A stretch of DNA of 64,000 nucleotides from Elsinoe ampelina (Eukaryota), in the NCBI GenBank assembly GCA_010093995.1, contig ML992503.1, positions 285,662-349,661 of the forward strand, read 5' to 3'. Within the stretch, counting starts at the first letter, position 1, and every line of letters starts with the position of its first letter. Below, in pieces: positions 1-64,000 of the stretch. The notes below the pieces were generated by a model. It had not been told where the DNA came from. It was given only the letters and a program-made list of their open reading frames with translations, and made no database searches. The position numbers were made by a program, and so were the translations under genes.

Positions 1-620
1 AGTCTTATAGTAGTATTATAATTAACATTAGAAGTACTAGGCAACTTTAATAGAGAATTTCTCTTCTTACTACTACCTCCGCTACCTAGTAGACTACTTA
101 GAGTACTAGCACTAGTAGCAATGCTACTAATGCCTAGCTATTGCTATACTATAGCGCTTATATTATAAGTGTTATTAATGTAGCATAGTAAGAAGGTAAA
201 AGTGTTATATAAAAGAAAAGGCTACTACTATAAGTATAATAAAGAAAGGAGAAATTATAAAGAGGCTAGCTAGATACTTATATCTCTTTAATTAAGACTT
301 ATAAGCTAGTCTATTTACATAAACAATAGCTGCCTAGCTATTGTTAATAGTTACTATTGTTGCTAGTAATTATAAGCCAAACTAATAGTAAATTCTCACT
401 AATGATTAGCTAACACTAACAATTATAAGTAATTACAAAGAGATAAAGTAATAAGCTAATCACTTTACTTACATATAATAGGATAGTTCTCTAGCTTTAA
501 CAATCTATACTAGAGAGGGAGTGTTATAATAGAAGGCTAGTATAGCTTCTCTAGTACTAAAGAACTAGCACTAATAAGTCAGCGCACGCACAGTAGATAA
601 ATTAGTTATTGTAACTCTCT
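1..620. mobile_element. RIP-mutated repeat/transposon relic (runs off left edge; right boundary approximate)
   Basis: Very AT-rich with TpA excess, CpA/TpG depletion and dense TAG/TAA, the pattern left by repeat-induced point mutation. Composition shifts to normal at about 600-800. Family not identifiable. Confidence 0.8.
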
Positions 621-1102
621 AAATGAAATACATGTCTCTCGATCCGATTTGCTAGTTATAACATTAGTGAGGCATCTTCGTGCTAGAAACAACAGTCTCG
701 GCTTATTTAGATGATATTGTAACCTTTCGCAATATCAAAAACATAACTTTGCGCTTGTTGCTAAGGCAGGGAATGAAATTAGCATGATCTTATTGACTGC
801 TTCATCGTGTGATACCGTTGTTGACACCAATCAAGCAGTTAATAGAGGAGACATGGTGGCCATCCAACACGGCAGACGAACAACGTCCGTCTCACGATAG
901 TGATACATGATAGCTGAATGACTTATCAAGGTGGGCTGGGAGCAGTCCGACAGCGTCCTGACGGACGTTAGCGTCTCTCCCCAGGGCGACAGCGAGGCAG
1001 GCAAGTCTCACAGCAGGACTCATGCCAGCAGTGAGACGCTAGCGATGAACGATGTAATTCAAAGGTCTACGTGAGCGTGTTACCCCACTCCCTCCTCCCC
1101 CT

Positions 1103-1810
1103 CTACCGACCCATATTATAAGTATAAACACTCTCCCTCGTCCCCTGCCCGGCCACCCTCCCCACCCCCACCGCAAACCCACACGCCAAAATCGCCGCCA
1201 CCCACTGGAGTCCCACCAACGTATTCCCAGCCGCAAAATACCTCTCCTCGCCCGCGGTGTACTCATCCATGACCACCATCGCCCTGACCGCCTGCGTCGT
1301 CGCCCACGCACTCGCCACCATCAACACCGCGCCCACACTCGCCGCCATCCGCGCCGCGACCCGCCAGCTGCGCCCCGCGTTGCCGCCCTTGGCGAGAATC
1401 ACCATCGTGATGAGACCAAGAGACACAAGCCACGCCAGCCCACCAGCCGTCATGAACGCCACGAAAACCTTCCTCTGGAGATCCAACGCGAACTGGATGC
1501 CTCGGATGGTGTCGTCCCGCCTCTCCTCGGGGAAGTGTGCTTCGGCGATGCCCTGCGCCGATTTTCCGGTCGAGGCAACGCAGAGGGTAGGCGACCCGCC
1601 GCCGACCCAGCAGAGGCCGTAGTAGCCGATGCGAAGGGAGGTGTCTTGGCGTGATTCGGTGTTCCAGGCGGCCGAGAGGAGGTAGATGTTGGAGAGGGAG
1701 GGGGAGGTGGAGGACATGAGGGGGAAGAGGGTGAGGAGGAAGATGAGCGGGGAGAGGAGCCAGAGGAGGAGGCCTAGGGAGGCTGAGCGGAGGGAGGTGG
1801 GGAGGGCCAT
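1103..1810 (-). CDS. Fig1/SUR7/PalI-like (claudin-fold) multi-pass membrane protein
   Basis: 235-aa ORF with an N-terminal TM helix, the loop motif LRIGYYGLCW...C and three further hydrophobic helices. Confidence 0.7.
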   Translation of the reverse strand: MALPTSLRSASLGLLLWLLSPLIFLLTLFPLMSSTSPSLSNIYLLSAAWNTESRQDTSLRIGYYGLCWVGGGSPTLCVASTGKSAQGIAEAHFPEERRDDTIRGIQFALDLQRKVFVAFMTAGGLAWLVSLGLITMVILAKGGNAGRSWRVAARMAASVGAVLMVASAWATTQAVRAMVVMDEYTAGEERYFAAGNTLVGLQWVAAILACGFAVGVGRVAGQGTRESVYTYNMGR

Positions 1811-2831
1811 GGGGATGTTGGGAGAAGGTTATTCGGCAAGCTGGAGCGATTGTACTCGAGGTATGAGGCGCTTGTGATCGCGGAGAGTAAAGTCTTTCTG
1901 GGGTCCAAGGTCTGATGGTTCTAGAGAGTGTTTTAATGTGTCGGTGGTGGTTGGTGGTTGGAGTGAAGACCTCGATGGAAGTGATGTGGTGTGCAAGTGG
2001 CGTGAGAAACTACAAACCCGGCTGTCACGCACACTTATATCAACCTCACCCACAAGCGCGTGCATCAGCTGAAAAACTCACAGCCCGCGGCACACTCGCG
2101 CGAACCATGATTCGACCAGACGCAGCTGCGCACGAAGACGCAGGGCCAGAAAAGAAAAGGTGGGCTGCACCTCGTTGGCCTGCATCCTGCCTGGGCAAAG
2201 CGTGACAAGGACTGTCAGATAGCGGGCGGTAAGGCGATGCAGGTGCGAGCTCAGGCGCGGACGGTGACTGGTGGGACCTGTTGGTTGGTAGATGAGCTCA
2301 GCCGCATTGGGATGGAAGACTTTTTGCTTGGATGCGGCACGGGTGGGGGACAGAGGAGACTCGTGCACGGCGTTGGAGTCAATTGACAATATGCTGTGTG
2401 CCTGTCTAGCGGTGACCTTTGTTCCTTTGATGAAGTGCGAGCAAAGGTGACAAAAAACAGAAGACAAATGGTTGATTCTGGCACAAAAATCATCTGGAGA
2501 TCGGCCTGCCACTCCACTGCGGCGAACCAGCGAGCTGGTGGGGCTGATCGTCCAGTAAAGTTTCAGGTGTAAAAATAGCCCTCAGCTAAATGCCCGGCAT
2601 GGTATTTTCCCGCTTCCATATCGAGCATTGCCATTCTTCAAATACAGGCACAGGATGAGCTGCTTGTTGCGACGGCAATCATGACTGTCGGACCTCACGG
2701 TTATATTGGGTACAGTATTCGGAGATAGCAAAGTAGCGTTTGACCGATCGTAATTCTCATGATGCATCAAATTGAGTATACGCTAAAAACAAGCAATCGA
2801 AGCTAAACGCTGTCCCACCAGCAATATATCA

Positions 2832-3860
2832 TCACTTTCCCTCCCCAGCGACATCAACAAGCACCTTACCCCTCGCCCTACTCGTCTTAATCCTCTTATA
2901 CGCCTCCACCACATCCTCCATCTTGAAGACCTCATCCCTCACCGTCTTCACTTTGCCCTCTCCCATCAACGCCGCCACCTTGTCCAGAGTCTCCTGGTTG
3001 ATATCCGCGCCGAACATGACCAACTTTCTCTTCCCGCCACCCAGGAAAGCAGGCAATGCCAATACAGTCACGAGAAATCGCACGAACGACAGCGATGGTG
3101 TGCCTGCTATCTCGACGAACTTGGCCGTTGGTGTGGTATACGTGTGCGCTTGCCAGTACAATGCGGGGTCGGAGAAGACGTAGTCCACGACGTGGTCGAA
3201 TGGCGCTTGTTTCTTGAGTTGCTCCACGAGCGCACCAGCGGTGTAGTCTAGCACCTCATCGGCGCCGAGTGAGCGTGCGAGATCGGCATTGCGGCCGGAG
3301 CATGACACGGTCACGTGCGCGCCTAGTGTCTTGGCGATTTGGATGCCGTAAGTACCCACGCCGCCACTGCCGCCGTTGATGAAGACGCGGCTGCCCTGGT
3401 GCACGAAAGGGGCGAGGGACTGGTAGGCTGTGACGGCCGCGACTGGCGCGCCGGCCGCGTCGAGAGGAGAGACGGTGGGGGGGACGGCGGCGATGGTGGT
3501 GGGGGAGGCGAGCATGTACTCTGCCATAGCCCCGCCAGCGATGGGACTGGTCGAGGCGGTGCCATACACTAGTGTGCCTGGTTGTAAAGACGAGCCGTCT
3601 GCGGGCGAGACGATGATGCCGGCCATGTCAAAACCTGGAATGACAGGTTTGCGGAGAAGGAGACTTGAGACTACGGGAATCTCGAATGGTTTATAGTCGA
3701 CTGGGTTGAGGGAGACGGCGAGGACGCGAATGAGATGCTGTTTGGGGTCATGTTTGGGTGACGGATATGAGGTTTGGAGGCGCAGATTCTTTTCCATGCC
3801 ACCAGCAGTGGAGGCAAAGTTCCAGACACGCATTGTGGAAGGTACTGAGGTGGTCGACAT
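2832..3860 (-). CDS. MDR-superfamily NAD(P)H quinone oxidoreductase / zinc-type alcohol dehydrogenase-like (RTN4IP1-like)
   Basis: 342 aa with SLNPVDYK, PGFDMAG, the Rossmann motif NGGSGGVG and C-terminal RARGKV. Confidence 0.92.
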   Translation of the reverse strand: MSTTSVPSTMRVWNFASTAGGMEKNLRLQTSYPSPKHDPKQHLIRVLAVSLNPVDYKPFEIPVVSSLLLRKPVIPGFDMAGIIVSPADGSSLQPGTLVYGTASTSPIAGGAMAEYMLASPTTIAAVPPTVSPLDAAGAPVAAVTAYQSLAPFVHQGSRVFINGGSGGVGTYGIQIAKTLGAHVTVSCSGRNADLARSLGADEVLDYTAGALVEQLKKQAPFDHVVDYVFSDPALYWQAHTYTTPTAKFVEIAGTPSLSFVRFLVTVLALPAFLGGGKRKLVMFGADINQETLDKVAALMGEGKVKTVRDEVFKMEDVVEAYKRIKTSRARGKVLVDVAGEGK

Positions 3861-4925
3861 TGTGATTTGTATTGATGGTGTGTTTCAATGGTGTGTGTTG
3901 TGCACTTTGGACGACGGTGGGAGGGGCAGTACTTATCTGTTGTGAACAGCTATGCTGGAGCTGTGCTCCTACAGCTTAAGCTCTGTGGTTTTGCTAAGCT
4001 TCGACGGGCCTCGCAACACATGCTCTTCCGGATGAACTATTGTGACTTAGTCAGTGAGGGAAGCTTGATGACGCGATGATGGATTAAATCAAGACACGTG
4101 CATGTATGTATAAGCAGTGGTCGGTGTCGGCGACAGTCTACCGACACACAGACAGAAGCGGGAAAAGCGGGTGAACTTCTCACCGTAATCAGCGCCTCCG
4201 GACTTTATAGCCCCTGTTACGTACGCTTTTCATTTCTTTGCTCCATAAGTTCCATTCCTCCATTTTCACCAATCTTGATGATATAGCCCTGGCCGAAATG
4301 TTCGTCATCGGGCTTGTTTGTGGCCGACGTGGATACGGTCGTCGGTGACAAGGTGCATCACCAAGCCTTCGCGATGATCAGAGCGAAAAGGGGCAGCAAC
4401 GACAAGGACACCAAAGTGAAACAGCGTGGTTTGTACCAATTTCATACACTACGAAGACCAAGCTGGGTTCGGCTGTTGGAACGCACAAGGCACCGAAAGT
4501 TGTCCCTTTATTTCATGACTACATATTTTTATCCGTCCCGTCAATCTGGTCCAAATCAAAGAGATTCGACTTCTCGAGGGGAGATGTGGGATGAGGACCC
4601 GAAAGGGCCCTCCCTGCATCGTCGACCCTCCAGAAGAGGGAAAGCGCTCTCCTGACAGGTAAGGGGTGTGGCATAGCCACATCAGTCGTTGTAGCGCTTT
4701 CCCCGTTCGAATGAATTTGAGCCGGCGAGCTTTTTGCGCCGTGAGAGCGTGGGTTCGACTTTGGGGAGGAGCCATTCTTTTTGCACGACAATGGGGTGAG
4801 AATGGGGGCATGTGATGGCGGGAGGACGGGAGGGAGGGGGTAGCCATGGTGATGCTTGGCAAAGATGGATGCCTCAGGCTCGCGAACTCATATTTTGACA
4901 GGCTGACAGTCGCTTCGACCCATAT

Positions 4926-6549
4926 TCAGCTCATCATCAGACTCCCCAATGTCCCATCCAGCTTGCTAAATCCAATCTCGTTCCCGAGATCTTCGAACGC
5001 CTTTCTCCGATCCGTTTTCTCCGGCAGATCATCAACCACATCCACGCTCCCCTTGCCAAACACGATCGCCTTGCCACCCTCTTTTGTGCGCTTCTCCACC
5101 GGCGCTTTGCCCACGGTGAAATCGATGAAGACTTCGGCCATACTTTTCGCCACCTCCCGCTCCTTATCTGACGGGAGGACTTGGTTGAAATTCTGGAAGA
5201 GGTAGGCGATATCGAGAATGTGGGTGGCTTCGCCGTGGAATTGGCCTGGCCATGGGTTGGGGGCGTTGAAACGGTAGACAAAAGTATCCTTGCCAGCGGC
5301 GGCGAAGTGAGAGGCGTAGGCTTTGGTAGGTGCGTAGAATGCAATGTCATTGGCGAAGCGGAGGACCTGGAGGAAAGCTTTCTCATCTTCGGTGGAGGGT
5401 GTCAGGCTGTAGATATCCACCAGCCGTTTGGCACTATCAGCGGGTAAGGTCTTTTCGGCATTGGCGATGAACTTGGCTGCGATGCCTTGCTTGTGACGGC
5501 CGAGATGGAGGAACATAATGTTGCCCTGCAGGATGGTCAACTTGGTCCAAATTTTCTCAGGAAAGACCACTCACGTCAAACCCACAATCGCCGATCATCA
5601 GAGCCTCACACCACTTCGTCCCCGGTATTGTTCCTTGTTGCTGCAACATCTCATACGTAGTACCAGTCTTGATGACTTCCCCATCAATGATCGGCATTGT
5701 CTGAACCGCCATCCCCGCCTTGCCCAGCATGTCCAGCCCCTTCATCGCAAGCAACTGCTTCACCTTCTCCTCTCCACTACCCTTGAGCTCAAGCACCTCC
5801 ACCGCTTTATCCCAGATCATCTCCCCCACAAAAGGCGGCACACCCTTCACCGCCACGTCCGTACCACTCATCGCCACAGCGCGACTAAACAACTTCTCCT
5901 CGGACTGCAAATGCATCGTCAAAGCCGAAGCCCCAGCCGATTCCGCAGCCACAGTCACCCTCTCCGGATCGCCGCCGAACCCCTTGATATGTTCCCTGAT
6001 CCACTTCAACGCAAGTCGCTGGTCCGAAAGGCCACGGTTCGGTTTATACCCAGCCGCCTTGATGTCCTTGCTGTACAAAAACCCGCTTATGCCCAACCTG
6101 TAGTTGATCCCCACACCGATAATCGGAGTGCCTCGCTCGGAAGCAAGACGCACGACCCGGCGGAAATCATACTGTGGCCATGTCGTGCTGCCCAGCTGGA
6201 AGCCTCCGCCGTGGATGAACACCAAGACAGGGAGGCCGGAGGACGATGTCGTGCCTTCTGGGACGGTGATGGAGAGGGCCAGGCATTCGGTGTCGGATGT
6301 CTCGCGGTAGGTGCAAGGAAGGGAGTGCTGGATCAGGCCGAGCTCGCCGTCGACGTTGTCTGGGCCTTGGAGGGCGGTAGGGGCATGGTGGGTTGCGTCG
6401 AGGGTGCTGTTGGGGCCGTATTTGACTGGTGTTGCTGTGGAGAAGCGGTTCTCGAGGTTGCCGTATTTGATTCCGAGGTATTGTGTCAGGTCTTTCTCGG
6501 TGTTTCCTTGGATCCTGCCGATTGTCGGATGGGAGAGCGTGGTCGCCAT
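4926..6549 (-). CDS. Type-B carboxylesterase (alpha/beta hydrolase), 2 exons
   Basis: Motifs ECLALSI, FIHGGGF, NYRLG, FGGDPERVT, the nucleophile elbow AESAG and a C-terminal catalytic His (ATHILD). Intron 5526..5574 (GTGAGT...TTGAC...CTGCAG) joins ORFs 5557..6549 and 4926..5570. Confidence 0.9.
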
Positions 6550-7382
6550 GTTTCGATCTTGGGCTATTTGCAGGCTCTGGTTGTTTCTGCTTTTTCCTGG
6601 TCAAGCAATTTCGCGCAGTCAAGCTGGACAAGGTCGTGTGGAAGCGTGAAAGGGGAGAATGTTCAAAGAAGGTCAAGACTCACCTTCCGGACTTACCTCT
6701 GAGGTCACCCCAAAACATACTACCAATCTTGGGGTAATTCCCCGGACACCGGAAGTTGGAGAAGAATCAGACGCAAAGTGGTGGAACAGGTGGAGGGCAG
6801 TTCAGAGAAAAAAGAGCCGGAAGTGCCGGCGGGGCGCGGGGTGATTGTCCCACCCCCACCAGTGCTGTTTTTGCATCATGTCTCTTTGTCGTTGAAGTTA
6901 CTGCTTCGTAACTGAGTCTGGTCTCAATGATTCTGGAACGTCGGAGTTGAGAAACTCTAATCATTGCAAATTCCGTGGACCCTGCATATCTGATGTGATC
7001 CAACAATGGATGCCCCTTGTCACTGAGACACTGTGGCTATAGATCCATACTCCTGTATGATCAACACATCAACCAGGATACAATCTGTCCGTGAGACATC
7101 AGATCTACGGGGACCAGTCTCATAATATACCATCACCTCGGCGATGCTTGACATCTAGGACCCTGTGCACAGTTCCCGAAAGTCAAGAACACCTGAGACT
7201 CAAGCCGTGTCAGATGTGATACGCCCTGCCCGGCGACTTGAATGAGTAGTACAAGCCTGATAAGACCGAGGCAGGCATCCACCGTAGTGTTACCTCCGCC
7301 CAGGTACCATCATGTGGGCTATAGCAAAGACAACGCTGTCCACCGCTCTCCTCATCCCTTTTGTGTACTCCTCAGTCGTCAT

Positions 7383-8645
7383 CTACACCGCCGGGCCCCT
7401 CCCAATCCACACCCTGTAGGTCCTGAACGGGCCCCTTCTCCGATCCACATTCTTGTACTGGAACCTCGGACTCAACTCCAATTGATTCGTGCAGAAGTAC
7501 AACCATCCATCCACAATGGCAGCAGAGTCCGCATGCTGCACCAAGCCACTCCTCACCAGCGTCCTGACCACATAATTCTCTGCCTTGACCAGCCCTTCGC
7601 CACCGGGTGGCGTCCCGTTGATCTCATCCGTCACCTCGCTTTGCTGAGTATCCACATAGTAGATAGCATTCTGCTCGGAAGCGAGGATGTACACGCGCCC
7701 CTTGTCATCTGCCGTGAAGCCGGCTTGTTCAGTCGTGCATTCTCCTGGGTCCTGGACCTGGGATAGTACCTCTGCTTCGCTGAGCGCGGGATCGGTGAAA
7801 GCCGTCTGTGGGGCGTAGTAGAACCTTCGACTGGCTAGATTGCCCCAGTAGACATTGCCTGAGGCTAGAGCGATGCCGTCTGATCCAAGCGAGGTGAAGG
7901 ACCGCCGCGTGCCGTTCCAGGAGTAGATGGCTTGGCCGTTGTAGCTTCCTACGAAAGTGGGGTCAGGCATGACGACAGTAGTGTTGTGTAGCCTCCGTAG
8001 AGCTTGGCCTGTGGCGAGGTCGACAGAGAGTATGGAGCCCCCTTTGCTGGCGTCTGTCAGGAAGGCAAAGCCCGCGGATCCGAGGGTGAGGTTGACGCGG
8101 AGGTCGTTGAGGTTGAGACCATCGTAGAAGAGAGGAGAGGGGATAGGCCATACCCGGAGGAGTTGCCGGGTGGTGGGAGAGATGGCAAGGACCTTTGCGC
8201 CGCCTGGAGTTGGAGATGTTGCGCCAGGTGCAATACCGGAATCAACGAGGTAGAGGTTGCCATCGCTGCCGAGGACGGGATTTTGGACATTGATGAAGCA
8301 GGTCGAGACGTTCTGGCCTGTGGTACAGTTCTGGAACTCGGCAGAAGGCCACGGCTCTTCGCTTGCGAAGGAGGTGGCGATTACAACGTTATTGGGGGTC
8401 GGACCTGAGTTTCGGGGGTAGGCGATGTAGATGTTCAGGTCATTGTCGAGAGCAAGACCAGTGGGAGCTTGGACACTTTGATGGACAGGCTCGAGGGGGG
8501 GGCCGATGATGGTGAAGTCGTTCGGGCATACCCCTAGGGTGGCATTGGGAGATCTGGCAGGTGTACGAGGACAATACGAGAAAAAGCCATGTGCGTCCGC
8601 CAAGTAGGTCACCACCGCTAGTACGCACACCAATGATCGCAACAT
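7383..8645 (-). CDS. Secreted major royal jelly protein / yellow-family beta-propeller
   Basis: ATG at 8645 followed by a signal peptide (MLRSLVCVLAVVTYLADA). MRJP-type motifs LYLVDSG, NDLRV, AFLTDAS, DGIAL and ADSAAI. Confidence 0.85.
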   Translation of the reverse strand: MLRSLVCVLAVVTYLADAHGFFSYCPRTPARSPNATLGVCPNDFTIIGPPLEPVHQSVQAPTGLALDNDLNIYIAYPRNSGPTPNNVVIATSFASEEPWPSAEFQNCTTGQNVSTCFINVQNPVLGSDGNLYLVDSGIAPGATSPTPGGAKVLAISPTTRQLLRVWPIPSPLFYDGLNLNDLRVNLTLGSAGFAFLTDASKGGSILSVDLATGQALRRLHNTTVVMPDPTFVGSYNGQAIYSWNGTRRSFTSLGSDGIALASGNVYWGNLASRRFYYAPQTAFTDPALSEAEVLSQVQDPGECTTEQAGFTADDKGRVYILASEQNAIYYVDTQQSEVTDEINGTPPGGEGLVKAENYVVRTLVRSGLVQHADSAAIVDGWLYFCTNQLELSPRFQYKNVDRRRGPFRTYRVWIGRGPAV

Positions 8646-9170
8646 GATTGACGGCACTGCGGACACGTCGGGGTGGTAGAAAGCGATGAGAAATACATCC
8701 TACCACGACCTACATTATAAGGGCTCCTTGCAATGATGTTGTGCTTAGTCGCTTCCCCGCACGTCAAGGTTCGTAAATGTCGATTGAGCTGCACATGGTC
8801 ACTGACATCACCGGGTACATCTTCTCTCGATTGATTGAGCCGTGATCGACAGGTTGGTAGTTCATAGCCGGCATTGATGAGGCGCCTCCGATGCCGAAAT
8901 CATCTGTGTCAGGCCAGTCAGTTGCTTGATAGGATTCGAAGAAGCTGGAGCGAAAGTGGCAGAATTTATAACTTGGTCCTCTTCATCGGTATACTCGGCG
9001 CCAAGTTATGCCGAGGTAGTGGAAAGCTTGATTGTGATGCTCAATTCATGCCCTTTGGGAGAGCGAATATACATTTTCGTGTATGTCATGGACTTTGTCG
9101 TTCTATATCTACTTGAAGACCTGCCCGGATGGCTAAGTCCTTGTCTCTCCTGATCCTCGATCTTTGAACT

Positions 9171-10394
9171 CTATTCAACATTGATGGCTAAACTCACTGG
9201 GTCATATTTGACCTTGCCATCCAGCTCCTCGCCCTTCAGTACTGCCTTCATCAACTTGTCCAATCTCTGCACCGCCTCCTCACCGACCTGATAATGTACC
9301 ACCAACCTTCCACCAAGCAATCTCAACCCAGCCTTGTCTCCCAGCTTGATGAAGTCCTCAACACTAATCCCCGCAGCCTCAAGGTCGAACCATACCATGT
9401 TCGTCTCCACGGGATTTGCCAGCTTGCCTCCATATGAAGTCCACATTGCCTCGATGCGTCTCGCCATATCGTGGCTTGCTTTCAGCTTGCCTCCCAGGAA
9501 AGTCTCTTCAACAGCAACTCTTGCGGCCGCAGTGACGACACCAGCCTGTCGTAGTCCACCACCAATGGACTTGCGCACCCACCTTGCCCTCTCCCTGAAC
9601 TTTTCTGTTCCAATAATGATGCTGCCGATCGGCGCCCCTAGACCTTTGGAGAAGCATAGGGATACGCTGTCAAAGCAGTCACAGTACTCGATCAACGAGC
9701 CAGCTCCCGACGCAACAGCTTCCCATAACCGCGCTCCGTCCAGGTGCATTATGATCCCGTGCTCTTTCGCCCATGCGGAAATCCGTTGCATCTCTGCTAA
9801 CGGAGTGATGATGCCATTGAGAGTGTTTTCTAAGCTTATGACCTTTGTCGGACATGCGTGGATGTCATCGCTCACCACAGCCGACTTCTTAATATCCTCG
9901 AGAGTAAGGTAGCGGCCATTGGCTGGCACAACCGGGATAGTCATGGCGCCGGTGAGGGATGAGACGCCACCGGCTTCCCAATTGATGATATGCGAGCGGT
10001 GATCTGTGACGACCGAGTGGGGAGGAGCGAGTAGATGGGTGCGGAGAGCGACTTGGTTGCCCATTGTGCCGGACAGGACGAGGAGGGCAGCGGGTTTGTT
10101 GGTGAGGTCGGCGATGAAGCGTTCAAGTGAGAGGGTTGTGGGATCCATCTGGAAGACATCATCGAGGAGGGAGGTGGAAGCGATCGCCGCGAGCATGGAA
10201 GAGGTCGGAGTCGTGACCACATCGCCTTGGAGGGATTAATGGGATACAAGAAGGTCAGAGCGTGTGGGCTCACTGCGAAAGTCAAAAGCCGCTGGACCTG
10301 GGTGAGTCCAGTTGTTGACCTTGACATCCCCATTTGTGATGTGCTTTGCCTGCGCCTCTATCGAGTCCTTGGATATGCCATTCGTGGTCGCCAT
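9171..10394 (-). CDS. GLY1: Low-specificity L-threonine aldolase (PLP), 2 exons; alternative upstream in-frame start at 10547
   Basis: FDFRS/DVVTTPT spans intron 10226..10273. Motifs SGTMGNQ, LENTLNG, HLDGARLW and CFSKGLGAPIGS (PLP lysine). Confidence 0.93.
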
Positions 10395-11196
10395 GACGGC
10401 TGGGGAGAATGTGAATGTCCTGCTTTTTGTGTAGGGTGCGGGGTTGAAGCTGCGGAGGGATCTTGACCGAGATCTTGCGAGAAGTGCTCTCAGAGGCACA
10501 AGAGAAGTGCAAAAAGAGGAAGTAAAGATTGGAGTGAAAGGAGTCATTGAAGGATATGGGATGCAAGGTACGCGATAGACGACCCGGGAGGATCAACCAT
10601 TTTGACAGGGCTCATGAGAAAAGCGGTGTCGTGGTCTTGAAGACGTGGGATGTGGGGTCTGTTTGCCGCGAATAGCCTGGTTGTATCACTGTATTAGTAG
10701 AGATCCAAGAGAAGCTGCTTTACATACTACATACGGGCTCCCAATACAAGGGGCTTTGCAAGAGCGATTGTCACTTGTGAGTTGCGGTGGCGACAGACTT
10801 TGGACTCGCGGTAATCAAAAGGAGCGGTCTGGTTCATCTCACTCAGAAAAAGACTTCACCTTCACATGGCCATCGGATACATCCGAGACATATTTCTCCC
10901 AAGAACAATCAGGGCATGTTAACTTAGGGCACCCGCTCCTCTATTCCGACATGATCCAACATCCAATCTAGAGCCACAATCATGCCCTACGCAGGGCTGC
11001 GGACGACATCTGCAAATTCCACCTTACACAAAACAGGATTGTGATGAAGATGGTGCTAATGAATGTCTATTATTGAGCCTTTCTCCTCTGCACATGCACC
11101 GGTGAAAGAGCCGTCTAGCTGGTCTATTGACAAGAAAAGAACGCCAGGCTCCTCCGCAGAAGTCCCGTCAAATATTATCTCTCAAGCACGCATCAA

Positions 11197-12492
11197 CTAT
11201 GCAGGGACAGCAGCAGCAGCCAACCTATCCCTGGCGGCAGTCATGGCTGGTCCAACGCTGACGCCGTTGTTAACTAGCAGCAGTGGGTCGCCCTTGAGCA
11301 CATTGCCACCGACAATGCCCTTGAGTGCGTTGTTCTTGAGCCACTCTTTCATGGCCGCTGGGTTCTGGGCAAGACTCGGGTCTCTGGCCATTTGGTATGC
11401 GACGATGCCGGTGACGTATGGCGCGGCCATGGACGTGCCGGAGAGATAGGCGGTGGCTTGTGGGCCGTTGATGTAGGTCGAAATGATCTGCTCGCCTGGT
11501 GCGTAGACGTCGACGCACGGGCCGGTGTTGGAGAAGTCGGACACGGTGTTGTCGAAACCGATGGAGCCGACTGAGATGGCTGGGCCTTGAGCGCCGCCGG
11601 CTTCGGCAGGCGACACACCGCATGCGTTCTGACCGTCATTACCGGCTGCGACGACGACGTGGACACCGGCTTTGGTGGCGGCATTGACGGCTTGGGTGAA
11701 GGTGGATGAGCGCTGACCGTAAGGCGTGGAGAGGGACATGGAGATGACAGATCCGACAAGACTGCCTGCGGCTTTCTTCTCGTCGTGCTTCTGAACTGCA
11801 TAGTTGAGACCGGCGATGACGGAAGAGGAGGTACCAGAGCCGCCGGCGAGAGACCGCACGCCGATGATGTTGGCGCGAGATGCGACACCGTATGTGTTGG
11901 AAGCAGCAATACCAGCGACGTGGGTGCCGTGGCCGTCCTGGTCGGCAGAGCCGCTAGCTGGCCAACCTGGGACTGCGCGACCGCCAAAGTTGGTGTGCTC
12001 GGTGTAGACGCCCGTGTCGACAATGTAGATATCAGCGCCTTGCCCGAGCTTGCCGTCATCGTACTGGTAGGTTGATGCCAATCCGCGAGTGGCGCCGCCG
12101 TTGGATCCGGTGGAGATGCGCTCGAGACCCCATGGTGATCCTCCGCGCCTCTCAACAGCGAGAGTGAGTTCGACAGTCTTTTCTAGTACGCCGACGGAAT
12201 CCATGGCATGTAGCTTGTTCGCAGCGACACGGTTAGCATTGACGGAAAACCCACGGAAGGCAGAGTTGTTGTAGATTTCGTAGACATTCTCGCTCTCGGG
12301 AGTGAGTTCCAGATCGGCGAGTACAGAGAGAATTTCTGGTGGTGTGGGCTGATCCGGGTTGAGGAGGACAGTGTACTCCATAGGGGTGTCGTCTTCATCA
12401 TCGTCCTGCTCTACACCAGTCCTAGGTGTGCCTGGGAGAGGAGCCGCATTGGCGAGGACGAGGAAGCACAAAAGGTTGTAGATGAACTGCAT
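11197..12492 (-). CDS. Secreted subtilisin-like serine protease (S8A, proteinase K type) with I9 propeptide
   Basis: Signal peptide and catalytic triad motifs VDTG, HGTHVAG and GTSMA, plus the oxyanion motif AAGN. Confidence 0.95.
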   Translation of the reverse strand: MQFIYNLLCFLVLANAAPLPGTPRTGVEQDDDEDDTPMEYTVLLNPDQPTPPEILSVLADLELTPESENVYEIYNNSAFRGFSVNANRVAANKLHAMDSVGVLEKTVELTLAVERRGGSPWGLERISTGSNGGATRGLASTYQYDDGKLGQGADIYIVDTGVYTEHTNFGGRAVPGWPASGSADQDGHGTHVAGIAASNTYGVASRANIIGVRSLAGGSGTSSSVIAGLNYAVQKHDEKKAAGSLVGSVISMSLSTPYGQRSSTFTQAVNAATKAGVHVVVAAGNDGQNACGVSPAEAGGAQGPAISVGSIGFDNTVSDFSNTGPCVDVYAPGEQIISTYINGPQATAYLSGTSMAAPYVTGIVAYQMARDPSLAQNPAAMKEWLKNNALKGIVGGNVLKGDPLLLVNNGVSVGPAMTAARDRLAAAAVPA

Positions 12493-14646
12493 CGTGAGAG
12501 ATTGAATTCGAAATTAATCGCTGTCGTCAATGAGAGAATGTGGTAGCTGGGACCTGCCCTGAGCAATGCAAAGATTGACAAATACGAGAGAAGGGAATGA
12601 CTGTCACAGACAGAGAGCACGAACAGAGAGAGCGTGAGGGTGAGGATGAAAGCCAACTGGAGACGGGACCATTTTGTCTATTGTCGATTTGCCTGCACGG
12701 CGAATACTTGGCCAAGGCCGGGATTGCGTCTCATATTCACATGCGATCCGCCCGTGTCCTCGAAGAAAAGGGTGAAAAAGGCCTGTGGCTGCACGGTATG
12801 GCCAGTAGAGGCGTCTCACAGTAGTGGATACAAGACCAGGGGAGGGAACCTGCGTGGGCAATTTCCTGGGAGCATGACGAGCGAGGGGAGCCACAGGGAG
12901 GATGGAACGCAGCGAAAGGGGAATGATGGGCGTGGCACGGGCGATGGTGAGTGTGGTTTGTGGGATTTGTGGATGGGAAGATGCATGTGTTGAAGGAAAG
13001 ATGAAACAGCTACCACGACACAAGCTCAATTATTCAGCGACTACGGGCGGACTACGGCAGCACAGACGCGTCGCAGGACGTGGATCCGGTCTCTTGGCGC
13101 GCCACGGGGTAAGAAAATTGACAAAATCAATGTCGCAGGTCGTTGGGGAGAAAGGAGATCATACAAGTCTGGTCGTTGGCCAAGCAAGACGAACATGTGG
13201 TCGACATCGAAGTGATATTGTCGTCAATCCTGTCGACAATTCGGGACGTAATTAACATTGATGATGCGCAAGATTGATTGCGAGAGCCATCACGGCGGTT
13301 CCGTGTCGTGCGGGTGCTTTCACGTGATTCGACAAACCAATCTCGCCTTGACTTTCCATTCAGGCTAGGATGCGCCGGGAAAAAGTCTATTGGCGCATTG
13401 GCGCATCGGCTGCTTCCGAGTAATGGCCATCTCAGGTCTGATGACAAAGGCCTCCTCTCGACTCACCGATCAGTAAGTTAATGTTGTTGCCTGAGGTGAT
13501 GTGCAGACATAAAGAGTCGCCGCTGCTTACTTGACTCACTCCATCTTCGTTTGGACACTCATAAGGCCCATGATGGTCGCTTGTCAGGCCATGGTACTCT
13601 TGTCGTTTATCTTCGATGGCACGGTCGAGGGCAGATCCGTCTTCGGTAAAAGATTGTGCGATAACGCCACCACTGGACAATTGCACTGTACCGCTCCAGT
13701 CGACTGACCCGCTTGCATCTCGCGTCCCGCCACATGGACACGACTTGTGTTTTTGTCTTTTTGGAACGAGTTGGTCCGAGCTGACGACCAAGGGGACGCT
13801 GTTCTGGAGATCAATTGGACCCCGACTTGACTCGCCAAGACCTCCCCTGCAAGAGTTGCTCACACGACCGACGCCCCCAGGAAACCATTGCTGTCGCATT
13901 TTAACCTTATTCTAGAATGCGACCGGCGACGACCGAGAAGATTTCCAGAATGGTTGCCCTGGATTGGCGACACTGTCAACATTGGTCATGCCCTACTGGG
14001 GTCTCTTTGCCGAGGTCTGGATATTCCGCTGCGATAGGGAGTGGCAATCCTACACCACACTATCGTATGCTGCGCCGTTGTATGCGGGAGGTATCACGGA
14101 TCTACGCTGCCACTTATCGCACATCCGCTCTCTTCTGGCAGAGCCGTCGAACATTTCTCCGCTCGGTTGCACCCTTTGGTCGCGGTGTAATCTACTAGCG
14201 GCGACTAGACTGCTCCATGCCAAGGCGTCACAAGAGCAGCTTATCTTGATACGCTGAAGATAGCCATTGCTTCTCCCGCCCCTCTTCCAATCACCGCCCG
14301 CTTGCCCTGATGCTTGTCCCACGCCACGTGCGGCGAGAGTGGATCAGGAAGGTGTTCGCAATATCGTCCCCCTCCATCTACTGGGCTGATAATGGAACTT
14401 ACCAACTTTCCTGCCTCGTACTGGCCACTCCTGCCTTCCCGAGGCATGAGGGACACCAAGCCACCAACTATGCACGAATGGCGACCACATGTGATCGGCT
14501 ATCTAGGGTAAGTCGCTCTCTCCCATGCCATGTTCGCTTGGCCTTGGTGGCGTGGTAAGATGTAGATTACCCCCGGAGCACAAATACCCTTTGCACTCCC
14601 TGATCTCCGCGCTCGTTTCATTCGTCGTCCTACACAGATTTCCATC

Positions 14647-17311
14647 ATGTCGGGTGCTGTCGAGTATACCGAGAAGCCAGGTGCCACCCCTGTGGTGCAG
14701 GAGAAGACTTTCCACCACTTCGACGCCGAGACACTCAATGTCGGCGGGGAGTTCCCCATGCACCCTGATCCCAAGGGTCCTCATGCCAGCGTCGACGACC
14801 TTGGAAAGGAGCTGGAAGAGGAGGAACCCGAATTCGACCTCTACGTCCCCTTTCCCATGGAGAAGCTAGGTCTTGAGCCAGAAGAGAACATCTTGACCAT
14901 CAGAGGTAAGCATATTGATCCACACTGTCTGTGAATACTCTGACGTCGTCTAGCCCTCCTCGTCGGTATCGTCCTCGGCTCCCTCGTCAACTGCTCCAAC
15001 GTCTACCTTGGTCTCAAGACTGGTTTCACTTTCGGTTCTTCCATGTTCGGCGCCATCTTTGGTTATGGTATTGTCAAGCTCTTCTCAAAGTACTGCGGAA
15101 ATACTCCCATTCTTGGTGGTCCCTTCGGTCCCCAGGAGAACTCGATCATCCAGGCCGCCGCCACCGGTGCCGGTGGACTTTCGGGTCTTTTCGTCGCAGC
15201 TCTGCCTGCCATGTACCAGCTTGGTCTTCTGACCACTCCCATCGAAGATATTGGCCGTATCTTCCCTTTGACCTTGGTCTGGTAAGTACACTGCCGTCGA
15301 AATTCCGAGGTCTTGCCACTAACTTTTCATACAGCTCCTTTTTCGGCTTGTGAGCTCCCACCCCCCTTCCCCCACCCAACCCCCCAATCGACGACAGGCA
15401 AAGCTAACGATTGACGTTGAGATTCTTCGTAACGCCCCTCAGAAAATTTTTCATCATCAACGTTGCCAGGGAGCTCCGTCTCATGTTTCCCACCTCGACT
15501 GCTACAGCAATGACCATTAGGTCCATGCACGCCGCCGGATCCGGAGGTTTAGATGCCATGAAGAAGCTGAAGGCTTTGGGATATGCCTTCGCGGCCGCCA
15601 TTGTACAACGTGTTGCCAGTTACTACGCCATTGGCATCCTGTATGACTGGCACGTGTTTACTTGGTATCAATCCGATCCTACGTTATAGCAGTAAAGTAT
15701 ACTAATACGCTTCCAGGATCTTCATCTGAATCACTCCCCGAACTTCATTGTAGCAGAAAAGTATACTAATACGCTTCCAGGGGGCAAACATAGCAACTCA
15801 GCAATTTATTTTGAAAACTGGGGCTGGCTTATCGAATGGACCCCAGCTTTCCTCGGCTCCGGCATGCTTGTCGGTCTTAATTCCGCATGCTCCATGATGG
15901 CCGGCTCTATCCTTGCCTGGGGCATCATCGGTCCACTCCTTGTCAAGTACGGCATCTGTATCGGTCTCGCAGCTGTCTCACTCGCAGACGTCGAGGCCGG
16001 CGACATTACCCAAGAGTTCTATGACCAGTGGAAAGAGTCCGTTACATTCTACTCCATGTCGACAAAGACCATCACGTCCGCCACCCCCTCGCCTCGCTAC
16101 TGGCTCCTCTGGCCCGGTGTCATGATCATGGTCTGCGCCTCCCTTGCCGAGTTCTTTGTTCAGTACAAGATCATCTGGCGAGGTCTCGTCTCTGCCTGGA
16201 GAGCTACCGCCGACGGTCTCGCCAGCGTTGCTGCCAAACGGGGCAAGCCATCCGCCTTCCTCGAGAAGCATTCTCAGACCGCCCACTCCACTGGTAACGA
16301 GGCCCAAGATTTTGCTCTGCCACAGGACCAAGTCCGTACCTGGGAATGGGCCCTCGGTCTCGTTGCCACTCTTGTTGCCACCTGCATCATCGGCGCCCTT
16401 CAGTTCGACATGAACGTCGGCATGTCCATCCTCGCCTCCATCTTGGCCTTCATGTTCGCTTTCCTCTGCATCCAGTGCGGTGGTGTGACCGACGTCACTC
16501 CCCTCACCGCAGCAGCCAAGGCCTCTCAGCTCGTCTTCGGTGGTGCCACTGCTCCCATGAGCATCTCTGTCCAGGACAAGCAGACCCTCAACCTCGTCGC
16601 CGGTGGTATCGCTTCCGGAGCCGCCGACATGGCCACCTCGCTTACCGCCGACTTCCGCACTGGTTTCCTCCTCAAGACACCTCCCCGCAAGCAATGGTAC
16701 GCTCAGGCCCTCGGTACCTTCATCGCCGTCTGGCTCGCCCCAGGCATCTTCGTCCTCTTCATGTCCGCCTACCCCTGCGTCATCCGGCCCGACGACTTCG
16801 ACACCTGCCCCTTCTCCGCCCCATCCGTCTCCGCCTGGCGCGCCGTCGCCGTCGCTGTCACGGCCCCAAGCTTTAACATCCCCAAGAGCTCAGCCATGTA
16901 AGGCCCCCTTCCCCCCAACCCCACCCCCTCAGTAAAATAGTGACTAACCCCCTTCCCAGCTTCGCATGCGTCATGGGCGCCGTCTCCGTCATCCAGGCTC
17001 TCGTCCGCCACTTCTACCTCCACGGCACCCGCGAGAAGTACAGGATCTACCTGCCCAACTGGATGGCCGTCGCTCTTGCTTTCGTCATCCCGCAGACCTA
17101 CTACTCTACCGCAATGCTGATCGGGGCCATTGTCGCGCATATCTGGGCCAAGAAGAGCGCAAAGAGCTTCGACATGTACTGCTACGCTATCGCGGCCGGT
17201 TTGATTGCTGGTGAGGGTTTGGGCGGTGTCGTTGGTGCGTGCTTGGAGCTTGGTGGGGTTAGTGGGAGTAAGTTGGGGACGAATATTGGGTGTCCTGTCA
17301 ATAGCTGTTAG
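14647..17311 (+). CDS. OPT-superfamily oligopeptide / YSL-like transporter, multi-exon
   Basis: Motifs [46 protein letters not shown] and [13 protein letters not shown]. Introns about 14906..14953, 15282..15334, 15350..15421, 15665..15716, 15728..15780 (non-canonical) and about 16898..16959. Confidence 0.9.
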
Positions 17312-17613
17312 ATGGGGAGTAGAAGGAGGGGGAGTGAGACTGATGATGATGAAATTGATTGTTGGCTATATGATACTGTGTTTCCTTTCGTTTGGCTTTC
17401 GTGTTGCTTCGGCTGTCGTGTGTGCTTGCTTTGTGCTCTTTGCCCCCAATCGTACACGACCATCCCCTAAATTACGACGATGGCTTGCAGTATGTGCGCA
17501 GCAGGTTTGGCCTCTGGCATTTCTGCTCGTCGCTTCTCGCCTGGACCAGATCGGAACTTGCTCGTCTTTCATTACCGCATTGAGTGCTCATCACACTCTG
17601 TCTTACTCTCGTC

Positions 17614-20441
17614 TCAATCCGTCTCACTCTTGACCACCGCCGTCTCTACCTTGACCACCGGTGTCTCTGCCTTGTTCATCTTGTCAAGTGTGGAGCGAAT
17701 CCTCTTGAACCTCAACTCTGCATCTACCAGGAATTTGGCAGCCGCTGTTTTGGCCTTCTGGTAGCCCTCCCCGTCCAGCTGCTTCCCTGTCAATTTGTTG
17801 CGGTAGGCGCTCAGAGTCGCAGCGATGGCAACGTCATACTCCTTCATGATGCTGTCCAAGCCTTGCTGGATATCAGTCTCGATGTCGTTGATGATCTTGC
17901 CAAATACATCTCCGTTCACACTTTGCATATGTTCAAGGAAGAACCGCAACACGTCGTCTCTGTAGCCCTCTCCACTGATGGGAAGCAGTTTGCGGTAGAA
18001 CGGCGCCATGTGAGTTTCGCTGTAGATTGGGTTGCCGGGCTGCAGGATGCGCAGACTGATCGTGCTATAGAGAGTCAGTCACATTATTGCTTTTGATAGG
18101 ACTAACCAGATCTTAGGTGATGCATACCGATCGAGCTTGTCAATCTGATCTTTGAATTCATCCGCAGACCTTTCGTCGAAGCTCTGATGCGTCTTGCTGA
18201 TGTCGGCAATCAGGCTGCGTCCGAGACCGATGTTCTCCTCGAGCTCTGATATACCGTCAGCTTTTGTAAACACGCCTTTTCTCCGCACGTCTTACCACTG
18301 AGAGTCTTGGTAAACTCGCGATATATCTGAGCGCGAGCGGAATCTGCCTCTTCGAAATGTGCCCCTGTCTGACTACGACGATCGGAGAATGGGAGCAAAG
18401 CACCTCGCTTCACACAGTCGGTGATATCAGCATTGAAGTTGTAGGACTGTCCGGTGAAAGCGCTTCTGAAGACACCATAACGAGTCACGATGGCCTTTAG
18501 TGTGCCTGCATGGATGTCCTTGCGAAGATTCTGATACTCTCTACCATTTGCGATCATCTTGACTTTGTTTGTACGAAGCTGCTTGACCAGATTGTAGAAG
18601 TCCAGCTGCGTGGTTGTTCGTGGCGAGGTTTGTTTCAGCTTCTCAACGAATGCATCGAATCGCCGCTCGATCACTTCCGGGTTCTTGGGAGGCTGTCGCT
18701 CCGCAACAACGCGGATCGACTCAGCAAATGAGGCGTAGTGCTGCAGCTGCCATTCCAGACGACGGAAAACAATGGGTTCCACGAGACCAAGGAGAAAGCG
18801 ACGAAAGTCCGGAATCCCCGTACTCTCAAGGGTGAGTGTCGGACTGGTTTTCTCCCATTCCTGCACGTTAAGCCAGTAATGCACGTTGGAGACGAAGAAA
18901 GTAGGCACGTCAATCTTCTTGATGGCTTGGAACTCTGCCTTCCTGACCTTGTTGCGCATGTTCACCGCGAGTTCCAATTCCTTGAATTCTGTCAGCATGT
19001 TTCACGTCCGTCTGCCAGAAACCTTACCTATTCTCCTTTTCGTGTTTTGCTCGCCTGTAAAGCTGTCAATCTAAGTTCACAAGTCAAAAAGGCCTGACTC
19101 ACTGCGCAATGGCCCATTGCTGCATAGCCGCTAAGTCCGAATAGTCCATGGGACATTTGCCATTCTGTTTTGTCTCTTTATGCAGCCGGGCGTACTCCTC
19201 AACTTCTGCATGGAAGCCTTTCGTCTTCGCTTCGGGCTGAATGTTCCTCACATAGTCATTGTGATCATATTCCTACAAAGTCAGCAAAAAGGCACATAAG
19301 CCAGCCACACCAACTCACATCGCTCCTCGTCATGACTATGGCAAGCTTGCCGGCAAATGCCTCCTTGTATCGACTCAGGATCTTCTCGAGCTGTATGTCG
19401 GTAGCACATCGCATCTGCACTGAGGTCACCAGTATCAAGTAGTCGCAGCCGTCAATGTAGTCGTACGCATTCCGCTCACGCAGCTGGTTCACGTCTGAGA
19501 CACCCGGGGCATCTCCTAATACCATGTCCTGCAGCAGGGGACAGTCTTTGATGAAGACTGAGATCTTCTTGACGAGCGGCCATAGCGATGGTTCACCTTC
19601 CACATCGTTGGTAGACCCTAATGGCTGTATGAACGCGCTGACGTCTTCTGTAGTCTCAAAGTGTCGCTCTTTGACAAGGCCGTCTCCACCTGGGAAAGCC
19701 TCAACGAGTTCCTCGCATCTAGAGTACACCGTTTCCTGGAAAGCATCCAGGGTCCCGGCATCATGATGCGCAAGCAGAGTCTCGGCAATGCCAGCTTGTT
19801 CCGAGAGATTGGGATCATCAGCGAAGATAGATTGAAGAAGCTGGAGCAGAGTGGTGGCTGCAGATGCGAGCCGGTCAGCTTCGACGCTGTCGCAGACTCT
19901 AGTGTCATCATTGTTGAAATGAAGCAGCTGGTAATCATCGAAGAGTTTTGAGAACGTACTTCGCCTATCCGGATCGCTGTGGAAGTGGAGATAGACCTCG
20001 TAATCACTTTTCTGATCTGGAGCTGCACCAGTAATTTCACACGGAGCACTTGTGCATCCTGCCATGGAGGAATCCTGGTCCGTGTTAGCATATAATAACG
20101 GGTGATGGAGGTCTACTTACCGAGCGTGAGATGGAAGGCTGATGAGGGACAACGTTGAACAGAGCGCTTTTCCCCATTCCAGAAGCGCCGATAATGGCAA
20201 CTTTCAGACGGTTTTCGACCTTCGGCACGAGCGACACGTTCGCATGATCCAGAAGCGGCCTTTCGCCGGTGTCGAACTCTGAGTGGTCCTTCAGCACAGT
20301 GTCTCCCTCCGATGCCATGGATGTGAGTAAAGTATGAATGCCATGTTCCTGGTCCTTGACGTTGCTGTATGATTCGGTCCCTGCCGTCCTTGCAATTTCT
20401 TCAGGGCCTTCCAGTCTGCGCTTCGAGTGAGGGATAGACAT
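17614..20441 (-). CDS. Dynamin-like / SLIP-GC-like P-loop GTPase, paralogue 1 (multi-exon; 3' exon boundaries approximate)
   Basis: G1 GASGMGKS, G2 GCTS, WPLVKKI, G3 DAPG, G4 TRSD, then TGIPDFR and a helical C-terminus. Introns 20075..20120 and 19273..19318 plus several downstream. Confidence 0.8.
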
Positions 20442-21265
20442 GTCGTGTGCTGAAGAGGTGGAACTGTTCTGTACTGGTATTCGGAAGATGGCGTACGAGA
20501 CGTTCTGGTGCAGTGTGAGGTTGATATTATATAGATTGACTCAGCTCTGAGGAGGCTCAAGTACGATCTGAAGTGAGAGATGATATGCAGGAAATGCGTG
20601 GACGGTGAAGAGAGTTCAATGATCGTGGAGCTGAAAGAGGAAACCAGGTCATTGACTGAGGTTTAGACCTACTACGTGTCGTACAATACTGACACCGGTG
20701 CGTGAGTGATTCGAGTGAAGTAGAGTGGTGAGATGTATCTCAGCGATGATGCCGATGCGTTGTGGACGTAAAGGAGCAGTGAGAGATGACTCAAGAAGTG
20801 CTTGTTCAAGCATGCCAAGGGTCAAAGGCGAGCTCCAAAGTCGCATTGCTCGTGCTGAAAGGTAGACAAGCTTGGTACGGGGAAAGACGGTATGGGAGTG
20901 GTCTCACATGTATATTAAAAAGAAAAAAAGGGTGAGTACGATAACCATGTCGCTGCTTTCGGGCCAGTTCATGTATTTGCCTGCATCACAAAACCCACTG
21001 CTTTGATAAGAGAAATGGTGATAATGCGCCCCGATCATGCAGCACACTGGTAATAAACAGCGACGACATGCTGATAACAAGCAAGCATTTTGGGATGGCG
21101 TTACGCGGATGGTGAGCGAAGGTCTTAGGTGGGAGTGATGCCAAGACATGAGGTCGACAAAAATTATCAGACCTTCTGGCCACAGATGACATAAGCACCA
21201 CAACCCATCAGACAGCGTGAATGCGGATCGCAGAGCCAAAGTCATAGCCACAGATAGAGCACGGC

Positions 21266-23551
21266 ATGAAGCGCAAGCGTGGTCGCCAGAGCACAAGCTC
21301 GAATGCTGGTTTCGATCCAGTCGGGCTGACACTCGAGCGGCTCAACGGCAGAGACAATCATGAAGTCGAGAATGGAGCAGACACAGCAGATGTGCAGTCT
21401 CGAAGATCGAGCACTGCCAGCGTTCCTGCCAAACGACCATCTGAAGAGGCGAATGCGGAAGAGCAAGGATGGGAGATACAAGAAGACCGGACAGCGAGAA
21501 AAAGACGACGGAAGCTCGAGAAGAACTACCCAGATCTGTCTCATTCTCATCATGCACGCCTCCAATCGTTCGTCAAATTGTCAGACCTGCAGAACCTTGT
21601 GCTATATCTCCTAGCCGATGGATCGTCTCCGCAGTGGGTGTCTGTGCAGAACCACCAGCATATCGACAAGGTCGTGACGCTCATGGTGCCAGGCCTCGAC
21701 GCCGCACTGCTGAATGGGACTGTAGATCTGGGAGTTGATCTCTCCGAGCAGAATGTACTGGATGTTCGAGAGGCAAATTCGAAGGTAGGTAACGACGGCG
21801 AAACGAATGGCTCCAGTTCTGCGCCGAAACAGCAGAAGATGTACATAAAGCCGGATGACTACTACCCATCGAAGCTTGCCCATCAGAAGCTCCCAGAGCC
21901 GCTCAAGCCACTGTCAGGATTGTTCAACCATGTATGGCCTATCAAGACACCCGGCGACCCTCGCCGCATGCATAGTCCCATGTACGGAATGTTGAGTTCT
22001 AGCATCCCCCGATCCAAAGAGGACAAGAACATCAAAGGCGCAAAGCCACCCGCCGAAGCTCGCAGCTGGAAGAACCAACGTACTCCTATCACAGAGTATG
22101 TCATGACCAGGGGCGAGCTCCTGGAGAATGGGTTTGCAGTCCATCCGGCACATCTTGCGACACAAAGCGAGAGAGATATCGAGCTTGCTCGCCGTCATAA
22201 AGCGGTGCAGTCCTCGGCTGATGGCTGGGTGGATCTGCTTCCCGAATTGGCCTCGCCCCTAGACGGTGCCGCTCCCGATCATGACATCGAAGCCGGCTCC
22301 ATTCTTCAAGGTCGGCGTGTCCTCCTCATGGACTGCGAGATGGTCTCTACTGTCACGGATCGATTTGCTCTTGCTCGCATCTCACTTGTGGACTGGGATG
22401 GTGCAGTTGTGCTTGACGAACTTGTCAAACCTCCCGACCCAGTCAAAGATTATCTGACTCCCTATTCCGGCATTACTAAAGCCATGATGGATACAGCTAC
22501 CTTGACTTTGCAAGACATTCAGCGAAAGCTCGAAGAGATTGTCACTCCACAGACCATACTTGCTGGACACAGTTTGGACTCTGATTTCCGTGCCCTCAAG
22601 ATCAGCTACCCTTTCGTCGTTGACACAACGCTACTGTATCCGCATCCAAAGGGTCCGCCGCAAAAGAGCAGCCTCAAATGGTTGACACAGAAGTACCTCA
22701 GCCGGGAGATCCAAGGCAACGCCATCAAAGGCCACGACTCGGTCGAGGACGCAAAGGCAGTATTGGACTTGGTACGACAGAAGTGCGAGAAGGGCAAGAG
22801 CTGGGGCACGGGCGAAGCTAGTGGCGAACCAATTTTCAGACGTCTTGCAAGGACTGGCAAGGTCAAAGGAGACAGAAGTGGCAAAAAGCATGGAGAGCAA
22901 GACGATTGGGAAAGTAGCCCTCGTCGTACGGGAGCAATGGTAGACTGGGTGGGCAACATGCATGGATTCGGCGCTAGTGCCAGTGTGGCGATTAGTTGCG
23001 GGAGTGATGCTGAGGTTGTGGCGGGAGTGTTAAAAGCAGCCGGAGTTGGCTCCAACGATGCCAGCGGGGGTTTACCGGGAGCTGAGAAGGTCCCGGACGG
23101 AGGGTGTGACTTCATCTTCGGCCGGTTGAGAGAACTGGAGTTCGAGCGTGGGTGGTCACCGAGAATCCCCGGTCTTGCTACTTCAGCCGCGAAGCCCGAA
23201 GACAACGACATGCAAGTCGATCATCCGACGAACCACCCTGCGGAGGACGCCGAGGCCAATTTTCCACTACGTGAAGTCGTCGCCCGTACAGTGAAGCACA
23301 TCGAAGAGGTCTTCGACTCGCTCCCCGAACGAACCGCAGTCATCGTCTACTCCGGCTCCGGCGATCCTAGGGAAATGATCAAATACCAGAAACTTCATGC
23401 TCAGCACAAAGAAGAATACTTGACCAAGAAATGGGACGAGCTCGATGTCAAATGGACTGATACAGAAGAGCAAGCTCTAAAGAGAGCGGTCGAGGACGCC
23501 AGGAAGGGAATTGGCTTCATCGGCGTGACTCCAATGAAGAGCACCCGCTAG
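21266..23551 (+). CDS. REX1: DEDDh RNA exonuclease (REX1/RNH70/REXO1-like)
   Basis: 761 aa with exonuclease motifs MDCEM, YLTPYSGIT, GHSLDSDFRAL, DTTLLY and GHDSVEDA. Confidence 0.9.
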   Translation: MKRKRGRQSTSSNAGFDPVGLTLERLNGRDNHEVENGADTADVQSRRSSTASVPAKRPSEEANAEEQGWEIQEDRTARKRRRKLEKNYPDLSHSHHARLQSFVKLSDLQNLVLYLLADGSSPQWVSVQNHQHIDKVVTLMVPGLDAALLNGTVDLGVDLSEQNVLDVREANSKVGNDGETNGSSSAPKQQKMYIKPDDYYPSKLAHQKLPEPLKPLSGLFNHVWPIKTPGDPRRMHSPMYGMLSSSIPRSKEDKNIKGAKPPAEARSWKNQRTPITEYVMTRGELLENGFAVHPAHLATQSERDIELARRHKAVQSSADGWVDLLPELASPLDGAAPDHDIEAGSILQGRRVLLMDCEMVSTVTDRFALARISLVDWDGAVVLDELVKPPDPVKDYLTPYSGITKAMMDTATLTLQDIQRKLEEIVTPQTILAGHSLDSDFRALKISYPFVVDTTLLYPHPKGPPQKSSLKWLTQKYLSREIQGNAIKGHDSVEDAKAVLDLVRQKCEKGKSWGTGEASGEPIFRRLARTGKVKGDRSGKKHGEQDDWESSPRRTGAMVDWVGNMHGFGASASVAISCGSDAEVVAGVLKAAGVGSNDASGGLPGAEKVPDGGCDFIFGRLRELEFERGWSPRIPGLATSAAKPEDNDMQVDHPTNHPAEDAEANFPLREVVARTVKHIEEVFDSLPERTAVIVYSGSGDPREMIKYQKLHAQHKEEYLTKKWDELDVKWTDTEEQALKRAVEDARKGIGFIGVTPMKSTR

Positions 23552-23783
23552 AGATCCCACGTCCTGAGATGGACGCAGGGCATAAGTACGGACATCCTTA
23601 CTATCCCAAGGTAGCAAATCCACGCCTCCACCCATATCAAACCCATGATGAGCTCCTCCACATGCTCTCCGGTGCATCTGATCATCAACGTGATCCGCAC
23701 CATTGCCTCGGTTACCCTCTTGACCTCCCCATGCGTCATCCTTGAAGGGCGCATGAAGAGTGCATATCACTGACGCATCCCAA

Positions 23784-24158
23784 TCAAGGCCCCAAGACCG
23801 GCACACCAAGCACAACCACCCAAACCATCCCCACCAGTACGCCCAACTGGCTCGGAAACACGGTGCTACCCGCCGACGCAGAACGATTACAAGTCGTCCC
23901 CAGCCTCGTCGCGTTGGTGTCCAGACTCACACACCGCGAGAAGCCCACAGTATCGATCGCCGCGGGAGGCTGGCAGTAGATGAAGCAACCCTCGGATTGC
24001 CGGATGGTGCCAGTCGAGCATCGACGGTGTTCCACCAGGGAATCGTGTTGTTCCAGGGGCTGTCCCCTGAGATGTCAGGGCAGGAGGCTGTCAGGTCTCA
24101 GCGGCACTGCTCAAGGATGGTGGGGCCGGGGATTCTTACATCGGTTTGGGCTCGTCAT
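23784..24158 (-). pseudogene. Possible frameshifted small Cys-rich, GPI-anchor-like protein gene
   Basis: ATG 24158, intron 24088..24139, then SCPDISGDSPWNNTIPW. A different frame gives CSTGTIRQSEGCFIYC...RC...TCN plus a hydrophobic C-terminal tail. No splice combination I tried joins the frames. Confidence 0.35.
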
Positions 24159-24535
24159 GGTGGCAGTTGTTGGCGGATAGTGCCACGATTGGAAATTGGA
24201 TGTGTCGCGGAGCCGGACCCGCCGTCGATGAAGCTGCTCGTTGGCGATGTTTCGGGATGCTAGAGAACGTCGTTCTGTGCCGCATCGCTTGCAGCGCGTA
24301 ACTTGAGCTACAAAATTCAAGTCGGATCGAAGTTGGGAGCATGATGACGGGAGATGCAGCGTCGACAACGCGACTGTTCTCGACCCGTGAACATGGTGTG
24401 TTCGGTCGTTTGTTGGAGTGATCTTATTTCAATTTGAAAGAGTCACCATGCTACATCCAACAACCAATTTTGTCCATGCTATGCAAATGGGGTATCCAAG
24501 CCATATTCCCTACCAGTGCAATTTCTGTATCGCCC

Positions 24536-25744
24536 TCATGCGTCCTCCAGCATACTCACAACCTCCAACTCCCTCTTGACCACCTCATCGAATTCCTCCC
24601 TCTCCATACCCACACTCCTCGCCAATCGAAAAAGATTGCGAATCTCACTCCCGATGAACGACTTGACTCCCACCTCTGCCCGGGTCATGTCCGCTTCGAC
24701 TTGAGCTTTCTTCTCCAAGCGTTCTATGCTTTTACTGCTGGTGCTTGATGCAGGACTGATCGGCCGTGGGGCGATGGCTACTGTCGGTGAGAGATCGTTT
24801 GATGGTTGTAGCGAGAGGGAGTGCGATGCGAATCCGCTGTCCGGGTGGGAGAGGGACTTTGGTGGATCCGAGGGGAACATGGACCGCTGAACTGGTCTGT
24901 CTTCGTCGTCCGGCTGGGCAGATGAAGGTTGAGCGGAGACGAGAGAGCCGCCGGTCAGTGTGCTGTGCGCTTCTGATGCTGCTGGGGCTTCGTCCGGGTC
25001 GTGGTCGTCCAGGGCGGGTTGGACGGACGTGTAGCGGGCGTAGTAGTCGTCTTCGGAGGATCGAGGAGCGGGAGAAGCTTTTGCTTGGGAAAAGACGTGG
25101 TTTGAGTCGGGCGCTGGGGAGTGCTTTGCGGGCGTTCGTGCTGGGGTGCGATCGTAGGAAGCCCAGTAGTCATCATCGTCATCTTCTTGCTCGGGCTGTA
25201 ACGTGCTTGCACCGGCCGTCTGGCGGCTTCCGTTTGGATGTGAGGAGCTTGCATCGTTTGCTTCCGATATCGACGAGTACCACTCCGTACCGTCTTCCAA
25301 ATCTTCCAAAGCGCGCAGCTCTGCCAACTTCCAACCGGCCGTCCCACCCTGTGTGTCCGTCTCGCACCAGACAAAGATGGGGAGAAGATCAAAATCGGTT
25401 GCATGTAACCGAGCTTGGAGCGTCTCTCCATCTAGTCTCCTATATTCTGTGCTCTTGACATCCTCCACTTCCAACTCTCCAGACACTGGGTGGGGCTCTA
25501 ATTGTAACCCTTCCACTTTGCTCGCGAGCTTCGAAGCGCGTTGGGAGTCCCATGAGAGCAGAGACAGCCAGCTATTTGCACCTTTCACGTCCCCTAAGTA
25601 CTGGAATCTCTGTCGCAGGATTGGTGAGAGCAAAGGCAGAAGGGCTGGCGGGGGGCGCGGAGAGACAAACGCAGTCGGGAGGCAGGCGAGGAGAGGTGGG
25701 AGCAAGTCTCTTGTCTGAGGCGGTGGTATAGCCGTGGTCGCCAT
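24536..25744 (-). CDS. Uncharacterised fungal protein (acidic/low-complexity middle)
   Basis: ATG 25744, about 402 aa, coding-like composition. Structured N-terminus (LLPPLLACLPTAF...WLSLLSWD), DDDDDYWASYD and a C-terminal helix (LFRLARSVGMEREEF). Confidence 0.8.
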   Translation of the reverse strand: MATTAIPPPQTRDLLPPLLACLPTAFVSPRPPPALLPLLSPILRQRFQYLGDVKGANSWLSLLSWDSQRASKLASKVEGLQLEPHPVSGELEVEDVKSTEYRRLDGETLQARLHATDFDLLPIFVWCETDTQGGTAGWKLAELRALEDLEDGTEWYSSISEANDASSSHPNGSRQTAGASTLQPEQEDDDDDYWASYDRTPARTPAKHSPAPDSNHVFSQAKASPAPRSSEDDYYARYTSVQPALDDHDPDEAPAASEAHSTLTGGSLVSAQPSSAQPDDEDRPVQRSMFPSDPPKSLSHPDSGFASHSLSLQPSNDLSPTVAIAPRPISPASSTSSKSIERLEKKAQVEADMTRAEVGVKSFIGSEIRNLFRLARSVGMEREEFDEVVKRELEVVSMLEDA

Positions 25745-26298
25745 GTTGAAGGCCGGCCGTGTGAGATTGTTGAAGACGAGGAGGTTGTAGAAGAGAATAG
25801 GCGTCGTAGGTTGCTTTTGTCTATCCAATACAACGTTGAGCAGTGGATGCAGGGACCAGACCAGCGCGGGGAAAACTGCGAGCTCGTCACGAGGCGGCGT
25901 GATGGTTCGCTAATAGATGAATAGAGGTTTATAATTCTCAATGTGACTTGAGCTAGAGATATTTGCACAACCTCCCTACCCTAGACAAGGTTCAACAGCT
26001 CACCGTCCTCTCCCGAGGATAAATTCAAGCCGACCTTGAAAATGACATCCCGAGTGTCCATCTCGCTGGAGCAAGGGAAGTTTGGAGAAATCGGGCCCAT
26101 CCGATTGGCCAATGACGGTTGCATCTCAACGTAGGTCTCCTTTCATCCGGGTGAACAAGTGGAGGAGCAGTTCTGCTATCTCATGCCTGCATCGTTGCCT
26201 TGCTATAAAACTCGTGCTATCGAAACCCACTTAAGCGCCATCTATCATATCCTCACTCCTCTTTCCCGCTCCAATATCGCTCGTCAAACCCGTGTCAA

Positions 26299-29259
26299 TC
26301 ACCACGACTGCATCAGCTCCTCCACCTTCTCCATTGCCAGCATAATCTTCTGCATCTCCACGTCATATTTGACCATAAAGATCTGCAAGGCTGCTTTGTC
26401 TTTGCTGTACTCATCGCCCCTTGTCAAGTGGCTATTCAGCTTGCTTGATAGATCATCGACCGCAGTCTGTATGGCGTACTCCAGCTCCGTGGTGGCCTTG
26501 TCCTGTTTCTCGGCAAGTTCTGCAGTCACATCATCCAGCATCCGGGTGAAGTGGTTGTATCCCGCCGTCGAGGTGTGCTCGAGGAGGGCTGCTCCAACTT
26601 TGCCGTGGAAATCGGGTTTGTGTAAAGTCTGCGTATTGTGGTAGAAAGGCTTCATATGCATGTCGCAATACTTCAGACTCATCATATCCAGCTTGATGGT
26701 CCTGGCATCCGTTAGCTCTGCACGAAACTAGCAGGGTCCTGCTTACTCCTCAACTTTGACCATGTTGGACTGGAATGAGTGCATGGCATTCAGTACACTG
26801 CTCCGGCAGGTCTCAACCATCTCTTTCATCAGATCCACTTTGATGCCAAGCTGTTGTTCATGTGCTTCCATCATTAGCTGAACAATCAAGTCCGAAGCTT
26901 GGAAAGCCTACCAGATGCCATTGCCTCGCAGTGCTTGAGTAGGTCGTCGATCTTGTCGCTCAGATCTTGGATTATCGACCGGAGCGACAAATGCTGCTGT
27001 TTGAGGAAATCCTCAGCGTATGGTTGGATCATGTCGTTGATCTTCTCGTTCCATTTGTACGTCCTGCCAGTGCGAATGCTCCTGAAAGTCTCTGGACGCT
27101 CAAATAAGCCACGTTTGGCGATCGCTCGAATGGTCGCTTTGTCCACCATCAGTTTTGAACATCGTCGACCGCGATTCAACTACTCACAAGCGTGCAACTA
27201 CGAGACGTTAGCATTGTGGTACAAGCAACCGAATTGATACAAACCTTTTCGGCACCTTTGGCGAATTTGAACACTTTCTCGGACATTTCGGGAACACGAA
27301 GCTCTGTGGCAATTAGCCAGAAGATAATGTCATCGGGAAAGAGACACTACTCACGAATGTCCTGTCGCATATGTGCCAGCTTCGTGGTAGTCTGCTTGCG
27401 TATAGACAATTCGTTGCAAAACTCCTATCGCGATCAGTGAACATGAACACTAGTCGTGAACATCAACATACTCCGAGGTTGTCTAGCAGCTTCGCCATAA
27501 TCGCTGGATCTTGTGGTGCTTCGCGACCTATCGTCACTTGCAGTGTCTGCGCAAAACTTCTTGCTCTGCGAATCTTCTCACGCAGTCGTTCGACATACTT
27601 GACCGCACCAAGCTTCGTCAAATGTTGCCGGATAGATGGAATGCCAGTTGCGGGCAATGAAAGTGTCGTAGCACCGTATCTGTTCTGCGTTCCACAAGAG
27701 AACCAGTAGTGGGTACTGGAAGCGAAGAAGAGTGAAATACCGGGGTCGTGATCAACATGGAATTGGCGGGCGTACTCTGCGTTGATCAAGCTGATTCCGC
27801 GCTCGTAGAGACTGTCCTTGTCAGCCAACCTGATGCTGGAACCTATTGCATGTTCGCGCGCATACTCCTGCTTCTTGGTATTTGCCATATCACTGCATCA
27901 GCGGTCAGGATGGGTCGATTGTGTCCAGCCTACTCGTTCTTCTTACCTTGAATTCCAACGAGTAAACCTCGCGGTGGAGGATCTGGGCATCTTTCGCAGC
28001 TCCTCTACGAGCAAACGATACTCTGTCACCTGTTCAGACAACCCAGACCCCTCACTCGCCGCCAAGATTGCTTCCTCATCGTCTTGAGAGAGTGGTTGCT
28101 GGAAAGGTCAGCTATGCCGCAACAGAAGAGACTTATCTCACATCAGCATTAGTCACGACCACTGTCATCTTTCCTTGAAATCGCGATCCATACGTCTTCA
28201 AACAATGATTCAATTGCTTGTCCCCAGCGATACGAGTCTGGCTGGTGGTGACAACAATGAGGTGGTCGCAAGTGAGCAGGTAGTCAGCGCCGCTGGAAGC
28301 TCTAAGCTGATCCGTGTCACAAAGTCCCGGCGCATCGCCGATGACGAGATCTTGAATGACCCTGGCCCCTTTGATGTGGACGCGAATGATCTTCACAAAG
28401 GGCCAGATTGAGGATGTAGCTTGTGAAGAGATGTGGGCTGATCCCAGCGAGTGAAGATGATCCTTGACATCGTTGAAGTTGTTAAAACTCTGCTGCTGGA
28501 CTCCGTGGATCTGGAAAAAGTGGCTTCTGTCGTACGTCTCCAGAATGAACTCAAGGAAGTCCTGGAAACTGCTTTCCGTATAGCATCGTCTCAGTTGTCC
28601 TTCTATATCCTGCAAGGCTTGTCGAGTGACTTTCCGATGGTCGAGCGTCGCTATTAATTGAATAAAAGTCTTCGCCTCGTTCTCCATCGCGATGGTCTCT
28701 TCCTGCATTCGTTCTTCTGCATCTTCTTCGTCGAAGTGGAGCAGACAAAACGATTCGTAGAAAGCATTGAGCTTTCTTGCCATCTCATCTCTGGAGTGGA
28801 ATGTAGTTTCGACGACGTATGGTGGGATTTGGCCAATGATCGGGCCAGTGAATTCGCACGGCGATGTTGTACAGCCCGTTGCAGATTTCGCCTATCAACG
28901 TCAGGATCGGTGAAAAAATGCAAAAGGCATAGACTCACACTTCTGGATAATGCTTGTTGATGCAGAATAGTATTTGTCAGCATACTTTTGCCGCTGCAAG
29001 TCACACCCATGATCGCAACCTTGAGACGATCGTCCACCGAGCGAGGTCTCATAGCGGCCTTGAAAGAGCCAAATTCTCTGGTGACCGCTTCGCCAGCAGT
29101 GTCCAGAGTCTTCATGAAGCCGCTGGAGGTCTGCGATATAGCTGTGAGGGCAGCGTTGATGGTGTCACGATGTTTGTCGAAGGTGAACTGTCTATGCAGA
29201 CCGAGCTGCTCAGTATCAAGTTCTTCCATGAGACCGGCAGAGCGCTTGAGGGAGCCCAT
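26299..29259 (-). CDS. Dynamin-like / SLIP-GC-like P-loop GTPase, paralogue 2 (multi-exon; internal boundaries partly approximate)
   Basis: G1 GVTCSGKS, G2 GCTT, WPFVKII, G3 DAPG, G4 TNAD and TGIPSIR. Intron 28892..28938 and an intron starting at 28141 lie at the same protein positions as in paralogue 1. Confidence 0.8.
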
Positions 29260-29497
29260 ATCGATATGGGAGCACCGATCGATGGTCGTTGTATTCGTTT
29301 AGGAAAATATAGAAGGTGGGAAGTGGGCAGACCTTTTGAGCATATTGCTCAGATGCATGATCAATCGACTGCAGGTAGGACTGCTTGTCTTTGTCTCTGC
29401 AACATCCTTCTTGTGATTGGTTGTCACTGCTGCATCGTGCTTGCCCAAACGAGTGCGTCTGCAAGCATGTCTCAGACACGTCGATGACGGCGCTCCC

Positions 29498-29659
29498 AAG
29501 CACGTGACGCTGCAAAGCACGTGACGCTGTCAAGTTTGCGGCGCTACAGTGTCAATTTTACGACGCTACAGTGTCGATTTTGCGGCGCTTCAAAGTCACA
29601 TTTGCGGCGCTGTCACATTTGCGGCGATGTCAAATTTGTGGTGCCGTCAGGTTTGTGGC
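29498..29659. repeat. Degenerate minisatellite, about 9 units of 17-22 bp (core TTTGCGGCGC...TGTCA)
   Basis: Directly readable units, e.g. AAGCACGTGACGCTG x2, AGTTTGCGGCGCTACAGTGTCA, CATTTGCGGCGCTGTCA and CATTTGCGGCGATGTCA. Confidence 0.85.
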
Positions 29660-30315
29660 TCTGGAGCACTAGCAACCGAGATATGGAGACTCGCGATCGA
29701 GCAAGAATTGCCATGACAATCATATCGGTAAGTCAGGAGCGGGGACCTTGACAGTGATACCCTTACATTAGTTCGGTTGGTGGTCTAGCTGACAAGGTGG
29801 TTGTAGCTTCGTTTCTGCCTTGCATTCGCTAGACGTAATGCTCAGGAACGACGGCCTTGATGTCGAGATCGAGTGAAGTGCGGGTGACACGATATGCGTG
29901 GTCATGACAGCCAGCTCGTTAGTTGTCTAACTATGGATGAGTATTCACTACTCATATAGTATAGGAAGATTGATTTATCCGTAGCTTCCTTGCAGGTTGA
30001 TCGCATCAAGCTGTGGCTTTTTGTGTCAATGTGTGTGCAGGAGTCGAGATGTTCTCGTGCAGTCCAGCGAAGCAGATTCTTCATCGAGCTGCAAATCCAC
30101 AAACGTTTGATCATGAACATCATCACAAACACCGCAAACACTCCATTCTCATCAGAATTCTCCGTTTGGTAACAAAGACAACCGATTTTTCCATGGAATG
30201 ATGTTATCAATTGTCTAGAACAGCGTCTTGCACGCGTTGCACATACTGCTGCGATCCCGCCTGGCGACAGCGGCGTAGACGTCGCCACTCGCGACTTTAC
30301 CTCACAACCCCAACT

Positions 30316-31845
30316 ATGCGCTTCCTCCCCGATCCCAATCTGGGCCATCATCCAGCTCTTCCCGCCGTACCGCCTCCATTGATATCCAGTCCCGTAGCCG
30401 TCGCTCCTATCTTCGGCGGTCTCCTCGGAACCCTCGCCCTACTTGGCACAGCCGTCACCCGCCGAGCGCCATCACTTGCCATCCAAACAGCCGCGACATC
30501 GACATCCATCTTCGGCTTCGCTGCTCTCGCACACAGACTTGAGAAGTCGAGAGCTCACCGCGAGTTTCTCAAGTCAAAGGGCGTCGAGCCACCTTCGCCA
30601 AAGCTGTTAGAACGCTGGACTGAGCTGGATCAGGAGAATGTGCTCTTTGCTGCTGGTCTGCTGGGGGTGATGTTCCGGATAGGTAGAGCCAGACCAGGTG
30701 GATTGTTGAGCAGATGGTGCCGGGTGGAGCCGAAGCAAATTGGCATGGGCACCGAAGTAATAGGAAGCTTCACTTTTGGTACATTCGCCGGCATGGTCGG
30801 TATGTGGGCCAGTCCATTACCGGGTACGCCAAAAGCGCTCCTCGAAATGTGGCGAGATAGACAGATTGCAGCACAATACAGGCATGAGGTCGAGGGATTT
30901 GAGCAGGAGTACGGATGGTCCTTCGGCTTGGGTCGGTTGGTGCGGGATGCGGAGAACCAAGAGCAGTCATCTGGGTCTTCAGAGAGCTTGCAGCGACTAG
31001 GAAATACGTTTGCCTCGTTTGGAGGGCTTGGTGGAGGAGTCTCATCTACAGATGGACCGCATGGAGTTGGTGGTGCGCCCTCGGTATTCTCATCAGATGT
31101 GGATGGCACCGATCCGAAGCCTCATCACAGCGAGGTGATCGATGGTAAACGCATCTTCCTGCCCTCAAGGAATCATGAGTACGAAGCCAAGTCGGTCAAG
31201 GACCTGGAGGACCACTTGTCGGAACTCCAGACTGCTCGAGCAAACTTACTACCTGAGGCCGAACTCATCTGGCACAAAATGGCAGTCATGGAAGGAAAAG
31301 ACCTGCCTCTCTCACAAAATCCAGCCACGGCAGACGAGGTCTTGGAAGATATGAGGATACGAGTGACACTCAGGATCCTCAACAACACCCATTGCTACCT
31401 CTGGAGCCAGATCAGCGACATTGACTGGATGATCATGGACACGAACAAGCAGATCCTTCAGTGGAAAGCCAAGCAAGCAAACCGAACGTGGGAACCTGGC
31501 ATGTCTCACAAGACGAAAGATCCTATCCCTATGACTACCATTGACTTCCTCGCAATCACATTGGCCCAAAGGCGAGTGGAGCAAGCCTTGATGGAAACAC
31601 AGATGCTCGGCGTACAATCTCAACTGGACAAGCTGCGCAAGAGCTTATCCCCAGATACACAGAACAGAGGCTGGAACCAAGACGCAAGTCGTCAGGAGCT
31701 AGACGATCTTGAACGCCTTGTCTTGACCAAAGGCAGCATCGATGCCTTTGTCAAGGCCTGCGAAGACCTGATCAACGAACTTGGAAAAGGTAAGATCGAC
31801 GTCGAAGAAGTCCTGAAGAAGTGGACGGAGTCGGGAGATATTTGA
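30316..31845 (+). CDS. Uncharacterised membrane + coiled-coil protein, family member 1
   Basis: ATG 30316, 509 aa, intronless. N-terminal hydrophobic helices, the motif FLKSKGVEPPSPKLLERWTELDQENVLFAAGLLG and a helical C-terminus. Confidence 0.75.
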   Translation: MRFLPDPNLGHHPALPAVPPPLISSPVAVAPIFGGLLGTLALLGTAVTRRAPSLAIQTAATSTSIFGFAALAHRLEKSRAHREFLKSKGVEPPSPKLLERWTELDQENVLFAAGLLGVMFRIGRARPGGLLSRWCRVEPKQIGMGTEVIGSFTFGTFAGMVGMWASPLPGTPKALLEMWRDRQIAAQYRHEVEGFEQEYGWSFGLGRLVRDAENQEQSSGSSESLQRLGNTFASFGGLGGGVSSTDGPHGVGGAPSVFSSDVDGTDPKPHHSEVIDGKRIFLPSRNHEYEAKSVKDLEDHLSELQTARANLLPEAELIWHKMAVMEGKDLPLSQNPATADEVLEDMRIRVTLRILNNTHCYLWSQISDIDWMIMDTNKQILQWKAKQANRTWEPGMSHKTKDPIPMTTIDFLAITLAQRRVEQALMETQMLGVQSQLDKLRKSLSPDTQNRGWNQDASRQELDDLERLVLTKGSIDAFVKACEDLINELGKGKIDVEEVLKKWTESGDI

Positions 31846-32111
31846 GCTTCATTTCAACCCGCAAGATAGCGAGGAGTAAATGCCGGACAGGCCGAGCAAA
31901 GGGGCTCGACGCTAGATACCCACGAAAAATGCTTGGTTGCCTTCTTTGCACAGCTGCATAACGAGCGCCGTGCAAGCGCGGGTGAAATCGACCAGGGTCC
32001 GATCAACACTCCGTGCCGCATGCACCGCCCACGTCTTGTGTCACACATCAAGATATTCCTTTCGCACTCTGCTCATCATGTCTGTCTTGTGCCATTCAAT
32101 TCTGTTCCGGA

Positions 32112-33111
32112 ATGCGGTTCCTCCTCGATCCTTTCACGGGTCTCCATCCTCAGTACTACGCCCCTCCTCCTCCGCTCCTGTCGCCTCTTGCCACAATTCC
32201 TATCCTCGCTGGTCTTGCAGGGTTACTGGTCCGTACTTCAGGCACATTACTCTTGAGAGGTCGACCTTTCAGCGCCGCCAAACTCACTGGATCTGTCGCT
32301 GCTGGTACGCTGATAGCACAGATTCCCATCGTGGCCTTCATCGATTATCGAAAGTCTGCATTTCTAGCTGAGCGGGGCAATCACTGCCCCGCGTCGCAAA
32401 TTGATAGAGCGTTATGGGCGATGGGACATGGATGACAATGTCCTTGTTGGCGGGATTCTGGGAATCGCGTTGGGACTGGGTACCACAAGGTCTGTGACCA
32501 CGTCTTGGATCGGAAAGCTCAACGCCCGCTTCGGAATCTTGTCAAGGACTCTGGAGAGGAGAATTGAAGCAGGCTTGGACCCACGTAACCAGATGGGAAG
32601 AATCAGGACCACGTTGGCGGCGGGGTCCTATGGGAGTTTGTTTGCGGTAGTGCCGCTTTTGCTCCCAGACCTAGTTCCCATCGGCCCTTCACCAGACGAA
32701 TGCAAAGATCCATCGTCTCGTACCGCACGACCATGCTGAAGAACATGCGCTCCAACTTCGATCTCGACCTCGTAAAACTCAGCCGCATGCTCGAACAACA
32801 AGGCATTATCCCAGCGGATGAGGACCGAGTCGTGCGACCCACGTTCTTCGCCCAAGACATCGACCTGCCTTCACGCACCAATCTTGACCTTGCAAATGCT
32901 AGCGTGGGCGAATCTTCAGGCTTTGACGGAGCATCAACGGGGATTACGACGGGATATGGCGCCGGCGGAAGCCAAATCGTGGCAGGAGGAGGTGGGCGAG
33001 TTGATGGCGAGGTTGGAGGCGCCGTTGGGAGTGATCGTGCTGCTTAATCATATGAAAGCCACGGTTGAAACGGAGAGGCTGATGGGGAGGATGCGTGCTG
33101 CGGGAGGTTGA
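32112..33111 (+). pseudogene. Frameshifted member 2 of the same uncharacterised family
   Basis: Starts MRFLLDP like member 1 (MRFLPDP). The family motif FLAERG/ITAPRRKLIERYGRWDMDDNVLVGGILG is split by an extra base at 32379-32380. Further frame changes occur at about 32700 and about 32890. Confidence 0.7.
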
Positions 33112-33296
33112 GGGGTGGAGGAGCATGGGTTGGGAACCGCGGGGGGAAAACGGTTGCATGTGAGGAACAGACTGGACCGAAGAGCAGACTATGGTAGGTA
33201 AAGACTGTGCAGCGAAACCCAGCAATCAAAGGAATAGACTCGGGAGCGTCCTCCTTTGTCTTGACACATCTTCACTCCTTCCCATCTTGTCTTCGC

Positions 33297-34227
33297 CTAA
33301 GCGGAGAAACCATAGCTGCTCGCGGTGTAGAACCAATCACTGCCCCTCCACTGACCCACTTCGGTAGCATAGCTGCTGTCCAAGACACGGTCGTACAAGT
33401 GACAGAACAGCTGGTCCAAGGTATTCTCGTTGTTGATGAACTGGTAGTACGTGCTGAAGAAGTTGCACGGCTTCTCGTCCGGCTGACCAGCTGCCCAGTT
33501 GGTGTGCTCAGTACACTTCGCCGCACAGTCGGCTGCGTTCAGGACGGACTGGGAGTAGTATTCTCTGACTCTGTATTGAGGGGCAAAGATGGCGCCGGAG
33601 CTGAAGTACTGGCGGGTGGAGTAGCCTGGAGGAGGGACGATGCCAGTCTTGACGTAGCCGTTAGACCCGGCGATGACGATCTGGAATTGCTGGTTGGTGT
33701 AGCCGACGTTGGTGAGGGAGTCGAGAGTGAGAGGACCGCCCCAGAGGACGCACTTGATGTAGGCTACGCCGTCTGGGTTGGGACATGCGGCGCCGGGAGT
33801 AAGGCTGGGTCCGCGTTCGAAGAGGATGTTGAAGCCCTGGCATGTTGGCTTGCCAGCACATGCGGCAGCACAGGCTGGAACGTCATAGGAAGTAAGCAGA
33901 GTATGGCCCAAGTAGTCATTGCCACTAAGCATTGTCAACAAGAGTGTAACATGCCGTGTTGGTGTCTGCTTACTTCTTGGATGCCTGCTGGTTTGTAAAG
34001 ACAGAGGCGAAGCCGGATGGGACAGCTGCTCCGTTGGCAGCGACAGCGAACGAAGTCGCTCCGGTAAAGCCTGCAGCCGAGGTTGCGTCGAAGGCGTACC
34101 CAGAAACTCCGGGAGCTTCAGGGTCACAAGCAGCACGCTTGTCGAGGAAGGATGTTGGGGCAGCTGCTACGAGAGCAGACAAGCCGGCGAGAGCCGAAAG
34201 AGCGGATAGAGCGTGCATCTTGTGCAT
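33297..34227 (-). CDS. Secreted Cys-rich protein with PAN/Apple-like domains, 2 exons
   Basis: Signal peptide plus a KR (Kex2) site, intron 33925..33973, and two CAAxC...C..FN/FF modules (YDVPACAAAC...CQGFNI...IKCVLWG...IAGSNGY; ADCAAKC...CNFF...CHLY). Confidence 0.8.
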
Positions 34228-35910
34228 CTTGAAACGAGGAGGGACTGACAGATGTTTTGAATCTGCTAGAGTCTGGAGAAGAAGGTGCTGGGAGCTGATG
34301 AATCTCTACCTACCTGGGGATGACCGCCCTTTTATAGACCAGATGTACGCAGCAGCGCTCGAAGAAACTCTTGTCATCTGCCTCAAGATCGATAGCTGGA
34401 TCTAGATCGAGGATGTGGTCGCGATGGTCGACAAAAACTCACCGCCGTTGTGCTGGCGCGGGATGGAAGCGAAGGGGCGTGCAGTCTTCATTGCCATAGG
34501 ATTGCATGGTCCGCGATGGCTCGCCAATGAGGATCCCAGGCATAACCATGACCTCGCGGGATCCTGACCATGCTGCATCTCAACAACATCTCAAAGCGGA
34601 CGATTGTCTCGGATTACCTGGTCTGCAAGTCGAGACAAAGCCATGATGGGGGGTGGTCCAGTGTCGCCAGTGGATGGAACTTGAGGAGTCATGGAGGCGT
34701 AGAAACGTTTGTGTCTGGCTTGGACTATTGAGGAAGAGAGGAAGTAGCCTGGTCAATGCAGTGTGGAGAGCTGATTCTAGACTCCCACGGCATGTACAAG
34801 CCGACGTGCAAATTGAGTTGCACGACGAGAACTCGGACTTGATTAATACTCATGTCGCTGCCGCGCATTAGGTCAAAATGAGAGAGTGATTCATCTGGCC
34901 ATTTGACGTGTCTCCATCATGTTGGCGTAATCGACAAGGTGGTCTGTACAATGAAAGACGTGCTAAGGCATCGAAGTGCAGGTGCGCGAGGAAAGCAGAG
35001 ACACGGGGGATCCAAGACGATCAGCCTGCATGCATCCATGTCTTAAGCGAGCGAAGCATGAGCCTCGCAAGTGGAGACTGGCTCTGATGGTGTAGCACAT
35101 ATCCCACGAAGTAGCAAGGTGTGGTGGGGACACGACCCTGGCGCATGAGCGTCTGCCATGAGTTACGTCGAGATTGCGCAGTGATAGACTCACAGATACC
35201 GTATGTCTCGATCGAGACGAAAAAGGCCCTTCGATCACGTTAAGGCCTCGATTCAAACATTATGTGTGTATGGCTGTGCGCGAAGTATTCGTGGACTGTC
35301 GTTCAAGACCTTGTATGCTGTGTCGGGAGGCCCGTCAAGTACGTCCCGTGCCGAGGAAGTGCCAGGGACCGGGTAAGGCTAGATCAATCTGGCATCAATG
35401 ATCCTGCCGAGTCCAGCCACAGCACCCTCAAAGTCATTGGCAACTCCCTCCGCTCCGAGACTCGATCATACTCGCCCTTTTCCCGGCCTGGGCGTCCTCT
35501 TCTTGGGTCCTCTTCTTGGCCTTCTTAGTCATAGAAACAGATCCAGATGACGCCACAGCGCTATCGAAGCGGAGGCGATGGTGATTCGAAGAGCACATAG
35601 GGCTTTGCATAGTCACATCCTGAGCATGAAATGGTGCGGCTGAGAAATGTGTAGCGTAGGATTGCGGGGAAGCAGTGTTCCGGACGGACGGTTACCACAC
35701 CACCATCGGCATCGGCCAATGTGTGTCTATGCATCCATCCTGGTCATTGGATACCTGCAGCGTGGGTGTCGGTTGATGGCGTTTCTTTCTTTGTCTGCCT
35801 TTGGGCAAGCCGCCAATGCCTCGCAAGTTGCATGATCGCCAGGGACGCCATCCACCATTTTCCTTTCCGGGACAGGTCTCGTGTTCAGACACAATGGACG
35901 GTTGATAATT

Positions 35911-35931
35911 GTGACCCTTGTATCAAAACTC
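35911..35931 (+). repeat. Left terminal inverted repeat GTGACCCTTGTATCAAAACTC
   Basis: Exact reverse complement of 40907..40927. Confidence 0.95.
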
Positions 35932-36265
35932 CTCAGGCCCAACCCCTTTTCGGCGTCACCCTTCTTAATGCGGAGAACTCCACCAATTCTTCATGTAATT
36001 TTATATAATTAATACTATTAAATTTCTCTCGTCAAGACGAGTTTATGAATATATAAATTATATAGTTCAGTAGTCGTGGTAGTAGTAATATTATTGCTGT
36101 AGTAACCGCCCTAGGGGGGCAACTAGGCAAGTCGAGTACTATAATATTAACCTCTGTCAATTCGAGCCGTACGTATACCTTATGCCTTTTTTAGCCCCTT
36201 AGTACATATTTAGATCGAATACCTTACTATCCTCTTATAAATTCGATTATATAATTACTATTAGT

Positions 36266-37085
36266 ATGTCTAGGAAAGGCCTCTATAATATAGTAGTAAG
36301 GCAAGCACGTTAGTAAGCCGAGCAAGCGCAGGTCGCTACTTAGGCCGTAGCATAAGTAGCAAAGACTATAGAAGAGTAGCAAAGACTATAAGAGTAAGTA
36401 CTAGATTATCTAATCTTAGAGTTGTAATTTCGCCTACAATTCTAGTAATTTAGAGGCTAACTATTATAGCTTTAATAACAAATAGTGCTATTCGACTACC
36501 ACGAACGATTAAGACTTCTAGCACGTTACAGACGACAAGTAGTAAAGCCTCTATCTTGCTCTAGAAGCTATAGAAGCTAGCGACAATACTAAGGCAAAGA
36601 AGATTGCCTTAATAAGCCTCCGCTATGTCGTTTACGCCGGCGAGATTATAGAGATAGAGAAGGGAGAGCTAGCACTAGCACTGTGCTACTAGTGTAGTTA
36701 TAAGGCTAAGGGGAATAATAGAGTAGATAGAGACTTAGAGGTTTATTACGTTTAGAAGGAGAAGAGTAAGAGTAAGTCGTATAGATACTATGTAAGGGAG
36801 AGTAAGGATCATTACTCGGCGCTAGCTAGAGAATCGTCGTCGGAATTGCAGGTTAAATCGCAAGATCTAGCGGAGTTAAAGACACGCTATAAGCTTCTAG
36901 AAGCTGTCTTATTAAAAGCCGTAGATACTATCTAGTAGTAAGAGAAGAGGATCCGCTAGCTAGAGGGCGCAGTCTTTAGTAAGAAGGAGAAGGAGGAAGG
37001 GGTTAATAAGATAGAGAGGGTAGAGGAGAGAGAGGTAGTAGTAGAGGATAAGGTGCTACTAGAGAATAAGGCCGAGGAGTTATAA
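36266..37085 (+). pseudogene. RIP-destroyed element gene A (Cys-cluster + coiled coil)
   Basis: ATG 36266 and a GTAAGT...GCTAAC...TAG intron. One continuous frame broken only by TAG/TAA at likely Gln/Trp codons, ending in an E/K-rich tail. Confidence 0.55.
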
Positions 37086-37149
37086 TTATAAACCTATAAT
37101 CATTAGCGAGGCGTTTAGTTGTATTATAATACCTAATAGAGCAAGGCAT

Positions 37150-38940
37150 GCCTTTTTGACTGTTAATACTACTCCTTATCGAGTCTTCTTAGTTGGCCTA
37201 GTCCTTCTCCTACTCCTCTATATACTAACTAACTACCTCTTTTGCTCGGCACTAGTTACAAAGTCTTCCGGCTAAATAATATCTACATCTAGCGGTTGGT
37301 CTTAATAAGTTAAAGAAGCCTAGCGCCTTTCCGGAGCTTAAGATTGCCGTGTTATAGTAGTAGAAGACTTTTTAGCCCCTTAAGTTGTTGCTAGTAGTAG
37401 GTTAAATTCAACCGACCTAAAGACGTCTCTATAGTCGGAAGGGGTTAGAGTAGGTAAAGCACTCTAGCTACGCCCCTTTAAAGCCTCTAGTGGATTAAAC
37501 CATCGAAACTCGCTAGTTAACAAGTCTATAATACATATTAAGGTTAGTAGTTAGTATAGATCGATCGTCTATAACGTCTAACTACGCTTATTCTTAATAG
37601 CTACCTCGGCGGTAGGTAGACTAGTTATTACAGCTGTTAGTGCTTGTATAAATAATAGAGGACTATTAGCATTATAATTAATAAAGTCTACTTCGAATTA
37701 AGTAACGCCTCTAAGAGAAGACTTACGCTATAATTTAGAGAGTATAAATCGCTACTCGATTTGCTAAAGCCTTACATTAATAACAGATTATATATGCGCG
37801 TAATATGCCGCGTTAGTCTCCTTAATTAAGCGAACTAGATTGTTAGCTAGATTATAAGATATATCGCGAGATAGATCGTAAGATAGATTACGAGATAAAT
37901 TATAAGCTAGAGTTGTACGAGATAGAGGCTAAGTTAGAGGCTAAGATAGACGCTAAGATATAACACTAGTTCGAGGTTGCAATTTACGCGCGATTAAGCT
38001 ACAATTCGACGCTAGGGGATAGCTAGTCTTCGCACGTTTATAGAAGATAGAAACCTCCTTAATAGCTTAGTCTAATATCTCGTCGGTTTTGTATTTATAA
38101 ACTAGCTTAATGTACCTCCTTTTGTTTAATCCGGCGCCGCTAGTGCTAAAAGCCTTAAGTAGCTCTTCTAGAGAGTCGCGGTAGAGTATATACTACATTA
38201 GTATAATTAGCCTATTATCTATATTAAAGTCGTTAACGAGGTAGTAATCTACGTAACTATTAAATATCTCTTTACTATACCGCTCTAGATTAAAGAAGGT
38301 CTAGTTCTCTATATAGAAAGCGATTAAATCGCATAAGCGATACTAATAGTTCGAATCGCTAGGGGCAATCGTAGGTAGAGTAATATCCGGCGCGAGAGTA
38401 CTCTAGAGCGTAACAATATATTGTCTCTTATAGACTATAACTCTATTATAGTTTAAACTACGCGTAATCTTAAAGATGTCGACGAGAATATACGTTGACG
38501 CCTTCTAACTCTTTACGTGCTAAGTTAGTAGCCTTATAGCTTTAGATTTTAAGGTAGTAGTATAGGTAGCTACTAGCAGCTTAAAGCTAGAGCGATATAG
38601 ATTAGCGGTAGTTATAGGACAGCTAGATTACTAAGGCGGCGGCAGTAACGACAAGAGCTATATAGTCGAAGTTAGAGGGACTAGAGGAGGTAGTATAACT
38701 AGGGTAGGTCGACGCGAGTCGCTAAGAATTATAGAGGTAACTCGCTTATAGGCGACTAATAGCTAACGTAACAACGAGGCTATCGATTCTCGTTAAAAAG
38801 GCCTCCTATTACTACGATAGTAAGGATTAACTATATTGCACTAGCCGCATCTAGTATATCTCTCTAGTATGTCGACGTAGCTAAGAGACATTAAAGCCTT
38901 AGTGTAGAGGGTAATCTAACGATTAATAATTAAAGCTATA
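37150..38940 (-). pseudogene. RIP-destroyed element gene B (low-complexity, Pro/Ser-rich after de-RIP; boundaries approximate)
   Basis: Long minus-strand frames interrupted by RIP-type stops, with 12-bp periodic repeats at about 37860-37960. Confidence 0.4.
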
Positions 38941-39199
38941 ACAACTAGAAAGCAAAAGGGATAAGATTAGAAGGATAAACAAGTAGGGGAAACGCGTTTT
39001 TATAATAGTAATTACTGCGGTAAGTTGCTAAGTCATTAGTATAATTCACTTAGTAATTCTAGTAGCCTTCTCCCCCTAAATACGTCGAAATTCGTCCGAT
39101 AGCATAAAAGACCCTAGCTAATTATCTTCGTACGCGTATAGCCTTATTAATTTAGTTAGAAGAGGCTTAGCTCCTATAGCAATATAAAATCGAGCCTAG

Positions 39200-40546
39200 T
39201 TATAGAGAAGCTAATATATAGCTATATAAACTTTGTTACTATTGTCGAAGATAGTATAACTATTAAAATTAGCAAATTCTCTAGCTATAAGTATAGTTTT
39301 ATACCACTAAAGAGTATTAGCTAGTAGATATTCGTTAGGATTTAGAAATTTGTCAATCTGCAATTCGGTAGCGATTTACACTATAATTCGTATATTAAAA
39401 TTTTATAAGTTTGCCTAGTACTCTTCGATTAGTAGTAGCGGTACTTTAACTCTAGAGTAAACTCCTCTACGGCGCTCTAGATAGCTATAATTCAGCTCTA
39501 GCACTCTAGAGACTGTCTATAGCCTCCTCCTCGTCTAATTCCGGATAGCTCTATAATTGTAAGTCTAGGTAAAGGTCTCTATCTCTTGTCGAATAATTAG
39601 TATATAGACGGCGAGAAAGGTAACTCTATTAGGTAAGGAGCTTACTATAAATCCTTAATCGGCTATAAGATCGGTGAAGTAAGCTCTCTAAGGATCTAGC
39701 TACCTTGCCTACTAACTCTAGTATACCTTAATCTACTAGTTCGAACGAGAGGTACTATACCGGAAGTAATCCTCGAAGTGTAAGGGGGCTAAGTAATTAC
39801 CTCTAGGTGGCCGAATAGCTTAACTTAGTTCGTAATAGAGGTTAGCGACTTAGATAGTCTCTGTACTACAATCTATAACGAGTTAGTGTAGCATTATACT
39901 ACTAGCTACAATCGCTGCTAGGTATTAGACTACTACGGATTATTAAGTATATCTAGAGATACCGTAGTAGATCTAGATAACCTATCGTAACTACGTATCG
40001 ATTGCTCTATATATCTATAGCCCCTAATGCTCGAATTTGCAATAAGTATCTATATACTATACGAAATCTAGACTAGTAGAATAATTAACTAGCTAGTTGA
40101 CTCGAAGGCGTCGTCTACGATGCTTAAAGTCCTCTAGATAAAGGAAACGAGATATAGTAGTTATATAGTAACTACGTGTAGTATTAGCGATTCTCTCGGC
40201 AATTCTACCCCCTTAAATCGCACTTATATTCCAACAAGATTATACTACTACCTTATGTAGGTATATATTATACTTCGTCTATATACCTTAATATTGTCTT
40301 ACTTATACTTATACTATAATGCCTTAAGTATTATAGTATCTCTATGCTCCTTATCGCTCTTACTTAACTCTACCTACTTCTAGAGGCCTATATTACAGCA
40401 GATGTGTCGGAGGCCTTTAAGGCTAAGTTCGTAGCTGTCCTCTTAGAGAAGCTTAAGTATATAGCTATCTATAATACAGTAGTCGAAGAAGAGCTACTAG
40501 ATGCGCTCTCGTAGCTTAGGGGTGTTATTAGTCTTAGGGCAAGCTA
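39200..40546 (+). pseudogene. RIP-destroyed element gene C (unknown globular protein; boundaries approximate)
   Basis: Plus-strand protein-like frames (e.g. LLEAYITADVSEAFKAKFVAVLLEKLK) with RIP-type stops and a GTAAGT donor near 39559. Confidence 0.4.
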
Positions 40547-40906
40547 ATACTCCCTAATCCTTTAAGCGTCTTACTAGAGTAATATAGCTTATTATAATAC
40601 TATACTCTTAAAGAATCTTAACTACGTTGTCTCTAGTATAGCGCTCTAAGGTTATCTAGTCGGTAATACTCTCTTACTAGCTGTCAATGTTAATCCCTAG
40701 TCGAGGCATTATTTATTCGGGCAGAGGAAAAGTTTAAAGAGCAATTACGTAAGGATAGTTATAGTTATAATTATGAAAATTAAAGAAAATAATAGCGCTA
40801 ATAGTTCTCTACCACTTACTGTTGATCTGATGATTTAATAATCAGTGTTGGTGAAGTTGGCCATTTTAGGAAGGATAATAATCCTTATTGAGAAGTGGAG
40901 TTGGAA

Positions 40907-40927
40907 GAGTTTTGATACAAGGGTCAC
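40907..40927 (-). repeat. Right terminal inverted repeat
   Basis: GAGTTTTGATACAAGGGTCAC, the reverse complement of the left TIR. Confidence 0.95.
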
Positions 40928-41509
40928 AATTTACACCCATACAATGCCCCATGTCCGTGGAGCTTAGTAACAGTATCCTTGCCGTGCTCGTCTGAGACAG
41001 AGTCGCAGGCCAGCCAGCTTCGATGAATGTATCTTGAAGGTCATTGTCGCCATCTCAGCCTCACTTCGGACCGGGACAACGGCCAGTGCGCACGTCTGGC
41101 TCATCGGCAGTTTGGTCCGAAGAGATGAGAGGTCGTGCGGACGAGAAGTCTCTCGGTAGGCATGACGGGCACTGGCGCAGGTGCCAGTGGTACAGCCGAT
41201 AGTCGCGAGCAGTGTGGTATCTTGCATCAGAGCGGTGTCCAAATATTCGTGGAGAAGCGCGGCAGGATGGCAGCTATTGTTGCAACTCTCATCGAGTTGA
41301 TCATAATCTGCATTTGGGATTGTGATTGGTGGGAGACAGGCGTGAGCTCCGATGAAAGTCCATAATCGCAATCTCCGCGCCGCCCTTTGACGTGTCGTGC
41401 ATTGGCGCAGCAAGGGCGCTTACTGAGTCATGGCAGTGCTCCAGTATGATATAAGATAGTTATGTGAATCCGTTCTCCGGCCTGATCTCCACTTTGCCAA
41501 CCGCTCGCG

Positions 41510-42904
41510 ATGCGTATCGCACCTAGTCCCCACGAGGGTCTCTGCGACGAGATCCCCGAGACGCCACCGGCGGTGAGCACCTCGTCCATTCTGCGCGCGT
41601 GTGCGGCCAGTGGGACTATTTCGTTCAGCATCACCGGCATAATGACCATCCTCGGAGCGCATCGAAGTGGCGCACACACCCGCCTCACTGCTGTCAGCAG
41701 TATTCTCCTCACGGGGGTATTAATTTGGGACCGAACACGGACGGATCGCGAGGAGCGCTCGTTCCTCAGGTCGCGTAACATCGAAATACCCCCACGCAGA
41801 TGGATCGATCGACTGCAACACCTTGACGGTGACGGTATTCTGTTGTGTAGTGGCCTTCTCGGTGTAGCGACAAGGCTGGGAACCCCAAAGTCCCTCTTCA
41901 GCCCGCTGCATAAGCGTTACATCAACTCCCTGATTTCCAACGACATTATCAAGGCAAACCAAAGCCCCCTGCGTGCAGGTCGCGTGGTGCAGGCGACCAG
42001 GTGGGAAACGGGTCTCGCAGCCTTCAGCTATGGCACGGCTCTCGCTCTCGGGTCTCTGTTTTTCTTGACCCCGAAAAATGTATTTGCCATTCCGAGTATG
42101 ATCGGCCATGCCCAAGGAGATGTGCGCCGCTTAGCGCGAGCTGGGCTCACAATCAACGATGTCTCGGAGATCCCATCTATGGCTTGTGAACAACCTCAAA
42201 CAGATATGCGCATGCCCGAGCCTTTGGAACAAGATTATCTGCCGAGTAATGGTCCGGACAACATGGATATGGACCCAAAGGATGCTCGAAGCGGTTCGTC
42301 CGGACATGCAAGATCGAGGCTGTTCCGCATTCTGCGGCGCGTCACTCCAGATAGCGTCTCCAACGACGAAGTCAATGCAATGATGATCGAGGGTCGAATT
42401 CCGCGCCCAGAGGCCCTCACAAAGGAGTTCGATCGCCTTGTTGAAGTTCAGACTATGGTTGGTAGATTGAGAAGAAACAAAGGCCGGTGTATGGAGAATT
42501 GGTTCATGAGGCAGGATGACACTCCAGCCAGGCTCGCACTGCTATCTTTAATCGAACAAAGTGTGCGGAACGACATAGCTGAGATCACAGCGCTGATCGC
42601 CAAAGCCAAGAGGTCTCCAAGTCGAGTGGCTGTCCCTGTCTCTTCTGGTTTCACTGTCAAGGAGGTATTGGAACCGCAGGGTCCACCTGGGCAATTGACC
42701 ATTGAGCGTGTTCTGAGTTGGACCTTGGCAGAATGTCGACGGAAGATCGAGAAGACGTCGAGTTATCCATCGGACGAGGATCGAGCATCAGCTGTACGGG
42801 CGCAAGCCATTGCTGATGAGAGTGTCCAATTGAGGTTCGAGTTGAATCATTTCAGCATATTCTTCGAGTTCTTCTGGCTGAAAAATCTTCTGGGCAGGGA
42901 CTAG
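41510..42904 (+). CDS. Uncharacterised membrane + coiled-coil protein, family member 3
   Basis: 464-aa intronless ORF. The motif FLRSRNIEIPPRRWIDRLQHLDGDGILLCSGLLG aligns by eye with members 1 and 2. Confidence 0.75.
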   Translation: MRIAPSPHEGLCDEIPETPPAVSTSSILRACAASGTISFSITGIMTILGAHRSGAHTRLTAVSSILLTGVLIWDRTRTDREERSFLRSRNIEIPPRRWIDRLQHLDGDGILLCSGLLGVATRLGTPKSLFSPLHKRYINSLISNDIIKANQSPLRAGRVVQATRWETGLAAFSYGTALALGSLFFLTPKNVFAIPSMIGHAQGDVRRLARAGLTINDVSEIPSMACEQPQTDMRMPEPLEQDYLPSNGPDNMDMDPKDARSGSSGHARSRLFRILRRVTPDSVSNDEVNAMMIEGRIPRPEALTKEFDRLVEVQTMVGRLRRNKGRCMENWFMRQDDTPARLALLSLIEQSVRNDIAEITALIAKAKRSPSRVAVPVSSGFTVKEVLEPQGPPGQLTIERVLSWTLAECRRKIEKTSSYPSDEDRASAVRAQAIADESVQLRFELNHFSIFFEFFWLKNLLGRD

Positions 42905-43594
42905 CATATGCAATTTGCCTGTCCAAAAGTCTTCTGATGCCACACCTTCTGGTCCGACTCGCCGTTTGGACGGCTTTTCTGAATACGACATGGCAAGATA
43001 ATTGATACATACCAGATCGTTACGAACCTCTTCACATTCTGTGTCTGGTACAAGGGGCAACACATGATGATAAAGCACGTCAAGGAAGACTCAATAGTCA
43101 CAACTACACCGACAAATCGTGTCAAGTACACGCACCTTCCTAGATCATTACACCAAGTACTTGGCTTCACTCCCCAACCACTGAGCAACAGTGGGAGTCG
43201 GATCTCGCAGAGGCAATTACTTGTCGACCAAGCGATACAGCAGACTCGTCTTAGCTCCGCTACTTTCGTGCTTTCGCGACCTGCGAGTGGTCCCAAGAAG
43301 AGAAGCGCAGCCTCGTTCAGATCTACAGAGACATCTCTACAGCATACAGCACACCGGTCAAGGCAAATGCGAGCAGATAGCTCACGTCCAGGTCAAAGGA
43401 GATGGCACAAAAGACGGTCGAGATGATGGCGAAGAAGGAGCCGACCCTCCAAGCCCATAGCTACCCCAAGACACAGCCGGCACTCAATTCACGCATACCG
43501 GTGAAACATGATGTGCATCAGGCATACTATATGTACATTACTAATCCTTCTTGGTATCATGCTAATCTATCATACAAATTCCCCGGCACATTGC

Positions 43595-46500
43595 CTAAGC
43601 CCTGTTCGCGCTCTGGTACATCTCCACCTTGAACGCATCTCCCTCCGCACGAGGCTCTTTGCCCGAGCCATGGTATATCTCCACGTTGAAAGCCAGTTCT
43701 GTTCCCTCCTGACCTGTCCTTGTTCGTCTCCCTTGGACTACGGTGATGACGTCTCCGTGGTAGAGTCGTCCGAAGAGGAGGCGACCTTTCTCGTCTGTCT
43801 TGGTCAGCCGCTTCCCGTTGACATGGATGCCGTGACGGCTCTGCGTCGCTATGGTGCAACCTAGGTCCGGGAATTTGGTCCAGTCCTGGCCGGAATCCGC
43901 GACATCGTCGGTCAATCCGGGGGCGTTAAAGAAGATGATGATGCCACATTTGGGGACGCGGGTGTCGCTCTGATTCTCGTATGCGTATGTGTTGTCCGGG
44001 GCACGGCCCCAAGTAGTGATCCGCTGTGTCAATTTGATCTCGATGTGGCTGAAGGAGTCTGCCGTGGTGACGAGCTGTCCGAGACGGGGAGGTGGGACCA
44101 CGAATTTGGCCGAGGAAGCCAGCGAAGTGGCATCTGTCACCGTGTCTTTCCTCTGACTGCGGATAACCGGAGCGTCAAGGTCATCCTCATCCGATTCTGC
44201 CTTGGTATCTGACGCCTCCAACGGCGCCGATTGCGTAATTTGATCATGAGATCCTGCAGCCATGGCGGCCACACGAGCGAAAGAGTCGAAATGGATAGAT
44301 GAGACAGTGGGATTTGCGGAAAAGTCGTGACCGGACTGTATGGACGCATATTCGGGATTGTGAGTGCTAGGGTCATTGGGATCATACCAGTATGCGGCAG
44401 GAAAGTCTAGCTGAATCTGACGACGGAAGGGTACAGGACGAGGTGTGATTTCGTGAGCCTTTGTTGGTGTCTCCTCGAAAATGTCGCCATTGCTGTCCAA
44501 GTTGGTCTGCTTTCCGTTCGGTGGGTCAGGCGTACGTGGCTCGTTAGCATCTGCTGAAGGAGAGTTGTCGGAACGAGGCGAGTCCATGTTAAGGTCTCTA
44601 ACCATTGACTCAGCTCCAAGCAGACTATTGTTACCGACCTGACGACTCAGAGCAAAAGAGTCTGGTCTGCCTTGTTCTCCTGCAGACTTGCCTAGATGTG
44701 ACGAGCCATTTGACATGTTACCCGAGCTGTGACCAGCGCCATGAACATTGTCCCCGGCATTGACAGCCACAGACCCTGGTTCATTCAGCATCGAAGTCGT
44801 GACCTCGCCGAACAGCATTGGACGACGCGGCTGACCCTGGGATATCCCCTCAAATCTGGCATGTCCACCTGAGCTACTTGATCCGGACGGCTGACTTTGT
44901 GACTTCTGATGCTTGAGCCGTTTCGACTCTCGAGGATCAAGAAAGTCCAGGTCCGAGGAGTCGAAGCTGATTTCTCCTGCACCAAGCGACCCCTCGTCGA
45001 TCCTAAGCTGCGAGAGATCAGGTTCCTCGTTCTCTTTGCCATCAGAGTCCTCTTCCTCCTCATCGATAGCACCGAGCTCGCTCTGGTCCCGCACATCTGT
45101 TCCCCGTTCAACTAATCCATCGAACCAAGGATGCTGCAGGCATTGAGCAGGTGTCGGACGATCCGCCGGATTTGTGTTGAGCATATGGTAGAGAAGGTCG
45201 ATGGCATCAGTCTGTACTCCATGTTCCAGCAGTGGATTGGGATTGAGCAAGGTGTGCATGATCATGTCGAACATACCCTTACCATTGGTGTCCATAACAC
45301 CCTCGAAAGGGGTCTTGCCGCAAAGAGCATACCACAGGACAGCGCCGAAGGACCAGACATCCACAGATTGGCTATAAGAGTGATAAGTCTTCTGGTTGGA
45401 AGCAGTCCTGCGCTGACGCTTGAGACCACCGTTTTGAGCGACATGAGCGTCGTAATGTGGGAAGACCTCTGGAGCACAGTAGAGTAATGTACCACAGAAA
45501 GTCTTTAAGAAAGTTTCATTGTCTTTGACCACTTTGGATAGTCCAAAGTCCGAGAGCTTGACCCAAAAGTTATCGGGATCAGTATTAGCGATCAGGATAT
45601 TGTCTGGCTTGATGTCGCGATGCGTGATACGCTTCGTGTGCAGGTAAGACAAAGCGCTGAGGACTTGGACAGACATGGACTTTGCCATGGATTCGGAAAG
45701 AGGACCGTTGTTGGAGATGTATTGCTGAAGGTCACCACACCCAACAAACTCCATAATGATGTAGAGATGCTTGTCGTGGTCGTGATACTCGACGTACTGG
45801 ACGATGTTTGGATGGCTCAGATCTTTCATGATCTGCATCTCGTTGTCGAGCTTGCGGTCCAGGACACCGTTCTTCATGAACTTGCGCTTTTCAAGTTCCT
45901 TGGCGGCATAGAGAATGCCATCTGCCTTGGTGGCTAGCTGGAAGACGGTCGCGAACGCTCCTTTTCCCAGATGCCCAACCACGTTGTACTTTGAGCCTCC
46001 ATTCCAGCGCATACCCCAGTCGTTCCTGTTGAAAGGCTGACGAGTACCAGGGAGGGTGATGACTCTTGTCGGCACTCCGGCCGGTCTTTGGGGCTGTTGT
46101 ACTGTCTGTATCTGCTTCTCGTGTGCGGCTTGAGCTTGGGCGGCACTAGCAGCCTCAACAGCGGTGACTTCCTGCATATATGACCTGAAATTGTCCTCGT
46201 ACTCTTTCTCGAAGCCATTCCGCTGCGGAATACGGACGATGAATTTGATGACCTCGTCAGGCTTGGAGGATAGAATTTGGATGACCGATCCAGACTTGAG
46301 CATACGGGTGCGAGCAATGTTCAGATTCGGCTTTCCTTGGAGCAGTACGTCGTCGACGAGGGTGCCATTGGTGGATATATCTTGAAGCATGAGGACGCCT
46401 TGGTGGTTCATGAATATGCGGAAATGTATGTTACTGACTCGACGGATAGTATCCGTGTCGAAGATCAGGTCACACTGGTTGATGTTCCGGCCGAAAATGA

Positions 46501-46792
46501 AGCCATTAGCAACATTCTTGACAGGGGCGGAGAAGCGGAGAGCGAGATCCATAGCAACCCTTGGTTCATTTTCTGGTAGGATGAGTTGGAAGTCGTCGAA
46601 TTGCAAGACATGCTTTGGCTGCCGCCTGGCGGTACGGGCAACGATTTCGAGAGCCGCATCCGAGGCAGGGTGCAGAATACAGATCACATCTGCTATGTCG
46701 GCCGAGTCGAGGTCCGAAAAGTGGTTGCCAGTGCGTCGCGGGTCGAAGGCCTTTTGCGTCAACTCTTGCGTCTGGGATGGTACGAATGCCAT
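43595..46792 (-). CDS. RAD53: Checkpoint kinase Rad53/Chk2 (FHA-kinase-FHA); possible 5' extension to 47183
   Basis: N-terminal SQ/TQ cluster (SQTQELTQ), FHA1 (FGRN...SNIH...STNGT), kinase (GKGAFA, AAKE, HRDIKPDN, DFG, APE) and FHA2 (WGR...HGIHVNG). Confidence 0.92.
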   Translation of the reverse strand: MAFVPSQTQELTQKAFDPRRTGNHFSDLDSADIADVICILHPASDAALEIVARTARRQPKHVLQFDDFQLILPENEPRVAMDLALRFSAPVKNVANGFIFGRNINQCDLIFDTDTIRRVSNIHFRIFMNHQGVLMLQDISTNGTLVDDVLLQGKPNLNIARTRMLKSGSVIQILSSKPDEVIKFIVRIPQRNGFEKEYEDNFRSYMQEVTAVEAASAAQAQAAHEKQIQTVQQPQRPAGVPTRVITLPGTRQPFNRNDWGMRWNGGSKYNVVGHLGKGAFATVFQLATKADGILYAAKELEKRKFMKNGVLDRKLDNEMQIMKDLSHPNIVQYVEYHDHDKHLYIIMEFVGCGDLQQYISNNGPLSESMAKSMSVQVLSALSYLHTKRITHRDIKPDNILIANTDPDNFWVKLSDFGLSKVVKDNETFLKTFCGTLLYCAPEVFPHYDAHVAQNGGLKRQRRTASNQKTYHSYSQSVDVWSFGAVLWYALCGKTPFEGVMDTNGKGMFDMIMHTLLNPNPLLEHGVQTDAIDLLYHMLNTNPADRPTPAQCLQHPWFDGLVERGTDVRDQSELGAIDEEEEDSDGKENEEPDLSQLRIDEGSLGAGEISFDSSDLDFLDPRESKRLKHQKSQSQPSGSSSSGGHARFEGISQGQPRRPMLFGEVTTSMLNEPGSVAVNAGDNVHGAGHSSGNMSNGSSHLGKSAGEQGRPDSFALSRQVGNNSLLGAESMVRDLNMDSPRSDNSPSADANEPRTPDPPNGKQTNLDSNGDIFEETPTKAHEITPRPVPFRRQIQLDFPAAYWYDPNDPSTHNPEYASIQSGHDFSANPTVSSIHFDSFARVAAMAAGSHDQITQSAPLEASDTKAESDEDDLDAPVIRSQRKDTVTDATSLASSAKFVVPPPRLGQLVTTADSFSHIEIKLTQRITTWGRAPDNTYAYENQSDTRVPKCGIIIFFNAPGLTDDVADSGQDWTKFPDLGCTIATQSRHGIHVNGKRLTKTDEKGRLLFGRLYHGDVITVVQGRRTRTGQEGTELAFNVEIYHGSGKEPRAEGDAFKVEMYQSANRA

Positions 46793-46971
46793 GTTGTGGC
46801 AGTTTTGACTTACATAGACGTGCTTCGTCGTGAGACCCCCAGCCCTCTCCGCAGTCTTCGCTTGCGTCGCGACGACTGTGAAGTGGGGCCGGGGGTCTCG
46901 GCTTCTGTGCACCCCCTCCCTGATCATCGTCAACGCCGCCCAATGGAACCATCACAGAATGAAACACATAC

Positions 46972-47183
46972 CGCACGCACACCGCGGTGATGCGAGGGTC
47001 CAGTTCGACCCTCTTGTCCTGAAAATTATCAATAAACAAGGCCCCCTCCACCACCGCGGCGGCCTCCACCCTGTTCCATAATCTGGTAGCGGTTGCTACC
47101 GACACAGCGATCTGCTTGCCATCCTTGACGACGGCACCGACGTTCAACTTGCCCCGAATGAGATTGGGGACTTTCTTCGCCAT
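46972..47183 (-). CDS. Upstream exon that splices in frame into the RAD53 ORF
   Basis: ATG in AAAATGG context and 70 protein-like codons. A phase-2 intron 46920..46971 (GTATGT...TTGAC...CAG) joins it to EGVHRSRDPRPHFT in the RAD53 frame. Confidence 0.65.
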
Positions 47184-47925
47184 TTTGTCTGATTCTCTAC
47201 ATTCTACAGTCTATCTCGATCACGCCTCGAGATGGCGAGACATCGTCAAGGTCATCGTGCCTTCCCAGCCAAACTTGGCCACCTGCTGAGGAAAGACCTC
47301 CCCATCATCACCTTCCTTTGACCATCCACAGATTTGACGCTTCCGTTTTGAGCTTAAATCGATGGCGGTCAGCGCGGCAAGTTCTGTTCTTGCGGAGATG
47401 GAAGTGAGACTGCCTCTTCAGGGTAAGATGCGGCTTATCCGGTCACAGTGGCAGCGAGTCATGACCGGTGATGAAATGTGGTAGCCGTTCGCTTCTACGG
47501 ATCCTAGAGTTCATACACTGGCTGGTATCTTATGATGGTCATGATGCAATCGGTGAGCGTAAAGTGTTGTCTTAGCTGGCATGTCAGGGGACGGTGGGAC
47601 GTGTTTCTCCAAACCACTTCTGCGGTACACTGTCGTCGTCTCGGATGTATAAGTAGCGAGGATGGAGATGCCGTGCCGTTCGGCCTCTGTGAAACAAATA
47701 TATTGTCCCTTCCAGGTTGGAAACCTCAATGTGTGTCGTCAAAAGGCATGTCATCCAGCAGGCTTCCGGACAGTTCGGATTGTGTGTCCATACGGCTTCG
47801 TGAAAAATTCCAGTCGCGGTGTCGAAGACTGCTGGTAGCCAACGGAAATGATACCTCGGCGAGTCGTCATCGAGACCAGAGATCGCATCGACGCCGCTAA
47901 CAGACCGAGAGCATGTTGTACTTTA

Positions 47926-49030
47926 TCATGGAGAGGAAGCGAACCATTCATCCTTCAGTAGCTCTCTCGCGGTCGGCCGATCTCTTGGATCTAGCTTCAT
48001 GATTTTAAGCAAGAAATCTCTATCCTCTACGGCCAATTCCTGAGGATCAACGAGACGGAATGGTCTCTTAGCCTCTACAGGTGTGTTCTTCATAATCCAC
48101 GTAAGGACGCCTATTTGATCACCAGTTGCGATTTCTAAGTATGTTTCTGGAAATGGTCCAAAATACTCATAATGCCTCTTGAGAATCCTAAGCGTGTATT
48201 CGTCATGGTCGACAGGCACATCAGGTAGGAAGATATGAATCCCGTCCCCGTAGATGAGACTGATCAGCTGTTACGGATATTAGCTAAGCGCAACAGAAGG
48301 CATTCATTGCGGATTCACACAGACCGTAGTACCGAACGACCACAAGTCAGTTGACTGTTTCCAGCTTATACCTAGTGTGGCTTCGGGACTTCGAAAAATC
48401 GGCGTACCGACTGGGGTCCCACTCATTGCCATCTCACGATTTTGATGCATTGTGGCCTCGAGGTCGGCGAGCTGCACATCAGTGATGCAACCTTTAGCAT
48501 CGAGGTTGACTAAGATATTATTTGGCTTGATGTCTGCGCACGCACTATCAGTGTCGGACGTAAGCGTGTTGAGATTCGAGGAGTCACCTACCCGTGTGTA
48601 TGAAGCCCTCCTGGTGTAGTCTATCAAGAGCTAGCAACACTGTCTTTGCTACAGACTTGTACTCGTGCGTCGTCAATCGCCTGCGGTCGCAAACGCGGAG
48701 GATGTCGCTGTCGAGGTAGCGCAAGACTAAGGCGCTTTCACTATTCTTCCCAACAACGACCTCGTCGAGGAGCCGACGGAATGGTCCACGATCTTGAAAT
48801 CGGAGAAGCATATCCCTCTCGTTTCGGATCCGCCATTCCGGCGCATTTTTGACTATCACAGGTGTCCCAAGGCGCTGGTGTCTGTGAAGAGGAGTGTCAG
48901 CTTAGTCCCGAGTAAATGTACACTGCCGCCGCTGCTTTACTCACGTCGCCTTCCACACGGTGTCCTGCAATCTTGATGATAGCACATATGATCCTAGCCT
49001 TCCCCTCAAAACTTGCCCGAGTTGCAGCAT
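47926..49030 (-). CDS. Fungal Ser/Thr protein kinase-like protein (CMGC-related), 4 exons
   Basis: Introns 48882..48944, 48534..48591 and about 48268..48324. Motifs VIVK, HTDIKPNN, DLE (DFG position), FRSPE, DLWSFG and LDPRDRPTA. Confidence 0.85.
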
Positions 49031-49888
49031 GTTGTCAATTTATTTGGGCAAGCTAAAAGAATCAGCCGATGTGAAGGAGAATAGCAGTGCTCGAAGAAGT
49101 TTGCAAAAAGTTTTACTGGACCTCGTTCCTTTTTTGGGGGTCAGCTCCATGTTACAAAAGCAAGTGAAATGTTTTTTTTATTCAGCCTGTGACAAAAGCG
49201 CTACAGTGGAAGACTCGAATTGGGTTAATCAAGATTGAATCGAGTCTGTATCTATATTCTGTATAGATGGATCGAACGCCATAGCGGAGATGTGGTGAGC
49301 AACCCTCTGTGACGTGGTAATTCCTGAGCGCAATCACCACCACAAATCATGAACCACGGAAGGTCGGACAGAACGCCCCGACCAAAGGCCCGCTGACAAG
49401 GCCAGTGTTGTGGTGATGATTCTGGTAGGAATTGACTGTCCGTGTAGTACCGCGAAAGGGCTAGGATTCCATGCGTGTCTAGTATTGAGCAAGCTCTTCA
49501 ATCGTCCGTGGGAAAGCCGTGCTATTGCGAGGTAGGATGTGGCCGAAGCTTATGGAGGAAGGAGGTCGAGGGTGTTTCGTGGAAAAAGGAGGCGAGACTT
49601 GAGTCAGAGGTAGGTGATGAATCGCGTTGCAGCAGCAGCGGGGTTGCTCAGAGCATCAGGGGAGCGATCGAGAAGCGAAAGAGAATCGTGAATTGGTCAG
49701 TGTTGCATGTATAGAAAATGTATGGAGGATCGAAGGATGAAGTCCCAATTCGCAGGGTCCCTGTCAAAAGTTCACCGGCAACTACTCATGCGCCGTCGAT
49801 CCTTCCAATCTCTCCAAGTTTCTTCTCATGTCCATCATAGTACAAGTCATGTCTCGCTATTGTCATTCTCGCTCCATCTCGTTGTTTG

Positions 49889-51511
49889 CTACTGTTCGAT
49901 CTCGCCGGATGTATCGACCACGACAGCAGCCCAGGGATGACGGAGCAAATCATCTGCTGAAGGTCTCACGACCTGATCCCAGCTGAAGAGATACCTGACA
50001 AAATCCTCGAATGGAGCAGTATCTCTGTTGTGACGCGTCATCGACTTGTACTGCTCCATCTGCTGCTGGAACGTGTAGCTCATAGGGTCATCACGGCGTG
50101 CAGCAGTGAGATGCCCTTCGCCATCTATTATATCCAGCTGCTGCAGACGATCTCGCATGGATCCCGCACGAGGCGGACCAAGGACTTCGACCATGCTCTG
50201 CAATTGCTCAGTCTTCTGCTCATCATCTGTCAGATACTGATCGATAGAGAACAAATCACGGAAGGTCATGAGTCGGTAGATCTGAACCTCTCAGCGAGCT
50301 GATCTAGACCAAATGCCACTTTTGCACCTACCGCGCCGCCTAAAGCCCAGATGTCGGCTTTCTCATCCATGTGATCTGCCAAAAGTAACTCCGGAGCTCG
50401 TAGTATGAGCGGATACGTCTGTCCTCCATCTCCAGCATAATCTATTGTCGATGCTGTCCTTACTGTCAGTCACCAATTCCTGCTAGGCTGGTCTCCCGAG
50501 GACCTACCCGATCCAAAGTCAGAAATGCCCAGTTGTGCTGGCTGAGCTTGACCGGTATAAGTGCTTTCAAGCGAGATAGGCTCGATCAGGTAAGCCGGAC
50601 AGTGTCTTCCGAGTGGTTTACCATCTTCCCTTTCAACATCATATGTCCTCGGCCTCGCCGCCAATGCCCTATCTATCCCGCGTCCAGCTCTCGACTGGTC
50701 TAGGGCAAACATAAAGTTTCCCAGCTGTACATCTAACCACAATCAGCCCACGCCACATCTATACGAGACCGATTCTTTCACCTCTATGCACAAACCCTCC
50801 AGCATGAACATACCTCACCGCCTGAATCATCTTCACCGCCAACCTCCGCATATACTCATAATCATACCTCTCTCTCCCAGTGTTGATCCTATACTGCAAA
50901 TCCCACTGATACTCCCCCAACGTCTGCCCGCCGACCTCCATGACAAGAACATGATGCCTCCCATTCGGACCCTCGTGATCAAACGCCTCTACGAATCCAG
51001 TCGCAACCAGCCCTCTCGCCCGCTCGTCGTTCGTCAGGGAAGCAAGAATCCGCCCCTCTCGCTCAGATAAGTCCGAATCATAAGCCCGTGCGATCTTGAG
51101 AGCGACATACTTCTTCGTGCTAGATTCGTTAGCTACCGAGATCGTGTTGAGGTCAATGTGAAGGGACGGGACATGCTTGATTTGTTTGGCCAACCATACA
51201 GTGGCTGACTTGCCATGGCCTAGTTTGTGGAGGATGTGGTATCGGCTGCCGAGTACGTCGCCGAGATGGACGGGGTGGAACCCGTGGGGGTGGTAGTCGG
51301 AGGGGGATTCGGTGTTGCCTGGGACGTGTTTGTAGACTGGGAAGACGGTCCAGGAGGATCCCTGAGTTGGTGGGTGGTTCGTGGTGTACTGTCTCGAAGC
51401 GAGATGGCAACGAGCAATAGGTCGTATGTGCTTGACTCTGAGCTGACGGGAGGGGTGGGGGTGGTTCGAATGGACCAACTTAAGGTCTCTGACGCATGAC
51501 TTGTAGAGCAT
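49889..51511 (-). CDS. SRPK/Dsk1-like protein kinase, multi-exon
   Basis: YHPHGFHPVHLGD, KLGHGKSATVWLA, VALKI, GPNGRH, HRD (across intron 50733..50781), DFG, RAPE and DIWALG. Further introns at 51120..51176 (GC-AG), 50454..50507 and about 50282..50331. Confidence 0.85.
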
Positions 51512-51801
51512 TGATGATAGTCAGTCACATGAATGCTCGCAGGCCGCTCTGAGTCTTTTGACTAAGCTCGATACGAAAGCGATGATGCAGTCCCCCAGTT
51601 CAGAGCATCCCCCGCGATTGTCTTCATGTGGCAGAGCATGAACCCTGCCACCCCCCACGGAATTGAGCTTTCACATGTCCGGCACGATTATAAGGCGACT
51701 TGTTCGAATACAATTTTATTCCGTCCAAGATGCAAAGGCTATCCATTCTCCATGATATCGCCACCCATCACAGGCTAAAGCTTGGCGTTCACACCATTCG
51801 T

Positions 51802-53127
51802 CTACCCCTTCACCTGCTCGAACAACTTCTCAAACGAATCCCTCGCCACCGCCATGCAATCATGCCCGTAAATCTCCTTCTGCACATCCGCATCCGCCCA
51901 CTTATCGGGATTCTTCCCGCCCGCCTTAAACGCGGCATCTCTCTCCTTCTGCGCCTCTCCCGATCCGAGATGCAGTTCCTTCCCTGACGCGGCGGCCAGA
52001 TTGACGAGCATGTACGCCCGATCTTTCCGAACGAGCTCGTAGACTTTCAGAGCGCGATAGATGCTATCTTCTGACGTGTCTGGGAGCTTGGCGAGGACTT
52101 CGCCGAGCACGGCGCCGTCTTCGATGGCTTGTGCGGCGCCTTGCGCGAGATGAGGGAGGGTGGGATGGCAGGCGTCGCCGATCAGGGCAGTATTTTGGTG
52201 AACCCAGGTGGGAAGCGGTTCGTGTACGCGGAGCTTCCACTCGACCACCTCGCCGTCGGGTACCTTGTCCAGCATGCGTTTCACCTTGGGGCAGAAGTCA
52301 CCGTAGACGTTCATCATGACGCTCTTGTCGCCGGTGGTGGTATAGGTTGCGGAGGGAGCGGCGGCGAAATGGGTATCTGGTTGAGCGGTGGAGAGATTGT
52401 AGATCTGCTTGTTGCTGACTGAGTAGGCGATGATGTGCCGTTGGGGTCCGATCCAGCGAGTAACAGTATCTGAGTCAATGAGGGCGAGCAGTTCTGGGTC
52501 GTCTTCCATCTCTGAGCGCTTGAGCATGATCCGATAAGCGGCTTGGTCAGTGTCGATGATTTTGGCGTTGATGTTGAGAGTTTTGAGCATGGCGTCTCGG
52601 ACTCGCGACTTGACGCCATCTGCTGCGAGCAGGATATCGGCTGTGACAGTTTTCGCTGGCTCGTTGAGTGCGGCAACCTTGAAAGAAGCTTTGGGTCCGT
52701 ATGATTCGACCGATTCTACCACATTGCCGAAGTGAAATTGAATGCCTGATTCTTTTTGGCACCCTTCTAGCAAGCCACCAGCGAGATCAGCTCGGTGACC
52801 TACCATGTGCGGATAGCCATAGAGTTCCTGAACTTTGCCGAGTACCACATGTGAGAGCTCCTCATCTGTCGAGCCTTGCCGAATGCTGGTATCTCTGCAT
52901 TCTGTCGCGGTCTCTGCTATTTGCTTCCATACACCTAGTCTATCGAGAATCCTCGCCATGTTCGGTGCAAGCTGAATTCCAGCACCTACGAATCCGAAGC
53001 CAGGAGCATGTTCGTAGACATGGATGTTTGTGAAACCTTTCTTTGCCAGAGCCAAAGCGGTGGCGAGTCCTCCCATCCCCGCGCCAACGACGGCGATGTT
53101 GAGGTCTTTGACCCCTGCGCCAGCCAT
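51802..53127 (-). CDS. FAD-dependent monooxygenase (salicylate hydroxylase-like)
   Basis: ATG 53127 with GAGMGG, GAGIQL, AADGVKS and GDACHPTLPHLAQGAAQAIEDG motifs. Confidence 0.93.
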   Translation of the reverse strand: MAGAGVKDLNIAVVGAGMGGLATALALAKKGFTNIHVYEHAPGFGFVGAGIQLAPNMARILDRLGVWKQIAETATECRDTSIRQGSTDEELSHVVLGKVQELYGYPHMVGHRADLAGGLLEGCQKESGIQFHFGNVVESVESYGPKASFKVAALNEPAKTVTADILLAADGVKSRVRDAMLKTLNINAKIIDTDQAAYRIMLKRSEMEDDPELLALIDSDTVTRWIGPQRHIIAYSVSNKQIYNLSTAQPDTHFAAAPSATYTTTGDKSVMMNVYGDFCPKVKRMLDKVPDGEVVEWKLRVHEPLPTWVHQNTALIGDACHPTLPHLAQGAAQAIEDGAVLGEVLAKLPDTSEDSIYRALKVYELVRKDRAYMLVNLAAASGKELHLGSGEAQKERDAAFKAGGKNPDKWADADVQKEIYGHDCMAVARDSFEKLFEQVKG

Positions 53128-54507
53128 GGTGATATAATCTATGGTTTCAGATGCGGATGCGAGCGAATTTGAATAATGGTGTTGGTGTCCTCTGTACGGG
53201 CTATGACGGTCAAAGTTATACACAGGGGCAAGTCCGATCCTGAGCAAGTTTCTGTGCCGATGTAGAAGGCCGATCTGGAGCGATGGAAACCTTCTTCCGG
53301 TTGAAGTGTGTCGTAGTATGCCTTGTATATCTACCGTGGGTGTATGGATGTATTCATATACGCTACTACTTCGATTAGGCCTCGTTGCCTTTCGTCGTTG
53401 CGTGGCCGGCAGTTGGAGAAGCCTTTTCTCCCAAAATGCGGACGGTCCGAGGTGACTCTCGGCAAGACAGGCCGGCTAGCGATGGGACTCTTGGGTAAAG
53501 AGCTCAGGGCTGGATCAACCAAAGATCAGGCGCGTGGAGAATTATTGGCGGAACGGCGGCACAGGTTGTGGAAGTGGGACCCCTGTGGAAGAGGGGGCGG
53601 GCTGCGTCAGAAACCGAAAAACAGCCCCGCAATCGGCCAAAAGTACACCACCTGTAGCTTGTCGAAACGGATTGCATCTTCTGTCCTCTTTATACCACCA
53701 GTCTGGAGGCGGTCAATCTGCCGCTGTACATTGCCTTTTACACCGCGCATTTGCAATCTAGCGGCACAGCATTCTTCCCCTCAAAGCCTGAACTCAGGCT
53801 AGATGAAGGCAATCGCTCCGCTGATCTCATCATGGTTGGGAGGGCAAGATCCATCTGCTATGGAGAGACGGCAACACCGTGGACATGATCGTTGATCAAT
53901 CCCAAATGTGCTACGCAATAGCAGCGGAGCGAGCACAATGGCTATCTCATATCCAACCAACATAAAGCTCATGTTCGTCTCCTTACAGCCCGCACAACGT
54001 CCTGAGATCGGGACGACTGTGTCGTTACAGGGTTAACGTCTCTTCTGCCGAATGAATTCCAATGCCACTTCGTGACTGAACTTGTGTCGGCGTGTTGGGA
54101 CCAGACTGGCGCCTCCAGGATGGTAAGCCAGTTGGGGTGTGTTTCATAATGCATGTAAGATTTCTTCTGGTATGCTTGAGTAGAGTAGAAACTCTTCTGT
54201 ATGGTGATTGTCGACCTACATTGTGTATGAAGCGGTATCCAACGCTGTTGGTATAGGAGTGGAGCATGACTGGCGCGGCTCTGCGGAGTCAACCGTGATC
54301 GAAGCTTTGACCAAGTTTTTTTGAAATTCTGTGACGCGACAGCCCGACGTCTCCTTCTCTTCTCTTTTTCGCGACAACCTCAACTGCTCACTGTCCGCGC
54401 TGCTGCTCTGTTTCGCTGGCTTTTGCTCGTGCAATTTTTGTGCAAAAGCAGATAAGTACTAATACCGCTCCCAGTATACCAACGGGCCGGGAGCCATCCA
54501 TCGCAAG

Positions 54508-57500
54508 ATGGATGAGGACCCGTATGATGAAGGGCTCTATGAGTCCGCGGCGCAGACGCCGCTCAGGCAGGATGACGATAGGCAAGGCCTATCAGATGAT
54601 GACAGCTACCTTGGGGACCTCGAGCGTGAAGGTACTGCAGAGGCATTTGCCGAGTCTACCGTCGCTACCAAGAGGCCGCTCGACCAAGACAGCCATGTCG
54701 ACTCATCGAAACGCATCAAGATCGATACAACACCAACAATTCTATCAGAGAATGCACCGAAACGCATCGTGACAGATCTACCAGAGCCTTTTCTTCAGCA
54801 CACCCTTTCCTACCTCAACCCCTTCGACCTTCGCGCCTGTACCAAGACGTGTCAGACTTTCCGCAAATGTCTTACGTCAACAAAGTCAGCCATCAACGCG
54901 ACAGACAGCAAATTACCAGCCATGTCCAGCGACGACATCTGGCAGATCTCATGGACCTCTTACGCAGATCAGTTCCCGTTGCCACTCGATGGTGCTTCGT
55001 TCAAACGCATGGTCGAACTTCTCTCGTCTGACCACTGCGAGTCATGCTTCGTCAGATCCAACAAAGCGCCTGAAAGGAAGAATTTCTGGAGCTCAGGTCC
55101 AGGTCCGACTGGAGTACGCATCATTTGGCAATTCCAAGTCCGCTTGTGCGGCAACTGCTTCGAATCACATACAGCAAGGGTAACAACATGATCACATATG
55201 GGTGCCAAACCCTGCTAACATGCTACAGGACGTCGAGGTCATCGTCACACCCGACAAAGTCCTTTTGCCTCTACTTCCTTTTGTCTTTCGAACCTCTGAG
55301 AAGAACTATATATCCCCAACACAGCTCTCATCAAGGAGTGCCGCCCCCAGCAACTTGTCAATATCCAAGGTATATCATCTCCCAAGCCTAGGTAAGGCAC
55401 GAGAGACATACAACATGTTCAAGACAGACTTCGCAGCTTCACTTGATGGATACTTGCAAGATACGACAAGTGCTGCCAAGCGCAAGATCGAAGATGCCGC
55501 CAAGTGGCTGAGTTGGGAAGCATCGTTGCCTCCAGGGGTGTCGACATCACAAGGTGCCCGAGTACTGTTCATGCTTGCCGACAATATTCCGACCCACACA
55601 GATCACATGACTCGTAAGTTGAAAACTCCGATGGTCAAGGCCAAGCTTCTCCTTTGTTTGCACATCTTCTTGCGAACACTTGATCACGTAAAATGACCAT
55701 AGCACTCATCCACATAGCTTTCACTGCTCTCCATTCCGCTGCCGCTGCCTGCTGCTCGACCTGTGGTGCTGGCTGACTCTGCTCTGCCTGCGCTGCAGAA
55801 TTTTTTTTTAGCATTTACACCTGTACAATTCTAACTTCTGATCATAGACAACCCTTCGAGCCGCACCAACATGAACGGCAACAGCTTCAACGGAAGCAGG
55901 CCCTCGACGCCATCCTACAACTCAACACCCCAACCCGGTCAAGCATACCAGGCCTACAGCACTCCACCGACCAGAATCGACAACGGCTACTTCGCGGATC
56001 AAATTGCGACGATGACTGCAAGGAAAGAAGAAATCGAGCGTCGCGCCGTCGAAGAATTCGAGCCTCCCCTCTACCCCACAGTGCTCCAGCATATGGCGGC
56101 GTTCAGAGCCGCATGCAAAATCGCTTTTCCTCTGACCGATCAAGAATGGAAGACTCTAAAGCCTCGTCTCTTCGACCAGAGATTGCTGGCTGAGCAAACC
56201 GAACAGCTTCGTTTGAGTACCATGAACAGTGGCGATTATGTCGACCAAATCACAAAACGCACCAGCCGTCACAAAGGCGCCATCAATCGCGATCAAAGTG
56301 GCGATGGATCTCAGGAACGAGCACAGAAGCCCGTCCGAGTTAAGTTGTTGGACATTGCGACCCGTGTCATTTCTGACCGCTGGAACAACTGCAATCGCCT
56401 CCTTCCAATCGACGTCGAGAACTTCGCAGCCGATGTCCTGATGACTACCCTTGACCAATTCCGCTTGGAAACCGACCCGTCAGATTTCGCCATGGGCCAC
56501 GCTATCACACTGGAAACAATGAAGTACCTCTTCGACCAGCGCGTCAAGCCAATCACGGAGTCGAAAACGCGCGATCTCTTCGTCTGCAGTGAATGCAATG
56601 ACATCTCCAAGAAATACACGTTTGACGGAATGATGCAACATTACGGCGCCAAGCATGAGTCCGACTTTGGTAACGGCAATGTCGTGGTATCCTGGCACAC
56701 CGCAGAATGGCCAGATGATCCGCCATTCAAGCGACATCCCTTTGAGAGCAGGCGTGTACCACCTCTATACACCAACAGTACATGGGTGACTCAAGCCCCA
56801 ACCGCTCCTATCAAGCGCGAAGCTCCAACTTCAATGCCTGAACCTCCCGCCATCGATGCTCTCCTGAGATCTTTGCACAGTCCATACCCAGATGCGGCGT
56901 TGCACAACTTGCTTAGCAGTGCCCAGAACGCCTACATTTCTGGAGCTCATAATCCCGCCATCAAGTCAGATGCCACGAACACCCCCGTACGAGACTCCAC
57001 GCCATCGAGTCAAGTCAAGGTCAAGGCCGAGAGACAGGCTTCGGTCGAGCCCCGCGCTGTACCGTCCCGATCAGCGCAAAAGCAGAAGCCCTCAAAACCC
57101 AAAGAAGTGATCAACCACTATCCCGAGCACAAGACCAACAACCCTGCACTGCGTAGCTTCGAGCCTCCACCCAAAGAGGCCACAGCCGAGGAGCGCGAAC
57201 TTGTCGGCAAGGTTACGAAAGAGCTCCTACGTGCCACTGGCGCTGTCCCAGACTTGGACGATGCCATCAGACTCAAGGCTATCCTTCATGCGGTTAGCAA
57301 GCAGTTCTTCAAGGCCTTTGATCGTCCACTGGATATCGACACATTCGCTCAGTCCATGTCGACACGCCCCGAAATGAAGCCTTTGAGGAAGTGGGGTGGA
57401 CTGTACTGCCAGGAATGCGTTCAGTCAGCTAGTCTTGGTGGCACTATACCGCTGGAGCAGCTCGATCCAGACAGCGCTGGCAAACGTTGGCCATCACTCA

Positions 57501-59068
57501 GCGATATCCTCAAACACTTCAAGTTTGTGCACATCGGGAATGATACGACTTCCTCGCCTGCCGCATGGATCGAGAACATGATTGAGCTTCCACATATCGA
57601 GGCCATGAAAGAGACTGTCAATTTGAGCGGCATGACTCAGGAGAAGCTCGACCTGCTTGCTGCGGCCATGCCTCCCCAGGTCTTCCCTGACGGTGTGCCA
57701 AAACTACAGCTCCCAATCAATGCAGTGGACACTCTGCCAGCTGATACATCCGCTTTCGGTGGTATTGACCTTGCCGCCCTCACTGCGTCATTGTACAACC
57801 CGTACCAGCAACAGTCAGTCAACACTTCAGGTCAGCACCAATCGCCGGCTCAAGGCAGCCAGCTCAAGCGCGAGTTCCTCCATATTCGTGACAACGAAGA
57901 CACTGAGATGTCCATGACCGAAGCTGGAGAAGACGAGTACGATCCCCGCAGGCCTACTGTTCTTCCCGACCCGCCATCTCCGTCGTCCGGCCTTCTGAAG
58001 TCTTACAAGGGAGGTAAGAACCCCGGCCCTAGTGGTCAGGGCAGTAAGAAGAACAGGGACAAAACGAAGAAGCATGACAGAAAGAGGCAGCGCATGTCAT
58101 ACAGCGATGCAGAAGAGGCAGCAATTCCCGACGTCATCCGCAATGAATACATCCCTGGCGAGCACGACAAAGAGGAAGGACAGATATCAGATGAGTCGGA
58201 AGAAGAGTCCGAGTCGGAAGAAGAGTCACCTGAACCCAGCCCGAAGATTGGTAGGCGCAATATCGCACAGCATGGGAAGAGATTCACCACTCATGGACAG
58301 ACCTCCAATTATGGAAGCGGGAAGACAGGCTCGCATGGGCCGGTCTACGAACATGTTGGTGTCTCTCGCGTGGGTCGCGGTCCCCAGCCAATGCCCGTCG
58401 TCAATCGTAGCCGCCAGCAGGACGACGCCGGACCTGTTCTCCCCACCAGCTACGAAGCGTACAAGAGAGCCAAACAACAGCAGCAGCAGCCGGGTTTGCC
58501 ACCCCAGCCTGTTGTGCCGCAGGCCTCGTCCGGCTACACTGTACCTCCGTACGTTCAGATTCCAACAAGGAGAGAGTCGTACCCACCACGTCCACCAACT
58601 CAGCCATACCAGAGAGATGCCTCCCACGCCGCCGCAGCAGCATTCTACCAGCATCCTGGCCCCGTTCCTCAGCCTGGATACGGGCAGGTCCCGCCACCTC
58701 CACCAAATTACCGCAACGAATTCGCCCAGCCGGTGCCGCAGCCCGCGTATGCACAACAGCCCCAGTACGCCCAGCAAAGCGCAGTCTACGCTCGTCCGGC
58801 ATCCCCCTACGCCCGCGCAGCATCCCCGTACCAGCCTCCGTACTACGCTCAGCAGCCGCTCGGTCACCCCGTCCACGCTCAGCCCGCTCAGCCACCAGTC
58901 TACGGCCAACAGCAGTACCCCGACTATGCGCCGCCGAGTCCGTATGCTTCGAGCGCTAGGCCGGTCCCGCCGCCGCAGCCGCAGCATCCGCAGCAGCCTC
59001 CGCAGTATCAGCCGGCGCAGCAGCAGGGGAGGCAGTACTACAGCGGGTATGATTCGGGGGGCTACTAG
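54508..59068 (+). CDS. Large F-box protein with C2H2-like zinc fingers and a P/Q/Y-rich tail, multi-exon
   Basis: F-box DLPEPFLQHTLSYLNP, CSEC...HYGAKH and CQEC...HFKFVH. Introns about 55180..55228 and 55614..55847 give an in-frame join to ORF 55871..59068. Confidence 0.8.
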
Positions 59069-59928
59069 ACACTCACTCACGACGAAGATGAGACGGCGAA
59101 GGAAAATCAGAACAGGCTTTCGACAATAGAGATAAGAGTTGAGGGACAGAGGGGACACGCCGTCCTTAATGCAGGACCCAACAGACGTCGGGGCGACGGA
59201 GGAAGAATGTACGATGAACGGTCGAAGGATCTGCTTTTTGTTTTCTTTGCGATTGCGTGTACATTACCCACCAAAAGGTTCTGCCTGCTACCTCTCGGTG
59301 TCAGATCTCGGTCTTGGCCGACACGAGGACAGGCAGGGAAGTTCAGGCTGGCTGATTGTATAATGGTCACGGAGAGGAGAAGCCAGCCAGCAACGGAGGA
59401 GAGGAGTTTGTCAGGAAGCATAGCGAGGATAAAAGTATAGCGGAGAGTAATGCAGTGGTGTCTTTTGATTGAGCGCCAGTTTGTGATGGTGAGACTTGTG
59501 CTTGTCTTGCCTTTTCCACATAGATGAGCTGTTGAGGAAGTGTCCGCATGGTCAAAAGCTACTCCGATGGCAACGTAAGCTCTTCCAAAGTGGGGGGCAG
59601 TCACAGCAGCACCAGTGGAGGTTGGGTAACACACGCTTTTGATTTTGGATTGTAGATTCTATCCTCACATCCGCCCCATCTTTGTCATCACCTCATGTCC
59701 GAAAATGCAACTCGCGGCGAGGACCAAGGGATCGCCCTCTCTCACCTTCTCCTGCTTCGCTCCCCTTCAGACAACAATGCCAGTCTTGCGTCTTCCGTAT
59801 GTAACTCTAACCTGATCGTATCCAACTACCGACGAAGCTCCTCCTCTTCCACACCATGCCTGCCCAACTCAATGACCCCCAGCATACCCCTCCCCGCTCC
59901 TCCCTCCCCTCCCCCCATCCCAACCGAG

Positions 59929-62900
59929 TCAATCATACAACCCCTTATCACTCGCCGCATCCCCGAACCCCTCCTTCTCCTTCTCACCATTCCTCTCCTC
60001 CTCCCTCGTGTCCCTGCCCTTACCCTTCCCCTCGCCCTCCTCCTTTTCCTTCTCCCTCTCCCTCCCCTTGCCCTTGGACGAAAACAATCCCATAGTCCTA
60101 CTCTTGCCCCTCTTCTCCTTGTCCTTCCCCTTGCCCTTATCCCGACTGAAAAACCGACTCTCCCTCTCCCTCACCCTGCCTGTGTCGGCGCCATTGGTGG
60201 ACGCACCATTAGCTCCGTTGGAGCCGAGGTTCAGCTGCCCCGTCCGGATGACAAAGTCGCTGTCCGCATCGCCATCGTCGTCGGACGCAAGGGTGCTGTC
60301 CCTGCTTTCGGTGCGGCGGTCCGAGTCGGAGGTGACGGGCGGGGAAGCGGAGCCGTTGACGCGTGGGTCGGAGGAGGCGATGGGTGGTGCGAGAGCGCGG
60401 GCTTTGCCTTTGCCTTTGCCCTTGTCGCCGCCTTTGGCGAGGGAGCCGTCGCTCATGCCGGCGCGGATCATTTCTTCGATGCGTTGGGCTTGCCAGGCTT
60501 CGACTTCGGCTTGGGTTGGGGCGCGGATGGGTTGGGCGTTGGGGGCCGCGGTGGTGGTAGGTTGCTTCGTTGTTGTTGGGGTGCCTTCAAACTCGCGGCG
60601 GACGCGCTCGTAGTGACCCAGTTCTTCGGCGGAGACGGAGGGGACGAGTTCGGATTTTGCTTCGGCAAAATCGGATTCGGAGACTTCGACTGCGAGGTCG
60701 GGAGGTTGGGCGTGGTGATCGAAGAATTGTGCGACGGTGATAGCAGGTTTGGGTGGGATACAGGAGGTGCGGTCGGCGTTGATGGCGGCGATCTTGGTGT
60801 CGACTTGGCGGGCGGAGCGGGTGACGGCTTTTAGCATGGCATCAGAACAGAGAGCGTAGAGATCGGCACCTGTATAGGTAAAGGGAAGAAGCGAGGCGAC
60901 TTTGTTGAGGTCGACGTCAGGAGAAAGGGTGAACCTGGAAGGTCAGCACATATCCAGAAGAGGACAAGATGGCAATACTTACTTTCTTGTCAAGGCACCC
61001 AGGATCTTTGCTTGCTTGTCATGCGTGTCGGAGATGCCGAGATATAGCATCTTGTCAAATCTGCCAGGTCGGAGCAGCGCTTGATCAAGAAGATCAGGTC
61101 GATTGGTGGCACCAATGACGAAGACACCTGCGCCTCCGCCCTCGTCTCCATCGCTCATACCATCAAGCTCCGCTAGAAGCTGCGAGACGATACGATCCAT
61201 TACTCCACCGGAATCACCCTGATTGCCACGTTTCGGAGCAACGCTATCCAACTCGTCGAAGAAGACCACGCAAGGTCTCGCATCTCGCGCTCGTTGGAAG
61301 ACACGACGTACGTTGGCTTCAGACTCTCCGATGTACATGTTGAGCAATTCAGGCCCTTTCACCGAGAAGAAGTTGAGACTGAATTCTGTTGCAATAGCCT
61401 TGGCGAGCAGAGTCTTACCAGTACCAGGAGGACCATAGAATAGAATGCCAGACCGCTTCTTGAGACCTTTGGCGAAGAGCTCCGGCCTTGACAGAGGGAG
61501 CTGAATGGTTTCAATGACGGCCTCTTTGACATTGGCGAGCCCACCGACATCCGACCATTGCACGTTAGGGATCTTCGGTGCACCAATACTGTCTGCAAAG
61601 TTCTTCCGAGCAAGATCTACCGCGGTGTCAAAGTCGGACGGCAACAAAAGTGAAGCATCCCCACCAGCTGTGAGAATGTCGCGGACGGTGACCGGAGACG
61701 ACGTTGATGCTTTGGCGGCAAGCTCTTCCAGACGGGTGGATCTTGCATTGATAGCTCTGTCGACAACATCGACAAGGTCACCTGCAACGAGTGCAGCAGT
61801 CTTAATAGCAACACCAGCCAGATCTGCTGCTGGAGAGACTGATACTGCCGATTGCGCCAGTATAGATTGTAGAATAGCTTCACGTTCAGCCTCGTCCGGG
61901 GCAGACATTTCCAACTCATGCGTGAACAGCCCTCGCAAGTTTTCAGGCACTTTGTCCAGATCGGTGGTTGTGGCTACCAGGACTCGCGAGTCCGCCAGCA
62001 CTTCCTTGATCGCGGTGAACATTCGGTCGGAATTGAGCGACTCAATATGCTGTACCAGGATACAAGTATGCTCGGCACCACATTGCAGGGCTCTTTCAGC
62101 TCGAGACTCGAACAGTCCGACAGTGTTATTGTCACCTCCACCAGAGGCAGTCTCGGTGAGTATGTCAAAAGCGTCGAGGGGGAAACAGTGCATTCCCAGA
62201 TCCAAGCAAGTCTGTTTGGCAACATACGATTTGCCGATGTTTCTTTGTGTCGAGTGAAGCAAGATGGCCATGGGTGGCAAACCTAGGTGAACAGCTCTGG
62301 GGCTGGTAGCCGTCGAGATCAACTCTCGGAGTCGACGTTGTAGATTGGAAGGCGGTGTCAAATTTGGCCTAGACAATGGAGAAGCTCTGTTCTCTGTTGG
62401 TTGAGGCTGTGACAGCATGCCTTCATAGTATGGCCAAGTGCTGTTCATGGCAGGCGGTACCTTTCTTTGCTCGGTCCCAGACTGATGCATCTTTGTCTTG
62501 GATGGTACCATCGATACTAAGCCGTTCCAAACATCAACGTGCTCCTGATCTTCATTGCCGTGGCTGCCAAGGGACCCAACCTGGAACCACACTACTTTGT
62601 TGGAAGCTTTCACTTTTGAAGATTCGTGCTCAGCAGTAGGACCGAAGAATGACAGAATGTCATTGGAAGCTCCGTCTTCAGCAGAACTGCCATCATAAAC
62701 CGCACGTCCAACTTCCTCATCGATGGGTATGGCTATCAGATCTCCAGTCTTGACAAGCCGCTGTTTCCCTTCGAAGTAAGCCACAAGACCGCTGAAGACG
62801 CTTGAGTCAATTGCCTTGTCCGTCGACGCGGGACTCTGCACTTTGATCAAGTTTGCATCTTTCGCTGCCGGTGGTAGTGAAACGGGTGGCATCTTCCCTG

Positions 62901-64000
62901 GTGGCCGACCCATGGGAGACTCTTCTGGCGATCTCATGGGCGTCAGGCGCAGAAATTCGGGATCACCTAGATTGGTGAGGAGAATCGGTGACAGGTAGAC
63001 TGAAGGCGTGATGCTAATGCCCAAGTGCGATGAGAAGCTTTCACTCCTACCTCGACCTTGAACTTTGTACTGTCCGGCGGATTTGTTGCTCAGTACTTCT
63101 GGTAGTCCAAATATCTTGACTGCTCTCGAATCGCTCGGTTCCTCTTCTCCACGCCCGAGAAATGCCGACATGCCAAGACTCGCGATACCAGTCCTAGCGG
63201 GATCAGTACCCTTGCAGATCTCGACCCAATCCCCAGAAAAGCATCCGAGCTTGGCCAGTATTGTTGTATCAACGTAGACTCGAGCCTCTTCGTCTTCATG
63301 ACCTAGAGGCTTGGGATGGAGCAGCTCGTCCGGGATCTTCTCAAACAGACCTTGGGTTCGGAGAACCTTTGTTCGTACAGCGTGTCCGCCTCGCAAAGTT
63401 GCGGTTGTCATGCTTGAAAATACAGAACCAGGAGTATGCACGCCATTCATATGCTTAGCAAAGGGTCGTGGAGTTGCTGCGGTCATTGAAGATAGCATCC
63501 CGGACGTGTGGGATCCTAGCGCTGGCGAAGTCAAGGATATCATACCCTCGGGATCGTCTGACAGATTGCCATCCGTCTCATCCTCAGTATCGGATAGGTC
63601 AAAGGAGGGCGTCTTCTTTCCAGGTGTCGCTGGTGCTGAAGAAGCGTTACCATCTTCTGCGGCCGTATAGAAAGCCTCGTTAGATGTATCCTCCTCGACT
63701 TCGGACAGATTTTCACCCGGGAACGGGATCGTTGGGCTTTGTGTGGCTTTCGTCCTCGATTCCGGGATCTTGTCCGAGGTGACTATCACTACTCTTGTAG
63801 TCTCCGTCACCAGACCTTGCGACACAGGATCGCACGTCGATATAGTACAGGACGGAGGAGGTGCGTGTGTGACTGGATGTGAAGGAAGTGCCAGCTGGAA
63901 GATATCCCCGGCATGTATCAAAGAGGACTTTGACATGGATTGCCGAACCAATTGCTTTAATTCTTCATCCGACCGTGGCTCCACAACACCGTTTGCTTGT
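59929..64000 (-). CDS. PEX6: Peroxisomal biogenesis AAA ATPase Pex6 (5' end outside window)
   Basis: Degenerate D1 (HSTQRNIGKS) and D2 with IGAPKIPNVQWSDVGG, GPPGTGKT, VFFDELDS and ATNRPDLLDQALLRPGRFDK. Intron 60935..60982 joins the last exon. Confidence 0.95.

Follow-up and report, generated by a model that had tools for sequence, protein, structure and literature searches.

NDUEG9 is described in PMC10884005. The passages of that paper devoted to it present a transmembrane subunit of complex I that has an intermembrane space domain, lacks a matrix domain and wedges the Euglena respirasome; they describe it as Euglena-specific. A second point of reference is the domain DUF1757, for which a literature search under DUF1757, PF08560 and IPR013869 returned no functional data. 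Tim17, Tim22 and Tim23 have four helices rich in small residues, with an R..D..G..G pattern before helix 3. Four-helix proteins of this composition are also found in peroxisomes.

The window analysed here, a 64,000-nucleotide stretch of Elsinoe ampelina DNA, carries three co-oriented genes with homologous N-terminal domains (Table 1). Gene 1 is very probably the ancestral, normally single-copy member of a Dothideomycete family and genes 2 and 3 its old duplicates, a judgement that covers architecture and history. What the protein does, and in which membrane, is argued below with much less confidence.

Table 1. Features of the locus, in window coordinates
Feature	Positions	Strand	Remarks
RNase_T exonuclease gene	21266..23551	+	separated from gene 1 here; adjoins the family gene head-to-head in outside loci
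Spliced GT..AG intron, 5' leader of gene 1	29728..29806	+	contig X3
Gene 1, intact family member	30316..31845	+	509 aa
Gene 2, first piece	32112..32435	+	107-aa ORF, family-homologous until the frame break near 32379
Gene 2, second piece	32380..32739	+	other frame; carries the rest of the conserved motif with helices 3 and 4; stop at 32739
Gene 2, probable eroded 3' part	32700..33111	+	115-aa ORF (32700-33047) whose codon use is coding-like; an overlapping frame stays open to 33111
PAN-domain ORF, unrelated	33297..33932	-	between gene 2 and the transposon; PAN_1 E 5e-6
RIP-mutated 5.0-kb element	35897..40941	.	terminal inverted repeats; between genes 2 and 3
Gene 3, open frame	41510..42904	+	464 aa; family membrane domain (1-~190) and ~270-aa tail

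The three genes and their family

Homology among the genes is established for the N-terminal ~125-185 residues only. Gene 1 aligns with gene 3 at 30% over 128 aa (E 5e-12) and with gene 2, whose break was bridged by an X, at 36% over 131 aa. A profile of 64 family members, from which gene 1 and its closest orthologues were left out, gave 291 bits for gene 1, 86 for gene 3 and 69 for gene 2. Full shuffles (1000) reached at most 7.7, 5.1 and 4.2 bits, respectively, and block shuffles (1000) at most 35.6, 20.5 and 19.9 bits. With scores above every shuffled control the three are true relatives, as an earlier note on this DNA had proposed. The MR..P.P start, Pro-rich arm and hydrophobic helices that it listed were found in the genes. 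The motif that it quoted is present when spacing is relaxed by +/-1 only; the literal pattern matches 0/3 genes. The helical C-terminus does not belong among the common homologous features, the C-domain profile giving 143 bits for gene 1, a non-significant 0.4 for the gene 3 tail and 0 for gene 2. The gene 1 family corresponds to no Pfam family, in line with the earlier note, which could not assign one.

The gene 1 family has 103 representatives at E<=0.001. Among 105 stored proteins, 65 have both domains, 30 the C-domain only, 9 the N-domain only (all <=289 aa) and 1 neither. Organism names were obtained for 10 of 30 looked-up representatives; all ten are Dothideomycetes, a class to which numerous crop pathogens and extremotolerant black fungi belong. 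One copy of the family gene was found in each of the outside loci (11/11), which are partly dependent (several look closely related) and two of which have full 10-kb flanks. Six of the 11 carry a gene with a homologue in this window: the exonuclease in four, where it lies head-to-head with the family gene, PEX6 in two, an FHA kinase in one and an FAD monooxygenase in one. Searches of the E. ampelina genome with five different family proteins found members at this locus only.

The genes had been called intronless, which is right for the coding parts of genes 1 and 2, where contig X3 has 0 gaps, but not for the leader of gene 1, where an intron is spliced. A loose end of the contig maps to 29697-29726, immediately 5' of GTAAGT, and the contig resumes at 29806. 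The leader is ~665 nt long and holds 15 ATGs. Transcription of genes 1 and 2 is indicated by this spliced contig and by low-depth contigs of X4 and X6; no run found in the search was recorded as RNA. Compared with the E. batatas orthologue, gene 1 differs at 2/185 residues in the N-domain and at 10/80 in the linker. On these counts the membrane domain appears to be under purifying selection. Gene 1 is invariant in three other runs.

Gene 2 is not the single intact gene that it had been taken for. Its first ORF stops after 107 aa, and the assembled reads confirm the frame break. The quoted motif straddles this one-base break, and the third piece lies in yet another register. The second piece alone scores 29.6 bits on the family profile; the 3' part gave no significant match to the family C-domain (205/2000 shuffles score as high). 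The break is no assembly slip, since contigs X1 (depth 188, possibly the DNA's source) and X3 (another sample) carry the window's sequence there. It is absent in contig X6. Rescue by an intron was also rejected, the spliced contig running without a gap over 29806-33266; X3 and X4 both keep the sequence of a candidate GT..AG intron at 32720-32782.

Relative to the window, X4 differs at 0/1909 nt over gene 1 and 12/575 over gene 2 (Fisher p 2e-8), and X6 at 0/1407 and 7/313 (Fisher p 6e-6), the gene 2 contigs having a depth of 3.4-4.8 at which errors are possible. One gene 2 variant site is common to both. An indel private to the X4 contig and an altered conserved acidic motif in the X6 contig fit relaxed selection on gene 2. 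A-to-I editing is not favoured as the source of the differences: A>G accounts for 9 of the 14 substitution sites listed, but these have mixed neighbouring bases, and indels and transversions are present as well. A search of the assembly for a second gene 2 copy found none. Gene 2 has very probably become a transcribed pseudogene.

Gene 3 retains the family motif. Codon use is coding-like in either half of its frame, and a frame of this length that stays open with such codon use argues against simple decay. A weak trace of the C-domain at the expected place in its tail was not taken as proof of a remnant (58/2000 shuffles as high; hhalign probability 0.4%); for helix 2 alone, 31/2000 shuffles score as high. 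No relatives of gene 3 were found among 8000 candidates of 255-812 aa. Still open and fast-evolving, gene 3 may be decaying or repurposed.

The expansion is old, as the earlier note held. Genes 2 and 3 are both on long branches in the tree. Grouping them in one clade with gene 1 and its 95%-identical orthologue is rejected (p-AU 0.006), and with it a recent origin of the duplicates. The statement that the copies diverged and escaped RIP also stands, DNA likeness between the genes amounting to just 20-22-nt chance matches and a RIP signature being absent. The description as a three-gene cluster is right in that the genes are co-oriented at one locus, but gene 2 has no intact ORF, and the genes are not strictly adjacent, as the PAN-domain gene and the transposon split genes 2 and 3. 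The 5-bp target duplications of the element (CAATG, 35892-35896 and 40942-40946) are intact and its copies elsewhere are 91-92% identical, so it was inserted much later than the gene duplication. A six-frame scan of the element found no Pfam family. Judged by sequence, gene 1 is the sole intact member, and genes 2 and 3 arose from it long ago by local duplication, with the membrane part alone still recognisable. Together with the frameshift in gene 2 this speaks against an immunity cluster and for a common course of duplication followed by decay. The cluster itself is therefore modest, an old local duplication with one probable pseudogene; the family consists of conserved two-domain membrane proteins of Dothideomycetes that belong to no Pfam family.

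Structural models and their nearest matches

The gene 1 protein has a Pro-rich N-arm (1-25) and four hydrophobic helices rich in G, A and S (~26-48, 53-73, 106-123 and 144-165), followed by a low-confidence linker (219-260), a beta-hairpin (270-285), a long helical hairpin (294-387) and two further long helices. The N-domain was modelled with pLDDT 94.2 and pTM 0.86. In composition (36-45% G/A/S in family helices) and in having both termini on one side of the model, the four presumably membrane-spanning helices resemble Tim17/22/23. With a mean KD of 1.0-1.2 they are weakly hydrophobic, and some may therefore be amphipathic instead of spanning the membrane. Across the family, the N-arm has a median net charge of 0, loop 1-2 one of +2 (n=61) and loop 3-4 one of +4 (only n=13).

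The best match among 48,161 chains is 8iuf_E9 of the Euglena respirasome (Z 7.4, rmsd 4.6, 127 residues aligned; next Z 3.9), which at 11% identity is below the tool's safe level for helical bundles. From its chain name, we take E9 to be NDUEG9. The alignment spans residues 1-173 of the model and 8-165 of the chain; a second fold search gave the same top match, and several weaker matches are respiratory-complex chains. Foldseek found nothing at E<=0.001 in the PDB (full model and N-domain) or among viral structures. No sequence link joins the N-domain to E9 or any solved chain, its profile giving 4 matches at E<=10 among PDB sequences, 0 of them from 8iuf. A shared fold by itself shows no function. 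The C-domain hairpin matches PspA (4whe, Z 8.7, 112 residues) and CHMP4B (Z 8.0), and many cytosolic coiled coils equally (Z 7.5-8.9).

Features from a language-model atlas point weakly to DUF1757 (PF08560). The top three named clusters carry it (scores 0.84-0.86, 169-179 shared features, family share 12-73%), and 10/10 of the best named matches share this family; scores below 0.9 are leads only. The DUF1757 HMM found no match in the window proteins, nor in 23 N-domains at E<=10, and DUF1757 is not among the best 25 of 47 Pfam families listed for 68 full members. Among 8000 candidates searched with a profile there were no short relatives, and a degenerate pattern found 0 DUF1757 proteins in the E. 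ampelina genome. The single candidate in that genome (E 0.47) was rejected because it coincides with an unrelated ORF that we take to encode a carbohydrate kinase.

Membrane, role and comparison with known systems

An organellar membrane role, suggested earlier, fits the model and its best structural match. The favoured reading, held tentatively and at somewhat less than even chances, is a four-helix accessory or scaffold protein of the mitochondrial inner membrane with a helical-hairpin tail, accompanied by two degenerating duplicates. The gene 1 protein would have no cleavable presequence and would insert its four small-residue helices into the inner membrane. The two short Arg-rich loops would lie on the matrix side, and the N-arm, the motif loop and the C-terminal hairpin in the intermembrane space. 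Its role may be non-enzymatic, that of an accessory, assembly or wedge protein serving respiratory complexes or cristae in the manner of Euglena NDUEG9, and the conserved W/H/E/D face of the hairpin may bind a partner.

The same history could have unfolded in another membrane, of the peroxisome, ER or lipid droplet, with the protein a scaffold or tether whose hairpin faces the cytosol. This is a less likely reading, still to be taken seriously. The N-terminus is not presequence-like, given its neutral median charge, and the hairpin resembles cytosolic coiled coils just as well; against this, the one structural match that stands out is to a chain of the mitochondrial inner membrane, and the weaker matches include respiratory-complex chains.

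A different fate for the duplicates is improbable, namely that gene 3, and formerly gene 2, were repurposed as partners or competitors of gene 1, keeping the membrane domain so as to enter the same complex with a different tail, and that divergent gene 2 alleles are under balancing selection. The open frame of gene 3, its codon use and its motif would agree with this, as would a variable gene 2 beside an invariant gene 1. However, the gene 2 differences come from low-depth contigs, one with its own indel and the other with an altered acidic motif, gene 3 has no relative among the 8000 candidates, and both genes are on long branches. The most far-reaching reading, likewise improbable, would make NDUEG9, DUF1757 and the gene 1 family one ancient four-helix mitochondrial fold. 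Dothideomycetes would have fused an intermembrane space hairpin to it, giving an unrecognised subunit that belongs to the respirasome or shapes cristae. In the present lineage, duplication of the membrane module would have yielded two components that tune the complex, gene 3 as a partner with a swapped tail and gene 2 as a truncated copy, polymorphic and transcribed together with gene 1.

The birth-and-death cluster of conflict, immunity or pore-forming proteins that the earlier note envisaged is very unlikely. A local triplication with long branches, a broken copy and divergent gene 2 alleles would suit it, as would two dynamin-like GTPase paralogues near the locus. But outside this locus the family gene is single-copy with conserved neighbours, gene 1 is strongly conserved and the transposon arrived late. 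The dynamin-like link was discarded, such pairs also occurring on contigs C17 and C7, on which the search gave no family member, and being absent from the two long outside loci. No HET, NACHT, HeLo or gasdermin-type Pfam domain or adjacent NLR was found among 28 window ORFs scanned, nor any HET, HeLo, gasdermin-like or NLR-linked family among those listed for family members. No pore-forming or cell-death fold stood out among the structural matches listed, a listing that need not contain every related fold.

The least credible reading makes the membrane domain a strongly diverged member of the Tim17/Tim22/Tim23 family that acts in protein import. In its favour are four G/A-rich helices, an R..D..GG..G pattern between helices 2 and 3 and a loose PRAT motif in 23/68 members. 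Against it are a strict motif in 0/68, an HMM (PF02466) that finds the genome's own Tim genes and misses this locus, the 23 N-domains and the window proteins, and a profile probability of 2.5% against the genome's Tim23-like ORF, aligned on a Pro stretch only. No entry titled as a TIM complex is among the best 50 matches of the two fold searches, a listing that need not contain every related family. A Pro-rich structured N-arm and a C-terminal hairpin are not known as Tim17 features.

The useful result is a family with a confident membrane-domain model and one stand-out neighbour in a respirasome. Should the link to 8iuf_E9 prove true, it would give a first functional handle on DUF1757-like proteins, put the Euglena-specific label of NDUEG9 in doubt and make the family a candidate accessory subunit in Dothideomycetes.

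Compared with known systems, the C-terminal hairpin of gene 1 aligns with the alpha1-alpha2 hairpin of PspA/ESCRT-III. This match has no sequence support, and prefoldin, SMC, IpaB and designed coiled coils match equally well, which makes the hairpin probably a generic one. DUF1757 supplies the nearest named clusters, including one of 180 aa from Ascomycota, and its domain size matches. The DUF1757 clusters listed are 180-229 aa long, whereas in the gene 1 family the membrane domain is fused to a hairpin domain. The chain taken to be NDUEG9 gives the best structural match over the whole membrane domain, is of similar size and likewise has membrane helices with its soluble parts on one side; it is a stand-alone chain of ~165 residues, whereas gene 1 has ~325 further residues.

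Relatedness and age of the three genes

Genes 1, 2 and 3 (table), which an earlier note had taken for paralogues, were compared with each other and with a wider family. Genes 1 and 3 align with 30% identity over residues 1-125 (E 5e-12) and nowhere else. A profile of 64 family members, with gene 1 and its closest orthologues left out, gave 291 bits for gene 1, 86 for gene 3 and 69 for gene 2, the last read with an X at its break. The best of 1000 full shuffles reached 7.7, 5.1 and 4.2 bits for genes 1, 3 and 2, and the best of 1000 block shuffles 35.6, 20.5 and 19.9 bits. Scores this far above the shuffled controls mark the three as real paralogues. A common helical C-terminus had also been claimed. 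With a profile of the C-domain, the helical-hairpin half of the gene 1 family, however, gene 1 scored 143 bits, gene 3 0.4 and gene 2 0; homology of the C-terminal halves is not demonstrable. Nor is gene 2 an intact gene, as its reading frame ends early and the motif attributed to it is divided between two frames near 32379.

In a 50-row tree of the N-domain, the predicted four-helix membrane domain, genes 1-3 share a group with proteins from Elsinoe, Sphaceloma and Myriangium (support 94/86, not starred). Gene 1 joins its orthologues (100/99), and genes 2 and 3 lie on long branches (1.99 and 1.86) with their exact position unsure. In a 21-row tree, where the long branches weaken the topology tests, a recent origin (a clade of gene 1, its E. 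batatas orthologue, gene 2 and gene 3) was rejected with p-AU 0.006. The tests did not reject an origin at the root of the Elsinoe/Sphaceloma group (p 0.36), nor a sister relation of genes 2 and 3 (p 0.41). No DNA similarity above 20-22-nt matches was found among the three genes. The tandem expansion is thus old, and the genes are free of RIP as proposed, with composite indices of -0.9 to -1.2 against +1.0 to +1.7 in the element at 36-41 kb. This element has two further full-length copies at 91-92% identity, each with its own 5-bp duplication (three full copies in total), and no Pfam match. Older relatives (~68%) lie on two other contigs of the genome, C5 and C9. The element was inserted long after the genes diverged and its position is therefore incidental, contrary to the suggested birth-and-death beside a transposon. 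The cluster consists of genuine paralogues, partly mis-described, with an ordinary duplication history.

Features of the locus in window coordinates
Feature	Start	End	Strand	Remarks
Dynamin-like GTPase gene	17614	20540	-	intron-containing; paralogue of and collinear with the next dynamin-like gene, 23-35% identity
RNase_T exonuclease gene	21266
Dynamin-like GTPase gene	26299	29298	-	intron-containing
Degenerate 22-nt tandem repeats	29519	29606		divergent promoter of dynamin-like gene and gene 1
Gene 1 5' leader	29573	30315		spliced, ~665 nt, 15 upstream ATGs
Gene 1 ORF	30316		+	509 aa
Gene 2 ORF	32112		+	107 aa
Gene 2 differences in X4 and X6	32319	33048		~2% of sites, mainly A>G, with indels; gene 1 identical
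Cys-rich PAN-domain ORF	33297	33932	-	a relative with 70% identity lies at another place on this contig
RIP-mutated element	35897	40941		imperfect terminal inverted repeats, perfect 5-bp target duplication
Gene 3 ORF	41510		+	464 aa

Transcription and the state of gene 2

Genes 1 and 2 are transcribed. Contig X3, assembled from a sequencing run, starts with 154 letters, the final 30 of which map to 29697-29726, directly before GTAAGT; it picks up again at the AG at 29805-29806. A leader intron upstream of gene 1 is spliced in X3, which is therefore RNA-derived. X3 continues gap-free to 33266 and spans genes 1 and 2, a single contig not being proof of one transcript. Two other run contigs, X4 and X6, cover parts of both genes at low depth. 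The upstream ATGs in the leader could limit translation of gene 1.

Gene 2 is broken. The break near 32379 is also present in contig X1, which may be the source of the window DNA, and in X3, which comes from another sample. The second piece meets a stop at 32739, and codon use shifts into a third register past ~32700. Over the gene 1 region X4 is free of differences from the window in 1909 nt, yet it differs at 12 of 575 positions in gene 2; for X6 the counts are 0 in 1407 nt and 7 of 313, the gene 2 contigs of both having a depth of 3.4-4.8. One difference site is common to the two. X6 is without the 32379 break, but its conserved acidic motif is changed, and X4 has its own, different indel. 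This contrast between the genes possibly reflects diverged haplotypes of a gene in decay, an extra, unassembled copy in the X4 and X6 strains, or balancing selection.

The family and its genomic setting

Gene 1 belongs to an unnamed, conserved family with a two-domain architecture and single-copy residence. Its nearest named protein is from Elsinoe batatas (95% identity), followed by Sphaceloma murrayae (53%). With the RIP signature of the repeats and the spliceosomal introns, these matches mark the window as fungal and suggest an Elsinoe-like Dothideomycete. A profile built from gene 1 plus three relatives retrieved 103 representatives at E<=0.001. The 105 proteins collected include 65 with both domains, 30 with the C-domain only, 9 with the N-domain only (99-289 aa) and one with neither; incomplete gene models probably account for many of the single-domain rows. 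Organism names accompany 10 of 30 looked-up representatives (Taxawa, Cryomyces, Aureobasidium, Myriangium, fungal sp. 11243, two Elsinoe, Venturia, Boeremia and Patellaria), all annotated as hypothetical and all, we take it, Dothideomycetes. As the other 20 are without an organism, the range may be wider. Pfam searches found no consistent family in 68 members (at most two members each among the 25 of 47 weak families shown) or in 23 N-domains.

Scanning metagenomes with an alignment of 10 sequences gave 11 loci; several look closely related, so they amount to fewer than 11 independent cases. Each locus carries one family gene, with full 10-kb flanks in L036 and L040 only. In four of them the family gene is head-to-head with the RNase_T exonuclease found at 21266 in the window, the start codons being 285-455 nt apart. 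Three more window genes are among its neighbours, PEX6 in two loci, the FHA kinase in one and the FAD monooxygenase in one, and at least one window-matching neighbour is found in 6 of the 11. At L040:9971-11516 the family gene runs over three frames (introns or frameshifts); the other full-length loci are single ORFs. In the E. ampelina assembly itself (28.3 Mb, 161 contigs), queries with five family proteins hit members at the gene 1-3 locus only, in searches that score few candidates. Given one copy with shared neighbours outside and members only here in its own genome, gene 1 is the resident that is conserved, and the threefold arrangement is specific to this lineage.

One dynamin-like gene is head-to-head with the exonuclease and the other with gene 1. 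The exonuclease/family-gene pair, adjacent in outside loci, is therefore split here. Contigs C17 and C7 carry more dynamin-like tandem pairs.

Predicted structure and role

The full gene 1 model has a pLDDT of 86.8; its linker, residues 219-260, is of low confidence. The C-domain is modeled as a beta-hairpin and a long helical hairpin; its matches are tied at Z 7.5-8.9 (designed bundles, SMC, prefoldin, IpaB, PspA, CHMP4B) and appear generic. The N-domain modeled alone (pLDDT 94.2, pTM 0.86) has a structured Pro-rich arm and helices 26-48, 53-87, 106-123 and 144-165. Its best match among 48,161 chains is 8iuf_E9, chain E9 of a Euglena respirasome structure, over the whole domain (rmsd 4.6, 127 aligned, 11% identity), at Z 7.4, a range that, as the tool warns, common helical arrangements can produce. 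The second-ranked chain has Z 3.9. Foldseek gave nothing at E<=0.001, and among its re-examined candidates 8iuf_E9 was top again. From the chain name we take it to be NDUEG9. Independently of the fold search, the language-model feature comparison (Atlas) put clusters that carry DUF1757 closest to the N-domain (0.84-0.86), which is no more than a lead. The fold lists also contain complex I chains d and b, presumably NDUFC2, matching helices 1-2 or helices 3-4 (Z 3.2-3.8). These matches hint at an internal two-helix repeat, too weakly to rely on.

The four helices are weakly hydrophobic and 36-45% G/A/S, loops 1-2 and 3-4 are Arg-rich and the N-arm is uncharged. Because of these features and the positive-inside rule, the gene 1 protein would be internally targeted to the inner membrane, with these two loops on the matrix side and the N- and C-terminus outside the matrix. 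Searches revealed neither an enzyme family nor a nucleotide-binding one, so a role as scaffold, assembly or wedge factor at respiratory complexes or cristae would tentatively be the likeliest mechanism.

Action of the gene 1 protein in another organelle is a less probable alternative. That genes 2 and 3 are repurposed partner copies is improbable. The range of the structural Z, the gene 2 contrast in X4 and X6 and a gene 3 frame open for 464 codons with coding-like codon use speak against the preferred reading. Yet none of 8000 candidates was a relative of gene 3; its own sequence is missing there too, so annotation gaps may lie behind this result. The layout of gene 3, an N-domain with a long unmatched tail, occurs in 0 of the 105 family proteins collected. 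Where the second hairpin helix would be expected, gene 3 has a faint trace of it, but 58 of 2000 shuffles scored as high and hhalign gave 0.4%. Conflict or pore proteins, as the earlier note suggested, are a very improbable reading of the trio. Least probable is a diverged Tim17 as the membrane domain, sequence tests of the N-domain for Tim17, like those for DUF1757 and E9, being all negative.

The mitochondrial link of the gene 1 family is a plausible lead. The layout predicted for the gene 1 protein is that described for NDUEG9, a transmembrane subunit of complex I that is called Euglena-specific and has a domain in the IMS but none in the matrix (PMC10884005). NDUEG9 is described as ordered in the respirasome only, wedging complex I against III2+IV there (PMC10884005).

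Follow-up and report, generated by a model that had tools for sequence, protein, structure and literature searches.

A RIP-degraded DNA transposon of probable IS3EU/GingerRoot type in Elsinoe ampelina

The element at 35897-40941 of the window (i.e. the whole 64,000 nt stretch of contig ML992503.1 that was analysed) is most probably a dead transposon of IS3EU/GingerRoot type, one copy of an autonomous cut-and-paste DNA element with an integrase-like DDE transposase. Transposons of this kind are known but poorly described, and the element is a variant of them. The initial annotation of this DNA had offered two options, a poorly described multi-ORF transposon family or a non-autonomous gene-carrying element. 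The first has stood, and fits IS3EU, a superfamily that has been little described and that includes fungal members with several genes (Styx/REP9 and the IS3EU elements of rusts) in the papers cited below; the second falls because the element appears to have a transposase of its own.

The ends of the element

The complete RIP-mutated element is 5045 bp long, and is matched by contigs of other copies. These contigs come from runs X1 and X2 of one sample and, among the loose ends listed, they match the window from 35896 or 35897 and up to 40941. The G at 35897 is present in all three of the other left flanks seen in the contigs, and was therefore counted as part of the element. Directly outside the contig-defined left end is the sequence CAATG (35892-35896), and CAATG can also be read at 40942-40946 beyond the right end. 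In a second copy the left flank is ...CTCGAGA followed by G and the right flank GAGAGG..., giving GAGAG on either side, provided that the X1 left flank and the X2 right flank belong to one copy. Both copies for which the two flanks are readable thus have a target site duplication (TSD) of 5 bp, CAATG and GAGAG. A 6 bp TSD would need a mismatch in this copy, together with a variable base that was G by chance in four copies. An 8 bp hAT-like TSD (ACACAATG / ATACAATG) is unsupported by the second copy, and the hAT family gave no match.

The left terminal inverted repeat (TIR) lies at 35897-35931 on the plus strand and the right TIR at 40907-40941 on the minus strand, both 35 bp in length. The outer 10 bp of the left TIR (GACGGTTGAT) pair imperfectly, while the inner 25 bp are perfect. 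The right TIR ends in ...CCATA (reverse complement TATGG...), so that the element has the termini GACGG..CCATA. Aligned without gaps, the two ends agree at 30 of the 35 positions, and the pair was also found in the repeat search. A perfect TIR had been noted before, and this inverted repeat is real, being 25 bp when AATT is counted (35907-35931 and 40907-40931). The ends had been placed at 35907 and 40931, each 10 bp inside its actual position, and the duplication had been read as AATT, AT or absent. Since AATT is internal to the 35 bp TIR, the comparisons with Sola1 (AWWT), ISL2EU (AT) and Spy (blunt) that were built on those ends fall. Their only likeness to this element is the AATT, AT or AA^TT string beside the perfect part of the TIR; AATT is 10 bp inside the ends shared between copies, and no matching transposase family was found.

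Further in there is a pair of subterminal repeats, at 35960-35986 (plus) and 40848-40874 (minus), located at similar distances of 64 and 68 nt from the ends. The 20/27 match reported earlier for this pair is present, although it is weak; its local score of 26 was attained in 77 of 2000 shuffles. The repeats are a possible candidate for a transposase binding site.

A transposase hidden by RIP

The element encodes on its minus strand a predicted transposase, the integrase-type DDE core of which has been obscured by RIP. The relic gene lies at 38950-40560 (limits approximate), with the first bases of its codons in phase with position 40929; its start codon is not identifiable. The frame contains 53 stops in 537 codons, comprising 24 TAA, 28 TAG and a single TGA. 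The core (39514-40062, minus strand) matches Pfam PF24764 (rva_4, "Integrase core domain") over profile positions 10-181 of 194. The whole-frame translation gave E 7e-4, the sole match among seven translations in that Pfam search, and rva_4 was found neither in the other six translations nor in the six frames of an AT-rich control at 1-1200 of the window. Four readings of 39400-40200 (minus strand) were compared, and rva_4 was the only family in all four. It was best when TAG was read as W, on the basis of the RIP change TGG to TAG (E 1.5e-5; 25.2 bits, slightly below the curated cutoff of 26), followed by TAG as Q (E 0.0029), the reading with X (E 0.067, 13.3 bits) and that with all stops as W (E 0.68, 10.1 bits).

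The putative catalytic residues can be placed within this core. The first D (GAT, 40048-40050, minus strand) lies in V-*-Y-I-D, which becomes W-H-I-D once RIP-type changes are reversed. The second (GAT, 39871-39873, minus strand) lies 59 residues further on in I-D-C-S-T-E-T-I, where the S is derivable from G through RIP. The position of the catalytic E (39727-39729, minus strand) is 48 residues past the second D, in S-N-*-*-I-K-V-Y-*-S. It is now AAG, encoding K; this codon is preceded by T, and is thus the product expected of GAG on conversion of TpG to TpA by RIP.

These motifs were compared by eye with the IS3EU and GingerRoot rows of the alignment in Data S3 of PMC10045372. The order is WHID, then IDAWSR 17 residues on, then D-x-G-T-E-T-I a further 42 residues on, with the block S-N-Q-x-I-E-x-x-W-S located 48 residues past the second D. 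Against the Puccinia graminis IS3EU row the motif blocks are identical at 29 of 59 positions by hand count, allowing TpA to stand for CpA or TpG. The correspondence between rva_4 and IS3EU suggested here is drawn from this comparison by eye and not from the output of a search. The string W-H-I-D-G on the plus strand at about 39598 was considered as the first catalytic motif and rejected; the rest of that frame does not fit, and the Pfam match is on the opposite strand. We note that the plus-strand open stretches in this right-hand region are antisense to the transposase.

Word-based searches for protein homologues of the transposase frame, at near and at longer lengths, returned none at E up to 0.01. 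RIP breaks up the five-residue words on which such searches rely. Comparison of the transposase frame and the whole -1 frame with PDB sequences gave no match, or chance-level matches only. The structure predicted for the RIP-damaged core (AlphaFold2, single sequence) had a mean pLDDT of 35.7 and was unusable.

The initial annotation held that no recognizable transposase was present, and named a transposase of known superfamily as the finding that would overturn this; with the rva_4 core on the minus strand the claim is refuted in its own terms. Its caveat, that a DDE motif might lie concealed beneath the RIP damage, was correct. The related proposal, that the element is non-autonomous or belongs to a new multi-ORF family lacking a transposase and was mobilized in trans, is very improbable in view of the near-full-length rva_4 core with its D, D and RIP-changed E inside the element, and of termini that resemble those of the IS3EU superfamily. 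It draws some support from the absence of any relatives for two of the three relic ORFs, and from the six read-through frames with TAG as Q, which gave no relevant family in Pfam at E up to 1.

Other searches of the element gave little. Five pieces had no match in Pfam (one of these, 38901-39479, was read out of frame), and six more with TAG as W gave only AbiJ_NTD4 at E 2.2 (37251-38100 was read out of frame). In a metagenome scan a 21 nt word from the TIR had no match; an 18 nt word was found at four loci, all by chance, with similarity ending at 18-19 nt.

Copy number and RIP damage

The element is multicopy. Contig depth is 523-1422 within it and 162-191 in the flanks, i.e. about 3-7-fold greater when summed. 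The differences between copies are nearly all transitions (C>T, G>A, T>C and A>G). Its body bears heavy RIP damage; the GC content is 0.36-0.38 (0.371 for the whole element) compared with approximately 0.52 in the flanks, the TA/AT ratio ranges from 1.6 to 1.96, and TpA dinucleotides number 807 against approximately 152 expected. The multicopy state and RIP damage had both been claimed from this sequence previously, and GC content, TpA count, contig depth and transitions all agree with this.

The level of RIP and the base composition are even along the whole 5 kb, and contig depth over the transposase region is raised as in the rest of the element. These observations argue against a reading in which the integrase-like stretch came from a different element, as a nested or captured fragment, and the TIRs are those of an unrelated carrier. 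So do the termini, which independently suggest the superfamily of the transposase. GingerRoot and other TIR elements do take up foreign fragments according to PMC6839031, and contig joints and loose ends reveal internal deletions and divergent stretches among the copies. Overall we consider such a capture to be highly unlikely, and prefer an IS3EU/GingerRoot-type transposon carrying its own transposase.

For such a transposon we infer a mechanism from the family to which the transposase is assigned. The active transposase, whose gene lies close to the right end on the minus strand, would have bound the 35 bp TIRs and perhaps the subterminal repeats, and cut at the GA.../...TA termini. Insertion into staggered cuts 5 bp apart would generate the 5 bp duplication. 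The family expanded to at least four copies in the genome and was then struck by RIP, which altered approximately 13% of the bases in this copy, leaving the 53 stops in the transposase frame and converting the catalytic glutamate codon to lysine. The other two relic genes are carried along, ORF-B sharing the strand of the transposase and ORF-A being on the other.

This copy is located in an apparently intergenic stretch. It is dead, and is without evident effect on the neighbouring genes.

Relationship to known transposons

The IS3EU elements of rusts are described as having TIRs of more than 30 bp and the termini TAYGG..CCRTA; their transposase and one other gene face in opposite directions, with a third gene in between (PMC12730594, PMC10045372). 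The present element resembles them in several respects. It has an integrase-like DDD/E core with the motifs W-H-x-D, h-D-[GA]-x-S-R, D-x-G-x-E-[NT] and N-Q-x-I-E-x-x-W, and its spacing of 59 residues between the first two catalytic D is equal to that counted by hand in two IS3EU rows. The TIR of 35 bp compares with at least 30 bp, the right terminus CCATA fits CCRTA and the left terminus GACGG fits TAYGG at four of five positions, and there are multiple genes, of which one is opposed to the transposase. There are also differences. TA..TA termini are reported for IS3EU and GingerRoot (PMC10045372, PMC6839031), whereas the left end here is GA, the T being replaced by G in this and three other copies. 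The TSD of these two groups is usually 6 bp (PMC12730594, PMC10045372), in contrast to 5 bp in two copies here. The spacing from D to E is 48 residues here, compared with 41-42 by hand count in two IS3EU rows, and the two further relic ORFs have no detectable relatives.

GingerRoot forms one transposase lineage with IS3EU, with 99% bootstrap support (PMC10045372), and similarly has TIRs and mostly TA..TA termini. It differs from the present element in its hosts, which are plants and animals, in a TSD of 6-8 bp, and in the frequent presence of captured gene fragments (PMC6839031).

The shorter TSD raises the question of a different integrase-bearing or 5-bp-TSD group (Ginger2/TDD, Transib or an LTR-retrotransposon derivative), with rva_4 reflecting a general likeness to integrases. 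LTR elements and Transib typically have a 5 bp TSD, which departs from the 6 bp usual for IS3EU, and the Pfam score is under the cutoff. We nevertheless regard this assignment as improbable. Among 28 translations of the element Pfam found no rve (PF00665), hAT, MULE, Tc1, Harbinger, RAG1, RT or RNase H; the ends are TIRs and not LTRs; and the motif strings match the IS3EU/GingerRoot rows rather than the Ginger2 or IS3 rows of the same published alignment. Ginger1/2, Polintons and LTR integrases have TG..CA or AG..TC termini, unlike GA..TA here, and Transib, while sharing the 5 bp TSD, would have termini beginning CAC and a RAG1 family match. Assignment to the IS3EU/GingerRoot kind remains our preferred interpretation.

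In ascomycetes, Styx/REP9 of Zymoseptoria is the sole well-studied relative of IS3EU in the accounts cited, where it is reported to reshape chromosomes and affect reproduction in a wheat pathogen. It is 7.9 kb long with TIRs of 36-43 bp and a 6 bp TSD, and has four genes, two of them with DUF3716, the last being an IS3EU-related integrase-type transposase (PMC8232023, PMC10853768). We compared it by description only, at the level of the superfamily. Both are multi-gene TIR elements of ascomycetes with an IS3EU-type transposase and accessory ORFs having few or no relatives, and both have RIP-degraded copies (in some genomes in the case of Styx) and solo or paired TIR remnants. The present element differs in its length of 5045 bp, its three relic ORFs, its 5 bp TSD and the lack of a DUF3716 match (none in Pfam at E up to 10, where RIP may mask a domain of 60 residues). 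It might represent a separate IS3EU/GingerRoot lineage of ascomycetes (Pezizomycotina), analogous to Styx but distinct from it, with a 5 bp TSD, GA..TA ends and two lineage-specific accessory genes; we put this forward only tentatively, and think it somewhat doubtful.

IS3EU is among the least characterized DNA transposon superfamilies in eukaryotes, and a second family from ascomycetes, differing in the length of its TSD and in its accessory genes, would broaden its known range. Annotation of transposable elements could gain, since RIP-damaged copies of such elements are now filed as 'unknown repeats'. Reading TAG as tryptophan can expose RIP-hidden transposases that are missed by ordinary read-through.

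The accessory open reading frames

The three genes had been ordered + / - / +. The first two strands are retained here and the third is reversed, giving + / - / - with the transposase on the right.

ORF-A (36447-37106, plus strand) has a CxxC motif and, after it, a charged stretch resembling a coiled coil; its strand assignment is less certain. No Pfam family and no solved relative was found for it, and neither alpha-kinase nor TET/JBP was detected by Pfam in the ORFs besides the transposase. Searches of PDB sequences with ORF-A and ORF-B gave nothing or chance-level matches; those for the element frames include TMEM106B (E 0.077) and ARPC1A (E 0.16).

ORF-B (37400-38891, minus strand) is a relic of approximately 480 codons. 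With TAG as Q it gave no match in a full HMMER scan of 1.84 billion representative proteins, nor did a word-based search find a protein homologue at E up to 0.01. An ATG of its own, at 38891, follows a pyrimidine-rich stretch, and we have treated ORF-B as separate from the transposase rather than as part of a single spliced gene. It has the lowest stop density of the six frames, with 3-7 stops per 100 codons compared with at least 7, and mostly at least 9, in the others, and it contains in-frame tandem repeats of 12 and 24 nt at 37848-37960.

A relic integrase core in the element

The element contains the relic of an integrase-type DDE core, in which the catalytic E has been changed by RIP. 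A Pfam search of the six read-through frames of the element, with both TAA and TAG read as Q, found no relevant family. RIP converts TGG to TAG, and TAG was therefore also read as W. With this reading one of seven translations matched PF24764 (rva_4, 'Integrase core domain') with E = 7e-4, over residues 290-472 (window ~40062-39514) and profile positions 10-181 of 194. The matching frame is on the minus strand, in phase with 40929. Neither the remaining frames under the same TAG = W reading nor the six frames of an AT-rich control (window 1-1200) gave rva_4 in Pfam. Within the trimmed stretch 39400-40200 of the minus strand rva_4 was the sole Pfam family in all four readings of the stops, i.e. 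with TAG as W and TAA as Q (E = 1.5e-5, 25.2 bits; the cutoff is 26), or with all stops as Q (E = 0.0029, 17.8 bits), as X (E = 0.067, 13.3 bits) or as W (E = 0.68, 10.1 bits). Other transposase, integrase (rve), RT and RAG1 families were absent among the 28 translations of the element searched against Pfam, two of which were off-frame. The transposase frame is coding-like from ~40560 to 38950 (minus strand), with 53 stops in 537 codons.

The frame was compared by hand, and thus qualitatively, with the IS3EU and GingerRoot rows of a published core alignment (Data S3, PMC10045372), allowing every TpA to be a former CpA or TpG. The first motif, V-*-Y-I-D-T-Y-C-K-F, reverts to V-W-H-I-D-..., where the published rows have V-W-H-I-D-G-Y-D-K-L. 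Seventeen residues further on, A-I-D-T-*-L-R reverts to A-I-D-A-W-S-R (F-I-D-A-W-S-R in Puccinia graminis), and 42 residues after this I-D-C-S-T-E-T-I reverts to D-C-G-T-E-T-I (D-R-G-T-E-T-I in the published rows). The fourth motif lies 48 residues past the second D, with S-N-*-*-I-K-V-Y-*-S reverting to S-N-Q-x-I-E-x-x-W-S (published rows H-N-Q-K-I-E-C-L-W-S). By hand count, 29 of 59 block positions are identical to the P. graminis row after reversal of RIP. The Ginger2 and bacterial IS3 rows of the same alignment have different strings. On the minus strand the first catalytic D is GAT at 40050-40048 and the second is GAT at 39873-39871; at the position of the catalytic E (39729-39727) there is AAG preceded by T, the RIP product of GAG. 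The spacing of the two D residues, 59, equals that in two IS3EU rows, whereas that from D to E is 48, compared with 41-42 in the same two rows (both hand counts).

The termini and the target site duplication

Contigs from two public sequencing runs of one sample were aligned to window 35300-41500 at 80% likeness. Among the loose ends listed, contigs with other flanks start matching at 35896 (n = 1) or 35897 (n = 2) on the left, and one with another flank stops matching at 40941 on the right. The element extends from 35897 to 40941 (5045 bp); the contigs of other copies place each of the ends initially annotated (35907 and 40931) 10 bp too far in. The perfect inverted repeat noted within 35907-40931 is present, and is 25 bp long with AATT counted. 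AATT had been taken to be flanking sequence; it is instead a palindromic, internal part of the terminal inverted repeats (TIRs), which are 35 bp long and, when both ends are compared without gaps, agree at 30 of the 35 positions. A subterminal match, 35960-35986 to 40848-40874, was confirmed at 20 of 27 positions, but is weak by itself, its score being reached by 77 of 2000 shuffles.

CAATG is found directly outside both ends, at 35892-35896 and 40942-40946. Elsewhere a left flank ends ...CTCGAGA+G and a right flank starts GAGAGG..., placing GAGAG on both sides of what we infer to be a single second copy. Agreement over 5 nt by chance is expected about once in 1000 per flank pair. A target site duplication (TSD) of 6 bp would require a mismatch in the window copy, and also that the 'target' base be G by coincidence in all four copies seen, while one of 8 bp (ACACAATG / ATACAATG) finds no support in the second copy. 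We therefore take the TSD to be 5 bp, from two copies only.

Relationship to IS3EU and GingerRoot

The element is very probably an autonomous DNA transposon of IS3EU/GingerRoot type that has been killed by RIP, and is ordinary in kind. IS3EU has TA..TA termini and a TSD of usually 6 bp, forming a single lineage together with GingerRoot (PMC10045372), which has TA..TA termini and a TSD of 6-8 bp (PMC6839031). Rust-fungus IS3EU is described with TIRs of >30 bp, ends TAYGG..CCRTA and 6-bp TSDs (PMC12730594); against these the element has GACGG...CCATA, the right end fitting fully and the left at four of five positions. The rust elements have a transposase gene and an oppositely oriented alpha-kinase gene with a TET/JBP gene between. 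IS3EU is also listed as the most abundant DNA transposon of Colletotrichum lupini (PMC11645255). A multi-gene fungal relative, Styx/REP9 of Zymoseptoria, is 7.9 kb long with four genes, TIRs of 36-43 bp and a TSD of 6 bp (PMC8232023, PMC10853768). The element differs from described IS3EU/GingerRoot members in its TSD (5 rather than 6 bp), in its left terminus (GA rather than TA) and in having two orphan accessory ORFs. Judging from the family, the transposase would have bound to the TIRs and cut at the termini of the element, with integration into staggered cuts 5 bp apart; all copies seen would later have been inactivated by RIP.

The accessory reading frames

ORF-B runs on the minus strand from an ATG at 38891 to ~37400. 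Over 1.4 kb stops are sparser in this frame than in any of the other five, and it contains 12- and 24-nt tandem repeats, in frame, at 37848-37960. One other copy continues with a different number of these units (loose end at 37864). ORF-A (~36447-37106) is assigned to the plus strand with less certainty, and has a CxxC motif, after which comes a charged stretch resembling a coiled coil. Neither matched Pfam, and comparison with PDB sequences gave only chance-level matches. ORF-B had no match in a word-based protein search, nor (with TAG as Q) in a full HMMER scan of 1.84 billion representatives. Alpha-kinase, TET/JBP and DUF3716 domains were undetected in either ORF, and RIP could hide such domains. 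The gene order was initially annotated as + / - / +; it is read here instead as ORF-A (+), ORF-B (-), transposase (-). What is open on the plus strand at 39500-40700 is antisense to the transposase.

RIP and copy number

The body of the element has a GC content of 0.36-0.38, compared with ~0.52 in its surroundings, with TA/AT of 1.6-1.96 and (CA+TG)/(AC+GT) of 0.25-0.58. CpA and TpG are each reduced to about a quarter of background, and TpA occurs 807 times against ~152 expected, which corresponds to ~13% of bases changed. The outermost ~100 bp on the left (35897-35996) and 60-100 bp on the right (about 40840-40941) are almost free of RIP, with 1-2 and 2-4 TpA per 50 bp respectively, compared with 5-12 inside, so that RIP has destroyed the genes but spared the TIRs and subterminal repeats.

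Summed contig depth is 523-1422 within the element and 162-191 in the flanks. The differences between copies are nearly all transitions; among those listed for one of the two runs there are 164 C>T, 165 G>A, 91 A>G and 89 T>C, with 18 transversions. The raised depth and the almost purely transition differences indicate a multicopy family whose copies were separately subjected to RIP; there are at least four in the genome. Contig joints at several places in 36669-40677 reveal internal deletions in other copies relative to that in the window (78-79, 83, 190, 241, 320, 427 and 769 bp), which is thus among the longer ones seen. One contig per run, at a single-copy depth of ~190, joins 35929 to 40910 (inner left to inner right TIR), skipping 4980 bp. 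These contigs may come from a miniature derivative that consists of TIRs only and lies at another site in the genome, or from a copy whose interior does not align.

The start of the window (1-1000) is likewise AT-rich and RIP-like, with a GC content of 0.357 and TA/AT of 1.56. This stretch is not similar to the element, and none of its six read-through frames matched a Pfam family convincingly; it is probably a further degraded repeat, truncated by the window edge.

The insertion site

The insertion looks intergenic. The nearest ORFs of at least 90 aa, at 33297-33932 and 41510-42904, do not adjoin it, and across the reconstructed empty site open stretches reach at most 96 codons. We note that, 2.7 kb beyond the right end of the element, there is an intact ORF of 1110 aa (43595-46927, minus strand), apparently a protein kinase with a regulatory region at its N-terminus.

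Follow-up and report, generated by a model that had tools for sequence, protein, structure and literature searches.

Directly upstream of the RAD53/CHK2-type kinase gene of Elsinoe ampelina, within a window of 64,000 nt from contig ML992503.1, we identified a small two-exon ORF whose reading frame enters RAD53 without encountering a stop codon. Judging from its homology and codon usage, this ORF is a real gene belonging to a small, uncharacterised Dothideomycete family, and represents more than an open frame arising by chance. The explanation that we prefer, with a probability of roughly one half, is that the locus consists of two tandem genes, the smaller of which would have lost its stop codon in this lineage, and that canonical Rad53, translated from the ATG at 46792, is probably the main product. 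An extended Rad53 isoform carrying the small domain at its N-terminus, predicted from the spliced frame to measure 1178 aa, is possible but unproven. In the protein collection, the gene set from this genome lacks the upstream gene, an omission that constitutes a caveat for the annotation of this locus.

A preliminary description of this DNA had placed a 52-nt intron in the upstream ORF, followed by a stop-free run into the RAD53 ATG that adds 113 aa to the kinase; inspection of the window sequence, base by base and on the minus strand, confirmed this gene model in all of its parts (Table 1). As an in-frame TAG precedes the upstream ATG, the open frame has no earlier one. The sequence context of this ATG is CAAAATGGC and that of the RAD53 ATG is CAACATGGC, both with A at -3 and G at +4, in keeping with the strong initiation contexts that had been claimed for them. 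The spliced ORF comprises 106 codons, to which the linker adds seven, and the Met of RAD53 is the tenth codon past the last conserved His of the small gene, with no stop between the two. The GTAAGT that follows HVY and the in-frame 42-nt GT..AG interval that begins with it, both of which had been described before, are likewise present in the sequence.

Table 1. Features of the small gene and RAD53, in window coordinates
Feature	Position	Strand	Description
In-frame TAG	47211-47213	-	9 codons upstream of the ATG at 47183
Exon 1, small orphan gene	47183..46972	-	212 nt; 70 codons plus 2 bases, phase-2 end
Intron 1	46971..46920	-	52 nt; begins GTATGT, TTGAC 14 nt before the end, ends CAG
Exon 2, small gene	46919..46814	-	junction codon (R), then EGVHRSRDPRPHFTVV to TTKHVY
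In-frame linker VSQNCHN	46813..46793	-	21 nt, 7 codons, stop-free; opens with GTAAGT
GTAAGT, possible splice donor	46813-46808	-	first bases of the linker
Candidate in-frame intron (hypothetical)	46813..46751	-	63 nt; GTAAGT ... TTGAC at -12 ... AAAAG
RAD53/CHK2-type kinase gene	46792..43595	-	single ORF, 1065 aa plus stop

With the 70 aa of exon 1 as query, phmmer returned eight matches at E ≤ 0.001 among 1.84 billion representative proteins. Half of these were small ORFs of 69–110 aa, the best true match having an E-value of 2.8e-7; the remaining four, proteins of 612–2457 aa that aligned over short stretches only, two to seven per protein, were judged to be false, and they proved repeat-rich where their sequences were fetched. 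A profile built from five sequences, the window's own included, retrieved eight proteins of 69–123 aa with E-values from 1.7e-31 to 9e-15. Two of the profile matches are annotated as spliced hypothetical proteins, namely WHR41_07281 of Cladosporium halotolerans (P0081, 122 aa) and DE146DRAFT_750105 of Phaeosphaeria sp. (P0083, 104 aa), and they bear out the earlier impression that the upstream domain resembles small standalone fungal proteins. The family is patchy, with four of its eight database proteins found among the 1.84 billion representatives, and no paralogue of the small gene was detected by tblastn in the 64-kb window.

Across the five aligned sequences, including that of the window, 14 residues of exon 1 are invariant, and the family signature is present in the window copy as N7, K12, V15, G16, K20, G22, A30, T31, T33, W36, R38, E40 and A43. 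The window gene shares with the family an N-terminal motif following the Met, the motifs VG-x-V-x-K-x-GK and AT-x-T-x-x-W-x-R and, among P0073–P0083, a phase-2 intron after C-x-R together with an exon 2 that opens with [ED]-x-x-H-x-S. Four prokaryote-style ORF calls in other fungi stop 0–6 residues beyond the C-x-R that closes exon 1, as would be expected if the intron is shared and the caller is blind to splicing, whilst P0081 and P0083 continue across the point that corresponds to the exon junction of the window. Exon 2 itself aligned with P0081 in a two-sequence BLASTP comparison directly after ICSR (6/16 identities, E-value 0.002), and the conserved His-x-Ser, followed by H-x-T and then H-[VF], was recognized by eye in P0083 and in the exon-2 frame of a metagenomic relative (L001) as well. 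In codon usage the upstream ORF is coding-like: exon 1 scored 0.239 per codon and the spliced frame 0.176, compared with 0.222 for Rad53 and with -0.39 and -0.16 for the two alternative frames, and among 79 control ORFs of comparable length from the window just six reached the score of the spliced frame.

A single metagenome scan returned three loci, one of which, L001, is truly related to the small gene; the other two, L002 and L003, were dropped as unrelated, being 20-residue pattern matches inside another protein on contigs of 63 % GC. In L001, which was read as contig DNA, the intron lies at the same position and in the same phase as intron 1 of the window. If L001 (positions 699-1400) is spliced at the homologous sites, its junction codon becomes TGA. 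Furthermore, 15 nt past the stop of its small gene there is the C-terminal tail of a kinase, 38 % identical (E-value 9e-18) to the last exon of the gene found upstream of the small gene in the window, and this tail holds an in-frame stop. As such, L001 looks like a decayed and rearranged copy of the same neighbourhood as the window locus.

The C-terminus of the family can be read in three relatives only, P0081, P0083 and the decayed-looking L001. In P0083 the stop lies six codons past the last conserved His, and in the exon-2 frame of L001 it lies 13 codons past this residue. P0081 ends 19 residues past it in a run of 11 K, and because this poly-Lys end looks like a gene model that has run into an A-rich stretch, its true C-terminus is uncertain. 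All three are free-standing and end within some 20 codons of the last conserved His, as would be expected of a family protein of about 100–120 aa, whereas the window copy continues without a stop into RAD53.

With regard to a possible function of the small domain, the suggestion that it binds metal or is nuclease-like found no support in a Pfam family, a solved relative or a fold match. The exon pieces of the window matched no Pfam family, and the eight family members gave nothing in Pfam beyond three single-member matches below the curated cut-off. A sequence profile of the family searched against the PDB had as its best hit an unrelated GATA-3 chain (E-value 0.024). Fold searches were performed with a model of the relative P0083 in place of the window protein: AlphaFold2, given an alignment of eight sequences, predicted a beta hairpin followed by a helix and a further three strands, i.e. 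a compact beta-beta-alpha-beta-beta-beta unit, with a mean pLDDT of 80.6. Foldseek matched this model to no PDB entry at E ≤ 0.001, and VIA-align found none of 48,161 chains at Z ≥ 5, its best score (Z 4.3, for the ToxR periplasmic domain) being well within the noise range stated for that tool. The ESM Atlas likewise offered no usable feature match, and all of its structure rows were at TM ≤ 0.5. Two or three His residues are conserved in the family, and for this reason a nuclease or metal-binding site is still conceivable; the pair of H-x-T motifs known from 2H phosphoesterases was considered and dropped, as the domain is too short and its second motif reads H-V-Y instead of H-x-T. By eye, the exon-1 translation has no N-terminus resembling a signal peptide.

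The canonical Rad53 gene itself is ordinary. Its product contains an FHA domain (PF00498, residues 99–173, E-value 3.1e-11) and a protein kinase domain (PF00069, residues 269–557, E-value 2.4e-66), and one SQ and two TQ sites stand within its first 13 residues, a layout that recurs in the orthologue N-termini displayed. A second, C-terminal FHA domain marks a kinase as Rad53-type rather than Chk2-type; at E ≤ 1, Pfam reported a single FHA stretch in this protein of Rad53 length. Using the first 260 residues as query, we retrieved 69 orthologue proteins, several of which are named rad53 or RAD53 at their source, and which include the exact 1065-aa Rad53 of the window as a called gene. The nearest named orthologue, from Elsinoe fawcettii (P0004), is 83 % identical over these 260 residues and shares the first 14 residues of the window protein from the same Met. 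In 67 of the 69 orthologues a DPRR motif occurs within the first 200 residues (median residue 18, range 11–125), and the statement that Rad53/Chk2 normally begins with its SQ/TQ cluster proved correct, in that the orthologues begin at a TQ cluster. With its N-terminal SQ/TQ cluster, FHA domain and Ser/Thr kinase domain the window gene resembles other fungal Rad53/Chk2 genes, and it differs from them in the 113-codon in-frame ORF of another gene that directly precedes its ATG. We found no literature that joins Elsinoe and Rad53.

The profile of the small family matched none of the 69 Rad53 orthologues even with all filters off (best E-value 1.7), phmmer with exon 1 found no fused form among the 1.84 billion representatives, and a database search for longer fused proteins containing the small domain was equally negative, which the tool's own documentation rates as weak evidence. 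As no fused form appeared in any database searched, a conserved fusion is unlikely. The starts of the orthologues are those of automatic gene models, which are inclined to place the conventional Met, and so this argument bears on a conserved fusion and not on a local one.

Two differences were noted within the N-terminal region of Rad53. The window protein is without a 17-residue segment that is found in its three nearest orthologues, P0004, P0005 and P0006, between QFDDFQ and LILPENEP; the gap falls after residue 69, at about position 46585 on the minus strand, and looks like a real in-frame deletion, since the contigs of four sequencing runs span this place without a gap. At position 46496 the window and one of these runs (X3) have A and the other three (X1, X2 and X6) have G, a strain difference inside the region.

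In our preferred explanation, a separate gene of about 106 codons, with kin that are free-standing elsewhere, would have been deprived, in this lineage, of its stop codon and its 3' end, such that its frame now enters RAD53. Loss of a stop codon can create read-through or the fusion of tandem genes, and the locus resembles such stop-loss fusions in that two neighbours on one strand share a frame while the upstream stop and the spacer are missing; it differs from them in that the joined form is here a prediction from the sequence. The 1065-aa kinase would be the main product, with transcription presumably beginning near its ATG, in which case the RAD53 promoter would overlap the small gene. A transcript initiated at the promoter of the small gene itself would be stop-free until RAD53 and might yield the extended protein as a minor or conditional by-product, except where it is spliced from the GTAAGT to an out-of-frame acceptor. 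In-frame continuity alone is unremarkable once two genes abut: with one chance in three for the frame and about 0.7 for the absence of a stop in seven codons, a stop-free in-frame juxtaposition of this length is expected by our own arithmetic in about a quarter of cases. What is odd about this junction is that the stop is missing and that the spacer has zero length. Besides the automatic origin of the orthologue starts and the small number of readable C-termini in the family, two further observations stand against the tandem explanation. The small ORF is fully intact in its start, splice signals, 14 invariant residues and coding-like codon usage, whereas decay is what one would expect of a gene whose ending has gone, and this intactness argues either for a functional fused product or for an ending that has escaped notice; and a spacer of zero length is unusual, leaving no ordinary promoter space for RAD53.

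A rival explanation is a functional fusion under selection, or a two-isoform locus in which a distal promoter upstream of 47183 drives an mRNA spliced at the 52-nt intron, perhaps also from the GTAAGT over 63 or 42 nt, so that a small-domain-Rad53 protein has a role of its own beside the canonical form. The 113 added codons are free of stops, both ATGs carry the favourable A and G, and exon 1 has kept its invariant residues and its coding-like codons. In addition, enumeration of the GT..AG intervals that begin at the perfect GTAAGT donor gave in-frame intervals of 42, 51 and 63 nt alongside out-of-frame ones, and the 63-nt interval contains a TTGAC 12 nt before its acceptor, much as intron 1 does 14 nt before its end. 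Splicing of this candidate intron would join HVY to AFDPRR and would delete the ATG of RAD53 together with the first TQ sites. Nevertheless, the complete absence of the fused form from the orthologues, the representatives and the search for longer proteins weighs against this possibility, as does the representation of the window's own genome by the 1065-aa form, the Met and first 14 residues held in common with E. fawcettii, which fit use of the proximal ATG, and the frequency with which seven codons of continuity would arise by chance. We consider a selected fusion, with or without the additional splice, to be unlikely. It is likewise doubtful that the small gene is a relic disabled of late by a deletion that would have taken the stop, the 3' UTR and the old spacer, leaving unexpressed DNA that now serves as the promoter or upstream region of RAD53. 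A gene with no stop cannot make a normal product, its family is patchy, and at least one other copy, L001, looks decayed, given its TGA junction codon and the in-frame stop in the neighbouring kinase tail; however, the 106 codons contain no internal stop or frameshift and retain splice signals, conserved residues and coding-like codon usage, and this intactness could be reconciled with a relic only if the loss is very recent.

Another way of accounting for the missing stop is that the small gene is still independent and ends by splicing from the GTAAGT at 46813 to an out-of-frame acceptor in the RAD53 5' region, which would append one or two residues. The donor stands exactly where homology to the family ends, and GT..AG intervals of 49, 121 and 124 nt exist, giving S, QM and M, respectively, each followed by a stop. 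The 49-nt interval, however, is without a branch-like motif, and in the 121- and 124-nt intervals the sole TTGAC lies 70–73 nt before the acceptor, too far for a branch point. Moreover, the Val encoded by the GTA of this GTAAGT matches, by eye, a Val of P0083 and of P0081, two relatives out of three, which suggests that the codon is read as Val and not spliced out, and such a transcript would, in addition, need to terminate within the coding sequence of RAD53. An independent small gene is, on balance, quite improbable. Least credible of all is an assembly error that conceals a stop codon, either at 46813-46807 or within exon 2. Exon 2 does contain error-prone runs of G5, C5 and G5, and positions 46807-46990 are covered by no contig in four of the nine runs (X1, X2, X3 and X6), the contigs of which were compared with the window over 46200-47500, the kind of run being a guess or unknown. 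Even so, the contig of X3 spans 46200-46806 with zero differences from the window, and by our own reading a gain or loss of one base in the A4 run would give no nearby stop. Homology in the current frame reaches the last residues of exon 2, where the window's G-x-T-x-K-H-V-Y-V aligns by eye with ...GKTVHVPV and ...GKITHFLV of relatives, which makes a frameshift error inside exon 2 unlikely. None of the contigs of these four runs has a joint or loose end over 46200-47500. On the RAD53 side the contigs end at 46806 (X3) and at 46763, 46758 and 46761 (X1, X2 and X6, respectively), and on the upstream side at 46991, 47159, 47178 and 47274. These ends would fit a RAD53 mRNA that starts near 46806; as gaps and contig ends are not in themselves evidence on expression, this is only a lead.

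The boldest proposal for the locus is that an orphan gene was captured through stop loss as a new N-terminal domain of Rad53, the extended kinase being expressed from a distal promoter in certain conditions. We regard this as improbable; were it true, and were the 63-nt splice used, the extended kinase would be without its first TQ phosphorylation sites, and a checkpoint kinase would have acquired a lineage-specific regulatory module whose fold is unlike those of solved structures. Should the long form be made, it would represent a recent, datable gain of a domain by a core checkpoint kinase via stop loss in its neighbour, and it would provide the first functional lead, in DNA-damage signalling, for a group of orphan proteins that lacks a family assignment, a structure and an annotation. 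If it is not made, what would stand is the caveat for annotation and an example of a promoter that overlaps the coding sequence of a neighbouring gene. We view the locus as a curiosity that may, with modest probability, reflect a genuine and recent acquisition of a domain by a checkpoint kinase.

Further upstream of the small gene, and also on the minus strand, lie two kinase-like genes with introns, at 47926-48901 and 49889-51520. The stop of the first of these, at 47926, is located 742 nt before the ATG at 47183, and an ORF piece of the same gene contains the sequence DIKPNNIL.
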